Below, piece by piece: positions 1 to 64,000 of a stretch of DNA of 64,000 nucleotides. The translations under genes and the position numbers were made by a program. The notes beneath the pieces were generated by a model, which was not told the DNA's origin, did no database searches, and saw only the letters and a list, made by a program, of their open reading frames with translations. Positions within the stretch are counted from its first letter, which is position 1; every line of letters begins with the position of its first letter. This stretch comes from Okamejei kenojei. Taxonomy: Eukaryota. The stretch is taken from assembly GCA_035221665.1 (NCBI GenBank), contig CM069162.1, forward strand, positions 21,576,001-21,640,000, written 5' to 3'.

Positions 1-211
1 GTGGAGTCTTGATATTAAAATAGAACACACCGGCAACTCTCAGTAGGTCAGGCAGCATCTGTGGAAAGACAAATAGAGATAACACCACAGATCACGGAGT
101 CATAGAAGCATATCATATGGGTGCAGGTCTTTATCGATGCCTCCACTGTAATGAACAATCACCCTATTTATTCTAATCCCATTTTATTCTCTCCACATTT
201 CTTTCAACCTG

Positions 212-520
212 GGGGTGGCATGGTGGTGCAGCGGTAGAGTTGCTGCCTTACAGCATCAGAGACCAGCGTTTGATCCTGACTGCGGGTGCTGTCTGTACGG
301 AGTTTGCGCGTTCTCCCCGTGACATGCGCGGATTTTCTCCGGGAGCTCCGGTTTCCTCCCACACTCCAAAGACGTGCAGGTTTGTAGGTTCATTGGCTTT
401 GGTAAAATTGTAAATTGTTCCCAGTGTGTAGCACACTGTTAGTGTACGGGGATCGCTGGTTGGCGTGGATTCAGTGGGCTGAAGGGACTGTTCCCGTGCT
501 GTAACTCAAACTAAACAAAA
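212..520 (+). mobile_element. tRNA-derived V-SINE (HE1-like)
   Basis: tRNA-like head with A box (TGGTGCAGCGG) and degenerate B box, V-domain (GGAGTTTGCGCGTTCTCCCCGTG...TTTCCTCCCACACTCCAAAGAC), CR1-like tail ending in (AAACT)n. Confidence 0.85.
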
Positions 521-2291
521 CTCCCTCCAGTTTCTACCACTCACCCATACAATTAGGGCAATTAACAATGGATAATTAACCTACCGACATGCACGTCTTT
601 GGGAAGAAACTGGAGCACCTGAAGGAAACCCAAGCAATCCCAGGAAGAAAGTGCAAGCTACTCATAGACTGCATAAGAGGGCAAGAATGAACCCGGGTTT
701 CTGGAGCCTAATGAAGATGTTTAAAAAACCTTGCTCTTGTATTTGCCATTTCTCCCCAGTCCAAACATCAGCACATCAGAGTGTCTCAAACAACAAACAA
801 AGGATACAAAGGACATTTATTATCACATACACCAATTGGTGCAGTGAAATTTGACTTGCCCTTGTAGCACATGAATAAAGATAAGACACAACATTAAAGA
901 ATTTAACAACAAACATAAAAATATCCCCCCACAATGGTTCCCACTGTGGGGGAAGGCAGCAAAGTCCAGTCCCGTCCATTGTTCACCCATAGTCGGGCCC
1001 ATTGTGGTCTCCGCAGTCGCCGCTACGGCAGCCAGGCGGTAGACAATGATTCAATTATACTTTATTGTCTCATGTACCTAGGTGTGGTGAACTTCCTTGT
1101 ATTTGCATACAATCTTGATACAATCATACAGGAGACTTCACCTATGCAGTACACACAGAGTCGCCACATTTCTGGCATGGATCTATGTGGACATTAGCAT
1201 CCAGTCAGTGAATGCTGTGTAGAACAGGGTTAATTATTTTCTACCATTCTGTCATCTCACTTTGTAACAACCATTTTCAAGAATGTGAATTTGCCTTTCT
1301 GCAGGTTCTGGCAGGTATTTTGTAAAGCATCAATGACAAGATCATCTTCGAGAAATTTAAAAAAAAACAACAAATCATGGCATGGTTTTTCGAAAGCACT
1401 ATTGACGACTCGGTTAGGAATTTTGTTAGAACTAATTAATATTCAATGTAAGTAAGCATCAGGTCAGGACCATTCCTCCGCACATCGACTCTGTAAGCAG
1501 AACAGATTTAATTGAGCATCTGCTGAGGAAAAACCATTTAGGATTTAGGAATGATGCAATAATCCCTTGTGTGGGTGAGAATTCATTCAGGCTGCAGACT
1601 AAATATGTCAGAAAATAGATGAAAGCAAAATAAGCAGTTTAAATCACCAGCCAGTGGTACAGCTGTTTGTATCTCATCAGATACACTGAAGATTTAGTAT
1701 GAGACCACGATGATTTATATTTTATCTTTCAATAGTAAGGTTCCTTTAAAATGGTGTTATGGCTGAAGATATCTGCCAAAATATGTAGGACAAATATCTC
1801 CATTAGGATGACCTACATTTACAATAGGCGGTGATCGACCTATCAAGGGTGATGAATCTGACATGAGAATATAGTGAAGACAGACACAAAAAGCCATTCA
1901 CTTCTTTATTTTTGATTTTTTATCTCTATATTATTTTTTTCTATCTTTTCTTACTTATTAAAAAAAATGTATAGAAATATAAATAAGTCTTAAATGTTAA
2001 TATTAATAATATTACGAACGTATGTAAGAAGTACTTTCTATTAATATGTATTTACAACTAATACAAATATTCATCAAAAAAAAAAATCTGGAGTAACTCA
2101 GCAGGTCAGGCAGAATCTCTGGAGAAAAGGAAAAGGTGATATTTTGGGTAGAGACCCTTCTTCAGAAATGCCAACAAAACAGAATTTCTTATTTAAAACA
2201 AGAGATTGTGTAAACAATACTATGGCTGATTCTACAAGCTTAAATCTCTAAATCACAATATTAACCCTGTATGCTCATTGCCATATGGATG

Positions 2292-2600
2292 GTTTAGTTC
2301 AGTTTTAGTTTAGAGAAACAGGCCCTTCGGCCCACCGGGTCCGCGCTGACCCGTATCCCCGGCACATTAACATTATCCTACACCCACTAGGGACAATGTT
2401 TTTTTAACATTTACCAAGCCAATTAACCTACAAACCTATATGTCTTTGGAGTGTGGGAGGAAACCGAAGATCTCGCTGGTCACGGGGAGAATGTACAAAC
2501 TCTGTACAGACAGCACCCGTAGTCGGGATCGAACCCGGATCTCCGGTGCTGCATTCGCTGCAAGGCAGCAACTCTACCGCTGGGCCACCGTGACCACCCT
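2292..2600 (-). mobile_element. V-SINE (HE1-like)
   Basis: Reverse complement of the same SINE; GGATCGAACC is the B box on the minus strand. Confidence 0.85.
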
Positions 2601-2845
2601 TAGTTGATCAATGATGAGGTGATGTACATCTGCTCATGATTTACCAAGTTCAGGTTATTACTGTGTTTCAGTTATGATGCCCATTGAAGGTTCTTATCTT
2701 GAAGAAGCCCAGATGGTGATTGTCTTCTGGCTAGGCCCTTGTAAAAGGGTTCATAGTCAAGCCAAATGAAGGTGTCATCTACCGATAGGCACTCACTATC
2801 TTGCTAAAGAAAAATCAAGTTTCTGGAGTATCTTTTACATCATCA

Positions 2846-3161
2846 GGTGGCACGGTGATGCAGCACAGTGGCACAACGGTGGAGTTGCTGCCTTGCAGGT
2901 CAGGGACCCGGGTTCGATCCTGACCAGGGGTGCTGTCTGCATGGAGTTTGCTTGTTCTCCCTGTGACCTGCATGGATTTTCTCCGGGAGCTCCAGTTTCC
3001 TCCCACATTCCAAACAAGTACTAATTAGCTTGGTAAAATTGTAAATTGTCCCTAGTACGTGTAGGATAGTGTTAGTGTGCAGGGATCGCTGGTCAGTGCG
3101 GCCGAAGGGTCTGTGTATCTCTAAACTAAACAAATCTAACCGTTAATTAAACTAAACTAAC
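2846..3161 (+). mobile_element. V-SINE (HE1-like)
   Basis: GGTTCGATCC B box, V-domain, (AAACT)n tail. Confidence 0.85.
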
Positions 3162-4399
3162 CCTGGAGCACTTTACGTCATTCCCATCAATGGAAGGAAG
3201 GAGGCAGATACAAAGATTATCATTCTTGGGCATGTGTACTACATATTGACTCATTTCATACAACTCAGGCATAGAGGCCCAGATTTTTCTGGTTGACATG
3301 GCTTAGTACTGACATAGTCGGAACTGTACTCTGACATTTGGATAGGTGCCTGGACAGGAATGATTTAGAGGGATATGGGCCAAACGCAGGCAGGTGCGAA
3401 TAGTGTACATGGAGCAGCTTGGTCAGCATGGGCAAGTTGGGCCGAAGGGGTAATTTTCATGCTCTATGACTCTATGTAAGAAAGTCCTGCTTGCCAATCA
3501 ACCATAGAGGATATGAAAAAAACGGATAAATCTATGCTTCTGAACAAAATGAAGCACTCAGGCAAATTAAATGTTTATTTTTATGTTAGCCCCGCATCAA
3601 AATAACTAGTCAAAAAATGATTACTAACCAATAAGCAGAAAGAAGCAGCAACAGTAACTCAACTGATTTCATATCCATCAACAAAACAGAAACAAATGAG
3701 GCATTTCAGATCTGCCTGGACTTTCCTGCAGTGATTTCAACATCCCTGCTGATTATGGCAAATTCAAAGCGGGAGAGAATAACAAATAATTAATGAAAGT
3801 GGAACATCTCAAATGAGGAAAAGAATACTCCAGCATGAGGGCAAAAAAAATGGAGGAATCGACGAGAAACATGAAAAGAAATAAATATTAAAAAATGAAG
3901 AAGATTTTTACACTGACTGAATACTAACAACATTACAGTTGAAAATGCACTGGAGTAGATGAAACGTCTTTGGTTGCGAACACGAAAGGATTTGAAAGGT
4001 AATGAAAGCCAAAGAGAGATTTATTTTGTTTACAACCTTTTATAGTAAATTAAATGCAGATTCTTTTTTTTTTTTTTTAAATGCTGTTTGCTCTCATTCC
4101 TCTTGAAGCTAGTGAATTGGCTGGGATACAGTTTCCCTGTAATGGGCTTACCATTAGGGTGAAGCTTGCTTATTGCAGGCAATGAATGGCCTTGTCTGGT
4201 CTGAATGGTTCCGTGTTGCTAAAGGAGCTCAGTTCAGTTCTGTTCACTTTAGTTTATTGTCATGTGCACCATGCACCTCCCAGAGAGAGTTTCCATAGCC
4301 TGACCTTCTGCTCCACACATCGAAGGGAACACTCAGACTATATAACATTACTATGGATGGGTACTTTATGTCCAGCATGGACTAGGTAGGTTTAAGCTT

Positions 4400-5000
4400 A
4401 GTTTAGTTTATTGTCACATGTACTGAGGTGCAGTAAAAAGCTTTTGTTGCGTGCTATCCAGTCAGCCAGAAGACAGAACATGATTACAATGTATAGATAC
4501 CCTGATAAGGGATTTACGTTTAGTGCAAGGTAAAGTCAGCAAAGTCCGACCAAGGATAGTCTGGGGGTCACCGATGAGGTAGATAGTAGTTGAGGATTGC
4601 TCTCTGGTTGAGGTAGGATGATTCAATTGCCTGATAACAGCTGGGAAGAAACTGTCCCTGAATCTGGAGGTAGACAAAAATGCCGGAGAAACTCAGCTGG
4701 TGAGGCGGCATCTATGGAGCGAAGGAATAGATGACGTTTTGGGTCGAGACCCTTCTTCAGACATGTGTGGGTGGGGGGGCGGGAAGAAGAAAGGAAGAGG
4801 CAGAGACAGTAGGCTGTGGGAGAGCTGGGAAGGGGAGGGGAAGGAGGGAGAAAACAAGGACTACCTGAAATTGGAGGTCAATTTCCATACCACTGGTATG
4901 AATCAGCTGAATCTGGAGGTGTACGCTTTCACACTTCTGTGCCTTTCGCCTGAAGGGAGAGGAGAGGAGTGGCCAGAGTGCGACTTGTCCTTGATTATGC
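4400..5000 (-). mobile_element. Rex1/Babar-type LINE 3' end, interrupted by a Penelope-derived insert
   Basis: Encodes TSRFRDSFFPAVIRQLN, a typical Rex1/Babar ORF C-terminus; 3'UTR ends GACAATAAA(CTAAA)n; split at 4672-4906. Confidence 0.75.
4672..4906 (-). mobile_element. Penelope-derived short element with 14-bp TSD
   Basis: Flanked by CTGAATCTGGAGGT at 4658-4671 and 4907-4920; carries a mutated hammerhead-like core and the end of the GIY-YIG ORF. Confidence 0.8.
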
Positions 5001-5407
5001 TGGGAATGTGGGAAGTAAACCTGTTGTTATCAAGCAACTGAACCATCCTACCAATAATTAGAGAGCAGTCTGGAGCTACTACCTCAGTCTATCTTTGATC
5101 GGACTTTAGCTTGCACTAAATGTTTTTCACATTATTCCCTTCATCATGCATTTGTGCGCTGTGTATGGCTTGATTGTAATCCTGTATTCTCTTTGCGCTG
5201 ACTGGGAAGCACACAACAAAAGCTTTTATCTGTTCACGTACACGTGTGCTCTGTGCAGGTGACCATAAACTAAACTCAAAAAATGATATTTCTGATCCAT
5301 GCAACTGAAGAAAGTGACGTCATGAAATTATACCCCAGCTGCATTACTGGACGTGCACAGGAGTATTTCACAGTCTTTTTCAAATTTGCAGCGCTAATGT
5401 TGCATTG

Positions 5408-5692
5408 TGTAGCACAGTGGAGCTGCTGCCTCACAGGGCCAGAACTCGCCTTCTGACTGTGTGGAGTCAGCACGTTCTCCTTGTGGCCACAGGGGCTTCC
5501 TTCGGTTTCCTGCCACGTCCAAAAGACGTGCAGGTCTGTAGGTTAATTGGCATCTGTAAATTGCCCCTAATAAATAGAGGGCGGATGCAAAAGTGGGATA
5601 ACATAGAACTAGTGTGAATGGTTGATCGATGGCCATGTGGACTTGGTGGGCCAAAAGGCCTATTTCCATTCTGAATCTCAAAACTAAGCTAA
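5408..5692 (+). mobile_element. V-SINE, diverged
   Basis: V-domain and tail similarity. Confidence 0.7.
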
Positions 5693-5986
5693 ATTTGTAG
5701 CCTTGACTTGCTGAGTTGCTGGGTTTCACTGAGTGGTAATGCAAATGGAACCAGTTCGTACAGACCTGTCTTTCACATCCCTAGCAAATATTGCTTCCAA
5801 GGACGTTTGAGAATATGTTTCTATCTGGCTCTCAGTCAAAGACTTAGCAAGAAACACCGCTAATATTGTCCACTTTGGTTATAAATTCAAAGGTTTAAGA
5901 GATGTCACATAAACAATGAATCTCCAGAAATTGATGGTCTGATCATTCTGCACAACCCGCATCTTGCCCCAAGTTCCACTATAATG

Positions 5987-6280
5987 TTTAGTTTTTTTCA
6001 GTTTAGAGATGCAGCCCAGAAACAGCCCCTTTCGGCCCACTTAGTCCCCACCGACCAGCGATCCCCACTCATTACCACTATCCGACACACGGGACAATTT
6101 ACATTTACACCAAGCCAATTAACCTACGGGACTGTACGTCCTTTGGAGTGTGGGTTGAACCAAAAGATCTCGGAGGAAATCCACGCAGGTCACGGGGAGA
6201 ACATACAAACTCTGTAGAGCCAAGCACCCATGGTCAGGATCCAAACTGGGTCTCTTACTGCTGCGCCACCATGCCACCCT
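5987..6280 (-). mobile_element. V-SINE
   Basis: Same SINE on the minus strand. Confidence 0.8.
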
Positions 6281-6679
6281 GACTGTTAAGAAGTTGCCAG
6301 ATTTGCACCTAATTGCTGATTAAACCTCAATGTAAAATGTTAGGGCTGCAACTTAGCGGTCGAAAGAGCTTTCGAATGATGTGAGGACTGTAGGGAAAAT
6401 ACCAATCAATATTGCTGGCCAAGGAGCTATTTAAACTGTTCACTCTTTTCTTCAATTGTTCAGCTAAAGGGTATTAGAAATCTCGTATTCTCTGTCCCTG
6501 GAATCTGCGGCTGCAGGAATAAATGGAGTTTTCACACTCAATAGGTTTCTGTTGGCAAGGGGATTATGAATTAGAAATTTAAATTCAGATTGACCATGAT
6601 ATAACTGAACAGTTTGGGAGGCTGAATGGCTTTCTTCTGTTAGTCAAAGATTCATCCAGCATAGGAACGTGCTCTCACA

Positions 6680-7205
6680 GCTTACATCCATCTCGGCATG
6701 GTTTGGAGACAGCATCCAAGACCGTAAGAAATTGCAGTAAATTGTGGACGCAGCCCAGACCATCACACAAACCAGCCTCCCTTCCATTAACTCCATTTAC
6801 ACCTCACGCTGCCTCGGCGAGGCCAGCAGCATAATCAAGGATGAGTCGCACCCTGGCCACTCCCTCTTCTTACCTCTCCCATCGGGCAAAAGGCAAAGAA
6901 GTGTGAAAACGCACACCTCCAGATTCAGGGACAGCTTCTTTCCAGCTGTTATCAGGCAACTGAATCATCCCACCACAACCAGAGAGCAGTCCTGAACTAC
7001 TATCTACCTCATTGGTGACCCTCGGACTGTCCTTGATCAGACTTTGCTGGCTTTACCTTGCACTAAATGTTATTCCCTTATCATGTATCTATACACTGTG
7101 AATGGCTCGATTGCAGTCATGTTTTGTCTTTCTGCTGACTGGTTAGCACGCAACAAAAGCTTTTCACTGTACCTCAGTATACGTGACAATAAACTAAACT
7201 AAACT
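6680..7205 (+). mobile_element. Rex1/Babar-type LINE 3' fragment
   Basis: ORF 6744-6995 (...IIKDESHPGHSLF.PLPSGKR.RS.KTHTSRFRDSFFPAVIRQLN), then 3'UTR and (AAACT)n tail. Confidence 0.85.
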
Positions 7206-7264
7206 AAGCTTAAACCTATCTAGTCCAAGCTGGCCATAAAGTACCCATCCATAGTAATGTTATA

Positions 7265-7560
7265 CTAGACAAAGTGTGACCTGTTGTGTCCCTGTCACAT
7301 GGGAGGCCTGGTCCTGCAACGCAACCCGTTACCCAACGCAATATTCCACCATTCACGCCTATCGCCCTCCCATCAAATCCACCCCTCCCTGTCCCCTTCT
7401 CCCTCTATTCCCCCCCTCTATCCAACCTTGCCCATCACCCCAGACCCTTTCTACCCCCCATCCCTACCCCCTGCACTCCACCACCCTCTATTTCACTCCC
7501 TGCCTCTCTTTCCCCCCCTCCCTCCCTCCCTCCCTCCCTCATCCCTCTCTCCCCCCCCCC
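7265..7560 (-). mobile_element. Non-autonomous Helitron 3' end (probable)
   Basis: Minus strand ends in CTAG followed by T; shares GGTGGAATATTGCGTTGGG with 12160-12212 and 53467-53517. Confidence 0.55.
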
Positions 7561-7988
7561 GTGCCGTGGGTCAGGCTGCAGTGGTCGCCCATTCCTGCCT
7601 GTCCAGTTGAGTTACTCCAGCTTTTTGTGTCTATTGTAGGTTAATTGGCTTGGCGTATGTCCCTAGTGTGTGTAGGATAGTGTTAATGTGCGTGGATCGC
7701 TTATCGGTGGGTCGAAGGGCCTGTTTCCGCATTGTATCTCTAAACTAAACTAAGCAATATCAGTCACAATAGCAAACAAAATATTGACTGATAGACACAA
7801 AGTGCTGGAGTTGCCAGTCAATTATTCTGATGATCAAGAGAGTATCATAATACAATGCTAGAATATGCTACCATCCTTGTCACCAAACATTGCAATGGGT
7901 ATTATTGGAAAAAACACTCACAAAGAGAAAGTGTGCACTGTGGGGATCACAGTGGACATCAACTGAGGTAGGAGCCCACTAAGAGTTA

Positions 7989-8307
7989 AGGGGCTGTCCC
8001 ACTGTACAAGCTAATTCAAGAGTTCTCCCGAGTTTCCCCTGATTCGAACTCGGAGAATTACGGTAATGGCCGCTCATAGGTAATCCGGGCTCTCGTGGAC
8101 ATTTTTCAACATGTTGAAAAATCTTCACGAGTCTTCCCGAGCTTACCGCGTTTCCCGAGTACCTGCCGTTAGCGTTACGAGCCGCTAGGAGTCGTCCCGA
8201 GCTCCGACGTACCCGCTACGTACATTCTACATGCTTTACCACGAGTTTTGATTTTTTTTTAAACTCGGGAGAACTCTTGAATTACCTCGTACAGTGGGAC
8301 AGGCCCT
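7989..8307. mobile_element. PIF/Harbinger-type MITE
   Basis: TIR AGGG(G/C)CTGTCCCACTGTAC at both ends; TTA target duplication at 7986-7988 and 8308-8310. Confidence 0.85.
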
Positions 8308-9092
8308 TTAGGAAACAAACCTCAGGAACAATCTACTGATAGTGATCAGACTGGGAGTACTGATTTTGGATGCTCAGCCATGATTATATTGAATGGCAGT
8401 GAAGGGTTTGAAGGGCTGAATGGCCTACTCCTGCACCTGTTTTGCTATTTTTCTATGGCTAGATGAGAGACCTGACCCGCAAAATAAATTCGCAGAATAA
8501 GCTTACTGCCTTCAATTAAGTAGGAGCACTTCAATAAACTAGAAACAAAGCAGGCGCATAACACAACCCATCTAATCCCAGATATATTTCCTTAATTTGG
8601 AATGCTGCCATGAAAAGCAATTAAACTGGGAAATGGCAGGATTGGGTACAAAAGCCTTCAGGCAATAACTTTACAGAAGGTCACAGAGTCATAGGGACAT
8701 GACAAGCCCTTCCACCCACTTTCCGCACACACATTAACCATCAATTTATATGAATACTATATTAATTCTACATTGCCCAGATTCTACCTCGCATCGACAC
8801 TAGGGACAATCGACAATGGCCAATTAATGCACCAAAGCTCATTAACTTAGGCCGTGGGAGGAGACCAGAACACGCAGTGGAAATCCACAAGGAGAACGTA
8901 CTTGTGTATCTGTTGCTAAAAGGCAATGGCTCTACCAGTGGTGCCACCGTGCCAACGAAATGTGGTCTAAAGATATCTATTCTGACACCATGAGACTTTA
9001 TGACTCCATGTATCATATTCTGAGTGACTTCAGGTGATAAATGATGATTGATGTAAAATATAGAGATCCCAGGTGGTATCTAATCACTCTAA

Positions 9093-9499
9093 TTTAGTTT
9101 AGTTTAGAGATACAGCGTGGAAACAGGCCCTTTGGCCCACTGAATCCATACCGACCAATGATCCCCGTACAATAGCGCTTTCTTACACGCAAGGGACAAT
9201 TTACAATTTTACCAAGTCAGTTAGCCTGCAAACCTGTACAATGGATATGGGGAGGAGGCAATGTGATCATCCATGATCACATTGAATGCCGGTGCTGGCT
9301 CAAAGGGCTGAATGGCCTAATCCTGCACCCATTGTCTATTGTCTATTGTCTTTGCAGTGGGGGTGGAAAGCAGAGCTCCTGGAGAAAACCAACGCAGGTC
9401 ACGGGGAGAACGTGCAAACTCTGTCCAGCCAGCACCTGTCGTCAGGATCGAACCCGGGCCTCTGGCGCTGGGAGGCGGCAACTCTACCACGGTGCCGCC
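9093..9499 (-). mobile_element. V-SINE interrupted by a CR1 tail fragment
   Basis: SINE halves at 9093-9240 and 9360-9499; CR1 3' piece between them. Confidence 0.7.
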
Positions 9500-9762
9500 T
9501 TGCTGAACAAGTAAAATCAGTGATGACGACAACTCTGTGGTGAGGCAGCAAGTTAATATGCCTACACAGAATATTTCACAGAGCTTACTCAGAGTTGCAT
9601 GCATTTGAGATGATAACCGTTGGGTGATGAAATGAAACCAAAAGTGCTGCTTGTCTATTCGAACCAGTAGTGCCATTCAATGTGATCATGGCTGATAATC
9701 CAAAATCAGTACCCCGTTCCTGCTTTCCCCCCATATCCATTAGCCTTAAGAGCTATATCTAA

Positions 9763-10540
9763 AAGGGCTTTCCCACTGCGGCGACCTAATCTGCGAGTTC
9801 AGAAGAGTGTCTGCGACCGTCAAGCTCGAGGGCACTCACCTGAAAAACCTCGAGCTGGATCGACCGTCAGCGATGAAACCGTGAGCAGGATTGACCAACC
9901 ACACAAACACACACACACACACACAAACACATCGCAAAGGCGGGGGCCAGGGAAAGCGGGGAAGCGCTGTCCGGAATTCACACCCGCGATGAAGAGGAAG
10001 GTAAACGGCTGCCACAGTGTACGGTAAGTCTTTTAGAGAGTGCGGAGGGAGGGGGGGATAGAAGGAGAGAGAAGGGGTGAGAAGGGGAGAGAGGGGGAGA
10101 GAGGGGGAGAGAAGGGGAGTGAAAGAGGGAGAGAGAGTGGAGACAGTTTTAAGAAGTATAATGAAGTTTAGCGGCATTTAACCTACCGATCGGTTTTCCT
10201 TGGTCCTGAAAACTCCAATGAGCCAATCAAATTGCCCGGTCAGCGAAGGAGATTGCCTACGGCTGCCCTCGACTGCCTGGAACTACATAGTGACCCCACT
10301 CCACTGCACTACGAGTTCAAAAGAACCATGCCGACCAATTTTTACTCGCGGAAATTTTTTCAACATGCTGAAACATTTTCCGCGACCAAACTGAGGCCGC
10401 GAGTATGCGGGAACTTCCCTCGAGTATGAAGGAGAGTTCCAGTGACCTCCTAGGACCATGTGTCGACCATGCTGCGAGTTTGAATCGAGGGCAAACTCTT
10501 CTAAACTCGCAGATTAGGTCGCCGCAGTGGGACAGCCCCT
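9763..10540. mobile_element. PIF/Harbinger-type MITE inserted in a CR1 fragment
   Basis: About 37-bp TIR (A.GGGCT.TCCCACTGCGGCGACCTAATCTGCGAGTT); TAA/TTA flanks; CR1 sequence resumes at 10541. Confidence 0.85.
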
Positions 10541-10785
10541 TTACACACTCTTGAAAACATCCAGTGAATTGGCCTCCACTGCCTTCTGTGGCAGAGAACG
10601 CCATGCGCTGCATCAATAAATAACCAGGGCATTCTCCCTGATATCCTGCATGATACTCATGTCTCAAACATCATCAATTAAACTGATTATTTATTCACCA
10701 TCACACTGTTGCCTGCCAGTTCTTGCTGTCAGAGCAGCTGCTGCCATTTTACTTACAATACAACTGCGAAAACATTTTGCTTGTC

Positions 10786-11100
10786 AATAGACAATAGACA
10801 ATAGTGATCATGGCTGATCATCCACAATCAGTAACCCGTTCCTGCCTTCTCCCCATATCCCCTGACTCTGCTATCTTCAAGGGCCCTATCTAGCTCTCTC
10901 TTGAAAGTATCCAGAGAACCGGCCTCCGCCGCCCACTGAGGCAGAGAATTCCGCAGACTCACCACTCTCAGTGTGAAAAAGTGTTTCCTCATCTCCCTTC
11001 TAAATGGGTTACCCGTTATTCTTAAAATGTGGCCTCTGGTTCTGGACCCCCCGAACATCGGGAACATGTTTCCTACCTCTAGCGTGTCCAAACCCTTAAT
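10786..11100 (-). mobile_element. CR1 (HER1-like) LINE 3' fragment
   Basis: ORF 10828-11091: SRTRGH.LRI...FRREMRKHFFT.RVV..NSLP...FKRELD; (CTATTGT)n tail. Confidence 0.85.
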
Positions 11101-11179
11101 CTATTTAATTAAAAGAACTAATCTTGACCACTTCCTGTTTGCGCAGCATATTGATTTTAGAAATAAACGCTACCACTTA

Positions 11180-11750
11180 GGGCTGTGATTTTTGGCCATC
11201 TTACTCAGAGTCCCCCTTCGCTGCGCAGGACAATGGATTCTTCCCAACGATGAAAAATAAAAGACTTATTAATGTTCAAAAACTGTTGAGATTCTCTCTC
11301 CTGTCAATCACACCATGAAGGCTATGCCTCTTCCGGTGGGATGGGGGAGGGATTATAAAACCCGGAAGTGTGGGCGTGGCTCAGTCTCTGCAAGATGGGG
11401 GAGGGAGAGGTCACCTTGTTGGCCTTGCAACCTGCTTGAAATGGCAGGAAACTGCCTTTGAATTTGGTGGCCTTGCACCCTGCTTGAAATGGTAGGAAAC
11501 TTCATTTGAATTTGGTGGCCTGCACTCTGCTTGAAATGGAATTTCAAGGAATAGCCGTGATTGAACTGCCAGCCCACCAGCCATGAGTGAGCAGCCAGCA
11601 CACCAGGCTTGAGTGACTGAGCAGCCAGCCCAAGAATCCATTTGGCCCACAATTTGCATACTAGCCCTCTGGAAACCAGCCCCTTCAGCCCACAACACCC
11701 ATACCTTCTGAACCTTCTGAATTTTGTAGTCGGCAGGTCAGTACTCTGCA
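11180..11750. repeat. Unclassified element with an internal ~48-bp tandem repeat
   Basis: About 2.5 copies of TGGCCTTGCA.CCTGCTTGAAATGG.AGGAAACT...TTTGAATTTGG at 11420-11539. Confidence 0.5.
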
Positions 11751-11789
11751 TATCGCCAACTTGGACAATTTAACTTTTATTTTTTATCA

Positions 11790-11987
11790 ACCCAATTAAA
11801 CAAGCCAATTAACCTACAAACCTGACGTCTTTGGAGTGCGGGAGGAAACCGAAGATCACGGAGAAAACCCACGCAGATCATGGGGAGAACGTACAAACTC
11901 CATACAGACAGCACCCGTAGTCGGGATTGAGCCCGGGTCTCTGTCGCTGCATTTTGCTGCATTTTAAGGCAGCAACTCTACCGCTGC
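11790..11987 (-). mobile_element. V-SINE truncated by the assembly gap
   Basis: V-domain on the minus strand up to the N run. Confidence 0.8.
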
Positions 11988-12143
11988 NNNNNNNNNNNNN
12001 NNNNNNNNNNNNNNNNNNNNNNNNNNNNNNNNNNNNNNNNNNNNNNNNNNNNNNNNNNNNNNNNNNNNNNNNNNNNNNNNNNNNNNNNNNNNNNNNNNNN
12101 NNNNNNNNNNNNNNNNNNNNNNNNNNNNNNNNNNNNNNNNNNN
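11988..12143. other. Assembly gap
   Basis: Run of N. Confidence 1.
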
Positions 12144-12299
12144 NGAATTGGTGGAGAGGTGGAATATTGCGTCCGGGGACCAGCCCTCCGGTCTGGGTCC
12201 CACTTAGTCTATAATCTTATATGTTTCATTAAGATACTCTCTCATCCTTCTAAATTCCAGAGTGTACAAGCCAAGTTGCTTGTCATTAAATTTTTAGTG

Positions 12300-12552
12300 A
12301 AAGGCCTGGATAGAGTGGATGTGGAGAGGATGTTTCTGCTCGTGGGAGAGTCTGGGACCAGAAGGCATAGCCTCAGAATAAAAGGACGTACCTTGGGAAA
12401 GTTAATGAGGAGGAATTTCTTTAGTCAGAAGGTTGGAATTAATTGCCACAGTACGCCGTGGTGACCGATGAATATTTTTAAGCGGGAGATTGACAGATTC
12501 TTGATTAGTATGGGTGACAGGGGCCATGGGGAGAAAGCAGGATAATGAGGTT
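12300..12552 (+). mobile_element. CR1 LINE 3' fragment
   Basis: KGLDRVDVERMF..VGES.TR.HSLRIKG....RRNFFSQ. Confidence 0.8.
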
Positions 12553-12581
12553 AAGTCAATAAAGCCCACAATGAAGTCCAC

Positions 12582-12868
12582 AGGCGGCACGGTGGTGCGG
12601 CGTTAGAGTTGCTGACTTACAGCGAATGCAGCGCCGGAGACCCCGTCTCGATCCCAACTCCAGCTGCTGTCTGTACGTTGGTGACGTGACACGCGTGGCT
12701 TTTCTCCGAGATCTTTGGTTTCCTCCCACACAACAAAGACTTACAGGTATGTAGGTTAATTGGCTTGTTACATGTAAAAATTGTCCCTAGTATGTGGAGG
12801 ATAGTGTTAATATGCGGGGATCGCTGGTCTGCACAGACCCGCTGTATCTCTAAACTAAGAACTAAACA
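12582..12868 (+). mobile_element. V-SINE
   Basis: Head GGCGGCACGGTGG, V-domain, tail. Confidence 0.8.
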
Positions 12869-12889
12869 AAAAAAACACAGGTGGTGGTT

Positions 12890-13600
12890 GGTGTTGCTCC
12901 CTTGTTTCTGTTGAGATTGTCACATCGTGTAAGTCATGTTCCTTGTGAAGGGACATAATCCAATCTGTCAGCATGGGAGAAGCTTCTGCATCCAGGAAGA
13001 GGCACAATTGAGGAAGACCCTGGCAATGACCCCACCTGCAATGGAGATAAGCGAGACCTCTCGGTGGTAGATGCAGTCATGTTTGTCTCTCTTCGTGAAG
13101 CTAGCTCCACGCCCCCCTGGCTTATTCCCCTCTCACCAGATGAAGGCATTGAGATAACGGGTCCAAACATGAAGTTCCTCACCAACAAGTCTCCGAATTT
13201 TTATGGCAGAATACTGTCTGCTCCTGAGTCCTTGTTATTTCTCAGATGGGATAAGATCGCATTAAGGTCTTGGGGTGGTGGCAAGTATGCCTTGAATCAT
13301 TAGGTGTGGGACAGAGCCAAAAGCAGATTGCAGTTGAGGACATCTTCCAGAGGGTATCAATTGCCTCTAAATCTTTGATATGTTCTTGGCTCTCATTGGA
13401 TTGGGCCCTTGGGTGTTTGAGCCACATACGGACATCTTTCACAACGATGAACCCAGGCATGTCATGACCATCAGCTATTCGGTCTCTAGATTGTAGGCTC
13501 CCAATGAATTTGGTGCCTGTAGGGACCATAAGGATGTCCATACACAGAGAGCCTTGAAGGATGCTGCCAAATGACAACCGTTGATGCAGCGCCTTTAATA
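12890..13600 (-). pseudogene. Old RTE-clade LINE RT fragment
   Basis: Frameshifted translation LRNNKDSGADSILP...KRDKHDCIYHREVSLISIAGGVIARVFLN...QQKQ.EQHQP resembles RTE RT motifs (NKAAGPDGIP...KGDKSDCGNYRGISLLSIAGKILAR...QEKCREQ). Confidence 0.6.
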
Positions 13601-14559
13601 ATGGATGAGGGATAGAATCCCACTCCTTAGAGTCATGGAGTCTTGCAGCATGGAAACAGGCCCTTCAGCCCAACTTGGCTAGAAAGACAACGATGCCTCA
13701 TCTATGCTCGTTCCACCTGCCTCAGGTTACTATTAAATCTTCCCCCTCTTACCTTAAACTTATTAATTCCAGAGTATAAGGCTCAGAGAACTAAGGCTCG
13801 CAATCCATCAATGACCGCACTCACGCTCTCTTTCCACATGAAGAAGCCTATCTTGGGCGAGGCATGCAAAGACATCTGACCTTTAAGAAGCCAAATGCCA
13901 ACATGAATGAATTGCATCAAGAGAGGGTTAGAAGAAAAATGATCTTTAATATAACCTTGAGATTCACATTTCATTGACAAATTATACTCTTCAATAAATG
14001 ACAGTGGCATTGTCAGAGTTCAGTCATTATAATGAGTTTCATATGTTATGCATCTATTTGTAAGCAACCCGGTCCTTTAATTTACTCTTAAAATGTTTGG
14101 CACTTATTTCGGCGGCAATTCATACAAATTAATCATCTGTGCATAAATTTGCCTTGAATACTAATGAGAGTGGATACCCAGTCTAAATCCCAAGGAGTTT
14201 CCTGGTGAGCTACGACAAGCCTAATGATGTTTGATCTGAAGAAAGGCCAAGGGGACTGACCCTTTCGCATGGGGCATAGAGGGTCTTCATTGGAAGGGCA
14301 TGTCAGGCAGATGTTAGTAATTGAATTAACCTGCTCTTTAAATCAACGCTTTAAACACTCACGTGGGGGGGGGATCTAGATTCCTTAATATCTTGAGATT
14401 TGCTCAAGTATTTTTGCACAATGGTATGGAATTGTGTGAATTTTCAAGAAAGCACAAATACTCTGAGTTTGTTAAGGCTGCATCGTTACTGTAGCAGTGT
14501 TAGCTCAGCAGATTTACCTAACTTTTCCAAGGACCATGCCTCATATTTCGCTTGGGCAG

Positions 14560-14922
14560 CTTACAAGCTTACAGCTTATGAATTTTGCTTACCCAAACTT
14601 CAAGTAACCCTTTGCTTTCCCTCTCTCTCTGTCCCACCTCCAGCCAAGTTCTCCAACTAGTTTATTGTCCTCCTGATTAAATATTACTGACTGTATGCCT
14701 CGTTGTCATCTTCCCCTCATCTAACCATGTACCATTTTCCACTCCTTAATCATCGTCCCCTTTGATCTGCATTTTCACACCTTACCCTTCCATATCTCTA
14801 TGTCTCCCTCTCCCCTGACTCTCAGTCTGAAGAAGGGTCTCGACCCAAAACGTCACCCACTCCTTCTCTCCAGAGATTGTGCCTGTCCCGCTGAGTTACT
14901 CAGGCATTTTGTGTCTATCTTT
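14560..14922 (+). mobile_element. Penelope-like element 3' terminus (pLTR)
   Basis: End of the GIY-YIG ORF, pyrimidine-rich UTR, CTGAAGAAGGGTCTCGACCCAAAACGTC at 14827-14854. Confidence 0.7.
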
Positions 14923-15899
14923 ACCTTCGGAAAATGTGGACAGAGGGGAGAGATGGTGTCAACTTTTATCAGGGTTGGTCAGAGTGCTGATCTGGGAGGG
15001 GAGGGGGTGAGGGTATTAGGAACATTTGAGTGACTCCTAGACAGGGGAAGTGTCAGTGTGACCCCTGTCCCCTCCCAGTAGAATGTAATTCTACTGGACC
15101 CCTGAGATGAGCAGTGGGAGTGGCATTTGGACCTCTTGTGTGAAGCGGAAATGTAATTCTACTGGACTTTATCCCGCACTATACGTTATTCCGTTTATCC
15201 AGTATCTGTACAGCGTGGACAGCTCGATTGTAATCATGTGCAGTCTTTTTGCTGACTGCATACCATGCAAAAAAGTTGCTTTTCATTGTACCTCTGTACA
15301 CGTGATGATAAGTTAAACTAGACGCTCAGGGAAGGTGGCGGAGTGAGCTCTGATCAGCTAGAGTGGCGCTGTGTGAGCTTGTGTTATGGAAGAGAGACTC
15401 TGTGAAACATGGCTGGGGAGGTGGTAACCTGGGTTACGCTGTGGGGCAGGGGGTTGGGGGAGAGGGTGAAGCAGCATTGCATTGAGTATGAGGGTGATGA
15501 CGGAAGGGTGATCAGTTTGAGAAGAAGATGGTTGAACTCTGAGCGCAAGAGTTATGATTTAAGAGGCTTCCATGCATGACTGCTAATCAATGCCTGCTCA
15601 GGACCAAAGCAAGCTTTGACATTTCATCCTGAGAGTGAGTATTAATAATCCTTCTGACAGCTCACAAGCCACAGCTTCTCAATCCAAAAGTGACTGATTT
15701 AATTCAATTCTCTGTTTCCTGTCCTGACCGTTAACCAATCTTCAATATCCTGTTAATCTATCTGCTTCAAAATATCCACAAGCATGACTGCCCTGGTGGA
15801 ACCATTGCTTCTACCTGCTGATGGCCAACTGAACCCACCTCCAAATAGCTTGATTCTATCTTGTCCCTCCTTATCCAGCACCGGCATTCATGACACTAA

Positions 15900-16465
15900 A
15901 GGGCCTGTCCCACTTGGGCCGAATGGCCTAATCAGCGAGTTCTGGCGAGTTTACCCTGGACTCATACTAGCAGCATGGTTGACATGAGGTAGTGGGAGGT
16001 CTTCGTAACTGTCCTTCATGCTCGAGAGTGGTCTCCGCGTACTGGAGGCCTCAGCTAGGTCGCGACGTTTTTTCAATATATTAAAAAATGCCCGAGAGTA
16101 ATAAAAAGTCGCCATGGAAAAAATCAATACTTTTTTTACTCGTAGGTTTAGTCGTAGTAGGTCGGCATGTTAGTCGTCGGTAATCGAGGGTAGTCGAAGG
16201 CAGTCAAAAGTAATCGTAGATAGTCTTCATCATAGTTGAAGGGAGGTCGAAGGAGATCGAAGGAGGTCGTCTTCACTCTCCACTATTCGGTGTCCAATTT
16301 TCCTGAAGTTAGTCGTAGCTAGTCATAGCTAGTCAAAGCTGGTCTTCAGCATAGTGGAAGGGGGTCGAAGGAGGTCTTCTACATGGTTGAAGGAGGTCTT
16401 CAACATGTCATTTTTTCAAACTCTTCTAAACTCGCCAATTAGGTCGCCCAAGTGGGACAGCCCCT
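15900..16465. mobile_element. PIF/Harbinger-type MITE
   Basis: TIR AGGG(C/G)CTGTCCCACTTGGGC; TAA/TAT flanks; CpG-rich AGTCG(T/A)AG internal microrepeats. Confidence 0.8.
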
Positions 16466-16582
16466 TATCCATTTGTTGCCACTTTCAAACAGTTATGGAC
16501 TTGGACCTCAGGATCCCTCTGTACATCCATGCTATTATGTAGATTGGGTGCAGTTTTGGTCTCCGTACCTGTACTTGCCTAA

Positions 16583-16884
16583 CTTTAGACATACAGCACG
16601 AAAACAGGCCTTTCGGCCCACCGAGTCTGCGCCGACCAGCGATCACCCCTTATACTAGCACTATCCTACACACTGGGGACATTATACAATTTTTTTTACT
16701 GAAGCCAATTAACCTGCAAACCTGCACCTCTTGAGTATGGGAGGAAACTGGAGCACCCGGAGAAAGCCCACGCAGTCACGGGGAGAGCGTGCAAACACCG
16801 TACAGACAACATCAGTAGCCAGGATCGACCCCGGGTCTCTGGCTCTGTAAGGCAGCAACACTACCACTGCGCCATCGTGCCGTC
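16583..16884 (-). mobile_element. V-SINE
   Basis: Same SINE on the minus strand. Confidence 0.8.
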
Positions 16885-17596
16885 TCAAATGAAGCAGATC
16901 TTCACCAGATTGATACTTGGACTGGCAGGGTCGTTGCGTGAGGAAACCTTGGGTTACGTTTGCTTGTATTCAGCAGAGTCTTTAGTAGAATGTGAAGGAT
17001 TCACATTGCATCGCATAAAATGCTGACAAAACTGTACAGTCTGGATGTGGGGAAAAAGTGTTTCCCCTTGCTGAGATGTCTGGAAGCACGAGTCACAGTC
17101 TCAGAACATGGGATAAGGCATTTTGTACGGAGACGTGGAGATATTTATTCTTTCAAGGGTGGTGAATTCTTCACCGCAGAAAGACATTGACGCCAATCAG
17201 GGGCCATATTTAAAAAGAGATAGATTTCTGGACACCTAAAATTCAGGACTATGGGGAACAAATGGGAATATGTTATTGGGACATCGGGAGAAGAATGGGG
17301 AGTGCAGGGGAGAGACAAGACTTTGCCCTCCATCACAGCGAGGAGGAGATTCGCTGTGATGGATGGTTGTGTAAATTGTGTTGTGTCGTGGTTCTTTTCT
17401 CGTTGTATGACTGCAGAAACCAAATTTCGTTTGAACTTCATTTGAGGTTCAAATGACAATAAACGGTGTGGTATTGTATTGTATGAGCGTTTACTGTGCG
17501 GATGAACTCCCTCACTCACATCTCCTCTCCTATTTTTCTGTGTTTTCGTGATATATACTTGTGTTCCATGCTCAAAGCAGACTGAGCTTATTTTCC

Positions 17597-17900
17597 GTTT
17601 AGTTTAGTTTAGAGATACAGCGCAGAAACAGGCCCTTCAGCCCACTGAGTCCAGACCGACCAGCAATCCCCGCATTTTAACACTAATCTACACACACAAT
17701 TTACAATTATACCAAGCCAATTAACCTACAAACCTGCACGCCTTTGGAGTGTGGGAGCAAACCGGAGATCCCGGGGAAAACCAACGCAGGCCATGAGGAG
17801 AACGTACAAACTCCATACAGACAACACCCGTAGTCAGGATCGAAACCGGGTCTCTGGCACTGTAAGGCAACACCTCTACCGCTGTTCCACCGTGCTGCCC
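17597..17900 (-). mobile_element. V-SINE
   Basis: Same SINE on the minus strand. Confidence 0.85.
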
Positions 17901-20900
17901 TGACTCTAACTGGTGGTTCCATAGCATTACTTTCAGGATCCTGCTTGTATCAAAATGCGTTTTAATTCCATGTAATTTACAGCAGGGGAGTTGTTGGAAT
18001 TATAACAAAATATCACTTCTCATGAAGCAATTTAGCACTTATTCCACACTCTTCTTCTCATGGGCAATTCATGCAAGATAATTTCACAAAATATCCTTCT
18101 GTTGGATCTCTTAAAGAATTTCCCAAGCTGCACATGTATACCACAATAGTTTGACTTTTACTGCTGTTATGATGATTATGTTCCAGTTAAATCTTGCACG
18201 GAATAAGTTTGTTTAGATTTCCTGGAGTGTCATGGTATTCTTCTACAGACCATTGACAATGGCTACACAAGGAATTGCAGATGCTGGAATATTGAACAAA
18301 TCATAAGTTCTGGAGTAACTCAATGGGTCACGCAGCATCTATGGAGAGGATGTATAGGCGTTGTTTCAGGTTGGGATCCTTCTTCAAATTGCAATGGCCT
18401 TGCAGAGGGAGAGAGAGAGCGAGAGTATTTTTAGCCAATAGCTCAAACAGAAAATGCTGGAAAATCTCAGCAGGTCAGTCAGCATCCGTAGAAGGAGAGA
18501 TTTGGTTAACATTCCAGGTCAAAGACTCCATCTGAACTGGGTAAGGAAGAAAAACAAGTTAGTTTTATGTTATAGAATAGATGGATGAGGAGGGGGAGGG
18601 GGAACGAGAATGAGGAGGGGGGTGGGGGAAGAGAGAACAAATGGATTGGATAAAGGGAAGATCTGTGATAAGCTGAGGCCAGGGTTGTCATGGAAACAAG
18701 TTTCAAAGGTCCTCCAGTCAGATGGGTTAATGGAGGGCGGTAGAAGGATGATAATTTAAACAAAGCAACATGCAAATGGCAGAGAGGAGGGACTTACCCA
18801 GCAGTCTGGAGAAAGTAAAATTTAGTTAAAATCAGAAATGGATGATTTAAAAAAATCTTTGCTTTTCTGCTTTGTGCACTTAAATCGATGGCCTCATAAT
18901 CTCATCTAGGCTGCATTCCATTCTCACCCACTCTTTTGTTTTTCTCCTTGAAGCTCCTTTACTTTCTATTCCCTGCCCACCTCATTCCTTCCCTCTCTAC
19001 CATTTGTATCACCCGCCCACTAAGAAGTATGATATTTGGTCTCCTCAGCTGAATTTCTGAATTAAATTGTGAATAGCTGGGGTCCAAATGCCAACTCTGG
19101 CATTCCCCATGGCAACATGAATGTGGCCAATTTGTTCCCCTTCTTTACATTCTGTCAACTGTCAATCCATGTCCGTATACTAGACCCCTGTTCCAAGTGG
19201 CCTGATCCGTTAACCCACAATTTGCATGGGACCTTACCAAAGATCTTCTAAAAATTCATTTTAACCACATCCACACCCTTATCCAACCTTCTCATCAAAT
19301 CCTCAATTAATGTCATTATATTAGTCTAAGGTTTTTTCCTAAATCTATGACGACTGCTCAATGCTATTATTATTATTATTATATATATTTTTTAAGGCTT
19401 TCTGTTATTATGGACTGACATTTATAATAATCCATGTGCCCATTTCTCAGTCTATTAATACCTCTCCGCAATCTAACATCAATATAGCTTGGCATTTTGG
19501 CCGTCTTGGTGCCATTCCCAAATCAGGACACATGACTTTCTTCCCCTTAGGGTGTGATCCCGGTCATGACACGGGATCAGCAATGAACACACTGGCACAC
19601 ACAGTAAGGTGAACCCACCTGATGGGCTTTATTGCCAGAAAGAAAGAAGAGCATCTCACGTTATGGGAGTGGAATTAGGCCATTAGGCCCATCGAGTCCA
19701 CTCCGCCATTCAAACATGGCAGATCCCAGCCTCCTAATCTTATTTTCCTGTCTTCTCCAACTAAGTAACTAACTCCCTCTCTCCCTCTCTCCCTCTCTCC
19801 CTGGCATATGGGAGGAAACTGGAGGAAACCCACATGGTCACATGGAGAACAAGCAAAGCTCCACACACACAGCACCCAAGGCACCGTGAGGCAGCATCTC
19901 TACCAACTGTGCTTCTGTGCCATCCTTAATGTTCTCAACTTCTTCCCTTAATCGCTCGACAGCAATCCTGAGAAGTTAGCAGGCAGCAGCATTTTCCTGA
20001 TTCCCAATATTCAAGACAGCCTCACTGTCGGTTCATTCCATTCTGACAAATGGAAACAGTTACAGCCTAATTTCATGTCACACAAAACCTCCATGGTACA
20101 GGCACAATTATCGATTTTTATACTTAAACCACAACAATTGCAATAATGTTGACATTATTTTCTGAAAATACGCAGAGAAGATCGCATTTCTCTTTAATTC
20201 ATCAAAGGAAATTAGCATGCGGGAGACACAAAAAAACATCTTCAGCATTAATGGTTTTGTACAATATCGCACTAACCTACTGCAGGACCATTGTACCATG
20301 TCAAAAATAATCACATCATCTGGTAACCATGGCATCCATTGCAGTGTGTTATATTTAAAATAAGTAAGCATAAAAAGCTCAGGGATTTAAAGCTTTGATG
20401 CAAATAGTACCTTGCATTTATATAATAGCTTATTGCATTTCTCAGACATCATGAACTCATTACATTGAATTATTTGGACAGTAATTGTTGTTCTGTAGGA
20501 ACAGACTATTGTTATTTTACGTAAGGTAACAACTGATAAATCTGGGATGCCTGAAGTAAAAGTGAACAGCATTTGAAGGGTAGTCTTAGTGAGACATTAA
20601 ACTAGGTCTTCTTCATTTCGAGTCATAGAATCATACTTCAGCCCAGTTTTCCCCAGCCGACCAAGAGGCTAGTCCTCTCGCAGCTCGTTCAATGTACCCA
20701 TCACTGTGTGGAAAAGTTGATCTTCAGGTCCCTATTTAATCGTTCCTCCCTCACCTTGAACTGACGCCCTCTGGGGAGTTTTCATCTGACTTTGTAAAAA
20801 ACAGGGTTCGGGCAAGGTCAACATTGAGCAGGATGGCACCAGACCTGCCTCCTCCCAAAACCAGAACTTCCTACTCCATGTAGCATAACATCCCTACTCT

Positions 20901-22896
20901 TATATACTATGCCCTGACTAATGAAGAAAAGTATCCAGATTGCCTTCTTCACCATCTTATCCATGTGTGCTTCAACCTTCCATGATCCTTGGGCCTGTGC
21001 ACCACAGTCACTCTGTTCACTTTGGTGTGCTCCCATTTCTCACACTACCCAACACCTCTTTCTCTCCCCTCCCTATCCCCTTTCAACCAAGTCCCTTCCT
21101 CCAGCTTTACATTTCACTCCTCTTCTCTGCTTGTCTGTCACCGTGTTGTCCCTCTCCATTTCTAGCCCATGTCACTTACTCCACTCATCTACCGATCAAA
21201 TCCCCCACACCTGTATCCACCTATCACTTGCCAGGCTTAGCCCTGCTTCGACCTCTCATCTACTCAGCTCTCTATCCCCCCCCCCCCCGCCACCTCCCCT
21301 GACTCCAATCAGTCTAACGATGGATCCTGACCCAAAACGGTGCCGTTACATCCATTACCTCCACAAATCCTGCCTGACCTGTTGAGTTACTCCAGCACTT
21401 AGTCTTTTGGTCAAGATTCCAGCGTCTGAAATCCATTGTGTCTTCTCTCTTTTGAACCCTTCTTGAAGAACCCACAATTTCACCTGTTCCTTTTCTCCAG
21501 AGCTGCTACCTGACCCGCTGAGTTGTTCCAGCACTTTGTGTCCATCTCAGGTATATACCAGCATTCGCAGATCCTTCTGAGACGCATTGAGTCTTTGCTC
21601 TCATTGTGCTTATTAATTTTCTTTTTCGCCACTATAATCACCATCAAGCCACCAATAACTCCCAGTGCCCAACTAAGTTTTGTTTGATCCATCCTTGCAA
21701 CAGCCGCTCCTCTGCTTCCTGCACTTCCAGTCTTAGCAGCTGGTATCACGACACTCCTTGCCAATTGTAATCATTCGAGAGCGTTCGCTGACCTAGCTGG
21801 AGGAGGTTCAATTCTTCAACAGTATTTTGTTGTGATTCTTTGTCCATCTGGAAGTACATATTTAATACAAACGGAGAATCTCCCTTGTAGATTACGATTT
21901 GCGTTCAAAGTCTAAGAATTAACATCAATGGGCCTACTTGGCTTTGTTTCTTAAGCTCCCTGCATTTGCACAACAGGGAGGGATGTCAATATCTGAGCTT
22001 GCTGTACCTCTGTTATCTCCACAGGACTAAAGGTTTTCAGCTAATCAGCGACCCCTGACAATGTTTCCAGTAAATGAGAAGCATACCTCCTTTGAGCCTT
22101 GGGTTTTATTTTCCTGCTTGCAGATGGAGAATTAATGGGAATCATTTTAGTTAATTTTTCCCTTGACATTACTCACTGTGACATCAGTGTTTTATCTATA
22201 AGTGCAGAATTTACTAACCAAGGGAATGGCGAGCTTTGATTCTTCCATTAACCGTTACTGGGCGAGATTGGGTAGAGAGGATAGACACAAAAAGCTGGAG
22301 TAACTCAGCGGGTCAGACGGCATCTCTGTAGAAAAGGAATAGGTGACGTTTCGGGTCGAGACCCTTCCTCAAACTGAGAGTCAGGGGAAAGGGAAACGAG
22401 AGATATAGGATGTTGCAGGACTCTCGTCGGAGGGGAGAGTTCTATTCTCAGGAGTAAAGGAGGCTGAGGGGTAACCTGATAGAACTCTATAATTGTATGA
22501 ACGGCATGGATGGTCAGAGTCCTCTTTCTATGAGAGAGAGAGAGAGCAGAGGTTTAAGGGGAGAATGAGTTTTCGAGAGACCTGAGGGGTAGGTTTTTAC
22601 ACAGGGAGTGGTAGATATCTAGAACCAGCTGTCAGAGGAGGTGGTGAAGTCAGATTACATTTAAGAAGCATTTAGAAAGACACTAAATTGGCAAGGCAAT
22701 GAGATACAGTCCTAATGCGGATAACTTTGGTTATGATAGATGGCAAAAGGTTCAGCATGCAGGTGGTGAATCACCCATTCTGTGCTGCCTGACTCTATGA
22801 TCCTAAGACCCTGACTGGATGTAGTTTATATTTTGCTTGTAAATACCTGGATTTGAACAATATGTATTGCAGTTATCAAAACTGAAAGGTTTGACT

Positions 22897-23440
22897 TTTT
22901 TTTAAATATATATTTTTATTAATGTAGACAGTGATTTTGCAAACATATGTTATGATAGCAATATTTCATATACAACGGTCATGCATTATTAATATTGTCA
23001 AGTAAATCATTTTGACTAATAATTTTTTTGTTTTTTAAAGAACGGGAAACAGAAAGAAAATTAAAATAAAAATCAACATCAAAAAAGAAAATCATAAAGA
23101 ATGGAATAATTTACTATTAATACATCGTAGGAGAAAAGATCAAGGAATATAAAATATAACTTTTCATCTAATCCTGAGTCCAAGTTTCAGTTATGGTTCC
23201 CTGCCGAACCATTCTACCCTTCTAAGTAATCAATGAAAGAAGGCCATATTCTAACGAAAACTTTTTGTTTGTCCATTAGGCCAAATCTGATTCTTTCCAG
23301 GTGTAGGGTCTCCGACATTTCCGTAATCCACATTTTAGTTGTGGGGAATATAGGGTCTTTCCAAAATTTTAATATTAATTTCTTCCCAATTATTATACTG
23401 TAATCTAGGAAATTTCTTTGACTTGTTGTAAGAGGAAAAA
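22897..23440 (-). mobile_element. L1-clade LINE 3' fragment
   Basis: Minus translation ...IIIGKKLILKFWKDPIFPTTKMWITEMSETLHLERIRF...F.RIWPSFIDYL* resembles a fish L1 ORF2 C-terminus; AT-rich UTR, AATAAA and A-tail follow. Confidence 0.7.
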
Positions 23441-23549
23441 CATTTCAGTTTTTTAGTTCAGTATAGTTTATTGTCACGTGTACCGAGGTACAGTGAAAAG
23501 CTTTTGTTGCGTGCTAACCAGTCAGCAGAAAGACAATACATGTTTACAA

Positions 23550-23682
23550 CCAGTCTGAAGAAGGGTCTCGACCCGAAACGTCACCCATTCCTTCGCTCCA
23601 GAGATGCTGCCTGTCCAGCTGAGTTACTCCAGCTTTTTGTGTCTACCTTCAAATTAACCCAGCATCTGAAGTTCTTTCCGAC
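23550..23682 (+). mobile_element. 133-bp Penelope-derived element with an intact minimal hammerhead core and 12-bp TSD
   Basis: ACATGTTTACAA at 23538-23549 and 23683-23694; CTGAAGAAGGGTCTCGACCCGAAACGTC at 23555-23582. Confidence 0.8.
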
Positions 23683-24089
23683 ACATGTTTACAATCCATC
23701 CATTTACAGTGTACAGATTTACAGTGTAAAGAGCTCTGTGCTTATGATATTTATTGATCTTGTCCAGGTATACCCTGACCTTGAACAAAACAGGTTGTAC
23801 CAACAGATGGCCCCCTTCCCCAGCGCATGCTTTAAAAGATGCATCATAGTCATCGCGGTTAGAGAATGGACACGTGGCCGCACTGGCTGATGATGTGCGC
23901 ACTTTGCAAGATTTGATGCATTCGTGAGTGAATTTGTGATGGAATTGGCTTAGTCCATGGAGGAGTGGGGCAATGAGGGAGTTGGGCAGTCACTGTGGGA
24001 ATCAACTCTTAAAGGGTTTGCCTGGTTCACCTGGTGGTAGTCTCCCGAGTGAGTTGGCCGGGGCCACATGGGGCATGGACTCCTTGGAG

Positions 24090-24377
24090 AAGAATAAGGG
24101 GTAGGCCATTTAAGACTGAGATGAGGAAAAACGTTTTCACGCAGAGAGTTGTGAATCTGTGGAAGTCTCTGCTACAGAAGGCAGTGGCGGGCAATTCACT
24201 GGATGTACTCAAGAGAGGTGGATATAGCTCTTAGGGCTAACGGAATGCAGGGATATGGGGAGAAAGCAGGATCAGGGTAGTGATTCTGGATGGTCAGCCC
24301 TGATCATATTGAATGGCGGTGCTGGCTCTAAGGAACAAATGGCCTATTCCTGCACCTATTTTCTATGTTTCTATGAC
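24090..24377 (+). mobile_element. CR1 LINE 3' fragment
   Basis: RIRGRPFKTEMRKNVFTQRVVNLW.SL.QKAV; (TTTCTATG)n tail. Confidence 0.85.
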
Positions 24378-24471
24378 TCCTAAGGGAGTCAAACAGTCAA
24401 CAGTGCGAGTGCTGCAACTATAAGCTAACGCAATAGTAAATGGTAGAATTGGATAGCTTGGTTAGCCTTGG

Positions 24472-24659
24472 ATAGACACAAAATGCTGGAATTACTCAGC
24501 GGGGCAGACAGCATCTCTGGAGAGAAGGAATGGGTGATGTTTCGGGTTGAGACCCTTCTTCAGACTGAGGGATGGACAGTCTGAGGAAGGGTCTGGACCC
24601 GAAACATCACCCATTCCTTCTCTCCAGAGATGCTGCCTGTCCTGCTGAGTTACTCCAGC

Positions 24660-24665
<6 letters not shown>
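24472..24665. repeat. Palindromic pair of Penelope-derived termini
   Basis: Inverted ~90-bp arms around 24570-24576, each with a hammerhead-like core. Confidence 0.75.

Positions 24666-24718
<53 letters not shown>
24662..24718. repeat. (TG)n microsatellite
   Basis: Perfect TG run. Confidence 0.95.
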
Positions 24719-24719
<1 letters not shown>

Positions 24720-24999
24720 TGTCTGTCTGTCTGCCTGTCCGCTGGGGTGTGACCTGCCGAAGAGAAACAGGCGTCTGTGGAACTGGTTTAGCTCTGAGTC
24801 GCTGTCGTTTCCTGCCTTGTCTGGTCCTCCTGTGCTCCAGGTCCATCGCATCAGCGGTGCCCGGGGTCGTTCAGACGGAGTCGCTGCTTGTGCATGGGCT
24901 GCCTGTCCCCACACACAGCCCCGGAGCGGTGTGAGAGAGAGAGAGAGCGAGAGGGAGGGAGGGAGGCGACACTAGATAGGTTGCAGGCCAAAACAAACG

Positions 25000-25880
25000 G
25001 CTCGCCCAGAGATCTGGTGTGTTCTGGGTCAGCACCTGCTGCGGCCTCGCTGCGAGGGGTGATGCATCCTAGTTGTTGGCCGCTTGCTCCAAACCTCGGC
25101 TGGAGCAGCGTTGCTGGTGGCTGAAGAGACCAATGCGGGAATGACAGTCTCTGTGGCAAAGGTCACATTTGTGTGTGTGGTCTCTGGTTTGTTGAAGTTG
25201 CTGCACTCCACTCTGCGTGCCCGCTTGTCTGCCGCTGCATTCAACAGTTTCTCTTCCCCCGTTTTGAGATGTTGGTTCTGGGTACCTCTCCACCTCGTGC
25301 GGCCAGCTGCAAGGCTCTCCCAGGACTCCACATCGATGTCGAGCGCCATCATATCTCTCTTGCAGACATCCTTGTAACGTAGCTGGGGGCAGCTGATGGT
25401 TCTCCTCCCAGATGTCAGCTCTCCATAGAGGATGTATTTTGGAATACGGCCATCCTCCATGTGGTGGACATGGCACAGCTAGCGCAGTCTGTGTTGCCTG
25501 AGTAGGGTGTACATACTGGGAAGGCCCACACGAGACAGGATCTCGGTGTTGCAAGCACACTCTGTCTTGCCAGGATATGCCCAGAATACGGTAGATGCTT
25601 CTCAGGTGGAGGGTGTGAGTCTTCTCTCCTCCCTGGCATATGTAGTCCATGTCTCACTGCCATACAGCAGCGTGCTGTTGACACAGGCATTGTAGACTGC
25701 TATCTCTGTCTTCACTGTCAGCTTTGGGTTGGTCCAAACTCGAGTTGTGAGGCGAGCGAGAGTTGTAGCAGCCTTTCAGATCCTCTTATCAACCTCTGTG
25801 TCCAAGGAGAGGTTGTCGGTGATGGTGGAGCCGAGGTCCGCGAACTGATGGACGGCATCAAGTTGGTCGATGGTGATCAT
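25000..25880 (-). mobile_element. RTE-clade (BovB-like) LINE 3' fragment
   Basis: MEDGRIPKYILYGEL..GRR....PQLRYKDVCKRDM and C-terminal zinc finger CDLCHRDCHSRIGLFSHQQRC; frameshifted. Confidence 0.85.
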
Positions 25881-26465
25881 CGATGACTATGAACAGACAG
25901 CATCTCTAGAGTAAAGGAATAGGTGACGTTTTGGGTCGAGTCACTTCTTCAGCCTTGTTGCATTTTCTTCATCATTGGCATGACAACACTTCAGGAAATA
26001 TTTCATATCCTGTGAAGATCTTTGGTAGATTCTGATATAGTGCACGATTTTTTCATTACATTGTAGACATTCCTCAGATGGAAGAAAGTTTTAAAGGACT
26101 TGTAAGGGGCAGGTTTTTTTTACACAGAGTGTGGTGGGTGCCTGGAATGTGGTTTCAGGAGTGTTGGTGGAAACAGATGTGATAGTAACATTTAAGAGGG
26201 TTTTCGATAGGCACATGGATATGCAGGGAATGGAGGGATAAGAGTTGAATGCAAGCACAGGAGATTAGTTTAACATGGCATCATGTTCGGGACAGACATT
26301 TTGGGCCAAAGAGCCTGGTCCTATGCTGTATTATTCCACGTTCTATGCCAGGCAGATGTTGTGCTAAATATTTGGATATTGTTGCACATGAATCACAGAA
26401 AGTTAACATTCAGTCACTGAAAGTAACATGGATGGAAAATGGCTTGTTGGTCTTTATTACAAAAG

Positions 26466-26835
26466 GTCATAAGATCATAAGTGACAGGAGCAGAATTGAG
26501 CCATTCGGCCCAGCAAGTCTATTCTGCCATTCAATCATGGCTGATCTATCTCCCCCGCCTAACCCCATTCTCCTGCCTTCTCTCCATAACCCCTGACACC
26601 CATACTAATCAAGAGTCTATCTATCTCCGCCTTAAATATATCCATTGACTTAGCCTTCTGTGGCAAAGAATTCCACAGATTCACCATCCTCTGACTAAAG
26701 AAATTCCTCCTCATCTCCTTCCCAAAGGAACATCCTTTAATTCTGAGGCTATGACCTCTAGTCCTAGACTCTCCCACCAGTGGAAACATCCTCACCACAT
26801 CCACTCTATCCAAGCCTTTCACTATTTGGTAAGTT
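26466..26835 (-). mobile_element. CR1 LINE 3' fragment
   Basis: ORF 26559-26822: KGLDRVDV.RMFPLVGESRTRGHSLRIKG...RRNFFSQR.VNLWNSLP. Confidence 0.85.
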
Positions 26836-27369
26836 TAATAGTGATGGCATTGGGCCCCCAGCGAGAACAGGCCCAATGCCCAATAGAGCTCTAGGGGCTA
26901 GTGGTGTCAATGGATATGGGGAGAAGGAAGGCACGGGTTATTGATAGGGGAAGATCAGCCATGATCGCAGTGAAGGCGGTGCTGGCTCGAAGGGCCGAAT
27001 GGCCTCCTCCTGCACCTATTTTCTATGCCTATGTCTAATGCCTTCAAACGCTCATGGTGTGTTAACCCATTAATTCCTGCGATCATTCTTGTAAACCTCC
27101 TCTGGACCCTTTTCATAGCCAGCACATCCTTCCTCAGATATGGTGCCCAGTGTTGCTCACAATACTCCAAAAGGATTTGAATCTATGAGTAAAGAAATGT
27201 ATCCACACTCTGGTGAGACCGCATCTGGAATCATGTGAACAGCTCCAGTCTCCCTTCTTGAGGAAGAAAGTGCAGATGAACGAGGGGACTTCAACAAAGT
27301 TTTACCAGATGGATTTCTGGGTGGAGGAATTGTCCCATGGGGAGAGAACAAACGGATGATGATCTTAGG

Positions 27370-27782
27370 AGAATGGGAGGGGATTTCATTGAAGCAATGA
27401 GAACTTACAAAATTCTTAAGGGGTTGGACAGGCTAGATGCAGTAAGAATGTTCCCGATGTTGGGGAGGTCCAGAACAAGGGGTCACAGTCTAAGGATAAG
27501 GGGGAATTCCTTTAGGACCGAGATGAGGAAAACATTTTTCACACAGAGAGTGGTGAGTCTCTTTAATTATCTGCCACAGAAGGTAGTTGAGGCCAATTCA
27601 TTGGCTATATTTAAGAGGGAGTTAGATGTGGCCTTGTGGCTAAAGGGATCAGGGGGTATGGAGAGAAGGCAGGTACAGGATACTGAGTTGGAAGATCAGC
27701 CATGATCATATTGAATGACGGTGCAGGCTCGAAGGGCTGAATGGCCTATTCCTGCACCTATTTTCAATGTTTCTGTTTCTAT
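27370..27782 (+). mobile_element. CR1 LINE 3' fragment
   Basis: TYKILKGLDRLDA.RMFPMLG.SRTRGHSLRIRG..FRTEMRKTFFTQRVV. Confidence 0.85.
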
Positions 27783-28334
27783 CACATTAACCTCATTGAG
27801 ATTGTAAAGGGCGTATCAGGGTCAAAGCGGGAATAATAATTCCCTTAACAGTAAGGGGGTGCAAGAGATGAGAATAAATATCTTTGCCATTGAATTTCTG
27901 CAATCTTCCACTTCAAGGGATTGTGCAAGCTGAGTATGGTCAAGAAAGAAATTACTAGGATTTTCAATATTAAGGGAACTAACGTGTATGGGGTTGATGT
28001 AAGGATGCGGTGCTGAGGTAAAATATCAGCCACGATCAAGTAATGAACCGGTGGAGAGGGCATGAGAGGATACATGGCCTATTCCTGCTTATATTACTTA
28101 CATTCACAAGGTCGGGAAAGTAGAATTAAGAAAAACAACTTTACTTACTGACAACTTTACTTAGAAAAAGCTGTGTCCTTGCCTCAAAACCTTTTTGTAT
28201 ATTTTAAGAGAACCAATCAATGACTTGTCTATTAAGTTCGACTGAGGTGAATGTAAACTTGCTCTTGGCTGGTGTTGCACAAGAGAGCAGGGAAACTAGG
28301 GCAGACCTGCTGAAAACAAATTGATGACAGATCA

Positions 28335-29112
28335 TGTGTAGGAAGGAACCGCAGATGCTGGTTTAAATCGAAGATAGACACAAAATGCTGGAGCACCTCG
28401 GCAGGACAGGCAGCATCTCTGCTGAGAAGGAATGGGTGACGTTTCAGGTCGAGACCCTTCTTCAGACTGATGTCAGGGGAGTGGGCAGTACAGAGATAAA
28501 AGGTAGTCAGAGGCAGTAAGACTGGTAGGAGAACTGGGAAGGGGGAGGGGATGGAAAGAGAGGGAAAGCAAGAGCTATTTGAAGTTAGAGAAGTCAATGT
28601 TCATACCGCTGGGGTGTAAGCTACCCAAGTGAAATGTGAGGTGCTGTTCCTCCAATTTGTGCTGGGTCTCACTCTGACAATGGAGGTGGCCCAGGACAGA
28701 AAGATCAGTGTGCGAATGGGAGGGGGAGTTAGTGTTGAGCAACCGGGAGATCAGGTAGGTTTAGGCGGACTGAGCAGAAGTGTTCAGCGAAACGATCGCT
28801 ACGCCTGCTCTTGGTCTCGCCGATATACAGGAGTCCACACGTGGAACAGCTGATACAGTAGATGAGTTTGGAGGAGGTGCAGGTGAACCTCTGCCTCACC
28901 TGAAAAGACAGTCAGGGTCCTTGGGGGGAGGTATAGGGACAGGTGTCGAGGGGGGAGGTATAGGGACAGGTGTTGCATCTCCTGCGGTTCTGGAAGAAAG
29001 TACCTGGGGAGGGCATGCTTTGGGAGGGAAGGGACAAGTTGACCAGGGAGTTGTGGAGGGAACGGTCTCTGCGTAGAGATGAAGCAGAAAGGGGTGGAGA
29101 TGGGAAGATGTG
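28335..29112 (-). mobile_element. Penelope-like element 3' part: GIY-YIG endonuclease and pLTR with hammerhead-like core
   Basis: Frameshifted minus translation RRRCNTCPY...LIYCISCSTCGLLYIGETK....RFAEH...KLEEQHL.F.LGSLHPSGMNIDFSNFK*; core at 28438-28465 on the same strand. Confidence 0.85.
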
Positions 29113-29631
29113 GCCATGCCTGTGTATGACTGGGCAAACGTGGAATTTCATTCTATCCACCAAAGCCAAGAGTGAAACGTTACCCCAAACCTTTGCCCTG
29201 AGTTAGACACAAAGTGCTGGAGTAACTCAGTGGGTTCTGTGACACCTATGGCCTGAGTAGACTGCTCCAATAAAGGGGTTCCAATCTATTGTCTTGTACC
29301 TGCATCTTAGACTTCCAAGGCATTGGGTGGCAATGTGTACACTTTGAGATGGTGCATTTATGAAGAACCTGCCCTAACACTGTGAACTTTGGCAAAGGAA
29401 GCGATACAGTTCTTGGAGCAGCACTGACCTGGGCCTTGGTAATCCCAAACAGTGCTCGTGCCCTGTGTCCTGATTTAGTGACCCTCCATCCGTCTTATTC
29501 ACCAGCGCCCCCAACAAACCATTCATCTGGGCCTACCTGAGAAGACAGAAAGTGCAGCTATTAAAAATGCAAACCAGCAAAGCGACAACTACAATTAGAG
29601 CACAGCTCTGGAGGTAACATGGAGAACTGTA

Positions 29632-29922
29632 GGGCGACACGGTGGCGCAGTGACAGAGATGCTGCCAGAGACCCGCGTTCGATCCTGGCTACGGATGCTA
29701 TTTGTACGGAGTTTGCATGTTTTCCCCGTGAGCTGCGTGGGTTTACCCCGAGTGCTCCGGTTTCCTCCCACACTCCAAAGACGTACAGGTCTGGAGGTTA
29801 ATTGTTTTCGGTAAAAATTGGCTATTGTCCCTAGTGTGCAGGATCGCGCTACCGTTGGTCGATGTGGGCCCGATGGGTCGAAGGGCCTGGTTCCACGCTG
29901 CCTCTCTGAACAAAACTAAACT
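29632..29922 (+). mobile_element. V-SINE
   Basis: Head, B box, V-domain, tail. Confidence 0.8.
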
Positions 29923-31697
29923 GCATAGTGGGCCAAGCCCACATTTTCAAATGATATTTCAATGAGCCTCCCCAGAGATGGTGCAAACCCTTTCTCATTT
30001 TAACTGAGGCCTCTCCCGCATCCGAGAGTTAGGTGGTCCACTCTCTCCCACTCACACATCGAAAACCTGTTGTATTTTCTCTCAGTTGGCAATGTGCTAT
30101 TTATTCATTTCAAATATACTTTCAGGAATTTAACGCTGGGCTGGAACCTCGCAGCCAAATGTTCACTTGATCCACCTGTATTTGTACTGCAAATACCTCG
30201 ATTCCACATAAATCATTCCATGTGAAGTTAACTAAAAATCCATTGCCATTGAAATAAAGCCTTTGAATGAAAAGCTTGGCCAATTATCACAGTTGCAATA
30301 TTTGCTGCCACGGCACTGAACTACAAATCTTTTCATGTTAACTAATTTTCTGGGATTATAATAATCAAAGTGTGAATAAAGAATAAATCCATCATTTAAA
30401 TCCAACATAGCTTTATCTTTGGCAATTGATTACAAATTCTACAGGAGACCGAAGACCAAACTAGAAGGCTGCAGAGATGCAACTTATATATTGGGTCGGT
30501 GGGACCAGGTCTGGAAAGCTGCGCTGAGACTTCCACTAGTACACCAGTTGAGGTGTAGAACCAACGTTTCAATGGACAGCTTCAATTGAACCACTGTCCT
30601 GTGTAACCCAGAAAAGGCTCAAGTTGTTTCATTCCTTGCTGAGCATAGATTGGCCACAATGCATTGAATTAACTGGATGCAAATCAATTCCGGATGTCTG
30701 CAATTTATGAACTGATATATTAAAAGTTCAATTGGCATACAGTGGGAGCCAGCACACAATAGGGCAGTTCAACATATCAAGGGGGAGGTAATTTTGAGTA
30801 TTGTGAGCAGTTTTGGTCTCCATATCTGAAGGAAGGATGTGCTGGTGTTGGAAAGGGTCCAGAAGAGATTTACGAGGATAATCCTGGGGATGATTGCTTT
30901 AAGAGAGAGTTAGATATATCTCTTAGGGAATCAAAGGATATGGGGAGAAAGCAGGAATGGGGTACTGATTTTGGATGATCAGCCTTGAGCTTATTGAATG
31001 GCGGTGCTGGCTCGAAGGGCCGAATGGCCTCCTGCTGTACCTATGTTCCTATGATTACACAATACAAGCACCACACAGGTTGAGCATTTTTGTGCTGGAG
31101 GATTTCCAACCATCTAGTGACCTTCACGCATTCTCCATTTACCTACTGGTGTTGCAGCACGATTTGGAAAATAAACAAGACAATTACCTTTACGAACCTG
31201 TTCACCACAGGGCCAGGAACTTCCCTTGGCTTTGGTTTCCGAGGTCCACCCCACTGTGGGGGCGCCAAGCCTGCTGCCTTTTGTTGTCCAAATGCAGAAG
31301 CTTGGCAATGGTCCATTTGGAGAGGCTCGTGTTGGTTCACTGCGACCGGCCAGGATTCTCGGAGAGTCATTTCCCCCTCCGAGTACTGCTCAGCCTTCAA
31401 CACCACTGCAGTTTCATGTTCCCACAGCTATCCCGAGAGAGAGATAATCAACAAATGTGCTCATCTGCCCATCTCTCCTTCTCACTAGGGCTTGTTTCTG
31501 TCTCTGAACCAAGTTACACATATTTAATTCTAATTTCTCTCTTCCTCTTCCTTGATGGATAAGTTGTGCCTCGCCCCCTGCACTGACTCTACAATTCCCA
31601 TCCCACTCAAGTGCTTTGTACATTTTATTCTATCCGTGCATATTCTCTGTACACTCGTTCCAAACTATACAAAGGGCAGCACAGTTGCCCAAGAACA

Positions 31698-32005
31698 GCA
31701 CCATGGTACAATAGGTAGAGCCGCTGCTTCACATTGCCAGAGCACCAGGTTCGATCCTGACCTTGGGTGCTGTCCACCTGTCTCCCTGCGACCGCATGGG
31801 TTTCCTCCAGGTGCTCCGATTTCCTCCCACAGCCCAAACACGTGCGTTTTGTAGGTTAATTGGCTTCTATAAATCGTCCCTGCTGAGTAGGGAGTAGATG
31901 CGAAAGGTGATAACATAGAACTAGTGTGAACAGGTGATCGATGGTCAGCATGGACTGGGTGAGGCGAAGGGCCTGTTTCCCCCCCAGTACATTTCAATCT
32001 ATCAA
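31698..32005 (+). mobile_element. V-SINE
   Basis: B box GGTTCGATCC, V-domain. Confidence 0.75.
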
Positions 32006-32390
32006 ATGCAGTGCAAACTCTTCAATCTCTATACATGTCATGTTTACTTTATCTCAGCTGCCTTTGCAGACTTTGGCCTATTTGTAACCATACTTTGTTG
32101 TCTAAATCCTGGGCTGTGTACAGTACTCTCTTTATCTGTACATATATTGTTCACTCTTTCCTACCCATAGAGACATTGTGTATCTTATGTTCCAATTCAT
32201 GTTTCTTCTGGATTTTATGTCACGGTGCTCCTCATCTCTCCCACTCTTCACTCACACACAGGGAACAACCTGATCTTAGAAACAACAACTGGAATGTAAG
32301 CATCATTTTGGTTGACTTCTTACTCCTGACTCTGGAACCTGCTGCATGGAACTACACCAGGGCTTAGGGTTGCTACATAAAGTTGGTAAA

Positions 32391-32665
32391 GGGCGGCACG
32401 GTGGCGCAGTTGTAGAGTTGCTGCCTTACAGCGCCAGAGACCCAGGTTCGATCCTGACTACGGTTGCTGCCCGTATGGAGTTTGCATGTTCTCCTTGTAA
32501 CCGCGTGGGTTTTCTCCGGGTGCTCCGGTTTCCTCGGTTAATTGGCTTCTGCAAATTGTCCCTAGCGTGCAGGATAGAACTAGAGTGGGGGGTGATCGCT
32601 GGTCAGCGCAGAGTTGGTGGGCTGAAGGGCCTGCTTCCACGTCGTATTTCCAAACTAAACTGAAC
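32391..32665 (+). mobile_element. V-SINE
   Basis: GGGCGGCACGGTGGCGCAG head, B box, tail. Confidence 0.85.
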
Positions 32666-35174
32666 AAAGTCAGTGGGAACTGTTGTTAAACAGGTTTAAT
32701 AGCAACATCAGAGTACTAAACTTACACAAGAGAATTGGTACAGGTGTTTACAGTGCATTCAAACATATAGTTCAGAATTACAGAAGTGACAAAATAGAAA
32801 CCATCCTCCAATTAAACTGTTTCCTCAAGGAAAAAAATGCACCTTTGCTCTCACTGGAAGATGGATATATATTAAGTATATATATATATTTTGTTCCCCT
32901 CACCAGAATGTACCATTCAGTTGCAACAGAAAAATTGGTGAAAGCAAAAGATTTTCTTCCTCGTCAAAACTTAGCGTACAATACGGGCTATGTGTTGCAG
33001 TTTTTATAAAAGATACTTCCTATAAGGTAGAGATTGTTTGCTATTATTCTACAAGCATTTTGGTGGTTTGTGGCATGGCCCCTCACGGTGCCATTTTAAA
33101 GGAAGCTGTTAACATAGTGAAGCGAGGAATTGTCCGTGAGCATGTTTACGATGTGATAATGCCTGCTTTTGAAATACCAAAGAAAGCAATCTGACACATG
33201 TATATCGATAACACTGCTGTCATTAATCTCTGACCTTATAGTTTACTGCTTTGCGTTTAAGTAAAATATATTTTAAATTTGGCCTGGTGTGCAAGTCACT
33301 GGTGCTTTTTGCAGATGAAAAGCCAGTTTGAAGTGCAGCGTATAGACCAGATTTTACGCTAAGAATTTCACCTTTTGTGAGCCAAAAGGATTAAAAAAAA
33401 CAAGGATTATTCAACTGACACAATATTTTAAACTGCTCTTAGAGTAACACGTTACAATTTTAAAATGCAGGAGAGGTATTCAGTGAGAGTGTAAAACCGC
33501 GTCAACACAATTTGGAAAAAAAGTATTGTTTTCCGTTGTTAATACAAAATGTCAATCAGTATTTACTGCCAAAGCAATTAAACCACAGTGACATTGTTGA
33601 CATTACTGGAGAGGTTCAGAACCCATATCAGTCCATGTTGTGAACACTTGCCTCTGGTACCTGAAGGAGTTCATAAAACAAACGTAAGATATCTTTCTCC
33701 AGCACATGGTTGGTTGCAGGCTTTTGCTCATCGTTATCAAGACGCACAATTTTGCCATTCTGACTTGGTTTACCACCCGAGAAGATCCTGTGAAGATCAC
33801 TCTGCAAAATGCATGATTTCCCAGAGTAACATTCATCCCAGTCGAATGAGGTCCCCCAGTCTAACACATACCACAACACCACACTCCCCAGCTAGGGACA
33901 TTTCCCTCTTGCACCTCAGTCGGAAGGACAGATATGTGGATAGGAAAGGGGTAGTGGGCTAAGGACAAATGCAGGCAACTGGGACTAGCCCAGTATGCCA
34001 GCTTAGTGGGCATGGACAGGATGGGCCGAAGGGCCATGTTTCCGTACCGTTCTAATAAATAAAGTTCTATCGTATCGTACACAATAATAAAATAGGAAAA
34101 ATCAACTTTAAATTTTCCGATCATATTGATGAGGGCAGCCTCCAACTTATGTTCTGGGCTGTTCTGGTGGAGTGACGATGTGGTGTATCGTGACAATGTT
34201 TTCATGATCCACCTGACTCAATACGGCAAGCATAATTATCTGTAGGTTGTGACTTGCTCCCTCAAAATTAATTTAAAAGAAATTCAAGGAAGACATTGTG
34301 TAACTTAGCTCACTGCTTCCCACATTATAACCAAGTAGCCGCCTGCAGATACCACTGATTGAATTGTGCAGGAAGGAACTGCAGATGCTGGTCTACACCA
34401 AAGATAGCCACCCAATGCTGGAGTAACTCAACGGATCAGGCACAATCTCTGGAGAAAGGAAACAGCCCGAAACTTCACCGGTTCTCTTTCTCCAGAGATG
34501 CTGCCTGGCCTGCTGAGTTACTCCAGCATTTTGTGTCTGCCTCCGATTGGATTGTTGTGGAGACACAGAGGGTTGAAATGGGTTCTTTTGGATTAGCAAA
34601 GTCATTCCTATGAATGTTTGATTATTAACAAATTAAATTACAAGAAACGGAGTAAACCAGGATAACCAAAGTCCATATTCAAGGTTCATACTAACACCAG
34701 TATCATTATTTACTGTGGGGTGGGGGATGAGTTTTATACATCTTTGTATAAAACTGCAGACTGCATCGCTAAGAAAATTGAGTGTATCTACGAGATGATC
34801 ATAAGTAATAGGAGCAGAATTAGGTCATTCAGCCCATGAGGTCTACTCAATCATGGCCGATCTACCTCTCCCTCCTAACCCCATTCTCCTGCCTTCTCCC
34901 CATAATCACTGACACACATATTCATCAAGAATCTATCTATCTCTGCCTTAAAAAAGATCAATTGACTTGGCCTCCACAGCCTTCTGTAGCAAATAATTCC
35001 ACAGTTTCACCACCCTCTGACTAAAAAAAATCCTCCTCATCTCCTTCTTTAATTCTGAGGAACGTCCTTTAATTGTGATCAACATCTACACATTGTTTTA
35101 TGCTGACTAAGGATGCTGAGTAAATACAATGACATTCCTGGAAGACGTCTCTCTTGAGTCCTAGCACTTGGTGT

Positions 35175-35214
<40 letters not shown>
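35175..35214. repeat. Poly-G run (about 40 nt)
   Basis: Homopolymer; may be a sequencing or assembly artefact. Confidence 0.8.
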
Positions 35215-35216
<2 letters not shown>

Positions 35217-35913
35217 CAAATATACCAAGGAAGTAAAACTGGGTGGTGATGCTTAAAAATCTTTGAAACCATGTCAATCAAACATAATCTGAAAAGATGA
35301 TGCTTTCCTACCGCGTAAATATATCAGTTATTAATGGTCAACATCTTGGTGAATGCAAATGGTAAAGTGGAAATAAAAAAGGTGGTTCATTAAGCTTGAA
35401 GTCCTATTGCCATGAAGCAGGCTTCAGCAGCACCTACATTACAGTGAGGTTTCAACATTCAAATCTGCCCAACTTGGTTTACTGCCAAGTTCTGGACTTC
35501 CAAACTCAAGCTTGGTGTTTGGAGATTCCCTTTTGTTGTAAAGTCTCAGTCTTACGCCTGCTTTTTATCAGTCACGCTGGTACACTCGATTGTAGGCTCT
35601 GCTCAACCACCATCATTGTCCAGAGAGAAAACTTTGGTGGATATTTCTGCAGAAACCACGTTTTCTGTCTTTGGCATTCTCTGGTGCAAAATATTTGTTC
35701 TGACGGGCAATTGGGAAGAGTGGCATGGAAGATACTTCTCGTCTATAAATCTTTTGAAACATCTGATTCCATGGCATTAACAAATGTTGTGGTCAAGAGG
35801 TGCAAAGGCATCAGTTAAAAAGGGTGCAGCAGAAAATGGTTTAGGTGTAATATTGCGGTTTGAGATTACTTGAAAACAATTCACAAGCATTTTAACTCAA
35901 TAGTGATTTTCAA

Positions 35914-36072
35914 TGTGTGTGTGTGTGTCTTACCATGTGTGCCTGTGTCTGTCTATATGTCTGTATGTGCCTGTGTGTGCGCGTCTGTGTGTGCGCATGG
36001 ATGTGCACATCTGAGTGCGCATGTGCGTGCGTGTGCACGCTTGCCTGTGTGTGTTTGTGCCCGTGTGTGTGT
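35914..36072. repeat. Degenerate (TG/CG)n microsatellite
   Basis: Imperfect alternating purine-pyrimidine tract. Confidence 0.85.
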
Positions 36073-36892
36073 CTTTTAACAGAAGTGGCACAAATTTCAA
36101 TTGTATTAAATAGGTCTGTCTGAGTTCCAACTCCAAAACATACAGCAGTTTCTTTCACAGCTTGTTAATCCAACTGGGATGGCAACTGATTAATCATCTC
36201 GTGAGTTCTGTCTGGGTTGCCTTTCTCATTTAACGATAAAAAAAATCAAAGGCCGGGATAGAATGATAAAATGAATTTTCAAGCATTTTGTAATGAACAG
36301 GTGTGGATGATTTTCTGGGCCTGTGCTTGCGATAATTTTGCCTCAGGAATAAACTAGTTTTTATTTGGATGGAAACTGGAAAGTTGCCCTCAGCCAGTTG
36401 GTCCATGGAAGTGTCCAAATCCCACCCATATCGCAACCTTTATTGGGCTAGCTGACCATTCCAATGAGCCATGGAGTGAGTAGATTTGGTCGAGAAGACA
36501 TTTGAGTTGTCAAATATTGAGATATTTTAGTCAGCAAATCATGTGAGCTACAACCTTCGCAGACGATCGGCGCAAATTAACACCAGGACCTTAAAGAGAG
36601 TCAATGTTAGCAGAACAATGCTGGGTATATGATTCGAAAGGGATGGTTTAAGGTTTAAATCCCTAATTGACTTTCCTCTCATCTTATTCTTGTCTGAGCC
36701 CTGCTTCAAACTTAGCCCAGAGTTGCTGCACTAATTAAGAAGTAGTGCCTCTATTTGAGAATGTAACCTAACATCGGCAACAATCAAACAGTCCCCTTTA
36801 GCAACCAGCACATTGCGCTTTGCCCAATTGTGTTTATCTCTGGTGGCTGGTTGTGCAAGGTAAATGAGGGCAGCTGCTGATACATTTTATTT

Positions 36893-37180
36893 GTAGGAAG
36901 GACCTGCAGACGCAGGCTTTACACCGGAGATGGACACGAAATGCTGGAGTAACTCAGCGGGTCGGGTGGCATCTCTGGCGAAAAGGAATAGGTGACGTTT
37001 CGGGTCGAGACCCTTCTTCAGACTGAGAGTCAGGGGAGTGAGAAACTAGAGGTATGAAAAGGTACAGAACACATCCGAGCCGGCACCAATGACTCAGGAA
37101 AAGTGGAGCCCACAATGGTCCATTGTTGGCTGTGGAAGTGGTGATAACAAAGGGATATGAACAGTGGAACTCGCAAGGCT
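36893..37180 (-). mobile_element. Penelope-derived terminus with an intact minimal hammerhead core
   Basis: GACGTTTCGGGTCGAGACCCTTCTTCAG at 36994-37021 is the core on the minus strand. Confidence 0.75.
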
Positions 37181-37729
37181 TAACTAGCATAGGCTTTACA
37201 CAGATTGAATCTCCAATATGATCAATTTGTACAATTTTACCACATTCATTACCCCAAAATCTGGAACTCAGCTTTGAAATGTTCTTTGAACTTGACTTAA
37301 CCTCTTCAAACTTAAATTGCCTTTAATCTAGCCACAGCATCCCTTGGATAAAGGAGACAGCAGAAATCTTACCTCATAGTCCTCTCCCATCAGTAACTCT
37401 TGTAGTGAAAGTATACATCTGGACAACATCCCACTGGTCCTGCTCACACATGAAGCATGGATCCTTGGGCGAGATCAGGGAAGGGGCAGATGGCTGATCA
37501 GAGTCTTAAGGTTGGAGCAGGAGGCAGAAAATTGAACAAAGGAACAGGGCAACAAAAAATTGCTCACACTTGTAGACCTAGCTCCTCCCCTGTCACCAGG
37601 TTAAAAGTAACCTCAAAGGGAAGAGTTAGCTTTCAACATTAAACAAGAAACCATTTAGAAACAGTGCTTTCCTTCCACTGGGCCCATGGTTAAAGCCCAC
37701 TTAGTCTACCACGGAAAACACCTGTTGCT

Positions 37730-39233
37730 GAATGAAATTTTATTTTATTACACAGTATAATTTATATAATGAGATATTCACATAATCTGAAAGGAAAAAA
37801 AAACCCACAGTTGTCATGGTTATGAACTATTTGCAAGACAATAACAGCATCGTTGCACAACAAAACAATGCAAAGTGCAAGTTATTTAGTCTTCGTAGTC
37901 CACACACAGATCTGTGTCCTTCACGCTGGATGCTTCGATCTGTGTTCCATTGCTCTAGGCATTTGCACAACACAATTTTAAGAAAGAAAAACTGACAGAA
38001 AACATCTGTAGAAACATAAAAAGTCCTTTGCTCCTCAGAGGATCAAAACTCTCTGCGCCATTTTGTAGCGTTGTAAAAACAAGCAGTGAAGTGCGAGAAA
38101 CCATCAGCTAGTCCTTACGAGTGTACAGCGGGTTTATTCGGACATTGGTGGGGTGGCTGATACTTTCTCCATTTTAATCTTCAGCCACCACCAATATAAC
38201 CAGAAAACCAGATTTAACAGTCACGATTTGCCTCATTTTATCTATTTGATATTTAATAAGTTCTCTTCCATAGAATATGAATTGATCCGCCAATCCGAAC
38301 CTTCATCTATAAATTTTGGGGCCTACAAGTGACGGAGGGGCCTCACTGATTGCAATGCCGTCGGTGCGTGCATCCATCACCATGGCAACATTCTTCCGCC
38401 ATGTTTTCACCAGAAGATCTGCCTCCACGCTGGTCAATGGAAGTTCAAAGGTCATGAGCTCCTCCAGCGGAATGTATTGAAAAGACTCCCAGACATAGGC
38501 CTGATAGGAATCGGGAGGTAGGAATCAAGGACATCTACAGGACTTAACTTGGTACATTCTCTCAGGCGTTGGATAGGTACTCACCCACAGCCCATAAAAG
38601 GTTTTTGGGAAAGCAAGCCAGGACATAAGAGGGGATCAGAAAATAAATCAAGAATGTGAAGAGTAAAAATGATTACGTCTGCTAAACACGATATACACTC
38701 TGGTTTAAGTGGAATACACTGAATTCAAATTTCTCATCACTGCCTCAAGACTTAATTTTAGCAACAAACACCACTTTAGGAAATATCATTTCTGAGTAGG
38801 GTCCCATTTACAGAAAGAAGAGATATTATTTCTCCCGGACAAAAAATATTAAATGCTGCTCAAAGAGTTAAGTACTGTTAGTGGATCGTACCAGCCTGCA
38901 GTCTCTAAGTACGTGGCATCTAATGGCACTGTTGGTCGTGGATCCTAGTTCATGAGATTGTATCTCCACTCTAGACACTTCTGAGAGGTCATCAGTCTTA
39001 TAGGAATTTGGCTGCCGTGTCGTTCTCCTCATCCAACTTTGCACGCCATTCCAATTTCTGGCAAAACGGTTCATTCTTCAATACTTCTTCCATACTTTCT
39101 TCTTCATAAAATAATGTTATTTTATTGGCATCCACACTTACAAAAATAAACAAGATTCTCTTTGCTCCCTGTCCCACGGGTGTGCAAAAAAAATGTCGAC
39201 ATCCGTGTGTTTTACAGATTCACCAGTGGAATC
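37730..39233 (-). other. Candidate 3' exons of a spliced host transcript (39142-39233, 38585-38678, 38500 to ~37730); lncRNA or small-ORF gene
   Basis: Acceptors ttttcttttcctcAG, tgtttagcAG and cctcccgattcctatcAG; donors GTAAGT (39141) and GTGAGT (38584); AATAAA on minus at 37744-37749; repeat-free. Confidence 0.5.
38303..38626 (-). CDS. Putative 79-aa spliced small ORF (38626-38585 joined to 38500-38303), unknown product
   Basis: MSWLAFPKTFYGLW|AYVWESFQYIPLEELMTFELPLTSVEADLLVKTWRKNVAMVMDARTDGIAISEAPPSLVGPKIYR*; phase-0 84-nt GT-AG intron; no homolog recognised. Confidence 0.3.
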
Positions 39234-40039
39234 CTGAGGAAAAGAAAATAAAGAACATGTTTGTGAAAGAAGGAATTAACCGTATAAAATTTTACCCAAG
39301 CCCAAATCCTAAATTTCTTTCAAGATCGATGCAACGATCAGTTTATTTAACATGCAGGGAAAGTGATAGAGAATGGAAGCGTTAGGAAGTGTTGTTTGTG
39401 TAAGAGCAATGGGCCAATTTATTAAGCATTATCTACACTTAGAAATTATGAAAAACACAGTGAACATTCAGCACCTCAGGAAGCAATGGTGGAGAGAGAG
39501 ACATAATGAGAGCTAATAAATATGAGCAGACTTTAAGCAGGTGAATAAGGAAAATAGAACGATGACAAGGGGAAAAAAGATGGAGTGTAAAGCAAAGAGA
39601 CGATGGAGAAATTCAAAGCGGTTCAGTCCTGGGTAGAGCTAGAGAAACAAAAACAAATGGGATGAAAATGATTACATGCAAAATGTGGAGACAACAGTGT
39701 GGTTTGTGTGTAAGTATTCTGACTGATCAGAGAAGATTTTGTTGGAGAATGCAGTTCTGTATTTCATGGTGGGTTTGCTGTGCAGATTGAACTCATGAAG
39801 AAGTGGTCTCAGGTTACCAGAACATCTGAGTGGGTTTCCAGTGCTGTAAGTCTGCACCGCTTAAATTACAGCATGGACTCCACTTCAGCATGGAGCCTGG
39901 AGCCATGGATCAATCGGCCAGCATGAGTTCCCTGCCACACCTGACACTTTGACACCTGTAGCATGCACTAGAATGCCTATTGACACCTCAAGGAATTGAA
40001 GGTGCAACTTGGAACACCCATCTCCATCGTCCTGGACAG

Positions 40040-40350
40040 CTGTTCACACAGTTGCAACACAAAGATCTGGATCTTTGGATCCATACTTAACTCCCAGCTA
40101 AGCTTGAAGCCCCACCTTTGCAACATCATCTGCCCCATCTTATCTGAAACCCTAAATAGGAACAACATCATCTCAATATCTACAGCGGTCCTTCAGTACC
40201 AGCAACAAACCCTGAATGTCAGGCTATACCTCCCCTGTTTACCTGCTCCCTGTGGTTCACCCTCCTCCTTCCACCTCCCTGGTCCTCTCCATATTCCATT
40301 GGCATCACACTCTTCCATTGGTTTCAGATCCTTCCATGGGCTAGCTCCAT
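40040..40350 (+). mobile_element. Old L2 LINE fragment
   Basis: Degenerate GSILNSQLSLKPHL and FHW...FRSFHGLAP motifs. Confidence 0.5.
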
Positions 40351-41333
40351 CCCACGTATCTAAGAACACGGTCCAGTCGAGATAAGTAACATTCAGAAGC
40401 AGGATGAGATTGTAGAGGAGGCCATGACTGTAGCTTCTGCAGGTGGAGTGAGTTGGGGATGGGTGGGAAGAGCCCCAGAGGAGCAGGACCACCACCATAA
40501 TTACCACCACAAACCACCTCTACCATCCCTTCTCCCATGGTTGCGTCTCTGGAGCACTAGTGTGATGTAAAGGCAAGTTGCGATTTAGCCAGGATGTACT
40601 GTTTACAAAGTTGAAAGACCATAACAGAACTTGCTAAGCCACGTAGTTTCAATGTACCCAGTAAAACAGTGCACAGAAAGGTAACACAAATGTGTCGACT
40701 ATTCATTTGCCCATTGTCAACAGCAATATTCTTTTTTTCTGAGCACTCTTCACTTTGTCAAAACGGAATCCAGGCAGCATGCGACTTACTTATGTTGGAT
40801 TTATGCATTTTTTAAATAAATGTTTAATTAATGCCAAAGCATATGTTTGAAATAACATGCTCAATTTTACACTTGTTTAAATGTATATGTTTAATTTGTG
40901 CATTTGTGAATTTTGTGCTGCCTTTCAGGAATGTAACAGTACATACACAAGGAAGTAGTTGGGAAAAACTGGATCTATGATCTCCACAGCCGGGAACAGA
41001 TCTTGGCGCCACGTATATATATATATATAATACACCATGCCTCACGATGAGGCTTTCATGCAAGTTGCATGTCTGCATTGCCTCACAATAAGAGTAACTT
41101 CATCAAAACCCCACTTGTACAGAAACTGGAATCTGGCTGTGTATGTTTCCCCTCAAGCTTATACTGACCTGTCACATGCCAGCGCAAACCTGGGTGACCA
41201 ACAAAGAGAGATCATGTGGGCTGCCATTTGGGCAACCAGTCAAGGCCTGACAGGGACACTGGGACAATTCGGTGATATCTCTCTCCCGTCACGTTGCTGC
41301 TGAAACCAGCAGAAACAATTATGAATAGCATGA

Positions 41334-41565
41334 CGATAGACACAAAAAACTGGAGTAGCTCAACGGACCAGGCAGCATCCATGGAGAAAAGGAATAGGTG
41401 ACGTTTCGTGTTGAGACCCTTCTTTAGATTGAAGACAGAAGAAAGGTCTCGACCCGAAACATCACCTATTCCTTTACTCCATAGATGTTGCCTAAACCGC
41501 TGAGGTACTCCAGCTTTTTGTGTCTATCTTTGGCGGAAACCAGCTTCTGCAGATCCTTCCTATAC
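41334..41565. mobile_element. Palindromic Penelope-derived element
   Basis: Inverted arms with two degenerate hammerhead-like cores; imperfect 13-bp TSD ATGAATA(GCA/CCG)TGA at 41321 and 41566. Confidence 0.7.
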
Positions 41566-41824
41566 ATGAATACCGTGAAGCTCCTTTGAGTGGAAGCAAT
41601 AAACTGCTTATATGTTGACAACACAGCGTGGAGACTGACTAACACAGTGTGAGAGCAGAGTGCCCGATCTGCTATGCATCCGGGATTTGACTTTCCTCAG
41701 TCAGTCTCATATGAAAGCCCAAAGGCACATGGTCTGGCTTGTCCCATACTATTTCCAAATAAACACTGAGATGTAGCTCATAATTGCCACAATTCACTGT
41801 GATGTGATGCAAGGCTATTTTAGG

Positions 41825-42144
41825 TTAGATTAGTTTAGAGATACAGCGCAGAAACAGGCCCTTCGGCCCACCAAGTCCGCACCGACCAGCGATCCCCGCA
41901 CATAAACACTATCCTACACACACTAGGGATAATTTACACATAATTTACCAAGCCAATTAACCTAAAACCTGTACGTTTTTGGAGTGTGGGAGGAAACCGG
42001 AGATCTTGGAGAAAACCCATGCAGGTCATGGGGAGAATGTATAAACTCCTTACAAACAGCACCCGTAGTCGGGATCGAACCCGGGTCTCTGGCGCTACAA
42101 GCGCTGTAAGGTGGGAACTCTACTGCTGTGCCACCCTGCCGCCC
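41825..42144 (-). mobile_element. V-SINE
   Basis: Same SINE on the minus strand. Confidence 0.85.
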
Positions 42145-43422
42145 TATGCATTGGTCACAGAAGATAACTTTGCGATTTTTAAGTCAATCTAGTGAGAGTC
42201 AAAACAGCTCAGTGACTGAACAATAAAGGTTTTCTCAATTAAATTCTCAGAGTCTTTCAATGGCTTAATCAGTGTCACATGTATTGACCCAGAAGGGCTG
42301 TAGAAAATCTGATTTGGCAATAACCCCGGGAGCTGCTTCCCTAACTCCACTTTAAAAGATTAAGATAAATGGGGCCGAACATTCTAGACAAATCCAATCA
42401 AATACTAGACTATCTTCCAAATTACCTGAGTGACAACCGTGCATGTAATAGACGCTTGCTGAAATAGCAGTTGTGGAATCAGTTTATAAAACCTGGATTA
42501 TGCAAAGAACATTTAACCAGCTCATTGCCTATGTAACTATCATAACATTTAAAAGGTATTTGTACGCATACGTGGAAAGGAGATTTGCTGAGGAATTGAC
42601 AGCATGTGCAGTACAAGGAGGACTGTAAGGAGTGGGTTATGTGCCACCCCAACTGTGATGGTTAGATACATATTCTTAAGAAAACGTGTGACAACGTGCA
42701 CTTATATAACGAGATTTTTAATGTCTCAAAGCTCATTCCATCCAATGAGACATTTCTGAGGTGTATTTGCTCTGCACAATCTATGCTATACCATAGATAA
42801 AGAGCACATAGCAAGCTCCTAAAATAGTAACATGATCATCACTAGATAGTTTGAGGTAGAAATTTGTTCTTGGTCACAAGCTGTCAAGCACTGATATGGG
42901 AGCGTTCACACATCCTACCTGCTTCCAAAGTTCATGTCCACTGATTTCAGTGGAATCAAGTTTAGAAATCAGAATACTGGTTTATCATATCATATCAGGT
43001 ACTGGTTGAGGGCAACAAGGACAAATTATGTTTTAAAGGCCTGACTAATAAGTATTCACTGGGGAAGCTGGAGAGAACTGTTATCAGGCAATTGAATCAT
43101 CCTACCACAACCATAGAGCAGTGCTGAACTACTATCAACCTCTTTGATGACCCTCGGGCTATCCTTGAGCAGACTTTGCTGGCATTACCTTGCACTAAAC
43201 GTTATTCCCTTATCATGCATCTGTGCACTGTAAATGGATCGATTGTAATCATGTATTTTACTTCGGAGTCACGTGAGTGACTCTGTGAAGACCCCGCCAG
43301 CACGCATGCGCGACATATCGTCTCGCGCATTAGCCTCGACAAGCTGGGGGGGGGAGAGTGCGCTCTCTCCACCTGCTCCTTCAAAAGGCCGTCAGGTAAG
43401 TTACTAACCTTATTCCAACAGG

Positions 43423-45247
43423 ATGGACAAAGGTAAAAGGAAGGCAACGCTATCCAGGAGCCGTGGGGCATCGACTAGCCAGCGGCCTTTGTCACCGGAG
43501 CTGCAAGCACCACCGGCAGCTTCGGGACGGTCGGGGGCAAGAATGCGGAAGTCGGGCGCTCCCGTTAGACCAGCGCCCGACTCATCACCTGAATGGTTCA
43601 CCGCACCGGAGCTGGAGCCTGCTGACCCAGACTTCGTGCCCCCATCCCCCAGGAAGAGGGGGAGCAAACAGGTACGTGGAAAGGAGCCTCGCTCGTCGCC
43701 AGCGACCTCACCCCGAGTTCCAGCAGACCCACGGGGACCGGACCGGGGACCGGGCCGGGGAACGGCTGCGCTACAGGGGAGCCCAGCAGCCGCACTCTGC
43801 CACGTACAACTGCCAGGGATATCTGCCGTAGGGCAGTCTGGCAGAACTACTGCTGCGTCGAGCAGCCCTGCAGGAGCAGGTGCTGCCGGCACAACACCTC
43901 GTCAGGCTGCGGTCAAGGGCGTTGTTGGCAGCAGTAGACGGTCGGTCAACTTGGCTCTGGCAGCTGCCGACCATGCGCCTCCATGCAGAACATTGGGCGA
44001 CAGTGGAGGTAAGTCTGCACGGACTACGGGGAGCCAGGTTCCGGGGGCCGACGTCGATCCAACTCACCTGCCTTCGTACCAGACAGGTGGGCCGCCACAG
44101 TCTGCGAGGAGACAGACTAGCGGAGAGTCCGTGCGGGAGTCGTATGAGCCTACAGGGGCGGTAGGCCACGACGACCTGCCATCGGACCCTAGTCAGCACC
44201 TTACGGAGGTGTGGTCCGATGGTGGAAGCCCCAGTGAATTCGCAGGGCCTGGGGAAGTCGGCTTGTCCACTGCAAATAGCAGGGACGGTCGCATTGAGCG
44301 GTTGGAGCTCTTAGTGGAGCAACTCCTCCAGCGGGACAGGGACCGGGATGAACGGGACTCGCAGGCCTCTACAAGCCACGCCAGGAGTCCACTCAGCCTC
44401 TCGTCTTCACCAGCCAGGAGTGCCAGCAGTTGCCCGGCCGCTGTTTTCGAAGACGACCCGGGACTGCCGGAGACCGCAGAGCCAGAGCACGATGAGGACA
44501 TGCTGGACGTGGTGGGCAAGTTTGCCACGGCCACACAAACTGGGGAACCCCTGCACCACAAACTGGCGGGCACCATTAATTACCTGATCACTCACCAACT
44601 TCAGGGTCAGGTACTTATTGAGACAATGGAGAAAATCAAACCACCTGAGAACTGCATCAACCTCAGTGTTCCCATGGTCAATGCTCAGATCTGGGGACAT
44701 TTGAGCACGGCCAACAAGATGCAGGATGTCCGTCTCCAGCGTATCCTGAAGCTCCTCTCCACGGGCATAACAGCGTGTGCCAGGACCCTCGATGGGGACA
44801 ATGTGTCCAGCGAGCAGCAGGATGCCCTGGCACTCTTATGTAACGCCCAGTTCGAAATAAACTGCCTGCGCAAGAGCTCCATTAAGCCCACTCTCAACCC
44901 CAAATTTGCGGGGTTGTGCCGTCCATCTACCGCTCCACCACCTCATCAACTGTTTGGAACAGATCTTTCCAAACAAGTGAAGGAACTAGATGAGAAGGCC
45001 AAAACAGCGGGCCTTATGAAACCTCCTCCGACAAAACCCCACCCATATCACCGTCAACAACCACACACTACTTGGAAGCAGCGCCAGCCGGATAGGACGC
45101 CAAGGACCTATCCCCCTCCACTTCCCCAACCACAGCGGCCTTTTTTAAGGGCAAGGCCTACAGCGGCCCGCATGGAAGATGCGGCCGCCATCCCGACAAC
45201 CTCCGCAACGTCCACCCAAAACGCCATACGCCAGGACCCACCGTTAA
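43423..45247 (+). CDS. DIRS gag-like ORF1 (LAP2alpha-like domain), fused in frame to pol in this copy
   Basis: Low-complexity N-terminus, coiled coil RIERLELLVEQLLQR, core PPENCINLSVPMVNAQIW...DVRLQRI...LFGTDL; inferred native stop TAA 45245-45247 in the +1 frame. Confidence 0.8.
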
Positions 45248-47137
45248 CCATGGAGGTAAGGGGATCTGGTTCCTCTCAGACAGTAGCATCCCTTCCTGCA
45301 CAAATTGGGGGACGATTGCGGGCCTTTCGGGGAGTTTGGGACACTATCACCACTGATGTATTTATTTTACAAAGTGTTCAAGGTTATGTTATAGAATTCA
45401 TTGATGGTCAATTTCCCCCTACCCAGCATTCGCCTCATCGAAAATTTACACTCTCTCAAAATGAGGTTGAGGCAGGACATGCCAAAATCTTACGGCTCGC
45501 AGCAAAAGGGGTGATTGGGAAATCAACGCATGAACCCCTTGAGTTTGTGTCCAACATCTTCACCAAAACTAAAAAAGATGGGGGGTGTCGAATTATTATA
45601 GACCTAACTGAGCTGAACACTTTTGTACAATATGCCCACTTTAAAATGGATACCTTTGAAACAGCCCATGGCTTTTACCCGGGGTACTTTATGGCCTGCA
45701 TCGATTTAAAAGATGCATACTATACAGTGCCCATCACTGAATCGCACAGAAAGTTTCTGAAATTTGTCTGGAAGGAACAGTTGTGGGAATACAAAGCATT
45801 GCCCAATGGTCTCACCACAGCCCCCAGACTATTTACCAAATTAGTGAAACCTATATTTGCCCTCCTCCGACAACAAAATTACATTGTCATGGCATATTTA
45901 GATGATATCCTTATTGTGGGTCAGACCCTCCAATTGGCTATACGGGCAGTTACAGCGACTAAATCTTTATTCGAGAAGCTAGGATTGGTAATCCATCCAG
46001 ACAAATCTAAACTGCACCCCTCTCCAATTATGGATTATCTGGGTTTCACCCTTGACACAACCTTAATGATGATCACTATCCCAACCAACAAAGCTATCAC
46101 TATAAAAGAAGCGTGCCACAGCCTTGCTTGCGCCAGGGTACGGACCATCCGGCAAACGGCAAAAGTAATTGGGAAGCTGGTAGCTACATTCTCAGCTGTG
46201 CAATTCAGCCCATTACATTATCAAAATTTACAAAGAACAAAGATCGCAGCATTAAAAGCAAATGCTGGGCACTTTGATCGACCAATCCGATTACCACAAG
46301 AGGCTAGAGCTGAGCTACAATGGTGGATTGACAATATTAGCGAGCGTCACAGACCCATCATAGTAAGCAACCAGACACCCGCACAAGGCTGGGGTGCAAC
46401 TGACACCATGTCCAGTTGTGGTGGCAGATGGGACTCCCATGAGTCTACCCTCCTTCAGTCACAAGGGATAAATTATATTGAGATGTTAGGAGCTTTCCAT
46501 GGACTGCGGGCTTACTGTACCAACTCACGGGACTTACATGTCCGCCTCCAAATAGATAACACAGCGGTGGTGGCTTATATCAATCATATGGGTGGTCTCA
46601 GGTCGCTATCTTGTGATGAATTGGCAAACACAATTTGGCACTGGTGCATCGAGAGAAATATTTGGGTTACAGCGAACTATTTGCCAGGGAAGCTTAATAC
46701 AGTGGCGGACACCAGGTCATGAGTATTCAATGACAACATCGAGTGGATGTTGAACCCCCAAATTTTTGCTGACATTATATCTCACTATGGGACACCAGAC
46801 ATTGACCTCTTTGCGTCCAGGTCGTACGTGTCTTGGGAACCAGACTCTGGGGAATAGCAATGGATGCGTTTTCTATCCATTGGGGGAAATGGTTTTGCTA
46901 CGCATTTCCCCCATTTTGCCTCATCAGTCGGGTATTGCAGAAAATTAAACTGGACTCCGCAACTGGGATATTGATCATTCCCGACTGGCCTACACAGCCA
47001 TGGTACCGATGGTCCTTAAAATTTTGAAACAGCCATGGCTTCCGATTGGGAAACACCCCAAATTAATTACTCACCCCATTACGGGGGACAGTCACCCGTG
47101 CCATGGTCACCTAAACTTGTTGGCCTGCAGGTTCTAA
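45172..47137 (+). pseudogene. DIRS pol: reverse transcriptase, RNase H and DNA N6-adenine methyltransferase-like domain (disrupted)
   Basis: RT motifs IDLKDAY, LPNGL, YLDD; RNase H INYIEML..., IDNT, NTVAD with the TDAS motif deleted; TGA at 46720, then DIDLFAS, YAFPPF and PDWPTQPW with frameshifts; stop 47135-47137. Confidence 0.9.
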
Positions 47138-48092
47138 AAAGACCACTCATCAAGGTGGGCATCTCACCACAAGCCTTGGAACTCATCTCAGCATCATGCC
47201 GAGTATCAACCCGGAGGCAGCACCTCACACAATCAGGAAGTGGGAGGCATTCTGCTCTCGTACCAACACGACTGCCAACATGGCAACAATCCCTGATGTC
47301 CTGGAATTCCTAGCTGGCCTTCATTTCGATGCTGGCCTTAGCTACAGTGCCATCAACAGCGCCAGGAGTGCACTATCCTCATACCTGGACATAGGTATAG
47401 GCTCCAACCACCTGGTGTCTAAATTCATGAGGGGAGTGTTTAACACCAACCCTCCACGGCCCAGATACAACTTCACCTGGGATGTAGGGATCGTTCTGAC
47501 CCTACTGAGGAGCTGGTCTCCAATGACCGAGTTACCACTCAAACAGCTCACCCTCAAAGTGGTGATGCTGATGGCACTGACTACAGCTCCATGAGTCCAG
47601 GCATTACAGAAGCTGCGGCTGGATAGCATGGTCTCCACCCCTACACAGGTGACTTTCTTTGTCCAGGACTTATTGAAGCAGCACAGGCCAAGGGCTCATG
47701 GACTGCACTTGGAGTTTCGGGCGTACCCTACTGCTGCCACCCTCTGCATAGTTACCCATCTCCACCACTACATCCGAATTACATGAACCATCAGGAAGAA
47801 GGAGCAGGGGCTCCTTATCAGCCACAAACCTCCGCATCACCGGGTGACTGTGCAGACTATCGCCAGGTGGCTCAGGGCGGTGTTGGGTGCAGCAGGAGTC
47901 GCTACTAACATTTTAAAATCTCATTCTACTAGGGCTGCATCCACATCAGCGGCGAGGGCCATGGAGGTGCCCATGGACCACATCCTCGCCACCGCGGGCT
48001 GGGCCAGTGAAGCAACCTTCCAAAGGTTCTACAATAAACCACTGGTCGCCCCCGCAACATTCGCAGAAGCTGTGCTGGGAGCCACTCAGTGA
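47131..48092 (+). pseudogene. DIRS tyrosine recombinase (disrupted)
   Basis: GISPQALELISAS.R.ST..., GLSYSAINSARSALS, HSTR, AGW, RFY; frameshift near 47230 and TGA at 47592 and 47784. Confidence 0.9.
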
Positions 48093-48262
48093 ATGTTTGT
48101 CCCCCAGTTAGGGGTTCTCTGTTCATTATTATTTGTTTAATAAATATGCATTATTTTTCAGCCAGTTTTGACTGAACTGCATTAACAGTCTTCCTCCATC
48201 AGACTGGCGGCAGTGTGATAGCATGGACATTGTCCAGGGCGTGAAATTACAGAGCTTTGAAA

Positions 48263-48376
48263 TCTTCACAAAGTCACTCACGTGACTCCGAAGTAAAATA
48301 GTAAGATTAAACTAGAACCTACCAAGTTCGAAGGTTGATCTTTATTTTATGAGGAGTTGCGGTGAGGGATTTCGTG
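48263..48376 (+). repeat. DIRS internal complementary region (ICR)
   Basis: 48263-48300 is the reverse complement of 43254-43291 (1 mismatch); 48299-48376 is the reverse complement of 48515-48592 (3 mismatches). Confidence 0.95.
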
Positions 48377-50341
48377 CCCTCCGCTCCCACCCTCTATCAT
48401 AAGGTCAACTGGGAAGTTCTACGTTCTTCATCTTACTATTTTCAGTCATGGTGCGTTCTGTGATTCCACACCGCTGCTTTGAAGGATGCCGCGCATGCGT
48501 GCTGGCGGGGTCTTCACGAAATCCCTCACCGCAACTCCTCATAAAATAAAGATCAACCTTCGAACTTGGTAAGTTCTCGTTTAATCTTGCTATTATCTTC
48601 CTGTTGTCTGGTTAGTACGCAACAAATGCTTTCCACTGAACCTCGGTAAACGTGACAATAAACTCAACTGAACTGAGAATTGGGTATTGGATTAAGGTAC
48701 CATTGTGGTAGCCAAATGGCTGCACATCTGACAGCACAGCATTCACCCAATAAAGTATTCGCTGGATTACAAACTGACAGAAGCATCTCCTGCAATTGTG
48801 CCATTTGAAAGTGTCTCTTTACCCCATCAGCAAAGTCCTAACTGGCACCTCTGAGGGTCTGAATTTGCCTGGCAATGAGCCGAGCAATGGAGTTTGTTGC
48901 AATATTAAAACAATCCATTGCTTTTACCTGTGACCCTGTGGCCCACTTTCACCTCTTGAGTCAGACCTACTCCTGTAACGTGAGCAGGTATTTCAGTAAG
49001 TGCTGATTATCCAAAGATTTTTAGCCACATTGTTAAAGCACCAGCTTTAACATTAGGACACAAGGGAGGGAACAGGACGTGGCCATCTGATGCTTCTAGC
49101 CAGTTCCATTATTCATCTCGTTCATGGATAATCTTCGACCTCAGTGTCACTTTCCTGCACTATTCTCATATCCCCAAATTCCCTTAATACCCAGGAATCG
49201 ATCAGTCTGAGCTATGAATGAATGAATGAATGAATTAATGTATCCTGTGAGTTTCCAACAGCCTTTGAGCAGAGAATTCCAAAGTTTCACCACCTTCTGG
49301 GTGAAGGAATTTCTGCCCATCTCAAAGTCTTAAGTGGCTAATGCTTTCTTCTCACACGGTGTCCGGGTTTCCTCAGTCAGTTGAAACAAAAGATTATATA
49401 GAACCTCTCATTACAAAGCCCAAACTCAAATGCTAACAGTAATACTGCTGACATTCTCGGAGATGGAGCAACATTTGAACTGCAGACAAGTTTGGATTAT
49501 CAATAGCAATCCTTGTCAATATATTTGTGTACCAACTATTATTTTTAAATATTAATTGTTTGCAATATTTCGAGTAGCTGGATTATTTAAAACTATGTAC
49601 AATGTAATAATCATTTATTTATTACATTGGTGAACATCCTGATCTATTTCTTGAGGAGTCACCAGGTTCATTTATTCATGTGTATATATATTTATATAAT
49701 TATATAATAGTATATGGACACACTGATCTGTTCTATAGTCATGCCTACTATGTACTGTTGTGCTGAAGCAAAGCAAGAATTTCATTGTCCTACCAGGGAC
49801 ACATGACAATAAACTCCCTTGAATCTTGAATCTTGAATCTTCATGACTTTAGGTTTATGGTTGTTTATGGACTACAAATACTCTGATTGGAGAACCCCCA
49901 CTATTTCATAAGTTGCCATTCCCTTCACACTCCTGAAGGTTACGATGGGATATCTGGTTTACAAAGTGTTTACCAGAACCTTAACGTACAGAAATAAAGT
50001 ACCTTTACACTTCAGAGATCTCAATCATTATAGCATCTAACATGGGAACTCAAAACTAAAAGATGATCAAGAGACTGCTGAAGCTACAAATCTGAAAACC
50101 CTGGAAAGACTCAGCAGATCCGGCAGCATCTGTAGAAATAGAAACAGGTTTAATGCTTCAGATCCAGATCTCTTAGCAGAACTAGGAAAGCGAGGATACA
50201 AGTTAATTTTTAGTGGCAGAGTGAATTAGAGGGAGGGGATGGGATGTAACGGGAGGCAAAGGAAACAAACACAATGTACACAGATAAAGAAGAATGATCT
50301 GAACCCAACTGCAATACCTAGGACTACATTAACTGATCTAA

Positions 50342-50634
50342 TTTAGTTTAGTTTAGAGATACAGTGCAGAAACAGGCTCTTCTCACCGAGTCAGCGCCGA
50401 CCAGCGAACCCTGCATGTTAATACTATCCTACACACACTGGGAACAATTTACACAAGCCAATTAACCAGCAAACCTGTATGTCTTTGGAGTGTGGGAAGA
50501 AATCGGAGATCTTGGAGAAAATCCATGCAGAAAACCCGTGCAGACAGCGCCAGTAGTTGGGATTGAACCCTGGGTCTGTGGCGCGACAAGCGCTGTAAAG
50601 CAGCAACTCTGCTGCTGCGCCACCATGCCGCCCT
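50342..50634 (-). mobile_element. V-SINE
   Basis: Same SINE on the minus strand. Confidence 0.8.
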
Positions 50635-51992
50635 TAAGTCTTTAGACTCACGCTGGTCTCACTCTATCAAAAATATTCCCTTTGCTCCACCTTCTGTGTG
50701 ACCAAATACTAACTTCTTTCCTCTGTTTCCCAGTTCTAATGGAGCGTCCAGGACCTATAACTCAGCCTGGTCTGTGAGTGCTTCCACCCCTTTCATTTTT
50801 ACCCAAACACCATACAAAAGAAGATGAAACATTTGAGAGGATGTAGCATGGAATCAAATGCATGCTGTTTGGCACAAGAGTACATGGAGAGAATGTCGGT
50901 TGATTTGTATTAGGCAGTGTAAATTCAGAAAGTAGTCACTTGGGCAGTTAGAAGTGTTGGCCTAGAGATTCAATACAGATTGAAGAGTCATTTTGGACGT
51001 GGAACCCACTGGCATTGTTTCAGTATTTCAATGCATACAGTTGTTATCACATTGTCCATTTACTCACTTAACCAGGAGGAACATTTTCCATTGGCAAAGT
51101 ATTAATACTTTTTGATTAGTTTTGCTATCAGCATAGTAAAAATAAAATATTTGATTTAATGATTTCTCTTTACTGCCACACACTTGTCAACTTAGTTGTT
51201 TTTTTCAAATCTGATGTATGAAGATAATGACAATGGCATCTATCCAGCTTAGAAGTACCTTCAGTGACTCCAATGCAGTCCACCCAAAATATATGGGAAA
51301 CATAAATTCTGGCAGGCTTTACTTACATTTGAAAGGCTTTCAAATGGAAACATTCTATGGAGTAGCTGGTCGCGCACAGTTTATTGATTAAGGTATAGCA
51401 CAATTTCATTGTAAAACAATTCAATTCAAAGAGTCACACAATCATGTAAAAATTAGATAAAATGCTTCTTCACTGATCCAACTTTCAATTCCAATCTCTT
51501 ATGATAATCTGCTCTTCCTGGGCAGATTGATAATGGCTCAATCCCAAAGTGACATTCTCCCACTTAAATAGCTTTTCCCTATTAAAGCAACTGAATTAGA
51601 AACTGACCCTATTTTTTGTAATTAGTTCCTTGAGCAATTTGCAAATCATATGAGAAAGGAGCCAATTGTAATAGTTGTGGTTAATTATCAGAGTTGCTAA
51701 AGCCCTAATTCTAATGTGACAAATTGAACAGATGGGATTTTATTGTCACTTTTATATATTAGAATATATGAAAATTAATGTATTAGAATTATATATTAGA
51801 ATTAATGACTTGTTATGTCCTTATATATCAAATTCATTGAGGTGCATTCATATATATATATATAAATAATTATATAATATTTGAACAGTAATAAAGAAAT
51901 CACCTATTACTTAATTTCGTGCCCAAAATGTATTGCTTTCCCCTTAAAATTTACCCGCCCCTTTGTTGAATTCTTGCCCATCTTTCAGTTAC

Positions 51993-52490
51993 CCCGTATC
52001 TGAGGAAGGATGTGCTGGCTCTGGAGAGGGTCCAGAGGAGGTTCACAAGAATGATCCCATGAATGTGTGGGTTAGCATTGGATGAGCATTTGACACCACT
52101 GGGCCGCTACTGGCTAGAATTTAGAAGGTTGAAACCTACACAATAATGAAAGGCATAGATAGAGTGAATGTGGAAAGGATGTTTCCACTGATCAGGAGTC
52201 ATAGCCTCAGAATTAAAGGGCGCTCTTTTAGAAAGGAGGTGAGGAGGAACTTCTTTAGTCAGAGGGTAGTTAATCTGTGGAACTCATTGCCACAGAGGAC
52301 TGTGGAGGCCAGGTCAGTGGATATTTTGAAGGCAGAGATAGACAAAGTCTTGATTAGAGCGGGTGTCAAGGGTTATGGGGAGAAGACAGGAAAATGGGAT
52401 TAGGAGGCAGAGATCAGCCATGATTGAATGGCGGAGTGGACTCGATGGGCTGAATGGCTTAATTCTACTCCTATAACTTGTGAACTTGTG
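51993..52490 (+). mobile_element. CR1 LINE 3' fragment
   Basis: PYLRKDVLALERVQRRFTRMIP...KGIDRVNVERMFP...RRNFFSQRVVNLWNSLP. Confidence 0.85.
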
Positions 52491-52986
52491 AGTTCATGTC
52501 CAAGTACCTTGATGTAAAAGTTATAGATTACAAATGACATCATCAGTTCTGCGGCTGATGTCATGAAGCTTACTTTAATGGCTTCCATTATTTTCCTCTC
52601 ACTATTGTCTATTGCCTCTTACTGTTATAGATAAGGGAAGGGAATATATTGAAGAACAATTTTAACATGTGTTAACATGACTCAGTGATGTTTCACATTG
52701 ATCGTTAACACATGTTAACTGTCCTTCAATATATTACATATAAATAACTTCCCTTGTTTGTAACAGTAAGAGGCAATAGTCTTTCCTCTCATCACCATGT
52801 TCCAGGTTGATCTATTAAGTCCTTTTGTGGCATCCACATGTGCCTGCCTTTCAACTGAACTTATGACTAGGAGTGGGAGCTCCATTCCATCACAACAGGT
52901 ACTACTCTGACTGAAAGAGGTTAACATCAACCAAGGCTTGGATCTTAACCTTCTTGGTTGGTACCAAACTGAACTGTCTGACATAA

Positions 52987-53517
52987 TCTATCTATATATT
53001 ACTAAAACTTTCATCTTGTTTGTTTGTGTGCGTGTGAGTGTGATCCCAAAACTATGCCAAAACGGTATACAATAGCGCTACAGATTTTGGACCGCCTTAC
53101 TCACCATTGTCCTGGAGTGTGCTATGGCAAGTTTCGTTCGGATTGATGTTATATTTTACAATTTATTCACATTTTAAACTTTACAAAACCACTTTTACAA
53201 AAATTTCTTTCCCACTTGCCCTGCCCGTCAGCAGCGTACAACATCACAACATCACAATGGGATCCCAAATTTAATTATTTTAAATCACCATGTTTTTTTT
53301 TGGTGTACTTGCCTGGCCTCACAACGGGGACCCAACGGCTCCAGGGATAAGTTTGCTTCTAGTTTACAAATGCCTCCATGGGTCCTCTAATCACGTTATC
53401 AACTTTAACTTAAATTCAGCCGACAACGGCACAACTCTGAATGTGTCAGCCGTGCATGCGCAGTATGGTGGAATATTGCGTTGGGGGAGCGGGCTCAACG
53501 GGTCGCATTTAGCCTGG
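52987..53517 (+). mobile_element. Non-autonomous Helitron (probable)
   Basis: Starts TCTATCTATATATTACTAAAA after A, ends CTGG (CTRR) before T, GC-rich subterminal hairpin CGTTG...CAACG, no TSD. Confidence 0.6.
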
Positions 53518-54400
53518 TTGCTTTTAAAAATAGCTGAGACATGAGCTTACGTGGAAAAGTCTGATTTTCCTCAAGACCCTTTTAGAGAGACTAATTAGAG
53601 AGCACATTTTGCAAATCCAAGCTCAACCGATAATCCTCATTTAGAAAACCTCCCCAATTCAACACCATAACTTCAAAATATATACCCAGGCAGATATTAT
53701 TCTTTACATTAACCTGCAATGTCTCTGAAAACTCTATGAAAACTGTGAAATAAAAAATACACTTACAAACCCTTCACACTCCTGATCTTCCAATCTTCCA
53801 ATCTACCTCGTTGTGGCACTTGCACTTTAAAAAAAAAGCACTTTCTCTGTAGTGGTAAATCTATATTCTACATTCCATTTCCTTACTCTTTATACACTAC
53901 CTGTTGTGCCCATAAATGGTATAATTGCACTCATGCATGGTATGATTTGCCTGGGTAGCATGCATAGTATTTCCACTGTATATTGGCACACATGGCAATA
54001 ATAAACCAATACTCTAACACACATGAAGAAAGATGTGGAGCTGCAGATCCACCTAGCTCCACACATTCACGGCACCCAAATGCCTGTATGTGGAATGGTC
54101 CTGGTATAGTTTATGAGGAAATCTCCCTTCATCAGAGACGTGAGATAACCTTCACATTCAGACATCTAATTGAAAGGTGAAAACTCACAAAAAGAGTTAT
54201 AGGATGAAGATAGATTAACAGACATGAGATGATTCTTGGTCCCTGGGAGAAAGAGAGATGAGATAGCGTAGAAGCACTCTTAGCTTCAGTGAAGGCGATT
54301 AATTCTGACTCTTGACAATGAAGATGTTTTGATTTTCGTGTCACTTGAACTTCGTATTATTTGTTGTACCATGCGTGTATTGCGGCCTTAGGTTCATAAA

Positions 54401-54700
54401 CAGTGGCGCAGCGGTAGAGTTGCAGCCTTACAACGCTTGCAGCGCCGGAGACCTGGGTTCGATCCCGACGCAGGATGCTGTCTGTACAGAGTTTGCACGT
54501 TCTCCCCGTGTCCGCATGGGTTTTCTCCGAGATCTTCGGTTTCGTCCCACATTCCAAAGACATACAAGTTGGTAGGTTAATTGGCTTGCTATAAGTGTAA
54601 GTTCTCCCTTGTGTGTGTAGGATAGTGTTAATGTGCGGGGATCGCCGGTCGGTGCGGACTCGGTGGGCCGATGGATCTGTTTCCGCACTGTATCTCTAAC
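54401..54700 (+). mobile_element. V-SINE
   Basis: A box, B box GGTTCGATCC, V-domain, tail. Confidence 0.85.
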
Positions 54701-56908
54701 ACAAAAAATAAAATTCCAGTGCTCCCTAAACTTTATGTGGCCATATTTCAGTCCAAAATCAAGCATCACTACCCCATCAACCCGTTTCACCGCATTACAT
54801 CGACTTTAACATTTCTGTAGAGTTATTAAAATCCTTAAACCCTCTGGTTTTTCAAGTTTTCATTATTATTCTCAGAGATATCCATCAGCCTTGCAAATGT
54901 TTTGCCTTTAGGCTCCTATGATTCACCTTCCCATTGCGATAAGCATCTTCGACTCTCAATCCTACACTTTGATATCATTCTCTTCAATACCTTCTGCTTT
55001 CCCATGCCGTTTTTTAAACTCACCTTTGTGAATAACATTTTTGTCACCCTGTTTTTGGCATGAGGTTTATTTTCTCCTTAACCTCTTGTGAAACACCAAG
55101 GCAACATTTTTCAATGTTGACTATGTGATAAGGCAAAGGAGTAGATTCTGCTTGGGTGTTATGAAATGGTAAGGCTCATGCAAAAAATAAATAAATATAC
55201 AGATTTTTGGAAGGAATAAATATCAGATCAATGAAAAGGTCATGGATGGTGTGAAACATTGCTTCGTTTGTAGCCTACATTCTGTAGATGTTGTTTATGT
55301 ATATATATTTTATAAAACATAAATCAATAAAGTAAACAAGATGGAATGGATACAGGGCCAAATGGTAAAGCAAAGGCAGATTCCTACAAATTCCAATCCC
55401 TTCCTAATTTTTCATTAAGTTAAGTTTTTATTATCTACAAAGAAAGGAATACAATTGTTTTTTTAATCTATAGAATGGTCCTAAGTTTATGATTTCATTC
55501 AGAAACAAATGCAAACACAATTGTCTTTTAGAAAATCACTACCATTCGTAGTCAAAACATTTATTCACCTTTAACATCGCCATTGGAAGTACTCTTACTA
55601 AACCAGCTGAAATTCTGCCACGCTTTGGAAGGATGCTACAACTCGAGAATTATTTAACATCAGAAAGTGCAGCTCGGAAGATTAAAAATATTTTTTTTTC
55701 TTTGTTGTGAGTTTGCTCAGGTTCACTTCACAATTCCTTCAGTCCAACCAAGATTTACAATGTAGTGAACCGATCAATCTACCGGGGAGTTGAAAAGACT
55801 TGGCGATAAATTAATTAAAGTATCACAATTATTAAATATGAATGCAGACCAGGTCAACTCTCCCGAGACCACGTTTTCATGAGATTTGGTTCAAATTGCC
55901 AGGTTCTGTCAAATCAATGTTAAAGGGTTATTCCCTGGCCTCCAACATTTTTAATTCTGACAAAAATGAATTGATCTTTTGAACAACGCTCTCCTGAAAA
56001 TGATGCATATTTTTTTGGGTCACCCTTTGAATATGGTAATACTTCGGTCTGACCTTTGCTGTGATGAGTTGTAATTTTATATTTGACTTTAAACATAGGG
56101 CAGGCTGGCTTTTTTGCCTTGTTACATACCTTCCCTCTGAGATTATGTCGCACTGATGGTCAGGCAAGTCCCTTGTTCCTTTGCAAGAATTAAGGATCAC
56201 AATTCACACAGGTTTTTCAAGGCAGTGTGTTTGCAAGGTCTTTCTCATGAGTGTAATTAAAAAGAAAGCCTGCATTACCAGATGGCGTGAGGTACTATAG
56301 TTGCCGCAGCAGTGTTGAATGGAACGGGATGCACCTCATGGGCCATTTATTATGATTCAACATTTTACTTTTTTTGTGGGATTTTAAATAAGATCTAAGT
56401 TTGCTGGACGATATGATACGAAACGATACAATAGAACTTTATTTATTCCAGGTAGGAAATTGGTCTACCAACAGCCATAGAACACAAGATACATGAAACA
56501 TGAAATTCAAGTGACAAGTGGAAAGGATTGGGGATGTGCAAAGACTGTACGATAGATCCTCAAGTAGCCAGTGAAAGCTGGAAATATTTTAATCTTGATG
56601 CAATAAACATTAACTGAACATAAAAGAGCCCAAACCTTATAAATTTTGGAAATTTTGAAGTTGATCCCAACCAATTAAGGAATGGAATTGGTGTCCATCG
56701 TGGAATGGCAGCGTTATTGAGGACAATGAAAACTGCTTTGCCAATCATTGATGGAAGATGTGCGTGGAAATATCAACAATGTTGTCAGGATAACACTGAA
56801 TGGAATTGAACCCATTGTTCTTTGATATCTGGTCTTGCCTTGCCTTGGACAATGTTAACAGTTAACTGTGAAAGGAGCAGATGGTCTAAACTGGAGAGTC
56901 ATACTTAC

Positions 56909-57035
56909 CAAGAATTAGAAAGGTGACGTCACCCCGGCCCAGGAGTAAGAGCCTTCGGTCAGTCAGCAGGAGATTTCAAACCATTTCTCCGAGACGAAGG
57001 GCACTGGGATTAGCTGCCGTTCAGATGGGGGCGTT
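56909..57035 (-). other. Candidate non-coding exon (127 nt)
   Basis: Acceptor tttctctgctcactgcAG, donor TG|GTAAGTAT; stops in all three frames. Confidence 0.4.
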
Positions 57036-58424
57036 CTGCAGTGAGCAGAGAAATGGGCTTGCACGTGCTTGCACGTAATACACAACAAGCAGGCCTGGCC
57101 TGCTGTAAGCGCAGCTTGAAAGAAAAACTCTGCGTAAAGTGGCACTTTAAGTTATTAGAGCATCGACCTCTAACCATTAACGACAAAGACTCTTTAGGCA
57201 TTTCAAACAAAGTCTGTTTCCCAATCAAGGCCCCCAAAACCTGGCTCGTTAATAACTTCCATTTCAAGTGAAAAAAATTAAGTCCATTTCATGGAATTAA
57301 TTAAAAATTAGGAGGCTGACACCCTTAACAAAAACAAATAGCAATCATCAATTATTCAATTAAATTGGGTCTATTTTTCCTTAATATCTTCATACACAGT
57401 TAATCTTCCACCATAGCACCTCAGAATGTTTGTAGATTGTGGGTAAAGCTACAATTGAATATTACAATACTCAGTGATTATTTAATGATATATTAGCTTC
57501 TTGCGATAAAAATCCTTGGTCGGGGACATATTGGAGGCAGACTCATGCAGGTATTCGCTGCATCCAGTGAAATGCATCCTTCCCACTTGGGCAGCTGGGC
57601 AACTGTGGGTTAGGCGTACAGCAGTGAATTGACTTCTCTCCAGCACTGCATGTACTGCTGGCCTAACTGAGAGTCCAACGAGATGAGCTGCCATCTAGTC
57701 TCGAACACATCCTCTCACTTACAGTGCTGGATGGTAGTCTCAACTCTCACACTAGAAAGGAAACACCTCCCTACAAAAGTAAACGATAAAAATCTTTGAT
57801 TATAAGTAATTCAATTCTTAAGCGTTTTAAGTAAATAATTCACTAATTGCAGATTTGAGAAGCTGGTTGCCATTCCTAGTTAGAAAATTATAAATTGGTC
57901 TCAGAAGTGAAAGGTTTAAGTGCGATGCCAACATCAGCAATTGTCAAGGTGAGACTGGAATTGCAAATGGCGATTGGAAATTGCTCTCCAAAGGTTTCTC
58001 CTGAAAGACCCAGTGTTTCCAGGATAAGACCCAGAAATACATCTGTTATTGTCATTTCACATGTATTGTTCACGTGGGCCATAGCTTTCCTCTCATCATA
58101 CAGCATTTTCCTCTCCTCTCCTGAAGGCATTGACTCCTGGGCACTTGCCCATAGTGACCATTTGTTAGGCTTGTCTGATCCCAATCTGGATATGGACCAA
58201 ACGTGGGCAGGTGGGACATGTTGGCCGGTGTGGGTAAGTTGGGCCGAAGGGCCTGTTTCCACACTATAACATTCTATGACATTGTTATATTACCTAATAA
58301 CGACAGTAAAAATAACAAGAGAGGGGAAATAAGCAAATGCTCCTCATCTCCACTTTTACACATTTACCCACCCCTCAACCTTGTAGTGTCTCAACATCTT
58401 TCCTGGCTGAGATAATCTGAGATA

Positions 58425-58558
58425 AACAGTCTGAAGAAGGATCTCAACCCGAAACATCACCCATTCCTTTTCTCCAGAGATGCTGCCTGGCCATCTGAGT
58501 GACTCCAGATTTTTGAGTCTTTCTTCGGTTTAAACCAGCATCTGCAGTTCCTTTCTAC
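58425..58558 (+). mobile_element. Penelope-derived short element
   Basis: CTGAAGAAGGATCTCAACCCGAAACATC at 58431-58458; ATAATCT on both flanks. Confidence 0.65.
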
Positions 58559-58898
58559 ATAATCTAATTAGTGTTGTATGAGTTCAAGGATCTTCGGCTG
58601 AGTCCAGCTCAGGCATTGCTCAGACATTCTCTGAGCAAAGTCTGGAATTAGATTACTCCGTTGAGTAATACGAGTTATTTTTGTACCCAGAGATAACAAT
58701 GAAATAATGATTTAAAATCACTACAAAAAAATGATCGGAGTTGAATCCAGTGGTAAAAAAGTAACAAGTTACAGATTTGAGTTTAATAATGGAGGCTTGA
58801 TTTCCCCTCTTTGAGGCAAGTTATTTTAAATATTCAGCTCTATCCACATTTTCCTTGAAATGTTGGCTGCATTTAACAATTCATTGTTGACGGGTTCT

Positions 58899-59204
58899 GG
58901 GTGGCACAGTGGCGCAGCAGTAGAGTTGTTGCCTTACAGCGGCAGAGAACTGGGTTCGATCCTGACTAAGGGAACGGTCTGTACAAAGTTTTTATGTTCT
59001 CCCTGTGACCGTGTGGGTTTTCTCCGGGTGCTCCGGTTTTCTCCCACACTCTAAAGACATACTAGTTTGTAGTTTAACAGGTTTCAGTAAAAATCGCTAA
59101 TTGTCCCTAGTGTGTAGGATGGTGCTAGTGTACAGGGTGATCGACAGTCGGCACAGATTCGGTAGGCCGGAGGACCTGTTTCCACGCTGTATCTCTAAAG
59201 TAAA
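58899..59204 (+). mobile_element. V-SINE
   Basis: Head, B box, V-domain, tail. Confidence 0.85.
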
Positions 59205-59779
59205 GGTTGCAAACTCAGGACCAAGTTCAATAGGCAATTGGGAGATGAGATCAATGTCGAAAACAGATCAAAAGTTTTTAAAGGCATAAAAACAAACATA
59301 AAAAGGTAAATATAGACCTAAAGTTAAAAAAGGAATCTGCTGAGAAAAATAACATACTGGTTGGCTGGTGATGTGCAAGGATTAATGTGATGAAAACAAA
59401 AAATGTCATGCTAAATTAAAAGCATCTCATTCTCATCCAAATATTATTGTATAATAAACAGATCTCTCCAAAGAGATCAGCAAAAAGTTAATGGAAAACA
59501 GAATAACTATGTTTCTCATCAGTCGGTGAGTGCATTTTATGGAAAAATGTATAAAGACGTCACCGAGTGCAGTGTACATACTAAATAAGAAAATTAACAT
59601 GAGTTTGATGAAGTTGATGTCCAAATAATAAAATTAAATTATAGTAATAAGACTAGGAATAAGTGAGAGGAAGGTGTTATTTTAGATAGGTTTTGGAATT
59701 TGGAGTCCTCTGGGAAACGCGATTCCAAAGTCTGTATTTTTAATAGGTTGTCTCATGTTGGATAGTTCCCAGGGATTGG

Positions 59780-60080
59780 AAGGAAGGTAATATTTATCCA
59801 TCTTATTAAAAAAAAACGGTGACATGAAAGGCCCCGTTAGCTATGGCCGCCTTAGTATAACATCAGTAATAAATGATTGTGGGAATCATTAAAAATGGAA
59901 TATTAAATTCCTTGGAGAGGGACATGTTCGAGACAGTCTTAAAACAAGAAAGTCTGTCATAGAAATTGCTTGTATTATTTTCCAAGTACCAAAGACTGAT
60001 GGTGGAAATGTCTCGGGAGAGATTGTCTACATAAAATTCTGAAAAAGATTTACATACAGTTCTGCACAAGACTTGTCTAC
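59780..60080 (+). mobile_element. Old CR1 RT fragment
   Basis: Degenerate KKG....P..YRP.S.TS and D.VY.DF.KAFD.V.H motifs (here IVYINSEKDLHTVLH). Confidence 0.45.
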
Positions 60081-60143
60081 TGGTTTAAATACTCTGATAA
60101 TAATGGCAATATATTGGGCATAACTGATAAGAAGCTGACAGGA

Positions 60144-60254
60144 AGGTAGACACAAAATGCTGGAGTAACTCAGTGGGACAGGCAGCATGTCTGAAGAGAA
60201 GGAATGGGTGTCGTTTCAGGACGAGACCCTTCTTCAGACTGACGTTGTCAGACT
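60144..60254 (-). mobile_element. 111-bp Penelope-derived element with 13-bp TSD
   Basis: GAAGCTGACAGGA at 60131-60143 and 60255-60267. Confidence 0.75.
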
Positions 60255-61208
60255 GAAGCTGACAGGACATGGGTACGGAATAGTTATAGATTGAGATGAG
60301 CAATAATAGTGCACCGTATGCAAGAATTTCACAGGTATAATTTAGTCAAACTGGTTTCGATTTTAAATCAATTATATTTTTGCCATTCCCAAGAGTTCAA
60401 AGAGTCATATAGAGCAGTAACAAGCTGCTTTGGCCAACCAGGACCATGCCAAGCATCAGCCATCCATTTACACTAATCCAATACATATTCTTATCAACTT
60501 TTCCCGAGTTGTCCCACACTACACAAGGGTCAAGGGTCAATGACCAACTTAATCAACAAACCCACCAAAATCTTTGGCATGCTGGAGGAAACTGAAAGAC
60601 CGGGGTAATCTCACACAGTCAGAGGTAGAAGATGCAAACTCCACACAAGCAACACCCTGGTGCTGTGAGACAATGGTTCGACCAGTGCTTTAAGTGAAGG
60701 ACATGTATAATGTAATTCACATGGCATCACAGTGTTGGCACAGTTTGGATGCAAAGGGTTCTGTACTTGCCATTTTGTTGAGGTTTGCACGCATGGAACA
60801 TTTAATATGTTCCAATGTAAACCTATATTAGAATGGATTAGAGTGTAGCACTTACAGCACCACATTGAACTACATAGCGAAAGAAAAAAGATAAGCAATG
60901 ATGAGAACGAACAAACAGATTATTTCAAGGCGGCAGATACAGGACTTTGCAAAGCTCTAAGGAAGTAAATTGGAAAAAGTATTTCTCACTCATCACTAAA
61001 GCTTCAAGAATACCAGTAAAAAAATGTAGGGAAGAAAGCCATTATTATTGGGCTTTGAATCATTGATGGAAGCAGATTTTTTTAAAAATATGGACAGAAA
61101 ATGGTAAAAAGATAGGAAGAAAGGAAAGGTAAAGAGTTTCAACAAAAATTTGTGGTGCACCCAAGACTAAAATAGTGAAGAACCAGACTGCAACAATCAT
61201 TTAGATTA

Positions 61209-61421
61209 CTGAAGATAGACATAAAAAGCTGGAGTAACTAAGTGGGTCAAACATCATCTCTGGAGAAAAGGAACAGGTATCGTTTCGGACCGAACCCGTT
61301 CTTCAGATCCACCTGAAATGTCACCTATTCCGTTTCTCCAGCGATGGTGTCTGACCCGCTGTTACTTCAGCTTTTTGTGACAATCTTCGGTTTAAACCAG
61401 CACCTGCAGTTCCTTCCTACA
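61209..61421. mobile_element. Palindromic Penelope-derived element with 11-bp TSD
   Basis: CATTTAGATTA at 61198-61208 and 61422-61432; inverted arms. Confidence 0.75.
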
Positions 61422-61545
61422 CATTTAGATTAGTGGCCCACTGCGCAAAGCTTCACCAGCTTTGACCCAAGGACTCAGATAGAGCAAAATGTCAGCCACA
61501 ATGCCCGAGTTGAACATGGGTCTTTGTCTATGGACTGGGCCAACT

Positions 61546-61692
61546 ATTGTCTGATGTGGCCTGTGGTGGGAAGTGATGGCGACTGCCATTTGGTGCTGGG
61601 GTGGAGAGACGGCAGTGGTGGCATTGTCTGATGTGGCCTGTGGTGGGAAGTGATGGCGACTGCCATTTGGTGCTGGGGTGGAGAGACGGCAG
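61546..61692. repeat. Perfect 70-bp direct duplication (period 77)
   Basis: 61546-61615 is identical to 61623-61692. Confidence 0.9.
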
Positions 61693-62403
61693 AATTAAGA
61701 GAATAGACGGATTGGAGAGTGATGGGGGATTTGGGGCAATGAGAGACCAGAAATGTTGGAGAAGTCAGAGGATTCAGAGGCGAGAAACCTTAGGGAAGTT
61801 GGGGGAATTGGGAGACCAGGAGTGTTGGTGTTTTGAGGGAATTGGAGAATGAGGACGAGGAATGAGTTTGCAGTGAAGTGATTGTGAAACTAGGGTTGTT
61901 GGGCAAGTCAGTGGAATTGGGCAATGGGGGAAAGTTAAAGGAGCCACGGGAACAGGAGCATTGAGGCAGTTGGAGGAATGGGATGTCAGCGTGTTTAGGA
62001 CGGGGTTGAATTCTGAACAAGCAGAACATGATTGGATAGGATTGTGGGGTCATGGATTGGGATTGTGGATTGTGAGACCAGGGATTGTGAGATCAAGAAC
62101 TGGGATTGATTGCAAAATTAGTGTTCTTTTATGCCACCTGGAGTAACTGGTTTACTACACTTTCAACAGAGGAACATGACTGAAACAGATGTGAATTTTA
62201 CGAGCAATTTTCAGGTCCTCAAGGAATCCCACAGTGTTTTATAAGCAATTAAGTAGTTTATAAAGTCTAGTCTAAATAAATTAATAATAATGTGTGAATT
62301 ATACTCGGGCCCTGTATTATACCTCCAAGCCCAGTATAATAATGAACTTAATCAAACAAAGTACTTGATCAGTCCAAAGAAATACGCTTCCAATGGGCTT
62401 GAA

Positions 62404-62726
62404 CAGTGGCGCAGTTGGTAGAACTGCTGCCTCACAACTCTGGAGCCCTGGGTTCAATCCTGACTTCGGGCGCTGTCTGAGTGGAGTTTGCACGTTCCCC
62501 CTGTGATCGCATGAGCTTCCTTCGGGAGCTCTGGTTTCCTTCCACATCCCAAAGACGTGTGAGTTTGTAGGTTAATTGGCCTCTGCCAATTGCCCGAGTG
62601 CGTAGGAATTGGATGCGAAAATGGGATAACTTAGAAACCAGTGTGAAAGGATGATCGATGGTCGGCGTGGACTCGATGAGCCGAAGGGCAAGTTTCCCTG
62701 CTGTATCTTTCAATAAATCAATCAAA
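62404..62726 (+). mobile_element. V-SINE
   Basis: A box, B box GGTTCAATCC, V-domain. Confidence 0.8.
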
Positions 62727-62765
62727 ACAGGAGCGCATGGGTGTTGAGGTTTGTTTGAATGAATT

Positions 62766-62939
62766 NNNNNNNNNNNNNNNNNNNNNNNNNNNNNNNNNNN
62801 NNNNNNNNNNNNNNNNNNNNNNNNNNNNNNNNNNNNNNNNNNNNNNNNNNNNNNNNNNNNNNNNNNNNNNNNNNNNNNNNNNNNNNNNNNNNNNNNNNNN
62901 NNNNNNNNNNNNNNNNNNNNNNNNNNNNNNNNNNNNNNN
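62766..62939. other. Assembly gap
   Basis: Run of N. Confidence 1.
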
Positions 62940-63768
62940 CACCAAATGTAATGAAAGGAAGGAAATGCTATTTGTGACAGCACAACCCAGGGCCTGAAGC
63001 AATTTACACCCAAGTGTAAACTGATGTAATAATGTAGGGAGCGACACAACAGTCGACTTCACACAACCAGGTTTCAAAAACAGCGACTCGAGGATGAGTT
63101 GATAATCTGTTTTTAGCGGAGGGAAATGTTTTCACTGCAGGATATGAAGCTGTTTCTTATTCTTCTTCAACCAGTGGCATGAGATTCCTTGTACCTACAT
63201 GGGAGGGCAGGCGAGACTTCAGTTTGATACAGCAATTTGGTAAATCTCCAACCCTAACCCAGTGTGAAGAAGGGTCCCGATCCGAAACGTCAGCCTTCCT
63301 TTCTCTCCAGATATGCTGCATGACCTGCTGAGTTGCTCCAGTTGTGTCTATCTTTGAGAATTTTTTATGCTTACCAAATTTTTATCTTTACCAAAACCTA
63401 AAACAGCAACAACTGCACTCCATATCTTCCCCATTGCTCCATCTATTGTATTTGAGTTTGACGATTATATTTATGTGTAGTCCATCTGATCTGTTTGAAG
63501 AGCATGTAAAACATAGCTTTTCAATGTACATTTGACAATAATAACCCTAAACCCAAACATCTGACGGAAGGATGCAAATGAATAATGCATTCATTAACTC
63601 ATTTTTGTGATTTGTTGGCCCCAAGTAAATTAAACCAACCGTTTCTGGTTGGGAATCATAACTAACGCATCGATTGATTGTAAAACCACATCCTACCCCA
63701 ATGACCAGCAAATGGTGAAGAAAGCTACTTTCCCCATTGAGCACATAATCAACAAAGAACATCCACGG

Positions 63769-63995
63769 GTAGACACAAGGTGCTGGAGTATCTCAACGAA
63801 TCAGGCAGCATCTCTGGAGGAAAAGGATTGGTGGCGTTTCGGGTCAGGACTGAAGAAGGGTCCCGATCCAAAACGTCACCCAGCTTTTTTTCTGCAGAGA
63901 TGCTGCCTGACCCGCTGAGCCACTCCAGCACTTTGTGTCTATCTTTGGTGTATACCACCATATGCAGCTCCCCTCTACAACATCTGCAGGTTCTG
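63769..63995. mobile_element. Palindromic Penelope-derived element
   Basis: TAGACACAA..TGCTGGAG arm and its inverse, with CTGAAGAAGGGTCCCGATCCAAAACGTC near the centre. Confidence 0.7.
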
Positions 63996-64000
63996 TGCAA

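Follow-up and report, generated by a model that had tools for sequence, protein, structure and literature searches.

A predicted -1 frameshift signal at the gag/pol overlap of DIRS1-like retrotransposons, approached from a decayed copy with fused reading frames

The gag-pol frameshift site of HIV-1 reads AAU UUU UUA GGG, and passages of PMC5737442 describe its 3' GGG as important for frameshifting. For U6A alone, -1 slippage of 4-6% in reticulocyte lysate without any stimulator is given in passages of PMC3458567, where the usual spacing of a stimulator is put at 5-8 nt. A review treats gag/pol junctions with a -1 overlap and a classical heptamer, an arrangement resembling the layout reported here for DIRS elements, which are not mentioned in the part of that review that was covered. 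DIRS1-like retrotransposons are characterized in passages of three papers (PMC3266345; PMC9210276; PMC7192593) by inverted terminal repeats, an internal complementary region and a set of genes which all recur in the element described below; the overlap within the internal complementary region is given as 3 nt (passage of PMC3266345). Overlapping ORFs are described in the same passages (PMC3266345; PMC9210276; PMC7192593), the translation of pol and of the third ORF is not. In the literature covered no slippery heptamer and no gag-pol frameshifting was found for DIRS1 elements; key reviews lay outside that scope, and an earlier mention is quite possible.

The window, i.e. the whole eukaryotic stretch of 64 kb that was analyzed and to which all positions refer, is rich in repeats and contains a decayed DIRS1-like tyrosine-recombinase retrotransposon of 5.3 kb at 43254..48594 on the forward strand, as are all features named below. 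It was delimited by self-BLAST, which revealed terminal and internal complementary repeats, and by domain order. The left inverted terminal repeat (43254..43316) pairs with 48486-48548 at 83% identity, the right inverted terminal repeat together with a right extension occupies 48486..48594, and the internal complementary region (48263..48376) consists of one half complementary to the left end (48263-48300) and one complementary to the right end (48297-48376), which overlap by 4 nt. TATT is seen at each end, an observation that bears on target-site duplication and stems from the filled site only. The left terminal repeat contains, at 43303-43313, a GCGCATGCG-like palindrome that recurs upstream of gag in two of the distant loci introduced below (L001 and L002), despite Gag identities to the window of only 37-44%.

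Between the repeats lie gag (ORF1, 43423..45247, recognized by Gag homologues), pol with RT, RNase H and a methyltransferase-like domain (45286..47131) and the remnant of a tyrosine recombinase gene (47131..48092), all co-oriented, and it is this order by which the element qualifies as DIRS1-like in the sense defined in the passages of PMC3266345. The RT was recognized by an RVT_1 match at aa 717-877 of a 1099-aa ORF (E 1e-19), whereas domains past RT were assigned by tblastn to a distant element, L003, the ORFs of which match RVT_1, PCIF1_WW and Phage_integrase. The recombinase remnant is 43% identical to the L003 recombinase (E 9e-72, tblastn), its own Phage_integrase match fell below the cut-off (E 0.0011), and nine other window ORFs of at least 150 aa were scanned without a Pfam match. 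The genes are broken: pol contains stops from 46720-46722 onward together with at least two frame breaks, the recombinase remnant one frame break and two stops. Since both the RNase H/methyltransferase region and the recombinase region are interrupted in this way, the window copy is a dead element. Elsewhere in the window, runs of N occupy 11988-12144 and 62766-62939, and the remainder is full of dispersed short repeat families and (GT)n tracts.

Just 5' of the gag ATG lies a consensus-like candidate splice donor, CAG|GTAAGT (43393..43401), and no such donor was detected within 130 nt of the gag ATG in L001-L003. Together with a branch-point-like word, TACTAAC, and an acceptor-like CCAACAG|G, it falls within 43393-43425, all in about 30 nt before the gag ATG, a spacing too tight for one ordinary intron and an arrangement not seen before the gag ATG of L001-L003.

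The gag frame reads CCT TTT TTA AGG GCA at 45139-45153, so that the heptamer T TTT TTA (45141..45147), predicted here to be a -1 frameshift site, stands in X XXY YYZ phase, as the preliminary description of this DNA had stated. All coordinates of that description were confirmed, including its account of the Gag tail: the frame that reads GQGLQRPAWKMRPP...RTHR closes at TAA 45245-45247, and an ATG comes next at 45250. In the window copy the gag and pol frames are joined by AA at 45147..45148, one base more than most sister copies possess, and the fused ORF runs from ATG 43423 to TGA 46720-46722 over the 1099 aa mentioned above. A -1 slip in this copy would meet a stop after 45353, the downstream -1 frame being not open here. 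The heptamer by itself is not rare, with 18 occurrences of TTTTTTA on the forward and 19 on the reverse strand of the window and 276 XXXYYYZ heptamers on the forward strand, 16 of them inside the element; as we read the sequences, its weight comes from conservation.

Sister copies were examined in contigs drawn from three public runs of organism A and a fourth of organism B, which were aligned to 45020-45340 at 80% likeness; runs X8-X11 were taken as RNA by guess only. Among the 32 longest pieces (of 2467), nine bridge 45147 with at least 31 bases on each side, and of these eight are one base shorter than the window, one is two bases shorter and none has the same length. A one-base gap at 45147 is present in 11, 11, 2 and 11 contigs across the four runs, and loose ends past 45147 open with GGGCAAGG in 14, 11, 5 and 8 contigs. 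When the listed depths are subtracted, an A at 45147 is left with shares of about 0.4%, 1%, 0% and 2%; these are our own arithmetic and refer to contig depth, which is not copy number. The origin of the 1099-aa ORF by insertion of one nucleotide, as put forward earlier, agrees with the eight shorter bridging pieces, and the opposite outcome, a majority of fused copies, was not encountered in the sister contigs, most of which are not fused. Judged by these contigs, the normal state of the sister copies is a gag that continues through Pro-Phe-Leu-Gly to the TAA at 45245-45247 and a pol overlapping it in the -1 frame.

A large share of contig depth at 45147 is made up by T. In run X1, all contigs with T at this position carry it at most six bases from the aligned end, which is consistent with six T's aligned from the right. 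Piece 27 of run X8 is gap-free with T at 45147 and 24 bases on its right, and its depth is 66.5 out of about 300; in X3 and X12 the corresponding distances are 33 and 31 bases. A minority of sister copies thus seem to reach the length of the window by a seventh T. Such putative seven-T alleles would mean that in-frame copies arise through more than one kind of accident, and indels may be concentrated at the T-run, as at the HIV site. As a separate observation, summed contig depth rises about tenfold at 45240-45275 in all four runs (to about 600,000 in X1 and X3), a stretch that covers the gag stop, the ATG at 45250 and a candidate splice donor; it could be either conserved across subfamilies or common to another high-copy repeat.

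The window copy had been described as locked into fusion by its extra base. It is indeed one base longer than most of its sisters, but functionally the expression says nothing, as stops and frame breaks downstream disable the copy in any case. By comparison with the sister contigs, the 1099-aa gag-pol ORF is a private accident of an already dead copy, and the extra base, as assembled, would be either a mutation or an assembly error. RT slippage was considered as its origin and rejected, as it adds T and not A. Even the best public runs contain only 0.48 of the element's words, for which reason the window copy itself may be missing from them.

Conservation was assessed in Gag proteins with a profile that matches 5213 clusters (50% identity) at E 0.001, of which the best 150 were used. 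Together with 15 earlier matches these gave 160 proteins; ten in which the end of the core was not reached were dropped, leaving 150, from which four near-duplicates (146 remaining) and 25 sequences with tails shorter than 50 aa were removed. Of the resulting 121 homologues with tails of at least 50 aa, 112 contain Phe-Leu near the Gag end, at a median of 38 residues from it, a count biased upward by the FLG columns which the profile contained; shuffled tails contained the pair in 9.4 cases on average and in 19 at most (500 shuffles). Among homologues outside the profile seed, 103 of 112 contain the pair, and grouping by core-only score gave 36/40, 37/40 and 40/41, all proteins having been chosen by the full profile. 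The columns beside Phe-Leu are mostly less than 45% conserved.

Phe-Leu is preceded by Pro in 85 of the 112 proteins, otherwise by Ser (12), Ala (5), His (3), Asn (3), Arg (2), Thr (1) or Gly (1). Residues whose codons cannot end in T (K, E, Q, M, W) are found in none of the 27 non-Pro cases, against a background of 0.245 (p 5e-4). It is followed by Gly in 100, Asp in four, Ser in three, Glu in two and Asn, Arg and Ala in one each; the base after the heptamer can therefore be G in 107 of 112, and for each of the five exceptions (Ser, Asn, Arg) one G-to-A substitution may suffice as an explanation. Near the site, five predicted proteins terminate in Leu-Phe-stop and a sixth has Pro-Phe-Phe-Arg, which would correspond to what a T-run with AG behind it gives in the +1 and -1 frames. 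Two homologues, P0077 and P0115, terminate in Pro-Phe, presumably the outcome of five-T alleles, and P0129 has Tyr-Leu-Ala at this place. The motif is absent in nine of the 121, several of which are off-frame or fused products.

Only one of 163 Gag homologues, P0053, continues into RT, and it is short and without the motif; a search for long Gag fusions retrieved none, which is weak evidence. The named relatives with a similar tail come from skates and consist of Gag alone (337-502 aa), so that the host of the window element is probably a cartilaginous fish. Downstream of the site, at 45170-45185, a WKMR peptide over the hairpin described below is kept in the close relatives P0003, P0066, P0082 and P0283-P0285, skates included. 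Its codons can spell a pol-frame ATG (45172 in the window), and the residues before Trp did not differ significantly from expectation with respect to such an ATG (4/45 against 0.177, p 0.08).

At the DNA level, a metagenome scan confirmed three of 165 candidate stretches, L001, L002 and L003, and searches of viral contigs, genome contigs and plasmids yielded no relatives. All three are DIRS elements with Gag identities of 31-44% to the window and of 60% between L001 and L002; L002 has a frame break within RT (L002 1903-1960), so this copy is damaged too. T TTT TTA GG stands in gag phase at Phe-Leu-Gly in all three. Under each element's own codon use the joint chance of the heptamer codons in the window and L001-L003 is 3e-7, and it is still 1e-3 when these four sequences are allowed a pyrimidine tract and an AG from the outset. 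Upstream in gag about one in ten codons of the -1 frame is a stop (48/432, 32/378 and 42/424 in L001, L002 and L003, respectively), whereas from the heptamer to the start of RT there is none in 75, 81 and 75 codons, for which the chance with the Gag protein held fixed is 0.033, 0.001 and 0.0003. The first Met of the -1 frame is reached at codon 21 in L001 and at codon 62 in L003, and L002 has none for 176 codons, well into RT; a pol-frame ATG precedes the RT core in the window, L001 and L003. The heptamer at the gag/pol junction, its phase and the -1 overlap, all noted earlier in the window, are hence conserved in three distant DIRS elements. As far as the sequences of L001-L003 and the sister copies show, the heptamer lies in the zero frame and pol in the -1 frame, which is open from the heptamer onward.

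We therefore propose that U UUU UUA GG at the gag/pol overlap of animal DIRS1-like elements is probably a programmed -1 frameshift signal by which Gag-Pol is made. The production of Gag-Pol through -1 frameshifting had already been suggested for this locus and gains support from phase, -1 overlap and conservation, from which the slip itself is inferred. Most ribosomes would end Gag about 30-45 codons past the heptamer, while a few percent would slip back one base on U UUU UUA by tandem -1 slippage and go on to read a leader, RT, RNase H and the methyltransferase-like domain.

A stimulator of the slip was sought among local RNA structures past the heptamer. The hairpin at 45163..45188, pointed out in the preliminary description, is real as a fold (-16.8 kcal/mol) and starts 15 nt past the heptamer, at a longer than usual spacing; its role is doubtful. 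Cut out alone it reached a z of -3.97 (0 of 200 shuffles), the stretch having been picked after the fact, and it is unremarkable in context, with z of -0.39 and -0.65 for the 70 and 100 nt after the window site. The next 70 nt gave z of -0.54, -1.98 and +0.77 in L001, L002 and L003. As a frameshift stimulator, the part earlier assigned to it, the hairpin was rejected, probably rightly, being too distant and absent in the relatives. No structure common to the window and L001-L003 was found at 5-8 nt after the heptamer, and the results of a crude pseudoknot scan were matched by 9, 8, 1 and 60 of 60 shuffles (window, L001, L002 and L003). Since no common stimulatory structure was found in this local stretch, the slip may depend chiefly on how slippery U6A is by itself, together with the following GG.

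Other explanations of the same sites have to be weighed against ribosomal slippage. It is unlikely, although this is the main alternative, that TTTTTTAG|G is a 3' splice site and pol is translated from spliced RNA, either from a downstream ATG or from a phase-2 upstream coding exon. AG|G behind a T-run is compatible with an acceptor, and a G is possible after Leu in the 107 of 112 homologues noted above; the window offers the consensus donor at 43393-43401, pol-frame ATGs (45172 and 45250) and, upstream of the site, a C-rich stretch of 30 nt that is 73% pyrimidine, and the figure of 1e-3 that speaks against an acceptor is drawn from four sequences. Splice acceptors tolerate C, however, and usually prefer CAG. 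Such tolerance would give Phe-Ser, Leu-Pro and similar pairs, yet Phe-Ser occurs in only three of the 121 tails, in 107 of which Phe-Leu is followed by a residue whose codon starts with G. In L001-L003 the pyrimidine tract is short, with only 37-47% pyrimidine upstream of the T-run, and AG dinucleotides stand 7-12 nt before it. A downstream start would leave the open frame beginning at the heptamer unexplained; the Gag tail cannot spell a pol-frame ATG within the overlap in 76 of 112 homologues, although an ATG past the gag stop is possible. L002, which lacks a Met between the site and the RT core, could be accommodated only by an upstream coding exon. For that version, the window donor at 44006 is in phase 1 and not in phase 2.

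Considerably less probable is slippage of a polymerase, RT or RNA polymerase, on the T-run, by which some templates would be lengthened by one base and encode Gag-Pol in frame without a ribosomal slip. HIV RT adds or drops one base in a U6 run in vitro, and the putative seven-T alleles (X8, X3 and X12) as well as the two homologues ending Pro-Phe can be seen in this light, but passages of PMC5737442, which report the effect, treat it as at most a minor source of Gag-Pol. The X1 contigs with T at 45147 fit six T's, the process would supply T where the window copy has an A, and it does not account for the TTA in codon phase with which the run invariably ends. We consider it equally improbable that PFLG is a protein motif, e.g. 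a cleavage or binding site, with an incidental T-run and pol started from an internal ATG by reinitiation. The conservation of Pro (85/112) and Gly (100/112) exceeds what a slip site would strictly require, and the window has an ATG 2 nt past the gag stop, but codon choice is fixed in four of four DNA sequences (3e-7), the -1 frame is open from the heptamer and L002 offers no Met. That one continuous gag-pol ORF, such as the window copy has, is the natural state of the family is hardly credible: the window is open for 1099 aa and run X8 holds the same-length piece (depth 66.5 of about 300), but eight of the nine bridging pieces among the 32 longest of 2467 are one base shorter, the sole homologue entering RT sequence out of 163 is the short, motif-less P0053, and the named skate relatives are Gag-only.

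If ribosomal slippage operates at the heptamer, the same event might serve a second enzyme. Just past the gag stop a candidate splice donor, GAG|GTAAGG (45253..45261), lies in phase 0 of the pol frame, and where homology to recombinases begins there is a candidate acceptor, CCTGCAG|GTT (47124..47133), which is in phase 0 of the recombinase frame. We tentatively suggest, at somewhat less than even chances, that one slip feeds two enzymes, unspliced RNA giving Gag-Pol and RNA spliced at 45256-47130 giving Gag-recombinase. The predicted intron of about 1.9 kb is in frame. GAG|GTR occurs at phase 0 of the pol frame soon past the gag stop in L001-L003 as well as in the window. CAG| stands in phase 0 at the onset of recombinase homology in the window, 1875 nt beyond the donor, and in L003, 1952 nt beyond it, and P0053 and P0084 have a Glu-Val pair at the place of the candidate donor. 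Against the splice count the many recombinase homologues with Met at or near the acceptor column. Of 67 such homologues in which residues precede that column, only 31 have a pair able to end in AG there (LQ, MQ, LK), and the recombinase homologues showed no N-terminal leader of the kind expected from a spliced transcript, their extensions looking like pol overlap.

The window copy itself is of no importance; what matters is the family to which it belongs. The DIRS site is probably a known recoding mechanism in a group of retrotransposons where we have not found it described. If this holds true, -1 frameshifting would extend to a retrotransposon order outside the LTR group, U6A-GG would be a natural case acting without an evident stimulator, and a signal of nine bases would be fixed across a large animal clade (the 5213 Gag-profile clusters at 50% identity). 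For annotation it would follow that a break between gag and pol is normal in such DIRS elements and that a fused ORF marks a damaged copy. In Ngaro elements, which also belong to the DIRS order, a programmed frameshift from RT/RNase H into the recombinase was proposed on the basis of a -1 overlap (Poulter and Butler 2015, quoted in PMC13003380); these form another superfamily, the junction is a different one, and no heptamer is named in that quotation. From HIV-1 the DIRS elements differ as retrotransposons of another order with a tyrosine recombinase and by having no common stem-loop at 5-8 nt, and the site is compared with no claim of descent from retroviruses. What both have in common, as far as passages of PMC5737442 and PMC3458567 describe the HIV-1 gag-pol signal, is U UUU UUA followed by GG, in gag phase and encoding Phe-Leu-Gly, and a pol in the -1 frame that overlaps the Gag tail.

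Follow-up and report, generated by a model that had tools for sequence, protein, structure and literature searches.

The DIRS1-like retrotransposon found in the window (the whole 64,000-nucleotide stretch of Okamejei kenojei contig CM069162.1 analysed here) belongs to a family that appears to make its tyrosine recombinase (YR) from an RNA out of which pol has been spliced, the product probably being a Gag-transframe-YR fusion reached through a -1 slip at position 45141, a combined prediction that is moderately favoured on the sequences compared. The two splice sites around pol, their phase and conservation, a slippery heptamer near the end of gag and two gene models with a homologous junction were observed. 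The positions of all features are given in Table 1, where related loci and homologous proteins carry L and P numbers, respectively.

Table 1. Predicted and observed features of the DIRS1-like element, in positions of the window.
Feature	Position	Strand	Basis or remark
Whole DIRS1-like element	43255..48594	+	Inverted repeats I1, I3 and I4; end sequences ATT...ATT
Left terminus / left ITR	43254..43316	+	Complementary to 48263-48300 (97%) and 48486-48529 (89%)
Leader: strongest donor of the element (GT 43396), TACTAAC, pyrimidine tract, CAG, gag ATG	43393..43425	+	
gag-like ORF1	43423..45247	+	Similarity to gag of relatives
Predicted -1 slippery heptamer TTTTTTA, gag frame	45141..45147	+	Same phase and place in 17/18 intact relatives
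Predicted transframe peptide, 38 codons	45141..45255	+	Open pol frame; contains ATG 45172 and ATG 45250
Phase-0 donor GAG/GTAAGG	45256..45261	+	19 codons before GGRL; 11 nt past the start of the gag-tail stop
Predicted optional intron, comprising pol (RT, RNase H, MT)	45256..47130	+	P0121 maps to 45256-47134; RVT_1
In-frame ATG (GCCATGG) upstream of YR, rival start	47035..47037	+	Formed by pol P-W codons
Phase-0 acceptor TGCAG/G	47115..47130	+	Inside pol C-R codons; 22 codons before the first conserved YR Trp
Tyrosine recombinase ORF, broken	47131..48092	+	Frameshift near 47230; stops 47592 and 47784
Internal complementary region (ICR)	48263..48376	+	I1 and I4; halves overlap at 48297-48300
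Right ITR and right terminus	48486..48594	+	I1 and I3

With its inverted termini, ICR, ATT ends, RT domain and tyrosine recombinase, the element is a decayed DIRS1-like retrotransposon. The ITRs were accompanied by an ICR matching both element ends (I1, I3 and I4), and the element has ATT at each end with AAT where the ICR halves overlap, in agreement with the DIRS1-like rule of NTT trinucleotide ends complementary to the ICR junction that is stated in passages of PMC3266345. Moreover, no direct repeat joining the element ends, in the manner of the split direct repeats of Ngaro/PAT, was present among the repeats found. An RVT_1 match (Pfam, E 1.3e-19) began near 45571 in pol, the pol ORF matched P0121 over its full length across frameshifts, and the pol homologs carried PF05869 or PF12237; separate Pfam matches to RNase H and MT were not obtained in the pol of this copy. 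The ORF after pol encodes a tyrosine recombinase, broken in this copy, with the HSTR motif and no DDE integrase. Its Phage_integrase match (Pfam, E 5e-4) was below the cutoff, its identity to P0001, a PF00589 carrier, was 69%, its nearest named homolog was a skate protein, and no solved structure matching the YR profile was found. Apart from the YR lesions of Table 1, a pol stop (46720) and frameshifts in the MT region were detected, and the window copy itself is unable to make intact Pol or YR. No second copy of the element was present within the 64-kb window.

The sequence-only reading had placed a donor (GTAAGG at 45256) behind ATG 45250 and GAG, and an acceptor AG at 47129-47130, with an intron of 1875 nt, and these coordinates proved to be right, as did the phase, since donor and acceptor are both in phase 0 of the same frame. 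It had also correctly noted that no ATG is present at the start of the YR homology (47122-47131) and that ATG 47035 is in frame with YR. The closest relatives do not have an ATG at the position of 47035. However, ATG 45250 does not lie two codons into RT, as had been written, but 21 codons before the Arg of GGRL and upstream of RVT_1; and the intron, which was said to remove RT, RNase H and almost all of MT, does remove them, though its actual extent is all of pol but the last two codons, pol ending in LLACRF with its stop at 47135-47137. Ranked over the whole element by an approximate splice matrix, the donor was third among 238 GT and the acceptor, with a weak pyrimidine tract, ninth among 334 AG, a rank that makes the latter only moderate. 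Taken alone, the splice sites of the window are suggestive, not decisive. In four runs that are probably DNA, contigs lay along the whole element (1615-2833 per run); no 45255-47131 joint was present among the 15 listed of 45 joints and no base change at donor or acceptor among the 40 listed of 709 differences, neither result being evidence either way.

Conservation was assessed across relatives, comprising 81 loci, with the YR Trp anchored in 65 of them and the RT start in 33 rows (window included). A total of 23 full-length rows, again including the window, formed the test set, after 10 had been dropped (three L009-family copies, L005 because of its deletion, four truncated at contig ends and two lacking the YR anchor). 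The donor was taken as the highest-scoring GT within 84 nt upstream of the GxRL motif, required to be in phase 0 with a score of at least 3 and compared with windows inside pol, and the acceptor as the highest-scoring AG at 20-50 codons upstream of the YR Trp, again in phase 0. A phase-0 donor just before RT was found in 17 of the 23 elements vs. 11 of 437 pol-internal controls; at the YR start, the top acceptor was in phase 0 in 17 of the 23 vs. 106 of 411 controls; and both appeared together in 15. The nominal P-values of 6e-23 (donor) and 2e-6 (acceptor) are overstated, because both the scoring windows and the threshold were chosen once the data had been seen, and because the elements share ancestry, with one metagenome supplying a large part of them. 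The donor-bearing rows were spread over the tree, with RT identities of 27-74% (median about 40%), and a donor was absent in five of the 23 elements. In particular, L002, the closest DNA relative, presents GAG/GTAGGT 19 codons before RT, as in the window, and was scored as a donor miss because an overlapping phase-1 donor outscores the phase-0 site. The expectation that donor, acceptor and phase would be conserved was thus borne out, in a comparison made across divergent relatives. Furthermore, Val-Ser pairs were written with AGY in 13 of 19 cases in the leader before RT vs. 8 of 49 inside RT (P-value of 7e-5), in elements not selected on splice score, and among pol homologs with at least 17 residues before GGRL the pattern [QEK]V[SGRC] was found in 9 of 25, vs. 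38 of 2055 control windows.

When long YR proteins were searched for, 107 matches were obtained, and 16 proteins were examined for the junction. Two RefSeq models of the sea urchin Diadema antillarum (XP_071483612.1 and XP_071502116.1) consist of gag and a leader (...EKVTALPKE) joined to VLKLPF of YR, with no pol, and their junction lies at YR codon -22, homologous to the one predicted in the window. This leader could be aligned to that of P0128 pol (EKVATALPQE followed by VGS) up to the QE-VGS donor motif, with none of 200 shuffles as good, and the other nine of the 10 leaders tested gave no significant alignment to it. The two models are near-copies of one family, in which gag and leader are bridged by different introns that are probably artificial. 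Gnomon is able to predict introns ab initio, and the Diadema junction suggests, as gene-model support that may itself be a Gnomon-type ab initio prediction, a homologous splice. The earlier proposal that pol is spliced out is hence backed both by the retention of donor, acceptor and phase in divergent families and by the homologous junction of the two RefSeq models, and the splice at 45256/47130 is likely to be real, judging from this comparison and these gene models. Other models enter YR at -22 (P0268) or -37 (P0296, P0323 and P0328), all from within pol, and they show only that predictors pick these acceptors. A transframe junction could not be established for P0326, a moth model with gag and YR, no pol and YR entry at -37, and P0272 and P0277 (gag and YR) were rejected as having the same junction, as YR was entered elsewhere. 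No further leader-YR junction was present among the 72 of 145 proteins with enough N-terminus.

Among the 81 loci, no spliced contig was found. L005, L017 and L063 were rejected as spliced copies because each has lost an internal part of pol (the donor being retained in L005), and L051 was likewise rejected as a deletion. In L005 (1339-1600), the deletion fuses about 40 RT codons in frame to YR and leaves gag, slip site and donor intact, and parts of pol are missing in L017 and L063.

The frame into which the donor opens was then defined by the gag/pol overlap. Of the relatives, 18 have an intact gag ORF that runs into the pol frame; in a tally by hand, a slippery heptamer in -1 phase (TTTTTTA, TTTAAAC or AAAAAAC) appeared in 17 of these 18 overlaps vs. 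34 of 204 control windows. The TTTTTTA of the window lies 16 codons after the pol-frame stop at 45093. A downstream fold with z of -2 or lower was found in 11 of the 17 relatives with a heptamer, by lenient mononucleotide shuffles, and no significant stem was detected downstream of the heptamer in the window (z of -0.07). The slip site was separated from the donor by 30-62 codons in 16 relatives (38 in the window), and the gag stop fell 5-44 nt before the donor in 16 of 16 tabulated relatives (11 nt in the window). Since the gag stop precedes it, the donor cannot join gag directly to YR and would join the frameshifted frame, which leads to a model with Gag, Gag-Pol and Gag-YR. In the window copy, gag and pol form a single 1104-codon frame, and the gag tail (after about 45147, with TAA at 45245-45247), which resembles the PFLGKG..W tail of L009 gag, is in a different frame from the gag body. 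Because the gag-like tail sits in another frame after the 45141-45148 run, the fusion is apparently a defect of the window copy. The lesion falls on the slippery run (45141-45150), where it fixes gag and pol in one frame and mimics the predicted frameshift product.

With regard to the start of translation, no Met was found between the upstream pol-frame stop and RT in 15 of the 18 intact junctions, including that of L002. The short exon supplying its own ATG (45172 or 45250), as proposed by the sequence-only reading, is not general, as 15 of 18 relatives lack this Met and 17 of 18 have the slippery heptamer. Because relatives lack a Met and the heptamer is correctly phased, the shared 5' part is more likely to be Gag plus the transframe peptide, and a start at the gag ATG followed by a frameshift, as in the moderately favoured overall prediction, is considered more likely than a start in the short exon. 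The latter is the best surviving alternative, if an unlikely one, and keeps the same splice, with YR and Pol starting at ATG 45250 or 45172 either by reinitiation after the gag stop (via TAA CC ATG) or by a second splice in which the leader donor 43396 removes gag. It draws on the context of ATG 45250 (ACCATGG), 2 nt after the gag-tail stop, on P0123 (56% identity), which begins MEVGGSGS, and P0131, which begins MEEVS, on the Met before the donor in L009 and L076, on the rank of donor 43396 (best of the 238 GT in the element by the approximate matrix) and on TTTTTTAG in relatives, which could double as acceptor. However, besides the missing Met in most relatives, L002 too, many of them use TTTAAAC or AAAAAAC, both without AG, the leader donor was not kept in 14 metagenome relatives and was rejected as a conserved feature, and P0121, the closest pol (60%), is called from the Val after the donor position. 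An M-E start is possible in the lineage of the window, given the context of ATG 45250 and the MEVGG of P0123.

Regarding the leader itself, the distance between its donor and acceptor is 26 nt, too short for an intron, and TACTAAC is a perfect branch-point word. An acceptor just before gag would fit the inference, in passages of PMC4495291, that a DIRS1 gag co-opted as LAP2alpha carried an acceptor. An upstream ORF of 30 codons (43306-43395, beginning with ATG 43306) runs in phase 0 up to donor 43396 and could be joined in frame to the YR acceptor, and a second strong donor, GAG/GTAAGT in phase 1, was found inside gag at 44009.

The position of the acceptor was clade-specific, being 22 codons above the Trp in the window, L001, L002, L008 and L030, 36-38 codons in another clade and 48 in a third. 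In all four of L001, L002, L008 and L030, a stop codon lies 6-15 codons before the acceptor and closes the YR frame. Pol has C-R at the -22 position in six rows, five of which use TGC AGR; L060 has TGT CGC there and an acceptor at -37 instead. In the P0123/P0246 family, two overlapping protein frames force CAG at the acceptor despite a change from Cys to Ser in pol. Of 55 loci, 33 have their best acceptor in phase 0, and in 27 the YR frame is closed and has no ATG upstream. Moreover, a closed YR frame with no ATG at least 20 codons above the Trp was found in 12 of 18 donor-bearing vs. none of five donor-less elements (P-value of 0.014), three of the latter five forming one clade. These data bear on the alternative that there is no splice, which we consider improbable, and in which YR would be made from its own ATG (47035) on an internal or processed RNA, or by a pol-to-YR frameshift, the sites being by-products of coding. 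In its favour, this ATG is in frame in the context GCCATGG, many homologous YR ORFs have a Met 24-25, 67-72 or 89 codons above the Trp, an in-frame ATG lies three codons above the acceptor in L001, L008 and L030 and 11 codons above it in the P0246 family, and a frameshift proposal for Ngaro is quoted in a passage of PMC13003380. However, the ATG position varies by family (-24/-25, -33, -54 or none) whereas the acceptor is fixed within clades, the 27 loci with a closed YR frame offer no such ATG, and the conservation of the phase-0 donor, the AGY bias and the Diadema models would be left unexplained. Some families probably do use their own YR ATG, because donor-less elements never lack one (0/5), and in families without a donor this route is probably real. 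In the donor-less L043, L049, L055 and L058, the YR frame stays open for 138-1118 codons above the Trp, as in classical DIRS-1, and splicing and long YR overlap may be alternative designs.

That the RNA is spliced in vivo, that ribosomes shift frame and that a fusion protein results are inferences from the sites and their conservation. Under the preferred Gag-transframe-YR reading, translation would begin at the gag ATG and slip by -1 at 45141 into the pol frame, producing a short transframe peptide followed by pol on unspliced RNA or by YR on spliced RNA, so that the former RNA would give Gag and Gag-Pol and the latter Gag and Gag-YR. This would explain an enzyme without its own start codon, since YR would be joined to a frame started in gag. 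Nonsense-mediated decay follows a 50-55 nt rule, and with a donor no more than 44 nt past the gag stop the spliced RNA would be expected to escape it. Least probable is a real splice that is mainly regulatory or silencing (less full-length RNA, or a gag-only message) with YR incidental. In its favour, the spliced RNA would still mostly give Gag and the donor lies directly behind the gag stop, but neither phase 0 at both ends nor an acceptor at the YR start would be required. We lean slightly towards the broader view that a large share of animal DIRS1-like elements combine a -1 frameshift with an optional pol intron, so that the same Gag-transframe stem would carry RT or YR into the particle and the donor near the gag stop would avoid nonsense-mediated decay.

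Retroviruses present a gag/pol -1 frameshift with a TTTTTTA-type slip site and a transframe peptide, and make env from a spliced RNA; slip site, transframe peptide and a spliced RNA for the downstream ORF are the features shared with the element. In contrast, the integrating enzyme would here come from the spliced RNA, dependent on the frameshift and fused to Gag, and there is no env or protease. Foamy viruses (with a spliced pol), hepadnaviruses and copia-type elements use spliced RNAs to balance structural against enzymatic proteins. In copia, pol is cut out and Gag alone is made, whereas in the window element pol would be swapped for the recombinase.

The element is alike to the DIRS1-like elements in passages of PMC3266345 and PMC9210276 in its gag, RT/RH/MT and YR ORFs, its ITRs with ICR and its ATT ends. 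A short ORF overlap, given by Piednoel et al., in the part covered, for about half of 28 DIRS1-like elements, was likewise found here. Ngaro-like elements are alike in that YR overlaps the pol end in the -1 frame (passages of PMC13003380), and frameshifting was proposed for their YR by Poulter and Butler 2015, as quoted there. However, the Ngaro proposal goes from pol to YR, whereas here YR would join gag by splicing with pol skipped, and the split direct repeats of Ngaro differ from the ITR/ICR ends of the window element. No description of a pol-spanning intron or of a gag/pol slippery site in DIRS1 elements was found in the literature passages covered (also from PMC7192593, 10.64898/2026.05.21.726589, PMC9341512, PMC4157794, PMC9940879, PMC5633606 and PMC6681497), and the passages of PMC3266345 and PMC9210276 held no statement on the translation mode of YR or Pol. 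A pol-skipping splice for YR in DIRS1 elements is new as far as found in these passages, with a prior mention in earlier reviews possible. The translation of the second and third DIRS ORFs is not settled in the literature passages covered, and the model names exact sites for both steps. If true, a Gag-YR fusion would load the recombinase into the particle of RT, like retroviral integrase via Gag-Pol, the annotation of DIRS ORFs and the judging of active copies would change, and odd gag and YR gene models in animal annotations would be explained.

Finally, no relatives were found among viral contigs, and one was found among genome contigs. A DIRS-like pol/YR stretch (L081, 4830-6915) lies in a 705 kb contig titled as a Nitrospirales MAG, where it is likely to represent contamination or mis-binning. 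In the window, a short interspersed repeat was present in two copies (41825-42145 and 50343-50634; 83-93% alike) flanking the element at some distance.
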